Origin: Balanoglossus misakiensis
Lineage: Eukaryota > Animalia > Hemichordata
Assembly: GCA_040954595.2 (NCBI GenBank)
Contig: CM082592.2
Location: forward strand, 5,426,209-5,490,208
Direction: 5' to 3'
DNA length: 64,000 nucleotides
The first letter of the stretch is position 1, and every line of letters begins with the position of its first letter. The notes below the pieces were generated by a model, which saw nothing but the letters and a program-made list of their open reading frames with translations, was not told the DNA's origin and made no database searches. Positions 1-64,000 of this stretch are shown here, piece after piece. Position numbers and translations under genes: made by a program.

Positions 1-1747
1 TTCCACTAGTATTAAGTCAAATAAAAGTTAATGAAGGAGAAAACTGTACGTGTGTCTGAGTGGTTCTTTTTAAATCATAGATGTCGTTAGTATGTCCGGC
101 TTTCTAACTTTTACGTTTTTGTAGACAATGTCTCTTCGTTAACATCTTTAAACTTGCCACCGGTATGAGTTTTTGTCTCTGCCACAGCTACCATGGACGT
201 TGAGTGTAGACAATCACAACTTTTCGCGGGGTGGACACACCCTCAAGGCCAGAACAACAGTTTAAGTTTGTGTTTACATAACCCGATTCTTGGGTTAAAA
301 ACGGGACCCGCACCAGAGTGATCCAGTAATTAAAGATAAATCGAGCCACCAAAAAAGCTTGGAACTCGTCCAACAAGGATATGTTTTTATTTTTCGGGGT
401 TTCTCAAGTAAACAAGTATCGTCCTCTCTTACCTTGAATGAACGAACGAACGAATGAATGAAAGACTCTAAGTACAGCCCACACGAAAATATCTTCTGCC
501 TTAGCCTGGAAGACTTCGTCTTTCTTTCTGTCCGTTTCCAAGCTCAATTTAACAAAGACAATACGAATGTGTTTTATTCTACCTGTAAACACGCCAAATC
601 GATGTGTTTTCGAACTGTGTTAAATACATGTACGTACATTATTATAAACTACATACCACGCCCGAAATACAGAAAGTGCGCACATGCAGTGTGCCAGGTA
701 GCGGGACCGCGGCACAGGAATTTACCTTGTTTTTTAAGTTGCGCCAGTGTACGCAGTTCAAAAATAATCCATGTGATTTATAGATTTAGTGACACAGAAA
801 CCTATCTACCTAATACAGTGTACTGATATCGGGGTAACGATCAACTTCATAGGTAAATATTCGTAACTTCAGGGTTGACAAACGCTCGAGTTGGCACGTA
901 AGACTAAAGCCCCAGTAGCTGGGCGTTGTTGTTGTTTGTTTGTTTTTGCATTTTTTTTCATGATTTTATTTTCAAACTTTAATAGACTGGTCCATTGAAA
1001 TGTATGCACAAACACATTACCAACCACTGAATGTGACTGTACATATCAATGCGAAATATTTAAGTAAACGGGTGTCGCACCCCTTTATTCAGCCATGCAT
1101 TGCAATAGTTTATATACAACTATAGTGGTATGATGCACATCGGTGTTAGAATCAACAGTGAAAGTTGTGTCGATCGTTTGTCGACTTAGGATAAGGGGAA
1201 AAAAGAATAATTTTATCGATTGAAAATATGCTAAAATGGGACAGCTATTTGGAGCTTTAATGAGATCTCGATGATAAAGACGTGAATGTTATGAGGTAGA
1301 TTTTAACGGTCAGACTGTTGACTTTTTACGTACAAAGAGCGTGAGAAAACTAGCCTTGACCTAAGTTAATAATTGACGGATATTTCTAATGTAGTCGTCA
1401 CTGTTGCTGCAATAGTGGCGCATAGAGGATAATGTTGTTCCGCACGGGTTAGTTGCGCATCGGGTATGATAGGACACGGAATAGTTCTTGTGTTCACACG
1501 AAAACTTTAATAATAAATAGGGTAAATGGTTTTTGCATCTGCGTTCATGTGTACATGTGTAGGCTTACACATAGCAACACTTCATTTTGCACGGGGCGTT
1601 TGCAGGTGCACGCATATAGTTCTGAAATTTGGCGAGATCGTCGACTCGTCATACACCTGACTGTGTACATCAGTACTCCAATCCTGTTATGCACGCTTAA
1701 ACGTTTGATTTGGCACGCATCTTAGGATATTTTAATTGTCGCGAATG

Positions 1748-1856
1748 AAGTCCCAAAGTCCCACGAACTTTCCATATGCGTTTGCGAAATATTTTGAGAA
1801 AAACGTAAAAACAAATCAAACCGTTTCGCAGAATTTCGCAATGGTGACGTGCAAAT
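1748..1856. promoter_or_regulatory. Putative immune-responsive enhancer upstream of the BRICHOS gene (C/EBP-like and kappaB-like sites)
   Basis: C/EBP-type TTTGCGAAAT (1781-1790), GTTTCGCAGA (1823-1832) and ATTTCGCAAT (1833-1842). GGGACTT twice on the minus strand (1748-1762), CGAACTTTCC (1764-1773), and a TGACGT half-CRE (1845). Motif match only. Confidence 0.35.
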
Positions 1857-2098
1857 AACAGACAAAACTCAAGTAGCCATGTCAATATTGACCAATTGTT
1901 GTTTACTGTCAACTGAATCCTTCGGTCATTGCTACCATTTCAAAGAAAAGTGGGTTTACTACACCTCACGTCACCTAAAGGTGGTGGACAGGGTTTGTAC
2001 CTTGCGCTAATTTTCAAATTGATTTGTCGAACATAAAGAGTGCGGCAATATTGTTCAAAAAGTAACCTTTCTCCGTTTTTTTCCAAGGAAATTTTGTT

Positions 2099-2153
2099 AT
2101 CATTCATTCATTCATTCATTCATTCATTCATTCATTCATTCATTCATTCATTC
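2099..2153. repeat. (ATTC)n microsatellite, about 13 units
   Basis: Direct reading: cattcattcattc... Confidence 0.95.
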
Positions 2154-2174
2154 GATCAATCAAACAAATCATTG

Positions 2175-2323
<149 letters not shown>

Positions 2324-2431
2324 TATCGTTGGTTATGTATAATACACAAGAACATCTTAGATGAGTTCTTCGAACCCAAACTTTTAATCAGTCAACCCGG
2401 ATGCCCATCGTTACGTCCCGTTGGCTCCCTG

Positions 2432-2481
2432 CCAATAGGAAAAATTATTCTTGTGCATCATGACCAGACGAAGCTATATAA
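2432..2481 (+). promoter_or_regulatory. Core promoter of the BRICHOS gene (CCAAT box plus TATA box)
   Basis: CCAAT at 2432-2436 and TATATAA at 2475-2481, about 100 bp upstream of ATG 2579 (context ACAACATGA). Confidence 0.65.
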
Positions 2482-2578
2482 TAGCAGCGGGGAGCGTGGT
2501 AGAGCCAAATTGCATTGAGACTCACTCAAATTCACAGCCAAAGAATATACAACCTGAGAAGTATCCAACGGAGACAAC

Positions 2579-4106
2579 ATGAAAACTTTGGTGATCTTCG
2601 TCGCTTGCCTGTTACTGGCCAGTGTACAGTCCGCTCCCACTGAGCCGGGGGCCTCCGAGGTAATCAGAAAATCGTGGTTTCTTCTTAGCGATGATAAGCC
2701 CAGCAGCAGCTTTAAGAGACAGTCTGGTTTTCAGGTGTTGGCATTGTCATCAGAATATCTGCCTGAGTACGCAAGAATTCCATTTTTGGAAATTATCGAA
2801 AGCCACGTACATTCTTGCAATGCAGGCCTATATACAACATTTTGTCCAATAGTGTCACAATTTTACCGAAGTATTTATTAAGCCGCTATTGCAAATTTGG
2901 TATTTTTCTATACTCTCACGTTTTTTCCTTGTCATACTTATTTTGCGCCTCTCACTTTCTGCGTGTGCTATTTTATTTCTGGTGCAGGTTGCTACGTACG
3001 CCGTCAAACTCAAGGCCAAGGGAGTCGTGAAGGAAGAGGCGGTCACTGTTGACGAAGAGAAGAACGTAGAGACGTTCAAAACGGTCGATTCCGACGATGC
3101 AGAGATAGTTCAAGATTTTGACGCGGTGAGCGTCGATAAATTGCAAATTAGACGTCTTTAATAGGGAAGAACCGGTTGATTTCTGGGGGTGGGAGAATTA
3201 TGTATGTCAGGATTTTTTTCTGTTGCCAGGCCTTCTTTTTGTCCAGGCATTGCTGTTGGTCTTCATATGAAATATCTTTCGTTTTCTTGTGCAGGGATTA
3301 GAAGCCGTAGTCCCCAGGTATGGTCCGTGTTACGTGAGGCCATTGAACAGTGATGAGAGCGTCCCACCAAAAGAGTTGAAGGATGACTTAGAAAGCGCTA
3401 AGGTGAGTTATGGAAAAATGAAATGCCCGCTGTATAGTATACTACAAAGTCCGTTTTGTCATGTAGTGTGTAGGTTACACACACGGCTTCGAACTTAAAG
3501 TGAATTTGTTAAAGTCGCTTGCTACCGCTCTACGGTCGACAGGATCTGCCTAACTGAAAATCATGCTCATTTTTCTCCGTATCCAGGACACAACTCCGGT
3601 AGCCGAGGAAAAACCGGATGACTACTACACGCTGGCCGGCACTCCCGTCAAAAATCGCGCTGTCGTCGGTGATACCATCGGAGCAAAGTGTGAAGGCAGA
3701 GACATCTACTGGCTGGCGTCAGTTCCCCACGGAGATGCAAGTAGGTGACATTTTTTAAAACCTTTTTAGTCATTTTTGGAACTGATCTGCTGTGATTACC
3801 CGAGGAAGGGCAACGGTGCATAAAAGTCATTCGTGGGATTTTGGTCCGCAACTTTGTCTACGAACGGTACCTCATGGTTCAACAGGCACTGGAGTTACCC
3901 GTACTTAGCAATACTTGCAATGACATTTTCGCTGCACTCCAACCTATTCCTATTGTGATTATGATAATTATATCATTCTTTTTTAATCATTATAACTCTT
4001 ATCAGGTCGCGATAAACGTGGCTGCTCCTGGTGGAGATACTGCAGGTTTTACCTCATTAACGGAGTTTGGTATTATCGTTGCTGGTTGATCTGGCGTTGC
4101 ACTTAA
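2579..4106 (+). CDS. Secreted BRICHOS-domain precursor (193 aa) with a C-terminal arenicin-like beta-hairpin peptide
   Basis: Exons 2579-2659, 2988-3125, 3295-3402, 3587-3740 and 4006-4106 are all GT-AG and in frame. Signal peptide MKTLVIFVACLLLASVQS; BRICHOS-like core (IVQDFDAGL..GPCYVRPL..IGAKCEGRDIYWL, with the conserved Asp and the Cys pair); furin site RDKR; peptide GCSWWRYCRFYLINGVWYYRCWLIWRCT*. Confidence 0.88.
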
Positions 4107-4642
4107 GTGCTGACATCAAGTCCACGCCGTCGGTCACCGTGATTTTGTCCATGTGCTATTTTTTACGTGTACTTACAGAACCTCAGTGAAATTTGTCAAA
4201 TCATAGTCCAGTGTAGTACTCAACGTTTTATTAGTCGAGAACGGATGATTCGAGCAAGGGTAGCCATGAGTGGGTTTGTATACGTATGTTTCATAGGCTT
4301 GTACGTGGGTCTGCTGTTCTGCAGATATACATATATTTTTTTTATAGAACTGCAAATTGGGTCGTAGTGTATGTATATACAGTATGTATAGTAATTTTAA
4401 TTTCTGATGTACATTTTATCACAGCATTTTTTTTCACTTTTAGAAGATTTTTTCTTTTCATTTGAACTTCACTTGTACATTGACTTACGTCTCTGTTGTC
4501 TTTGCCAATCCCATCCCAACATGCACGTGGTAATTGCGGTTGTCATATTTCTTTATACATTGTTATTTAAACATACATGTAATACTTTTTTTAAATTATG
4601 TTATACTTTACTATTGGATTTTTTACAAGAGAGTCAAATCTC

Positions 4643-4648
4643 AATAAA
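4643..4648 (+). terminator. Polyadenylation signal AATAAA of the BRICHOS gene
   Basis: AATAAA about 540 nt after the stop codon, followed by a GT-rich tract (gtttgtgtatttg). Confidence 0.55.
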
Positions 4649-4704
4649 AGTTAACACGAAAGAGAACTGAGTTTGTGTATTTGATTTTAGAACATAGCTG
4701 ACTT

Positions 4705-4901
4705 CAGTCAAAACCGAACTCACAATACTGGCTATATAGTGATACCTCTCAGTCTCTATTAATTTAAAGATGCCTCTGGGACCTGAAAATCTGTCCTTAA
4801 TAGAGAGGTGTCCTTACTAGACAGGTAATAGTCTATTCAAAACTGTGACTTGAATAAGTGTCCCGATTTGAACAGTGTCTGTAATGACAGTCTTCACTGT
4901 A
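4705..4901. mobile_element. Degenerate Tc1/pogo-type MITE between the convergent BRICHOS and TLCD3 3' ends
   Basis: Termini CAGTCAAAAC ... CTTCACTG-TA, with internal TAGAGAGGTGTCC and TAGACAGG subterminal motifs typical of pogo-like MITEs. Confidence 0.45.
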
Positions 4902-4928
4902 TACTTGTTCAGTTTTATTAATCAGTGG

Positions 4929-6620
4929 TCAATCATGTTTGGGAGTAATACTTGTGGATTTCCCAGCACTCCCATCGACATACATGTATGTCTCTGAACC
5001 ATTTCTCACTTGGCCAGAGTTCACCCGTTTCACTGTCCTACCAGCTGCCACAAGAATAAGACAGAACCAGTATGCTTGGAATGCAAAGACGATGAAACAG
5101 CCAATATTGCACTGTACAGGAATGTGTTGGGCTACCTCCCATAAAGTGAGATTCTTAGTCCTGCCGTACACATGGTAAATAAATGGAAACATCAGCAGTC
5201 TACAGCAGAAATACGAAACGATGATGAGCGCTCCATTGATGAGGTACAACTTGGACTTCTCCCAACCGACCTGGAACACAAAAGTCAAAGATACCAGAAA
5301 TGTTATCTGATGTATAGTTACATAGTATACTCGTATGAGACAATCATTATAAAGGTGGTGATTACAGGTACAGATTCTCAATTTTTTTTAATATACAGAG
5401 CAGAATGTCCACTCACCAATTTCAAGACTGTCCTGAGGTAAAGGAAAGGATTCGACATCTCCATTGCATAAAAACACCCAAGAAAGAAATCTCCTTTCCC
5501 ATTGCGCAAGAACTGTAAGAATAAAGCAACAATTACCGCTAGGTTTACAATATAATTTCAGTGATATGTTATGGATATAGTGACAATTGAGCCCAACATA
5601 ATTATTTCGAGTAGTGCTGTTAACGCATGTAAAACAATGAATGTTAGCTGCAAACACAGGAAATTCGCACTGCTGATTTGCATATCGGTCTTACCATAAC
5701 AAACGGGTAGGCAATTGCAGCAATGGCCAGATGGTGTATTACTATCGCTGGGTTATTCTGCATGTAGTCTTTGATTGCACTCGACAAACTCGTGGTTTGT
5801 AAATGGGGTTTCTTGGTGCAGTGCATCACAAACATGGCATACACATCATAGATCATGTAGGGCAATCCGAATGTGGCATATGAATTAGTTAACCAGTGCC
5901 TAAAACAGATACACGTAACTGTTAGTAAATGTACTGTAATTCAAGATTCTTGGTCTGTTATAATTCTTTAATTTATAAAATTTTCACAAAGTTGAAACGG
6001 CTTCAGATTGTGTACTAAATCTGAGAATTGTTTCATTTCATTTTACAAGTCATACAATCAGTACTACATAAAGCCATAATATGTGAGATCATCTGAAACT
6101 AAGACAAGTAGATGTGGCCATATTATCTTACTACATTTAATAACTATACAGAATAACATGTCTACAGTCCCATGACATAGGACACAGTGTAACTGTAGTG
6201 AAAGAACCTACAGTATAGACCAGTGTCTGGTTTTATATTATGATTTTCTACAGCATAAATATACAAAGAAAGATTCATTGTACCTTTGATAAATCAGGTC
6301 ATCTTTGCAATTTGTAGTGATGATCAGACCACAGGTGATAGCCAATGCTGCCTGAACAGCTGACACAGCTCTGTGTGAAAGAAGATGAGAAAAACAAAAC
6401 AAAAAGTAAGTCTAGCTGGACTTCTTTCGAGTTTCATATCAACTCTCAGTTTCTGAGAATAAATTGTAAGTACTCACTTTACTGAAACTGTCACGTTTAT
6501 CACGTTTCCCATATCGACTCCGTAGGTGAAATGCTTCATCCCTTTTCGAAAGAAGTGAAAAAGTCCCGGGAAAAACAAACAGCCGAGAGTAAACAGGAAA
6601 ACATACCACACCGTGCACAT
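4929..6620 (-). CDS. TLCD3: TLC domain-containing protein 3 (FAM57 family; ceramide synthase-like/acyltransferase)
   Basis: Five exons on the minus strand: MCTVWYVFLFTLGCLFFPGLF.. / AVSAVQAALAITCGLII..CKDDLIYQR / HWLTNSYATFGLPYMIYDVYAMF..IHHL / GKGDFFLGCFYAMEMSNPF / LYLING..CRLLMFPFIY..PKHD*. These match TLCD3A/B motifs. The true ATG is at 6620, not the ORF-track start at 6747. Confidence 0.9.
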
Positions 6621-7589
6621 TCAAAACAACGTTGAAGCAGACGGACAAGAGAAATCCTTGGGGTAGATCGCAAAGCATTTTGGGAAATGGGGTTACGTGT
6701 GAAGAACGCAGAAAAGGTTCTTTTCCGTCCCACCCTGAATTTTTCATTCATATTATATTGTCAATGCATAGTAAGAAATGAAAAAAGGTTCCTAAGGTAT
6801 CACATGTTATTTCAAATAAGACAAATACATGTTTTCCAACATCAAAGTCAACATTCCGTGGAGTAAATAATACGAAACAAACTATCAAACAGGAAGTACA
6901 AATTTTGCAAAGAAAGATCACACATACAGTACAGCGTAGAGACTTCCAGTTGCAATAATCTGGTAGAATATACTCCCCCGTGTGTCTCGTTGGCAAACCA
7001 GGTAAAGTAAAGCGTATATTGCTAACGGAACCGCAGTTTTTTGCAGGTTTTAATGCAATTAAACAACGCGAAGCCCTGGGACACGGACAGACTGTCTGCT
7101 GTATTCGGGGTCATTCAGCTTGACCTCCCTATTCCAGGAAAGGGTAGCGGTTATGATTCTGGCGGGTGTATGTTGCCAGGTTGATTGGTGCATGATGGTG
7201 TTCGCCAATCAACTTATCAGCACGCGCTACAATCATTGATTGAATCATTGCAGCTGAGGAAGAGGAGGCCCCTTTCAAACAGTCCATTATCAGCCGAGAA
7301 TCATCATAATGGGATCTTCATCAATATCAGTGACCATATGAGAATGTAAAAAGTAGTTGTAGACACTAGACGGTCATCGTGATGTGTATTCAGCACAGTC
7401 GTTGCAGTTGTTCAAGTAACTAAATACATGTAACTTGCAATTAAAACGCAAATGTCGTCGGCCAATCATGAGCCTGTGTTATCAACTTACTCTGGTGTTT
7501 TCCTAAAATTTAAAGGGCACTGGCTTGTTCTCTGAAGGGAACAGACCACAGCATCATTAGTAACAATCTCAAATAAGTAGCCTACCAAG
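6621..7589. promoter_or_regulatory. Probable bidirectional promoter and 5'UTRs of the head-to-head TLCD3/SGF29 pair
   Basis: Divergent ATGs 970 bp apart; ETS-like CAGGAAGT near 6890; possible SGF29 5'UTR donor CAG|GTAAAG near 7001; CCAAT boxes near 7205 and 7462. Confidence 0.45.
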
Positions 7590-10095
7590 ATGAGAAGAGG
7601 CAAGTCATCGGGGCCAAGTGCAAGTACTAGCAGTCTAGTCAGTGTTGCAACACCTTCATCTAGCAGTGGTCCTCCCAGTCAGAGTGGTAGTACAAGTGGC
7701 AGTGGTACTTCTGCATCTGTGTCAACTCCAACCTCCGAACCGAGTGTCCGAGAGATGTTGAAAGAACTCCACCAACTCATCACGCAAACTCAAGTAAGTC
7801 AAAGGCCAAGGGGATGTGCTTACCCTTGGTTTCCCTTATGTTTACCAATAAACAGTTCTGTGTGCAGACAAAGGGTCTATTGTTTAATATCTATCAAAAT
7901 TCCCACGTCAATAAATATGGTCTTTTGAAATCTTTTCTGTGGGTTGCAGGAGGAAAGAGCCAGCGGTGAACACAACCTCAGTAACATAGCCAAGACACAT
8001 GAACGGATGCAGTATGAACAGAAAGGTAACTTTCAAACTGTGAGAGTCAATCTTGTTTGGTTATAATAGTATAAAAACGTGCTAATTTTCTTTCTGTGGG
8101 AACTTTGAAAGAAGCAGGCTTTCACAACATAAATTTGATGAATACGGTGTTACTAAGTTCAACTTTTAACTTTGGATAAACATTGGACCTAATTATTATA
8201 TTCTACGTTCCTTCAGTATCACCATATTTCAAGCAGAAATTACGAGGACTTTACAACACAGCCATGGCAGATGCTGAAAGTGAGGCTGAGTAAGTTATTA
8301 ATTTTTCATTACATTTACGTCTATAGAGTTTTGTACATTTGTACTGTACATTTTGTACATCACAAATGTACAGTACTGAATCATAAAAAGGTTTCTGTTA
8401 CACATTTAAATTATTATCATAACACATCCTTGTCTTGTCCCTTTGAAGCATGCTAAGGAAATGTCTGGATAGGATTGCAACAATCAAATCCGTTCGAAAT
8501 GAGAGGAGGCTAGCATCCAGGACTGGATATCCGGATGATGTACCACGGAAGACGATGAGGCGAGGTGTGCTCATGACGATGTTACAGCAGTCGGCCCTGA
8601 CACTACCACTGTGGATTGGCAAACCCAGTGAAAGGTAACATGGCCTAATGAGGGCAGTCTTTTAAGTTTAATATCTCAACTGTAGAGGGCAGTATGCCAA
8701 AGTTGGCTTTATCTGTTGTGGTTTATGCCAAAATTCATATAGGAGGCATCTCTGAATATTTACTGCAATTTGGAATGACTTTCGACAAGGATAGTTGCCC
8801 CCCCCCAGACATTTACCCAACAGATGATTAACCTAATCCAAACCCTGTATGTTGGGTAGTGTTAAAATAGTTTATGTTGAGAGGTACCAGCAGTTTTCCA
8901 GTGGGTAACAACCCTAATATCCAAATCACTCGACTTCTCCCTGTAGTCCTCCTCCACTGTGTGGCGCCGTATCTGCTGAAAGCAATTACATAGCCAAGAC
9001 GGGGGATAAGGTCGCTGCCAGAGTGAAGGGCATAGATGGTGACGAGACGTGGATACTGGCTGAAGTCGTGTCGTTTAATTCCGGCACAAATAAATACGAA
9101 GTGGATGATATCGATGAGGAAGGCAAAGAGTAAGTTGGAATATCCCTCCTTTCATTTTCTTAATATTTGTGTGGTACTCAGTTGTAATGTCATTCAAATT
9201 TGGTAAAACAACAAGGTACATATGCATGTCAGTTTATTTTGTGGTACAATCAAATCAATAAGGCTGCCAGACAGCCATTTTGTTACAATATAGTAAATAT
9301 GCTGGATGAATTACAAGGGTACTCAAATTACTACCAAACAATTTACAGTACATTTTCCTTGTTTCCGCAGGAGGCATTTCTTATCCAGGCGAAGAGTAAT
9401 TCCTTTGCCTTTAATGAAAGCTGATCCAGAAAATAACCCTGAGGCCCTTTTTCATAAAAATCAGGTAGGATATAGACATTCTTCTTCTTCTTGTAATGAA
9501 TCAACTTCCTTTCTTCCTTACTATGAAGTTAAAAGTGAAGTGAAACCTTCCCATTCTCTGTTGCATAGAGACGTGTGTGAAATCATGTCTGTAGAATGGA
9601 GTGATCCTAGTGAAAATACCAACAGAAACTTGAAGGTGAAGGGATTGTGAATTATGAAAATACTTGTTTTGCACAAATTCATTATAATCAGTTATATTTA
9701 TTTTAACTTCATTTTAGTTGGTGCTAGCACTGTATCCACAGACTACCTGTTTCTACAGAGCTCTGATACATGAGCCACCAGCAAGGGTATGTGTTTACTT
9801 TTATAGACATTGTTTATGCGAATGATATTCAGACTACGGGTCCTGGTCTGGATTCTAGACTACAAACTACATACCATTGGACTTTAAAATAATACATCAT
9901 GTACTAGCAAAGCTTAAACTGTGATACAGGCAAATTTATTTGAATGATAATCCTGTTCTTCCTGTCAATTTTGTCTAGGCTCAAGATGACTACTCAGTAT
10001 TATTTGAAGACACATCGTATGCCGATGGTTACTCACCACCACTGAATGTCGCCCAAAGATATGTTGTCGCTGTCAAAGAACCGAGGAAGCGATAG
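7590..10095 (+). CDS. SGF29: SAGA complex-associated factor 29 (CCDC101; tandem Tudor H3K4me reader)
   Basis: Spliced translation: LKELHQLITQTQ/EERASGEHNLSNIAKTHERM../SPYFKQKLRGLY../RRGVLMTMLQQSALTLPLWIGKP../PPPLCGAV..GDKVAARVK..WILAEVV..YEVDDIDEEGKE/..LSRRRVIPLP../VLALYPQTTCFYRA../DDYSVLFEDTSYADGYSPPLNVAQRYVV..KR*. Confidence 0.96.
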
Positions 10096-11130
10096 CATTC
10101 AAGCGTCACACAATTGAAATGGAATTCCTGTATATATTTTTGAACATTTCTATTTATTTTCATTTTATTCTGAAGAAAGACAATTTTCGTATCGTTTTCT
10201 ATCCTTTTGTAAACTGCAAGTGTAGTAGCGTTTTAATTTGAGGATAAATACACTAGAAATGCCTAGAATTTGAATCATGGAGTAAAATTGACCTAAATGC
10301 TTTGTTTAAAGTGTCATTTTCATTTCACGTTTATTTACAGAAGGTATTATTGGACGTGCATTTGTTGAAAACATCCTGATTCGCGTCCTTGTTATGCGCA
10401 CAAAATGTATACATTTCCACGACATAATACCATGTCTATTTATACATGTATGCATGTACACGATATCTACCAGCAAAGCCAGAGTATATAGCATGGACAG
10501 CCCCAACATGAAACCCCTGTGAAAATAAATTGTTATTTGCAATGATACTAACAGATTGCTGAACATTTCTAAATATGTTTCTGTTCTTTTAAACTATTTA
10601 TTGACAGAATCTTACATCAAAGGATATTTGCATTTAGTATAGATGTGCTGATTCCATTGTCTATTTTGTATATTGTTGAAATTCATGAAATATTCAAAAC
10701 TCGCTCATTTGTAAACTTAATGATTACTGAAATAAATATTTCGATGAACTCGATAAACAATGTTTCATGGCATCACTGTTAAAAGTTTGTTCTTATATTT
10801 GCTGTATGATGCGTTATACACGTAAACGCATGGCAGTATTTAGTGCGCCACCAAAGGCGGGTTCCAGGCAGGAAAGATGAAACGTTTTCGCAAGTCTGCA
10901 CCAACTGATTAACAATTGATTAAAATTGCCAAGCAAATCCTGCGACTTTTCCCCCGCTGACTCAGTCAATTCGATATTTTCTGTATATGCCAAGCAAAGA
11001 AAGACTCGTGCGTCAAATTCATCTTGTCTATGTAAAGCATTCATAAAGTGCGTTCCCGGAACTTGCATTTGCACTATGGCACGTACGGTCATTCGGCCTA
11101 ACATGACACTAATCATGTGATCGCCAAATC

Positions 11131-11140
11131 CAAAATGGCG
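11131..11140 (+). promoter_or_regulatory. YY1-type motif at the USP32 start region
   Basis: CAAAATGGCG about 100 bp upstream of ATG 11233 in a CpG-enriched patch. Confidence 0.5.
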
Positions 11141-11232
11141 ACGTGATATTTCTTGGCTTCTATATCACTGGATCGACTGTTTGACTCCGATTTTTGACGC
11201 TTGATGGCTTAGAACTCCCACACGGCGACATC

Positions 11233-39132
<27,900 letters not shown>

Positions 39133-42100
39133 GCGGAATACTTTAGCGAACTCAGTCTGCCTGGTGGTCTACGCCTGAAATTGTCAATAAGCAGGTTGTG
39201 TGTGTGGCTCCGTGTATATATTCTGTATTTATAAAGTGGTTGGATTTCAGAAATAGCAGGCACAGGCACAGCCAAAGCGGACCATGGGTTCTCCAAGGCG
39301 ACAAAAGATTGTAATTTGCATTAATTGTGGTCCAATGGTTGATTGATCGTCGGTCGGTAATAGCTGATTAGTTCAAACCCTTTCACCCCCAGTTTCCTCT
39401 TTAGAGGTCCAGGCTTAGCATATATAAAATGATGGTTTTGGACTGAACCATTGTGGTGAAAGGGAATGGGTGATCCCCCCAGTGAGACTTTGCAGTCCTC
39501 GCGCTGAGTTTCTCGACTGAGACTGAACACTGATTGGAAGGAGGGTGGATGCGATCAGTGTACTCAAAGACATTTCTGTGGTGTCCTGCATTGTATCTAT
39601 CGCTGTTGTAATGATTCAGAGGAGCAAGAGTGTGCTTGTTGTTGTCACATGTTCACCCAGCAACTGTACCTGCCTGTGCTTCACGTAAAATGGTTCTGTT
39701 GATGTGCCAGTTTAAACAGTAGGAAATTCATCCCATCCGTGCCTGGTGTTTGCATGTCACACTTTAATATTAGGTTTGTACTCTTTACGCACACATTCCA
39801 CTTCGCAAACCCAGTTTGTTGTTTCCTCAGTTAAATATGCACCCAGAATTTGAAAGAAATTCCCCTAAAATGAGTTTTGTACCCATGAAACACTATCAGT
39901 CACCGATGGCGATATCACACCCGTTCACACCCACCAACTACGGGTGTTATACTCCCAAGATGTGCAACCTGACTACAGTGCCACCTGATATCAGCAGCGT
40001 GACCATTCCACAACCAGTATCACTTCAAGTTTGTCTTCCAAAAATTCTCAAACGATTGTATCTTATGCTGGGTCTTACCCAAGGAAAGAAGGGCAATGGT
40101 TGTGTTGTGTGTGCCCACTGTAAACCCATTCTCAAGATTCAAAACAATGTGGAGTAGGTAGTTCCTTATACTGTGTAGTACTGTATCCGACTGATGGTGG
40201 CCAGCATTTATGTCATACAGTTGTTGTGAACCGAGCTCCCAATTTCATATTTTTGTTAAATTTTCACTGAGGTTTGGCAAAATGAAATCGAGTACCTGGA
40301 CTGCTGTGGTCTTAACCAGAGAGTTTCTGGAACACTATAAAATGGCACTTCTGAGTGTGAGAATGTATCTCCCTGTGGAGTGTGAATTCAGAAAGGTCAA
40401 AGGTTGCAGTCACCTGTCAGGAATGCCAAGTTGTTTGACAGTGTAAATGACGAAGCCCATGTTTAATAGAATGCCAAGAAAACCAATATTCAAGTGAAGA
40501 GGGAAATTAAGAATATCAGTTATACCATGAAGTGCAATGCCTTTGTAAATAATGAAAAAACAGTTTGTGTGTTTGTCCGTTTAATTTCATTTCACTTTTG
40601 CTAAATCACATTTATGTAAAAAAAAAACAGTTATAGCATAACAGAATTATCATTTGTTGCCATGGATACTGGACATTTACACAGCAAGTGTTATCATTTA
40701 CCTGAATCCTTGTCATGATGATTGATCTGTGCAAAAATCGGGAGAAAAAATGGATAATGTTGATTTTAGTTTGTACAAAAAAAAAAAGATTAATGAACAA
40801 AAGTATCACATTTGTAGTGAATTTTAATTTCTTTTAAAAATGGCCGAACTGAAGGTATGCATCAGTGTGCCATTTTCCCTTGTATCATCAGGAAAGTAAC
40901 CAGATTTTTTGGGGTGAGATTTGGAATACATTAATAGTACAAATACAGTTCAGTGAAAGAGCGCGAGTAAACAGACCATCTTAAGACATGCTGAGTCAGA
41001 ATTTATTTGTGTACTTGGTACAAAGATGAGAAGCCTGGTCCGCATGAAATTAACCTGTGTAAAATCGAAATTGGGAACAGGAAACTATATTATAGAGCAC
41101 AGTTGTTATGTCAAGTCATTTGTTACTGAGATACATTAAAGGTGTATATTTGATGGAGATAAACAATGCCTGAATCAACAGCCAAATATTCCTGAATGTG
41201 CAATGAGCACTTATTTCATAATTAATGATCATCCTAAAATGAAAGCCATGATTTTTGAAAAACTGGTCATACTTAATATCATAGTGTGTTCAATTTATTA
41301 TGATGTCGAATAACACGTCATGTGTGTTGCTGACGGAATGTACTGTACTTTTTTAACGCTTGGTTTGATTTTTTAAAACATTGAGTTTGTCAAGTTTTAT
41401 TAATTTTTTTTTTAAACCAGCGAGAAGTTTCATTTTTTTTCCATTATATGAACTGATATTTTGTAAGATTTGTAATTATTTATTTCTAATGATTATTTAC
41501 AATGTGTTGTGTCGGTTTGTTTTTAGAAGCAAAGTGCCTTTGTCGAAAGAGTCTCTGCAATGCTGCACGAACGCAGAACGTAATAATTTGAAGAGATCTA
41601 AGTCCTGGTGACTGTTTATGTCGACTGTTCTCAACATGGCAGTTTTTGCCGGGCGCACATGGGTACACGCTTCGCAGATGTTCATCAATATTTTAGTGTT
41701 TACAAATATGGGGGGACTTGTGCATATTAACAGTTCCCCTTGACCAATGATGTAACTGGTTTAGCTGTCGACCCACTTACAAAGAGTGGTGTTTGCTGTT
41801 ATACTTAATCGAGGAATCACTGTTTTATTCTGTTAGAGGGCCCACACCAATGGTGACATGGGCTCGACCCCCATTCCTTAGTCGCGTGGGGCAGCCATCT
41901 TTTACACCAATTTATAAAACAAATGAACATCTGGGTTTCCAATTTATTGAAACGTTGGGATTTTTTGTGAGTCGTTGTGTAAGGCTGTTGTCTTTGTCCT
42001 TGCATATGTGATGAGTTCTTGTTCAGTTAGGGAAAAAATGAAACTATCACATTTTGACTAAATGTACACAATTATTCTGGAAAATTTGTGCATTTTTGAT

Positions 42101-43534
42101 GCAGATATTTTTCTTTAATCAAGTCGTTCGTGAAATGATGTAGAGGGCAGACAATTTCCTCCCCTGAAACGCGTTGTAGGCATTTTGGACTCTGGCAAAA
42201 TGCCAATGACCCCCCTTTTGCCGACTTGGGGATGGATGGGATGTACTCCTTGAAAAATGGGGGGATGTCAGGAGCCGAACATCTGGGAAACAAATGAAAT
42301 GTGCAATGTCATTAGCATAGGAATTTTATTGCAGGAAAACTTGTCACTTTGCAATTTATCAGACTTTTTGAAATAAGTGCACCTTTTTGTGCGACGTGTT
42401 GAAATCGACTGCAATGTTGGTGTTGTCGGTCCATTGGAGATGAACCCTTGCCAAAAGTGGAAGGTGTAGTACCCCATGTTTGAATATGGTACAACTTCCA
42501 CGAGCGCATTTTTGAACAGATACGAAAGTGGTGTTTTTACGTTCATTTGTGTGTACAGTATCCATGACCTGTTCAGATCACATGATAGACAGAGGGGTCG
42601 GTGAATTCCCCACACCATTCTTTCAGTAGTTCCTGCACCTTTATTCATGATTGTAGTTGGCCCAACATTGTACATACTCAAAACACATCGCTTTCCGTTG
42701 TAATTATTTTTCGGTCTACCAAAAAAGGCAATTGTGTCCTATCATGTTTTTTTGAATCTCAGCAAAGTTCTCATTCCTATTTTAATTAAAGTAACTTATG
42801 CAGTGGGCTTTAGTTTGAATCAAACATGATGTCATAGTAAATGATGCCGTAATCCGTACCATAATGAGGTAGTGGGGGGTTTAGAAACAAAACAGTAGAC
42901 TTGAGAGAAATTGAATACTCACCCTCCAATTATCAATCAATTTGCATACTGAGATTATTTTTATATGAAACTTTCTACCAAAATGATGTACTGTGACAGT
43001 GAATTGTAATCAGTGAAGAAACTGAAAAGATTGATAGCGCCCTCTAGAGACGAACTTTTGATAAAGCGCCCTCTAGTATAATGACAAACTTTGCAAGTTT
43101 TTAAAAAATTATATTCAATGCAGGTTTATGTAATGTGTTTATGGAATGTTGACTTTTAGTATGTTCATGGACTTCTTTGTGCCAGAGTTTCTTTTTTTTT
43201 TCTGTGTTTACAAATTTTGTCATGTAAATGAAAACAAATGTACAGTGTTTGGTCTACTGGCATGTGATGTAATTTTTCCTGTAATTCTGAAGATGATAGA
43301 GGTTTATTACTGTGTATTTTTGTTAATCAGTGGCAACGTGTATGTATGCATCATGATATCGTAGGCACTACGAGTTCTTAATTAGACGGAGAGGAGTTGG
43401 GTGATATACAGGCGAGTTCGGGGGGGACAAGCGAACCTGCCTGTGTTGTGTACTTTGTGTTTCAACAATCATTTAGACAGTGTTGTATAATTGTAAATAT
43501 AGTTGGATCTTCGATGGACAGAATTCAGAACCAC

Positions 43535-43540
43535 AATAAA
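43535..43540 (+). terminator. Probable distal USP32 polyadenylation signal
   Basis: AATAAA followed by a strong GT-rich downstream element (43584-43615). No other gene recognised between 39132 and this point. Confidence 0.5.
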
Positions 43541-43907
43541 AATGTGTCTGCATAAATGTAGGAATCACACACCTTTGACCCTAGTTGTGTGTTTGTTCTT
43601 GTGACTGTGTGTTTTTGACACTGACAAGTAGACACCAGAAATGACGAGTTCGCTTAATGTATTTACACCTGATTGCTTCTATTCTTCAAAACAATCACAA
43701 ATGTACAGAACAGATAAAGACAGATAAAAAATAGTCAACAGAACACAGGCAGGCATCCTCATATTGTTCACCAAAATCATGCATGAAAAAAGTAGACTGA
43801 TTAGATCTAGGGATTTAGAGGGGTGTGTGTGTTATCACCCACTAATTGCAATGAAAGAATCGCAGACAAAGGACGGACAGTTCCATTCAGGGAAAAACGG
43901 GGGGTGT

Positions 43908-45996
43908 TCAGTTTATGATGCTGAGCTCTTCCTGCTCCCTCCTCTCGGACATCTGCGTGAAGAGCCTGGAGAGGTAGTTGGCAAAGTCCCTCCTTGCTCC
44001 CTCCGCGTCCTCCTCCAGGTTGGTCTCGATGTGGGTGATCTTCGCGAGGGCGTTGGGAACGCGGGCCGTCGTCTGCGTGGATGAGGACGGCTTCCGGTGG
44101 CAGCACAGGATGCACTGGGAGTCCCTCAGACCCTGGCCCACGACGAATGACATGTGCCTGGCAACAAGACAAATGAACACACAAGATCAATCCTCAAGAT
44201 GAAAAGATTCTATAGGGGAGGTTTGTCTTAACCGCCATCTTGGAAACAGGGGGAGGGGGGGGGGGGGTTTGGAGGGGTACTACCGCAAGTACCCCTCCAA
44301 AACCCCTCCAGTTCTATCCCACAATGCACCTTGTTTCCAAGATGGCGGTTAAGACAAACCTCCCTTATAAGAACCCAGCTCATGGAATTTTTTTGCAAGT
44401 CAAGTTGTGTTGCAGGCACTATAGTTTTGAAACATTACTGCATCCAAGATTGTTTCCAGTGGAATTCTGAAACTTGGGGCAAAATACAGAAAAACATTTC
44501 CAAAACTTATGAGGTCTTCTATTCTATAAACCCACAAGATGGTTTCCAGAAATATACTTCTAGATACCCGCACCTCTGAATTGTGAAGACGCCTAATATT
44601 GAGCGTACTCACCACATTTCTAATTGTTTTTCATGACTTGGTTGATCAGGATTATACATAAGTATTACACCGTTGGTGTCCTTCATAAAAGCAGACCAGC
44701 ATGACTCGAATCTATGTGGGGGAAAAAATTAAACACACCAGGTAAGGTTTCACAGCAGTTATGGTATTCAGTTAGCAGCATTTTACAGTATCATTGAAAG
44801 GAACCAATGCCATTGTACTTGTGGTATGGATAATTGTAAGTACAGCAGTCTGGATGACATGATGACCATCTTTATATGTAATGACTAAGGTTATATCCAC
44901 TGAAGCATAATGCACATACCAGACAGAATACACAAGCATATAAGGGTCAGGGTTCATGGCACTACCACTATAATTTTGCTGCAAATTCCACCGTCCCTGG
45001 CAACAGAACTTGCAAACAGGATTGTACAACTTACTTTTGATTTCCACTGCAGTCCCACAATTCGACCTCAGCATTAACGTTCCTGTTGTTTACATTGAGT
45101 CCATTGCTCTCGTATTCCAATATTCTGAAAAGACAGTAGGCACATCACCTCACTTGGGATCAGTGATCACTATACTTTGATCCATGTGCCTTTCAACTAT
45201 CACACAGTTAACACTAGTTTAGTAGTTTCCTCAGTGGAATAATTATACTGAGAATAAGTTCTGAGATGGTTTGTGAGGATTAATTATTCATGTTCAATGA
45301 CACCTTTATACAGAGTGCTATCTGAGTCATGAAATTGATGAGTAGCACACCCAAATTATTTCAAATCAAGTAGAGTGGATAGGCAATCATTTTATGGGTA
45401 AACTGGGAATAATAGAGTGATGGACACAAATGTATATATCATTTGCTTGTTCTTACCTTACACCTTGTGTTGGGTGATATTCTCCTCCCGAAGTTTCTGT
45501 GGCATCAGCTAAGAAGTTGCTGATAGTGGTTTTTCCACTCTGAAAATCATGATTGAACAGATATGGGATTAAACGGGTGGTTAACTTTACTTGCAGCTGT
45601 GTGTTGCCATGGTTGGGAGTTTGAAGGGGCTGGGCTACAGTATAAGTTATGTATAGTCTTTCGCCGTGCCACCATACGGCACTGAAAATGTGTCCCCACT
45701 ATTGGCATGTCATGTTGTTTAGTTGATGAATACTGAGACACCGAATACTAAAATTATCCATCCGAACAACTGTCTCTAAGCAGATGTAAACAACTTGTGG
45801 GGGCAGCCATTTTGTGTTTGACGTTTGGCTGTCATGGACTCGGCAATGCAATCTGAATCACGCGGATATTTCGAATGATTCTTCGAAGACATTGAAAGAA
45901 ACATCTGTACCTTTTCAAGTTTAACCGTTCCCTAACCCGAAACAATTATCCACCTACCTCGCAAGGTCCAAGAACTAAGATCTTCGCTTTGTACAT
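43908..45996 (-). CDS. IFT22: Intraflagellar transport protein 22 (RABL5)
   Basis: Five exons: MYKAKILVLGPCE/SGKTTISNFLAD..EYHPTQGVR/ILEYE..ELWDCSGNQK/FESCWSAFMKDTNGVILMYNPDQPSHEKQLEMW/..TNLEEDAEGARRDF..MSERREQEELSIIN*. Collinear with human IFT22 as I recall it. Confidence 0.95.
44211..44369. mobile_element. Nested-hairpin MITE in IFT22 intron 4
   Basis: 33-bp perfect inverted repeat GGGAGGTTTGTCTTAACCGCCATCTTGGAAACA flanked by TATA on both sides; inner inverted repeat TTTGGAGGGGTAC / GTACCCCTCCAAA. Confidence 0.8.
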
Positions 45997-47071
45997 GACT
46001 GAATGTTACCGACTGATTTCACAGCAGTTCCGGTATGTGTGATAGCGCCATCATCGGTGAATCTTACCGGAGGAAAATTGTTTACTGCCACCATCAATAA
46101 CATGCTGGGAGTTCGTTTGTTTTTATGCCCCTATGTCGTGGCAAGCAAAAAACATTGTGGCCTGGCATAGATTTGACAGAATAAAGCAAACATGAATTTA
46201 CACCACAATCTGAATATTTACTTATCATATGTAAATGTTAGATCATTTGGCTGAGAAAGAAAAGTGTTTGTTCACAGAAGCCAATCCTTCCTAACCAGTT
46301 CCTCCACTTTCCTGCAAACCCAAACAAGATAACTTGAAAAAAGTCCAGCACACCAACGTTCGTCTTGATGTAGTCATATTTATTCTTGAATGTTACTTTA
46401 TCAATTACATGTATTACACTGACTGGGGTATCATTCACATAGAAGTCCAAACCTCCATATCAAGTGAAAACCTGTCGGATACACTCAAACATTTTGACCA
46501 GTCTCAGAAAGGTTCAGTCACCGATCAAACTTCACCACACAGGCTGGTGTACAATGCAATGAATATCAGGAGCATTACATTCTTGCATTCATTTTCAAAT
46601 TAAGCACATATGATACAGAATAACAGAACTAACACCAAAAGAGAGGAACTAAAAAACAAACTAGTGGGAAAATCATTGAAGGTGTAAACAAATGTTTACA
46701 CTCTGAAACTACAATATAGAAAACTATATTAGATACTGGTTTTATGTTTTGATAAAAATGCAATGTATAGATTTTTTTTAATGTTCAAGGTAGATTATGT
46801 AAAAATTTCAGGACGGATTTGGAAGAAATATTTTTTCTCCAAAATAAAAATCAATACTTGTCATGTGTAAACATTATCTGGCTTTGTGCCTGTATTAAAA
46901 TATGTACATTCCACTAATAAAAACACACAACTATTTACATAAAATGGCCTGAAATATTCAACAAATGCTGTTATTTCTATAATAAAATCAGCAGCAAAAA
47001 TGGACAGATTTTGCACCTCTACATGTTTGACCCATTCTCTAGCGGATCCTTTTTTTTTTATCACCATCTCA

Positions 47072-50000
47072 CTATGCCTCGTCCTCTGGTGGTTCACTTT
47101 TCTCAATTTTCGGTTTGACCAGGGCGTCGGCCGCCGACTCCCAGTGTTGCAATTCGATCTCGATCTGCACAGTCAGTGGTGGCTTTTCCGCCGGCTTCTC
47201 CTCGCCTTCCAGAATCTCGCTTTTCTGCGATTTGGCCGAACCGCCTTTCTTGTTCTTGCTGTCTTTCTTCTCCACTTTGTCCTTGGTTGCCGGCTTTTTG
47301 TCTGCAGTAGAGAAGTGAACGGCAGATTTCTGGTTAGACATCGTAAATACATGAACATTTACAAGCGATACTGTAATTTGCAGTGTCATACATGTATATT
47401 GACATTCATAGGACTTCCCTTGTGCCTAAACTCAACTCATGCAATGTGTATCTTCTTGAGGAAAAAAAATGCATGTTTTCATCATGTACATGTATACATT
47501 GTACCTATTTCACATTTTCATTTTTATATCAACTATACATTTTGTCAGTGGCAGTAAACAATGTCCCTCATGTCTGTTTCCCTTCATTATTCAAAATGGA
47601 GTAACAATGTCTACATTGCACATGTTAGAATCTCTGACCACTGATTGACATGTTCAGCCATTCACAAAAACACACTTTTGTGCAGAGAACTAAAATGGTG
47701 AACAATTAACCCTACAGAACCAGTTTAATTCTATTAATAAAAACACAAACTGTTAAAATACAAAATCTCACGACAGAGAAAACTCAAGTTAATATTGTAA
47801 GTAGATGTTAGTTGCACACAAACCTTTACCCTTGCCTTTGTCTTTGTCTGCTTTGACATCTTTCTTTTTGGTTTTGGGGGTCTCTCCTCTTTCTTTCTTT
47901 TTCTTCTTGTCCTGTCAAGAATGTTGGAATGATACAGAATGAATGAGTCTTTTCAATTTATGTGGGTCAATCACAACGTGTATGTGTGTTTGTGTAACAC
48001 AAATATTGGATAAGCTTAGAATTGTTTAGTTTTGTGAGCACACTCTAGTCTATAATGTGGCAGTATGCACTCCCACTTTTGGGTGTGTATTACACTCCTT
48101 GAAAATCACCTTTTTCGATATGAAGATTTTGGTTTGTTTCACTGCAAGTTACTGAACCAGCTTTGAGAACATGTGTGATGCTGCTGTTATCTGTCTGTGT
48201 GTTTGTAAACCTGCCTGCCAACCCCCTTCCCCCTTCCAGCCTGTAGATAGAACCATAAAATCTGTATCATGCCAATTTCTCGACCATACCTTTTTGCCAT
48301 GACTGTCACCCTCCTCTTTATTTTCCTCATCTTTGTCTTCCATTCCGCGGCAGGTGATGTTCTCCTCCAGGAAGTATTCTCCTTCAATGAAGTCATCCAA
48401 GTCTAGTTTGTACGTTCCCAGCAGTGTGATTTCCGGTGGTAGACTCTGCATCTCCACGTCCGGTTCCCCTTTCTTTTTCTTCTTTCCGTCTTTCCCATCC
48501 TTGCCTCCCTAAAATCCATACAAAAAGCCGATTAAAGCCACCCTGGCTGCAAATTTTTACAATATGTTGGCAATTTTCAGTTTTCATGTTTTGGGTGTAA
48601 AGTACACCGCTGACAACTCCTTGGCGATTTTTTTCCATACCTTGTCTTTTCCTTTGTCTTTATCCTTGGCATCCTTCCCTTTCCCCTTTTCCTTGTCTTT
48701 GCCGTCTTTCTCACTCTTCTTGTGACTTCCTTCCTCTTCTGCTGGGAAAGACAGGACCTGAATGAAAACGCAGAGTAAAAATAATGAAAAAATTGTTAAA
48801 AGTTACAGCTACTAGACCTCAAACAACATGGGTTTCCAGATTATGCAGGATTCAGCTTTGACAGATTTCGAGTTTAGACAGGTTTCAGTTCATAAACAAA
48901 ATTTGACAGTGAAATATATTTCAACTTCAACCCTGTGACTCAGAAGCATACCGGTACTTCCAAATGACATCATAGGTCACCAGTGGGGTCAGGGTGCAAA
49001 GGTTAACCATCTCTCACCTTTTCTTCTTTGACTGAGAAGTTCATTCCTCTCTTGAAGTACTCCTTGAGAGCCGGCAGGTCGTCCACGGTAATCTCCAGCG
49101 AGTAGTTGAACTCGATGCCCTCCTCGGCCCACGGGAGACCCTCCGTCCTGGCCGGCGCTAGTTTGAGCCCTGGGGGGTTGACAGGGGTTTCAGTAATGAT
49201 TGACGGAACGACAGAGTCCTCGCGTTGTTCGTCAACCGCGGTGACGAAGGTGGCGCTTTCATTGTAGGTGTAGTCTGATAGTTTGTCAGGTTTATGTCGA
49301 GCAGTGTCACATCGAAAAAAAGGGAAGCAGACGACAGAAGACGACAGAGCAGAATACGGCATGCACCATGCACGAGTGCGACCAAAACGATGTGGGGGAA
49401 AGGGGAAAGAACAGAACGAGAAAAGAAAATGACAAATAACAGCAGTGGATAAAAATACACAATACGAGAAATCAAAATTGACCACTACAATAGATAGCAC
49501 AACATCAATTTGTGTCTTTCTTGGATTGAAACTCAACCTTAGGAAAAACAATTTGAACATTGCACGTAACAGGTAACTATCCAAACAGAATACGTAATAA
49601 TAATAAAATACATAACAACATGCACATATAAAACTACATGTACAACAGCAGTAAGAAGTACAACAGATTATGATGTATGTGGATGGTGAATATCTGTAGA
49701 TTGTGGTGTGTAATAGCTATTATTCCATTTTGCTGCATGTCTTTTCTTGATACACTCAATCGCCAAAAACATTTAGGTTAACAGTGGATATCAGAGTGTC
49801 ATTTAAATCAACACAGCTTTGTGACACATCTGAGATTTTCACGTGTGTTACATGGATGATGTCTAAAGATCTACAAAACACAGCCAACAGATATTTCTGA
49901 AATCCTTGAGGATCACTTGACTACAAAGCAGGGGTGTGCAGCACCATCAACATGTGAGGGGCCAGCCACACCACCCTTACCTGCCAGTGCAGAGTCCCCC

Positions 50001-53000
50001 ATCATCCGAGCTTCACTCCCCACGGCCGATGGTCCCCTCTCGCTGCCCTCCCAGTCCGCTGTGCCCGCGAAGTCGTCTATCTGCTGGGAGGTGGCGGGTG
50101 TCTCGTTTTCATGAGGGGTGCGTGGAGGGCCACTCAAAGCTGGCGAAGCACTCTGAAACAAGAAAAAACAGAAACATGATTTTTTATGTACCATACTACA
50201 CGAGATCGTGTTGCTATCTTTTGATATAACTTGGACACTACCAGAGGCTGCAAGTGTTCTGCTTATAAATATTTGCATAAATGTCCCTGCCGACACTTTG
50301 TGGTTTCAGCAGTGAACTCATTTCTGATTTACCTCGTCCTTGACAGCTTCCGAGTCAGCTTCGGTTTTGAATCCCGTGGGCGGTGGACTGGGAGGCTTTG
50401 GCAAGGCGCTCTCCAGGAAATCATACTCCACGTAGTACTTCCGGTCAACTATGGGAAATTCCGGCTGCTCTTCGGGATTCTAGAGAAAAACGTGAGAGAT
50501 TTCTGACGTCGGTACATTCCATGTTTGCATGCAAAACATAGTGGTCTCCTTTTTTTTCTTCAAAATGTATAATTTTGGTCTACATCTGTAGTTTACTGGT
50601 AGCCTGTCCATCCCTATCCCTACCACAACTTTGGTACAACCCCATTGTTTTCAATGGTGTCTGGGAACCGACAAATACAGGCAATACGGGGGTGAGTGTG
50701 TTCACCAAACAGATCAAGTCTGCCCAAACTATGACAAACAAATCACCAAAACAGATGCACAGTCCCAGGTGTAAGGGGGTCAAAGGTCGTACCTGTAACT
50801 CTTCCGGCATAGGTACTCCCTTCACAATGTGAATAACGATGGTTAATCTGGCTTCATCCAAGATAAACTCTGAAAATTAAATTTAAAAACAAAACAGTGA
50901 CATATATAACTAACGTGGTCATAGTGTTCTAGTATGTGAATTTTTCACAAACACACAATTACTTATAATAGTGAGAAAAAAAATCATGTTATCGGTAATT
51001 AGCACGATGACAGCAAAATCTTACCTTTTCTTTTGGAAAGTCCTCTGAAGTGATGTCTCTCATCAGCAGTCACCCGAAAATCATCCAGCAGCGATAACTT
51101 CTTCAGGCTATCAATGACAAAACCCCGGTAGCCTGGTATAAACTGAAAGGAAAAAGACAAAATACATTTTAACACTTTTGCATGTGACCCAAAGGAGACC
51201 TACCAGGTACATGTATGTATGACGTAATTTAGACATTTCTTCCAAATCGGGTCTCCATAGGGCTGACCTATCACCACCATATTGTTTTCTATGATACGGT
51301 TGGACATCTAAAAAGGGAACTGGGGGGGGGGGGGTGAAAAGGGTTGAGAGTACATCACAAAATATACTCACCGCTAATGGATTACCCAGTAACACTAAAT
51401 TTCTCAATTTCGGTAAAGTCTGCAGTTTCCGGACGACATCTATGAGGTCGCAGAGGTCGTTGTGACTCAGGTCGAGTGAAAGCAGATGTGGCCTGAGAGA
51501 GGTCAGAAACAGAAACGACTTGAGTGACTATTTCCCTAGGGAAATATACTAGTAGTCCCTAGTACCTGTTCAATGTACGTGCACAAGTTCATATCTTGAA
51601 AGGAGCATGCATTGTGTCATAAAACACATATTGCCTGGCCTATTTTCAAACTATAGCACCGGTTAGTGTTAATACCCCTCGTGAGTGAGAGATACCAGAA
51701 TTGCAAGCTGTTCTGGTATTAAACTCAGATGCTACAGCCCACAAGATCAGGCAATATTTGTTCACTGTAGCATGTGGTGCTAGAGAACCTTGTACAATAC
51801 ATGCAGGAACAACAGATGTACCAGTAATTTTTTTAATGGCACCGGCGGCCTGGAATAACGGGGTTTTTTGTCGAGTCGCACTTACCAGTAGCTGAATGTT
51901 ATAAAATCATAAATGGCTGACAGTCGGTTGAGTCCCAAACCTAAATGCAACAGTGGTGGTGGCTTTTCGCATAGTGATGTCAAATCACTTATTCTATTTG
52001 CACATAATTCTAGAACCTGAAAAAAAACAGAATGCAAACTTGGTATCAAGAATACACTCAGACAAAAAAAATTAACAGTTGATGCTTTCTTGTAATCTTT
52101 CATATCTTTTAATTTTGTTACCCTGTACGTTATCCCCGATAAATAACATATATAAAACTTTAATGCAAACTTTTGTGTTTTAACAGGATTTAACCACTGC
52201 AATTACTTCTAAAAGCAAGTATTGATGATTCGCTTACCTCAAGTGTGGATGGAATGTTATTCGAATCAATTGTTTCCAAATAATTGCAACTCAAAGCAAG
52301 TTCTTTCAGGTTCTTGAATTTCAGTAATTCTGGATCTATTTGTGATACCTAAAAAAGAGAGCAGAATAACATTACATGTATACAACAGTAGGTGCCACCC
52401 TATCGTATTCAGATAGAACATTTGGCTGCGTAAACTTATTGGTCATTAAAATTCATGTCAAATACACTTACCTTTTTGTCGATAATTCTCAGTGTTTTAA
52501 AGTGTTTGTAAATGAATTTTTCGTCGATCAACCACGGCGACTTGATGGCTATATCTCGCAGTTCCTTCGCCTCATTGCTCCAGCTCGTGTCCACGTTATA
52601 CGGGGAGTGTTTTGACGAGAAGTATTCTTCGAGGGTTTCTTCCTGTTCTTGCTGGGCGCCGTAGTCTGGTTGCATGACAGAAGGTTGAACGTAAATATGT
52701 GCAAAGTATAACTTTTGGCGAATATGCCCAAACATGCAGTTGACACCCCAATGAACGCAACATCTTCATCTGAATGCACTGAACGCAAGAGGAACTTTAA
52801 AAAGTAATATGTAACTGAATTGCTTTTAAAGCCCCAATAGCTGCCACTTTTACTGTTTTTTTATTGATAAAATACTTCAATCTTCTCCTTATACTAAGTT
52901 TACTGTGAAGACATGTTTTGAATTTGTGAAGTTTCCAATTTGCATACGCGCATACCATGATAATGTGAACTCTTGAAATTGGTGGTTGAATAAACGGGTA

Positions 53001-53601
53001 TGGCACCTGTTTATAAATTCACATAAATGACTGCAATACATGTATTTATAATTTAAAAAATTATCAGATCTTCAGATATACCCACCTTTAAGTGTGACAG
53101 AAAAACGGTTGGCCGGCAGACTTTTATCTTTTGACGTCCTCTAGTTTATTAGAAATTAAAAAAAAAAAAGATTAATTACAGGAAAGAGACAGTAAACTTT
53201 TTGATTTCTTCATTGGGCTTGAAGGTGTTAAATGGGGCATTTTTTGTATATTTACATAAATTGTAAGTGGTAAACTGCTTCTTTGTTTAGCTGTATGTAT
53301 TTACATGTAACTGCAGAGACGTTCACCACCAACAAATTGCCCTTGATCACAAAAAGGAGCCGAATCTAGATGTTTTGCAGAGCTTTGGCACACTGCGCTC
53401 CGGATTTAGGTGGGCAACGATTGGTCAGTCACCTGTGTATGTATATCACCTGTGGACAAGATATAAACAGATAGTAGTAATTTCGTCAATGGAAGATCTT
53501 CTTACCCATGAACCGATACCACAGGGGAACTCGTTTAAGCACAGCGTCCTTAGCTGAGACTGAAATGCTGAAAATGCTTCTACATTATCAGCTGTAGCCA
53601 T
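47072..53601 (-). CDS. LRRC43: Leucine-rich repeat-containing protein 43
   Basis: Exon 1 MATADNVEAFSAFQSQLRTLCLNEFPCGIGSW; SKHSPY..LRDIAIKSPWLIDEKFIYKHFKTLRIIDKK; LRRs (VLELCANRI, LLHLGLGLNRL, LRNLVLLGNPL); Lys/Asp-rich C-terminal exons; PPLTVQIEIELQHW. Some internal junctions are approximate. Confidence 0.88.
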
Positions 53602-53815
53602 GATTCGACAGCATAGGTTATCGTTTTTCCAGCTGAGACATTTGTTATGGTAACGCAGACGCCATTTTTTTTATTCAAATGCATTGTGGGGGTTTCTTTT
53701 GTTTTTATTTTAATAGAGGGCGCCTGCTAACAGCTGGTGGTGGGCGTGTCGACATGGGCGTATCCCCAGACTCAGGGCACCACACCTAAGCGAAAGGTCG
53801 AGGCCAAAGGTGAGT
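53602..53815. promoter_or_regulatory. Bidirectional promoter of LRRC43 and the ACOT-like gene
   Basis: X-box-like TTGTTATGGTAAC (53642-53654), YY1 CGCCATTTT (53660), CTCF-like TAGAGGGCGC (53714) and GC-box GTGGGCGTG (53740). A probable non-coding ACOT exon ends AAG|GTGAGT near 53809. Confidence 0.5.
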
Positions 53816-54270
53816 AAAAAGGACCATTTCATGGTATGTGAACTTTTCGCGAAGTTTTAGTGAATCGAATCGGTACGGTCAGTCGACGGTCTGCAGGTCT
53901 GTAGCTCGAAGTTTTGCACAACCAAGGCAAAACCTCGACCTACTTTGCTGCAATAATTGTAGCCCATGGGCCTTTATGAGCCGAGTGCTGCTAGGTTGAT
54001 GGTACAATCATTGCAGCAATACTATTGCAAAATGGATTTATCAGTATCAATCAAAAGCAGCTTTTATATCTGAGCACACCCAAAAATATTCAAAACATGA
54101 AATTAACACAGTTATATTTTAACAGCAAAGTGAGACTATATAGCTATTAATATTTCTGTACAATATAGTTTCAGACGTGTATTTACACAAATTTCATTTT
54201 TTTAGAAACCAGACCTATCCGGTGTGTAACTGTTACCTGTTGGTCAGAATATCTGTAAAAACTGAGAAAG

Positions 54271-57200
54271 ATGGCAAAACCAGTGATATCAGTGACCCCC
54301 TGCAGAGCAATGATGGATGAAGTGGTGTCAATCACTGTAACCCACATGACATACAGTCAACCAATCACGTTACTGGTAACGTTTACAGATGAGAAAAATG
54401 TGACGTGGACTTCATATGGTCACTATAGAGCCAATGAAAGCGGGCATGTTCATGGTACGCAAAGAGAGAAAATCAATTCTTGGTCTCTTCATCACAGTGA
54501 ACTCTTCAGGCTGGTGGATTTTTCTAGAATTAAAATGCTGTATGTCAAACTGTCCATGACCACTGAATAGATTGAAAGTGGAGCCACAACTGAGTCAGCG
54601 TTGCTAAAATGTGATTGGCCAAATGAGACTGAGGCCACAACCATCAGCATCGCAAAACCTGATTGGCCAGTTGAAAGTGACTCACTGGCCAGACTATTTG
54701 TTAAACAATTGCTGATTGGTGAATTAAAAGCGAGCAAAAGCTAAAAATGCAACAAAGAGAGAAGTTGGTTCTTCACACAGCCTATTTTCCCAATGAAAGT
54801 GATTTGATCCAACGTACGTACATGAAATCAGTTGTACAAAACTGAATTTGCACTTTATCTGATTGTCTAGTATTAGATAAGAATTGTGTTGCCCCAAAAC
54901 TAATCCTTTCCAACTTTTCAAACCTTTTAGTTAGAACACAGCCATCGCTTGGAGGCACCTATCGAGGTGTGGAATCCATGGGCCTCTTTTGGAGTCTTAA
55001 GGCTGATGGCGATCACGAACGTCTCCGGTGGAAAGATATCGACAAGCCACTGGTGTTTGATCTGAAGGTCTACCAAGGTTTTCTCCGAGGAGCTCCCGAC
55101 TCTGACCCGGTTGCCATGGCTACCATAGAGAGATGGTACGTGGGACCGCACGTGTCATGGTCGTCATTGGAAGCTGGGAGAATAAGAGGAAAACTCTTTG
55201 TTCCGAATGGTGAGGGTTTTTTTTCATTATCACGAGGTGACGTTTGCTCTAAGTTTGTGTGTTTGTGAATTAGTAGCCAACAGATTATTGGCACAAGTAA
55301 TGGTGGGGGTGGGGGCTTCCAGCCTTGGGAGATATCTTTGCACGGTCAAGGTAACAATGGACTGGTAGTTTTCTGGTCCACTCGATCAAGAGATTCACCC
55401 TTCATAAAAGTCCTTGTGAAGGCATGTGATACATCAGACCTTCTGGGCATTTCCCAGGGCCAGGACCATATCCAGCAATTATCGACATGTACGGAGGCGG
55501 TGGCACCTATGATTACAGAGCTGCCCTGTTGGCATCACATGGATACGTCACTCTCTCTTTGTTACACATGATCTTTGAAGACGTGGGTTTCGAAGGGGCA
55601 GAACTGGATTACTATGAGGTAGTACAAATGTATGTTTTTTGTCCCCTTCTTCTGTGGATCGCTTTGTGCATTATCCCTCTCCATTATTGTAACTTTCAGT
55701 ATACTCTATATCTTACTGCCTCTGGGACAGATTCAGAACCTTTCAACTCTTTGTTATATTGAAGTTTGAGATGGTCAGTCTTTTTGAAATTGATGAAGAA
55801 AACAGGTGTTCACAGTCTTGTTTTTTACCGGTAAAACTCACAACTTGTTTTTGAATTTATTTATTTTTTTGCAGGAAGCCATCGATTATCTAGCCAGTCA
55901 TCCAAAAGTGAATGCAGAGTGTATTTCCATGTACGGTATTTCAGGGGGTGCCCTAAAATGTCTGGAGGTTGCTTCAGAAACAACAAGACAGGTATATAGT
56001 AGAATTTCATTAAGAGACACATTGGCAGGAAACGAACCCCAGGAATATTATTTTCAGGAAGAAAATGAAAATCCTGGCAAATTTTCTGTGATTTCTTAAA
56101 AAATAACAAAATCAATACTGTGAATTATTTTAGACAGATTTTGAATTTCAAGCTATAATTTGCATCTGTGATCTCTGAAAATGCTTGAACTGACTGACTC
56201 CAAAATCCTACTCAACATATGTAGTTATTTTGTAAAGTTGCTTCTTGGTTTCTTAGTGCACGATCACTGTTTTGCATGGGTACTCAACAAAATGAGCAGT
56301 CAGTTTTTGTTTTTGTTTTTTCAGATAAAATGCATTGTTTGCATCAACACAGTGTGCTTCAAATACATAAACCTCTTGATCAAGTCTGTTCCTGTAGTCG
56401 TGTAAGTAACCACTGTATCGTTTCCTGCATTTGTTTAAAAATGTTAATTAATCATTTTCCACAGTCAGAATTTGTGCATGAGTCATAACTTACTATCCAA
56501 TAGTGCCTCACAACTGATCTGGAAAAATACATGAAAGTAAATACATTCCGATTTTCTTTTTCTTTTTCTTTTATTGTACAGGGAAGATTTTGATCACGAC
56601 AGAGACTCGGCTGGGAGTTTAAAACTGGCTAAGCTCTATCATGTAAGTGAGGATGACATCGATGAAGGAGCTGTGATGGAGGTAACTAATGTATAGCTAT
56701 GGTGCATTGTTAAAACCCATTCTGGTTATTGACCCTTCCAACATAATACTGAAGTTGTCTGTCATCTTTCAAAAACTTAACCCTCGTATCTTTTTCCACA
56801 TTTTTTCTCAAATTTTGATCAAGACCTGCAGACAATGGAATATTATGTCCACTTGGTCTAGAATTAAGGGGAAAAATAGGGAAAAATGTGTGAAAATGAT
56901 AAAACATGTTGTATCTAAGTTCTCTCGCTGATGTTGTGTCTTGGTCTACTGGACATACTGGAATTCCCAGTTTTTAACTTACATTTTATATGTATTTGTT
57001 AAGTTGGTCATTACATGCAAAATACAGGTTATTTCTACAAAATAGTGAACAAAAATCAAAAGTTAGACAGCTGTGGTATATTCAAAACAGCCTTCAAGCA
57101 GTTACTTGTCCATGAAATCATTTCTGTGCCAATGGACTTTTATTTACATGGAATACATTTTCTTTTCTGCACAGGTTGACAAAATACAATGTCATTGTCT

Positions 57201-58079
57201 GATAGTTGTTGGGCTGGATGACCAGTTGTACCACGCGCATCATCATGCAGCTATGGTACGTGGATCTAGTACAGATCAGATAAACTACGTTTTCTTAAAA
57301 GAAGTGACGATGTCAGTGATAAATATGACACACGTCAGGGCCATAACCTCCAACCTGTTTAGATTCCAAACAGATATTGTTCCGTGGCAAAACTAACACT
57401 CTCTTCGACACCTGCAGATTAAAAAGCTGATGAAAGAAGCCGGCAAAGATCACCTGTGTCAAGTCCTGGAGTATCCCAAAGCTGGTCATCTGCTGGAGCC
57501 CCCATACACGCCACATCATTACTCATCACTGATATCGGTCCCATCACACAGCACTGCGGGTATCCTTGAGAACAGTAAGCTATCAAGATCCTTTCAATTT
57601 ACATTAATCTTCAAGGAATGAAATTGCTAACTTTTGAAATAATTTTTTTTCATAGGCTATTTATTCTTCTGTGTGAGAAGTTCTCATGGCTCAATTTACA
57701 ATCCATACATGGACATTATACATGAACACTACATCATTTAAATTTTTGGTCAGTATACCAAAAATTATATGTTTACTATTTGACTGTAACATTAATTGGT
57801 TATATTTGTTAAAAGTGGTGGAGCACCAACACACAACGGAATCTTTGAAGTCTGCCACGGAAAGATTTTTAACAAAAAACTTTATTTCATGCACCTGTGG
57901 CATTTATCTTTATTCCAGCAATCTACCCGAAGATGTTGTGGGGTGGCGATGCAGTCTATCACGCGAAAGCACAGGAGGCGGCTTGGAAGTCCATCCTCCG
58001 TTTCCTGGGTACCCACTTGCGTCCGGCGCCTCGTCTTCTAAACGCCAGTGAGGAAAGGACACCTTCTGCCAAGCTCTGA
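54271..58079 (+). CDS. Type I acyl-CoA thioesterase / bile acid-CoA:amino acid N-acyltransferase family protein, peroxisomal (PTS1 -AKL)
   Basis: Nine coding exons in frame: SLGGTYRGVESMGLFWSL, GRIRGKLFVP, GPYPAIIDMYGGGG..YRAALLASHGY, nucleophile YGISGG, VVGLDD, YPKAGHLLEPPY, WGG..HAKAQEAAW, ending AKL*. Confidence 0.9.
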
Positions 58080-58654
58080 TTTTGAGTAATTCATGGAACA
58101 AGGGTGTGGAGGAGTGTTTGCAGTAAGGTGGATGGTTCCAGACTGGTAGCTCGGCAGGGATGTTTTGTTTTTTATCAATACAGGTACTGTGCCTTTTTAC
58201 AGGAAGTTTCTGACAATCATCAGGTTTTTTAATGCACCTCAACACTTTTGATAGGAGTAAGAAATATTACAAACGTGTAACAATTGCAAAAACTAACATG
58301 CAATACCAAAACTGTATCACCTACCTTACCCAATTGCACTCAACAGACGCACTTCAGTATTTTTATCACACACATTTTATTGCGATAGTTGAAAACGCAT
58401 CTGTAAATTATACATCATATTTACAACACTCAGTTTATTGGTAAACATCTCTTTGTAAAAATAGATCTATATTTCATGGACGTACATGTATCATATTCCA
58501 ATACGGGTATTTGAGTGTTATCTTGTGGATGTACCATTGAATTGTAAATTCCTTACATTTCAACATGTAAGACTGTTTGGTCGTTATTGCTACACATCCA
58601 TTCAGGAGAGCTGTTGCATTTTTGGCATTGAAGAAAAAAGTTTTATTTTTCAAA

Positions 58655-58870
58655 TTAAAGGTAGTATGCTCCTCGAAAATCAAAGTCTTAAAACTTATTC
58701 TCATATTTTGCGCAAGCAATTTCAGATTAGTCCCTCTTAATAATTGAGAATAAAAAAGTGCAGGTCACTGTGCAAAATTGTGAAGTCTCAAATTTGAAAT
58801 TCAAAATGGCTGCCGATCTCTTTGTTAACTATATGGAGAAAGATTAAAGTACTCACATTTATGAAAATGA
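58655..58870 (+). mobile_element. Dispersed repeat fragment (TTAA-AGGTAG.. terminus), same family as 27115-27320
   Basis: Shares the sequence blocks listed for 27115-27320. Confidence 0.65.
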
Positions 58871-59448
58871 TGTTATTACCCTGAACGAGTATTTAATTAT
58901 TTGCCTGGCAGCAAATCAATCTCATTATTCTGGTGGGTAGGTAATTACAAAAGCAATTGTATTTCTTCCTCCCAAAGGTATTTCAGTGAAATAATGAACT
59001 GGTCGACAGTGTACTTCATTTAAAAACAAAATTTGCATTTTGATGTTGCCATGTTGAAATCACTCTCACTCAAACAATACTACCAGTAAATGCAGTAAAA
59101 AACCTATTGTTGCAAAAAAAAACATCAGCAAAAATTGACCTAAAAAGCAAAATTAAATCAAGTACAATAGAAATTCATATGGAGTGCAAGAAAAAACACA
59201 TTTACAATCACTTGTCAACAAAAGTAATCTGTGCAGCAAATCTACAGGAGATCCAAACACTACATGTACCAAAGCACCCAACTTCACACTTTTTGTGATT
59301 TGCAGTTCATCTAGATCTCAGTTTGTAGTGTAGCTAATCTCGTGTTCATTGCCTAATGCTTATTTCATCGTGAAATCAGTCCTATTCAACTTAAACGCTC
59401 GCCTGATTACGCGGCAAGCAGAAGACCCTGTACGCGGGGAACGGGAGA

Positions 59449-62400
59449 TTACAACTGCGTGATCTCTTCCTCCTCGATGTCATCGGGTTCAATGACCTCG
59501 ACGTAGTAGTGCAGGGTCTTGTTCTTCGTCCAGGAGTGGCTGTTGTCAAATCTCAGGATGTCTAGATATCAATCGAAAGGTTTCAAATATTACACACTAA
59601 TTATTTTCCCTGGTGATGGAGGGGGGCAGGGTTCACGCCTTCAAAAAGTTGGGCCGTTCTTTCATCTGAAAATTTGCAGGAAGGAAAAATATACGTGTTT
59701 TACACCAGTACCACAAAGTGTATAAACCAACTCACATGTGCCCGGTTCGTCGCAGGTGAAACTGCCATCTTCGTAGACCATGTGGCTGTTGTGTTTCTCT
59801 AAGACTTGCACAGTCTTCATGGCCTTGGTGCCGGTCTGCAGCAATACCTGAAGGCCAATGTCGCCCTCGTCAGTCTTGAACACGTATCTGACGAATGAAA
59901 GAATGCAATACTTGTATATTCATATCAGCAGATCTCATTTGCGTGCAATAATATGATTGGTTGGTCAGTTTTTGGCATGAAAAGTGATCAAATATGAACA
60001 GACTGACATGATTTTTGAGTATTGATTCAATTTTGTGGAGTCAAACATCAAGCCACATGAGCATGTGGTGAAGGGATCAAATTGATAGAACAAACCAGGA
60101 TTTCAAATAATTTCTCCTGAAAACATAAACAGGGGGGCAGACCCCTGTTTACAGACACTCCCGATGGAACGCCAGTACCAATGTTATAATTAGAACAAAA
60201 AATTTACGTTTTGACACTTACCAAGACAAAACAACAAGACAAGACAAGAAACCTTCTCTCTTACCTGATGGCACTGCCGGGTATGGTCACTTCGTTCGTC
60301 AAATCCAGCTTCTTCTTGACAGTCTCAATTTTCAAGCTGGCGTCCTCCGGTATGATTGGCTCTTGGTTGTAGTACGACTCTGGAATGATGCCACCTGGTC
60401 TGACCTATCAGGAAGCGAGGTAAGATTTGAATATGCAATTCATAAATCTGTATGAATTATCATGTCCAATATGATTGAAAAAAACTCCATTTTTGTGCAA
60501 AAGTTTCCATCCTGGAAAAAATATGCATGCAAACCCTCATGAAAAATGTAATACAAAACGGCAAAAAAGAAACTGCAACTTACTTTACTCGGGCATTTGG
60601 GATCACCATCTGGGTCGGTCATGGTTCCACCCCAATGAACTGGTAAACTCTCTGGTGGAATGTACTTCAGCAGAGTTTCTTTGAAATTACCTGAAAGCCA
60701 AGTGAAATACGGCAATGTTGTGATTGTGATTGACAACTGTTGAAATCAAAATCTAAAATTCATGAGTACATGAATATTTATGAATGCATTAAATGTAGTG
60801 AAAATCAATCTGCATCTTTCACACCCAGGGCCATCCAAAACTTACGTCCAAGAACGTGAATCTTCTTGCGTGTCCGCTCGTCCAGGAATGGCTTAATGAG
60901 CGCGAAGATTGCCGGGAAGATCCTAGGAGCCCGAACGATGAAGACAGCAGCCAGCGTCTCTGGGAAGTTGTCTTGGAACAGCGTGACAAACTATGAGAAA
61001 AAAAACCCAGGTACATGTACGTAAGAATCGTCATTTTTAAAGACAAATCGAAAATAGGTCTTATTTCGATACTCACATTTTGTTTGACGAGTCCAAAGAT
61101 TGGTGGCACCTTACCTTATTGTAGAGATCGATGCCCGGTTTCCAGAGATGCTTAGTGCCGAGTCCGTCCAAGTCGATAATCATCACCATGCCTTCCACAC
61201 GGCGATTATACTGAAGTGAGAAAATGACCATAATGCATGATTGTGTGATATAGTTCCTTGAATTGTAATATGCTTCTTCTTCATGTTCACGACCGTCCTA
61301 AACTGAAAGGTTTGTCTCTATTTGAGGGTGTGACCCGAAGGCAGATCACGGAGAGCGCCCCCAAACAATCTTTTCAGAAAAAAAAACACCTAAAATCATT
61401 GTGCAAGAGTCATAATGTGCAGGGATTGTGGCTTTATCACAACCAACTGTGCTCCTTGATAAGCAAGGGGCCACTATGAGACCACAAACAATGAACGATA
61501 CATCAATTTAAAAAAAAATCTCTGGCCAATGTCCAGTGTAGAGCCAAACACGCCTGATCATGTATCACTGACCGATCAGACAAGCGGCAGTTGCTGTGTG
61601 AAACTATGAGAGTTAATTATAGGGTAGAAATCTTTGCAAATGAGTGAATAGAAATCTCTGCAAATATCAGAAAATATATAGCCTGGGAGATCTGACCTTT
61701 TGGCTCATTTCTGGGCAGACCACTGTCCACAGATACTCGATGTCCCGAATACGGCTGGCGATAATATCCTTGCTCCTCACAGATCTCAGTAAACCTGCGA
61801 ATATTTGGGAGAGAAGCCTTGAAAATTAATGGAATTGAGCTGAAATGGATCCATTACAGTTCAAAGGGACATGAATGAGAGACTTCTGTGATCTTGCATT
61901 TTGAAATTCGGTATTTACTAATTCTACTGGTAGCCTAACATCTGTCGCCTTATTTCTGGATTTAATGAATATGTGTTCTGCAATTTGAACGATAACAGAC
62001 TGTTTCTAAAAACAACCACAAAGTTCTGAACAGGACCGTGTTAAATTTAATAAACACCCTGTTAGGATTTACACACTGTAATTTGTGTACATAGACAAAG
62101 GCATATGGCTCATCCAGTCAAAATAGCATCAAGGACACTGGTGCTCCCATTTGGTCGGATCAGGTACATTCAAGTGTGACATCTGCTTCATCCATTTCCA
62201 ATACACACCTGATTATACATAAAACCAAACCTGCTCCTTTAATGTGTATAGGGGATTATTTTTTACCTTTAGGATCTACAGTTCCAATGGTATCAATCCA
62301 GACTGGACGACCTTCCCTGTCTTCTCCCACCATTCCACCGGGATAATATTTGTCCATCACCTGTACAAAGACAAAAGGGCGATGATGGAGTCACTATGTC

Positions 62401-63149
62401 AGCCCGACTGGAAAGTTGGAAGTACTGTCTTCAGTGTACGTGTAAGTCCAAGTATAAGCCCCCAATTAACCACATCCTCTGGTGATCAAAGATAACCAAC
62501 TTACCTCAGGGTTCTTGAAATCCTGGACAATCGTGTCCCAGCCATTCTTTTTTCTTGCTTCTATATGCTGAATACGGAAAAAATATATTGGGAAATGTTG
62601 TCAGAAGATAGCTTGGGTGCATTTCAAAGTTATTCTGCAGCACTGTCACTCGACTTTTTGGGGCTGAAGGCATCACTAATAAATTTGCCTGTTGAGGTCA
62701 TTCCAATTCACAGTTGGTATGCAACGTCGGTTGCAGTATCATTTATGGAGTGCTGGGCAAGACTTACAGGTAATTTGCAGACTTATCCTTATCAAGAATA
62801 AATACAATATTTCTGCTGCTAGTTTTCCTCTCAGTAAGCTATCTAAAGCAAGTTTCCAAATGAAAATATCACGAGGAGTCTACTTACATTGCGCAGCATT
62901 GTCTCGGCCTTACCAATGTCATAACCTCTGGCTAAAAATGGAGAGATATACACAGAGAGACAGATCACTACATACATTTTGAACCAGGTGAGAACAGAGA
63001 AACATGCAAATCTGACATGGTCTGATTTACATGCAGTTGAGCTGATTGGAAGGTTTATACATAGACATAATCTTACCTCTAAGCCATCTTGTGAGAAAAT
63101 GGTCGTCATGTTCTGGTTTGGTACACACATCCTTCACCTTTTCTCTGAA
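59449..63149 (-). CDS. SEC14-like protein 2/3/4 family (CRAL-TRIO plus GOLD), 5'-partial
   Basis: [39 protein letters not shown]; [25 protein letters not shown]; [23 protein letters not shown]; GOLD domain [33 protein letters not shown]. The first coding exon is not found in the window. Confidence 0.9.
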
Positions 63150-64000
63150 CTGAAATCAGAAAGACAGTACAAAACAAAAGTTATTACCCTCTGCGATCTG
63201 CAAAATTCAGGAGTGAAAATGGTGACCACAGTTTTACCTGTAGTCAATTTCACCATGGTGATCCATGGGAAAAAATTGTGTCTAAGGGCCCTGGGTGGGA
63301 AAATTGATGTCAATTTAAATTAATTCAATTTTATTAATAACTACATATATTTACTTATATATTCATTGATTACACTACCAGTGCTTTACCACAAACTACA
63401 TACATTAATTTTTAAAAGTCAGTTTAAATTTAACAGATGTGAAATAAGGGGGTATGTAGGGCACATTATTTTAAATATCACTAATTTGTTTCAATCAACA
63501 GGAGTATAAAATGTAGAGAGACTGTTACCCCCTCCCAACACTAGGTTATTACACAGTATCTCCTGCAGTCATTGCCTGGTTACAGGCCTCCAGTATGGCA
63601 TATGCTATTAACACACTTCCTGGACGAAAATTTATAATATCATATCTCCGGATACCATATAGCCATATCAATAATATTTTCCCCGATCGTGATGTATTTA
63701 TGTCAACAATAAATGTCACTCATCCCCTTGATGCTATTGAATGCACCAGTTCTCCACAAAATTATTTGACCACAAATTTGTCACCCGGCAGTGTCAGAAC
63801 ACACTGCGAATATCGCAGGGGGTGGCGGCCTCAATGGCAAACAGAATTTTTAATTCTCGCGACAGCCGTGTTTAGAAGCACTGCTGCCCTGCCAAATCTA
63901 AATCATGCATAAAACGCGACCCCAAAGTTTGTTGCCCTGTTAGGCAGCTCTGCGGCTTAAATCTGCTCCTTGGACAGTGATGTTTGGAACTGAGAGGTCG

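Follow-up and report, generated by a model that had tools for sequence, protein, structure and literature searches.

The closest described systems are the annelid BRICHOS-AMPs, precursors that deliver an antimicrobial peptide (AMP) from behind a BRICHOS domain, among which we compared arenicin-1, arenicin-2, and arenicin-3, alvinellacin, capitellacin, the abarenicins, and HfBRI-25 and HfBRI-29. As laid out in the cited sections of a 2019 review, these precursors consist of a hydrophobic segment, an acidic linker with the BRICHOS domain, a dibasic site, and a C-terminal cationic hairpin closed by nested disulfides, and their range is stated there as polychaetes only (PMC6780910). The last exon of BRICHOS-AMP genes holds the peptide, according to the cited part of PMC5431198, and the legend of Fig. 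S6 in PMC4002450 gives the introns of the alvinellacin gene as all phase 0, except for the last, which is phase 1. The passages on this group in reviews from 2025 to 2026 present only annelid members (PMC13001179, PMC11767717, and PMC12466427). For β-hairpin AMPs at large, the cited sections of Ramtel et al. 2026 (PMC13001179) describe 27 families of 11 to 25 residues, report a bias of Arg over Lys, and demand CD, NMR, or MS evidence for the class, the hairpin presented below being a model. Analogues of arenicin-3 are drug leads, as described in part of PMC9410094.

We examined a gene on the plus strand of the window, the whole 64,000-nucleotide stretch of DNA that was analyzed, which the first-pass annotation had proposed to splice from five exons to a signal-like N terminus, an acidic BRICHOS region, an RDKR site, and a four-Cys peptide. 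The window has the look of animal DNA whose introns are short. The five exons indeed join into a 193-residue open frame with a stop codon, across introns of 328, 169, 184, and 265 bases that are all GT–AG and fall in phases 0, 0, 0, and 1. The coding part of exon 1 (2579–2659) encodes hydrophobic, signal-like residues (1 to ≈18, hydropathy up to 3.5) with a putative cleavage site and the start of the linker, and exon 2 (2988–3125) continues with linker strands and the beginning of the BRICHOS domain, including the conserved Asp D70 (3114–3116). Exon 3 (3295–3402) harbors the first conserved Cys of the domain, C85 (3328–3330), and helix 1, and exon 4 (3587–3740) encodes the C-terminal half of BRICHOS with the second conserved Cys, C144 (3689–3691), and a spacer, ending at a phase-1 donor at 3741. 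The coding part of exon 5 (4006–4106) contains a furin-type RDKR motif (R-X-K-R; 4008–4019) as the putative processing site, the predicted mature 28-residue β-hairpin (4020–4103), and the stop codon. Two further plus-strand pattern matches, a TATA-like box at 2475–2480 (104 bases 5′ of the ATG) and an AATAAA at 4643–4648 (537 bases 3′ of the stop), are a candidate promoter element and a candidate polyadenylation signal, respectively.

The splice product is colinear with all 21 homologues compared, including across the 3740/4006 junction on which the first reading depended, and this junction is thereby supported; the other nearby donor (after 3744, four bases downstream) yields a 164-residue product that lacks the cysteine peptide. 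The best alignment, to P0023 of Ptychodera flava, runs end to end over 196 columns with 60% identity and an E value of 1e-85. With a profile built solely from the homologues, the splice product reaches 260 bits (positions 1 to 192); when the same profile is searched against 2832 frames of the window, the five exon frames are precisely those recovered, with no other frame under an E value of 1. The locus is, as judged from these alignments, an intact five-exon gene, the model of which is confirmed by homology.

An unnamed 70-residue record, P0015, matches exon 4 and diverges where the last intron of the window gene begins, resembling read-through into that intron. Between 260 and 480 bases 5′ of the start codon (≈2098–2322) are a (TTCA)n run and a long (GAT)n run. 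No kappaB-like site is found upstream of the gene, the window as a whole containing nine matches versus 5.35 expected, and no second copy (paralogue) of the BRICHOS gene is present within the window. The supplementary files of PMC12768270, PMC11618098, and PMC10210618 contain no occurrence that would serve as a clue to expression, and large expression tables may still bear on this point. Pfam matches of exon 1 (residues 1–14) to Defensin_propep and of exon 5 to DUF6316 both fell under the cut-off and were dropped.

The window protein is a member of the BRICHOS superfamily as judged from profile matches and from the conserved Asp and two Cys, in keeping with the domain assignment first made by eye. 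On exon 4 alone, Pfam BRICHOS matches positions 58 to 91 at an E value of 0.004 and 17.8 bits, below the cut-off of 25. A phmmer search with exon 4 over 1.84 billion representatives returned 11 matches, one of them at 73%, and nine of these match Pfam BRICHOS, seven above the cut-off and two as fragments; eight of the nine are named proteins of P. flava or Saccoglossus kowalevskii. The remaining two matches, P0017 and P0019, were set aside as repeat-rich proteins that lack BRICHOS. A follow-up profile search added nine further homologues, eight of them from P. flava, and annelid precursors were returned by neither the phmmer search with exon 4 nor the profile search. The family profile matches Bri2 (8RNU) at an E value of 1.7e-11, and D70, C85, and C144 are invariant in all 16 alignment rows, where they align with the Asp and two Cys of Bri2. 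The overall layout also follows that of the superfamily, with an N-terminal hydrophobic segment (a putative cleaved signal), a linker, and a β-prone C-terminal client behind a convertase site.

Residues 26 to 161 contain 29 Asp/Glu versus 16 Lys/Arg, very nearly the hand count of about 30 versus 16 in the first-pass annotation, and the pro-region carries a net charge of −12 with a pI of 4.5. A full-length model of the homologue P0011 (pLDDT 69) retains the hairpin. It superimposes on proSP-C (2YAD; Z 5.8, rmsd 3.2, 71 aligned residues) and Bri2 (8RNU; Z 5.3, rmsd 2.9, 73 aligned residues), middling values that are level with those of LolA and ependymin folds, and a Foldseek search with this model gives E ≈0.1. 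The linker-plus-BRICHOS sheet of P0011 aligns with LolA and ependymin at a middling Z of 5.5 to 6.2 over 103 to 110 residues, possibly a common sheet arrangement. Among the matches listed, the nearest Atlas clusters are cnidarian BRICHOS proteins and gastrokine-2 (0.91), with no annelid cluster; exon 4 alone gives scores up to 0.82.

The 28-mer contains Cys at residues 2, 8, 21, and 27 (spacing 5-12-5), Asn–Gly at residues 14 and 15 (4059–4064), four Arg and no Asp or Glu, and 10 aromatic residues, of which five are Trp, all exactly as counted in the first reading; its net charge is +4, and with two disulfides its monoisotopic mass is 3747.7 Da. Bromination, in steps of +78/+80 Da, is a speculative further possibility: hedistin contains bromotryptophan (cited part of PMC11767717), and halogenated aromatics accumulate in acorn worms. 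AlphaFold2, run in single-sequence mode on the 32-mer encoded by 4008–4103, returns a two-stranded hairpin (strands 6–17 and 20–31) that turns at the Asn–Gly, with a pLDDT of 84 in the best model and 81 to 84 in all five. A single register of this hairpin pairs both sets of Cys, and Trp4 with Trp25 as a Trp–Trp pair, so that the nested disulfides C2–C27 and C8–C21 proposed earlier both fall on one register. The released peptide is thus predicted, on the strength of the model, to fold as a hairpin. Each face of the hairpin presents five aromatic residues, with one Arg on one face and three on the other, and amphipathicity is therefore modest. A pattern comprising a dibasic site, a symmetric four-Cys cationic aromatic peptide, and a stop matches the window at this site only and matches none of 30 simulated windows, a weak control because the pattern was written after the peptide had been seen. 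Among solved structures (PDB), no significant match to a homologous peptide was obtained by sequence or by fold, the fold search with the hairpin reaching capitellacin only at an E value of 4.3. The proposal of a new peptide accordingly stands to the extent that neither an identical nor a homologous one was encountered among the solved structures or in the literature searched.

The window precursor shares with the annelid BRICHOS-AMPs the layout given above (cited sections of PMC6780910), including an anionic pro-region (−12) and a cationic (+4) disulfide-closed C-terminal hairpin, here a predicted one. Compared by phase, its introns follow the alvinellacin pattern in the cited part of PMC4002450, and a phase-1 intron likewise precedes the last exon, which encodes the peptide; the annelid genes have five introns in the portions cited, whereas the window gene has four. 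This phase pattern may be a trait of the whole BRICHOS superfamily. The NGV turn that the first-pass annotation attributed to arenicin-3 does appear for that peptide in Table 4 of PMC6780910 and is shared by the window peptide. In contrast, the sections cited from the same review give the annelid peptides as 21 to 22 residues long, with a Cys spacing of 3-8-3 in arenicin-3 and 3-9-3 in alvinellacin, versus 28 residues and 5-12-5 here, and the window peptide departs from the strict arenicin definition (21 residues, C3–C20 with or without C7–C16). The earlier designation "arenicin-like" therefore holds for the precursor layout and the NGV turn but does not extend to an arenicin proper, given the length, the Cys spacing, and the lack of detectable peptide homology. 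Relative to the annelid BRICHOS-AMPs, the window peptide is also more aromatic and has a deuterostome host, with no peptide homology detected. HfBRI-29, a predicted 29-residue annelid hairpin and putative AMP (cited part of PMC10745061), is comparable in length, set beside the 28-mer here by description rather than by sequence. Within the β-hairpin AMP class as delimited in the cited sections of PMC13001179, the peptide conforms in charge (+1 to +8), in Cys pairs at least three residues apart, and in a preference for Arg over Lys, and falls outside the length of 11 to 25 residues, at 28 for the window peptide and 27 to 30 for the four-Cys peptides of its family.

The host is not a polychaete but an enteropneust hemichordate. 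The guess of a non-annelid lineage made in the first reading holds because the neighboring USP32 gene (window 11233–39129, plus strand, 30 matched pieces), 7 kb from the BRICHOS gene, places the host among the acorn worms: identity over the matched pieces is 79.4% to Ptychodera, 75.9% to Glandiceps, 73.2% to Saccoglossus, and 56 to 64% to six echinoderms. A USP32 tree joins the window to Ptychodera as its sister lineage (99), within the acorn worms (100), although the Ptychodera protein served as anchor for the window row, which may lean toward it. An amphioxus origin was considered and rejected. The neighborhood is likely conserved, since the P. flava accessions for USP32 (XP_070572718-20) and for P0023 and its isoform P0032 (XP_070572722/3) are consecutive, apparently on the same scaffold, and P0023 is likely the positional orthologue of the window gene, judged from accession order. 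This P. flava protein, P0023/P0032, named "arenicin-1-like," has the same RDKR, the end-to-end identity given above, and a near-identical Cys frame of 5-13-5; the window peptide differs from it at 10 of 28 aligned residues, with a loop one residue shorter.

The window gene belongs to an expanded acorn-worm family. P. flava alone accounts for 15 family protein models (models rather than loci, with one further isoform uncounted), of which 11 lie on one scaffold, and S. kowalevskii has further members, uncharacterized BRICHOS proteins. The automatic NCBI names of the 15 P. flava models are arenicin-1-like or arenicin-2-like in eight cases, leukocyte cell-derived chemotaxin 1-like (LECT1-like) in four, and uncharacterized in three. 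A dibasic site occupies the RDKR position in 20 of the 21 homologues, and 15 of the 21 have a four-Cys peptide of 27 to 30 residues, with the 5-12-5 spacing of the window in three, 5-13-5 in nine, and close variants in three; two other homologues have six or eight Cys. The net charge of the family peptides is +3 to +6 in 12 of 20 and −4 to +2 in the other eight, one of which, P0034, looks frameshifted; P0033 nearly duplicates P0024. The Arg:Lys ratio is 61:6 in the peptides versus 115:207 in the pro-regions of 19 related sequences, which are not independent. Richness in Trp and Tyr characterizes the acorn-worm family as a whole, and the earlier description of an unusually Trp-rich, longer member is therefore apt as to length (28 versus the 21 residues of arenicin) but not as to a Trp content peculiar to this copy. 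Several P. flava proteins (P0030, P0031, P0013, and P0014) combine the same BRICHOS carrier with other cargoes, namely six- or eight-Cys peptides of 25 residues and an anionic Val/Ile-rich 36-mer, one member being without a dibasic site.

Outside the cysteines, the tail is 33% identical among 10 full-length members. In five of six pairs, divergence is greater in the mature part than in the prepro part (e.g., 14/28 versus 12/160 differences), and in only two of the six is the mature part more diverged than the flexible linkers. Between the window protein and its orthologue P0023, the peptide shows 10/28 differences versus 65/161 in the rest and is not the more diverged part. The divergence among paralogues fits diversifying selection and also fits gene conversion of the first exons or relaxed constraint. 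The place of the window protein within the family is resolved by neither of two family trees, the first of which omits P0033, P0034, and P0016 and the second also P0036 and P0037.

We modeled the complex of carrier and cargo for the orthologue P0023, as BRICHOS residues 27 to 160 with its own tail, residues 167 to 197, a single chain presented in two pieces with no alignment used. The complex scores 0.79 versus 0.02 for the best of three controls, with runs agreeing in at least 75% of contacts and a partner pLDDT of at least 77; of 78 solved complexes, 51 attain the corresponding mark, as do two of 108 mismatched pairs, a calibration that does not cover peptides. In the model, the hairpin rests against the central sheet, where it pairs with strand 123–128. 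The BRICHOS sheet is thus the predicted docking site of the hairpin, a result that supports binding, and resemblance to known BRICHOS models may account for the pass. According to the cited part of PMC9714404, BRICHOS client tails, which are convertase released and β-prone, are predicted to occupy the face A groove.

With the gene structure, domain order, host lineage, family, and cysteine frame demonstrated, we consider it fairly probable, by analogy with the annelid BRICHOS-AMPs, that the gene encodes a BRICHOS-held, RDKR-released, Arg/Trp/Tyr-rich peptide of 28 residues and two disulfides that kills bacteria by damaging their membranes. As in those annelid systems, the precursor would enter the secretory path, where BRICHOS, docked as predicted, would hold the C-terminal β-hairpin and shield its aggregation-prone aromatic residues, and the acidic pro-region (net −12) would neutralize the +4 charge of the hairpin. 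A furin-type protease would then cut at RDKR and release the free peptide into mucus or coelomic fluid. There, Arg residues would bind anionic bacterial surfaces, Trp and Tyr would insert, and the hairpins would assemble side by side in the membrane, on the annelid precedent. The family expansion, the fixed Cys frame around a variable peptide, and the mostly cationic, Arg-rich tails, all features of sequence, would count for this antibiotic reading. Caution is called for because eight of 20 family peptides are weakly cationic or anionic and because BRICHOS tails that are not antibiotics share these features.

The vertebrate BRICHOS proteins compared here, ITM2B/Bri2, the gastrokines, chondromodulin/LECT1, tenomodulin (TNMD), and BRICD5, have the same domain Asp and two Cys and a convertase-released, β-prone tail. 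The cited sections of PMC2751770 ascribe an acidic BRICHOS with a cationic tail to ITM2 proteins and a tail with four conserved cysteines to LECT1, TNMD, and group C; Bri23, the hairpin of Bri2, is given as having no antimicrobial activity in the text cited from PMC6780910. Charge pairing and a four-Cys tail are thus not diagnostic of an antibiotic. The vertebrate proteins, however, mostly come from single, conserved genes and carry membrane anchors or longer tails, whereas the acorn-worm proteins are multicopy with short, variable, Arg-rich tails, and the strongly conserved or long C-terminal region described for LECT1, TNMD, and BRICD5 (cited part of PMC2751770) has no counterpart in the short, variable acorn-worm tail.

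The aromatic residues on both faces, the neutral and anionic members that keep the same Cys frame, the many copies, which suit bulk output, and the tendency of mature BRICHOS clients to aggregate (as described in the cited part of PMC9714404) would also befit a role in building mucus or the lining of the burrow, as a structural or self-assembling material kept soluble by BRICHOS until secretion and then forming β-sheet fibers or adhesive films, with killing secondary. We regard this as unlikely, given that 12 of 20 members are Arg-rich cations and that the peptides of close paralogues can differ at as many as half of their residues or more, variation that a bulk material does not need. A host signaling or tissue-regulating factor, like the vertebrate chondromodulin or gastrokine products, is quite unlikely: four of the 15 P. 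flava models are named LECT1-like, gastrokine-2 (0.91) belongs to the nearest Atlas clusters, and conservation relative to the orthologue is as high in the window peptide as in the BRICHOS core, but the LECT1-like names are automatic, and receptor ligands are usually conserved, whereas the paralogous peptides vary widely on a fixed frame; the best-conserved vertebrate tails, those of group C, are nearly invariant in the cited sections of PMC2751770.

A silenced or degenerating gene copy seems exceedingly improbable in view of the open frame, canonical splice sites, full set of landmark residues, and TATA-like and AATAAA sites, the likely orthologue in what appears to be the same neighborhood, and relatives that occur as uninterrupted 196-codon frames on contigs of 1.1 to 1.4 kb, as spliced transcripts would. 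Animal venom peptide families likewise combine a conserved prepro region with a last exon that varies around a Cys frame, which would suit a cytolytic or deterrent secretion whose targets are not bacteria but predators, parasites, or fouling eukaryotes. Toxicity to mammalian cells is described for arenicins and nicomicin in the cited parts of PMC9410094 and PMC6265681, yet no toxin family was matched in Pfam, and the characterized invertebrate products of the BRICHOS-AMP precursor type are all antimicrobial in the passages cited (PMC10745061, PMC6780910, and PMC11767717), and we hold such a deterrent to be very unlikely.

In the literature searched (most subscription journals, patents, and AMP databases were outside its scope), we found no report linking BRICHOS or arenicin to hemichordates, none of BRICHOS-AMPs outside annelids, and, by title and start of abstract, none of antimicrobial peptides of the BRICHOS kind in hemichordates or acorn worms. 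The claim of a hidden, undescribed system is borne out in that no published study was found, but eight of the 15 P. flava models are already autonamed arenicin-like; this is apparently a hemichordate BRICHOS precursor family with a longer cysteine frame, half-recognized by automatic annotation and unstudied. A broader antibacterial reading, which we advance tentatively as possible but rather doubtful, would see an expanded, fast-diversifying acorn-worm arsenal of BRICHOS-delivered long hairpin antibiotics, the first AMP family for Hemichordata and the first deuterostome BRICHOS-AMPs. On the same tentative footing, "chaperone plus antibiotic" would be an ancestral bilaterian immune cassette, since the intron pattern is shared with annelids, the tails of gastrokine, chondromodulin, and Bri2 would be later redeployments, and BRICHOS would let a hairpin with aromatic residues on both faces exceed 25 residues. 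The acorn-worm family would move the BRICHOS-AMP system across the protostome–deuterostome split and bears on the ancestral cargo of the BRICHOS chaperone. It would add more than 12 natural variants, with a longer frame and charges from +6 to −4, to the β-hairpin antibiotics, which are rare (27 families in the cited sections of PMC13001179), and would supply natural chaperone–client pairs for BRICHOS binding of aggregation-prone hairpins.

Other genes were noted in the window. Minus-strand genes at ≈43 to 53 kb and 60 to 63 kb, without a Pfam match, we take by eye to resemble a leucine-rich-repeat protein and a SEC14-like protein. An acyl-CoA thioesterase exon (Pfam PF04775) lies at 54846–55265 on the plus strand. 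A TLC-domain gene (Pfam TRAM_LAG1_CLN8; 4929–5940 and onward, minus strand) stands tail to tail with the BRICHOS gene, its last exon ending ≈820 bases from the BRICHOS stop.
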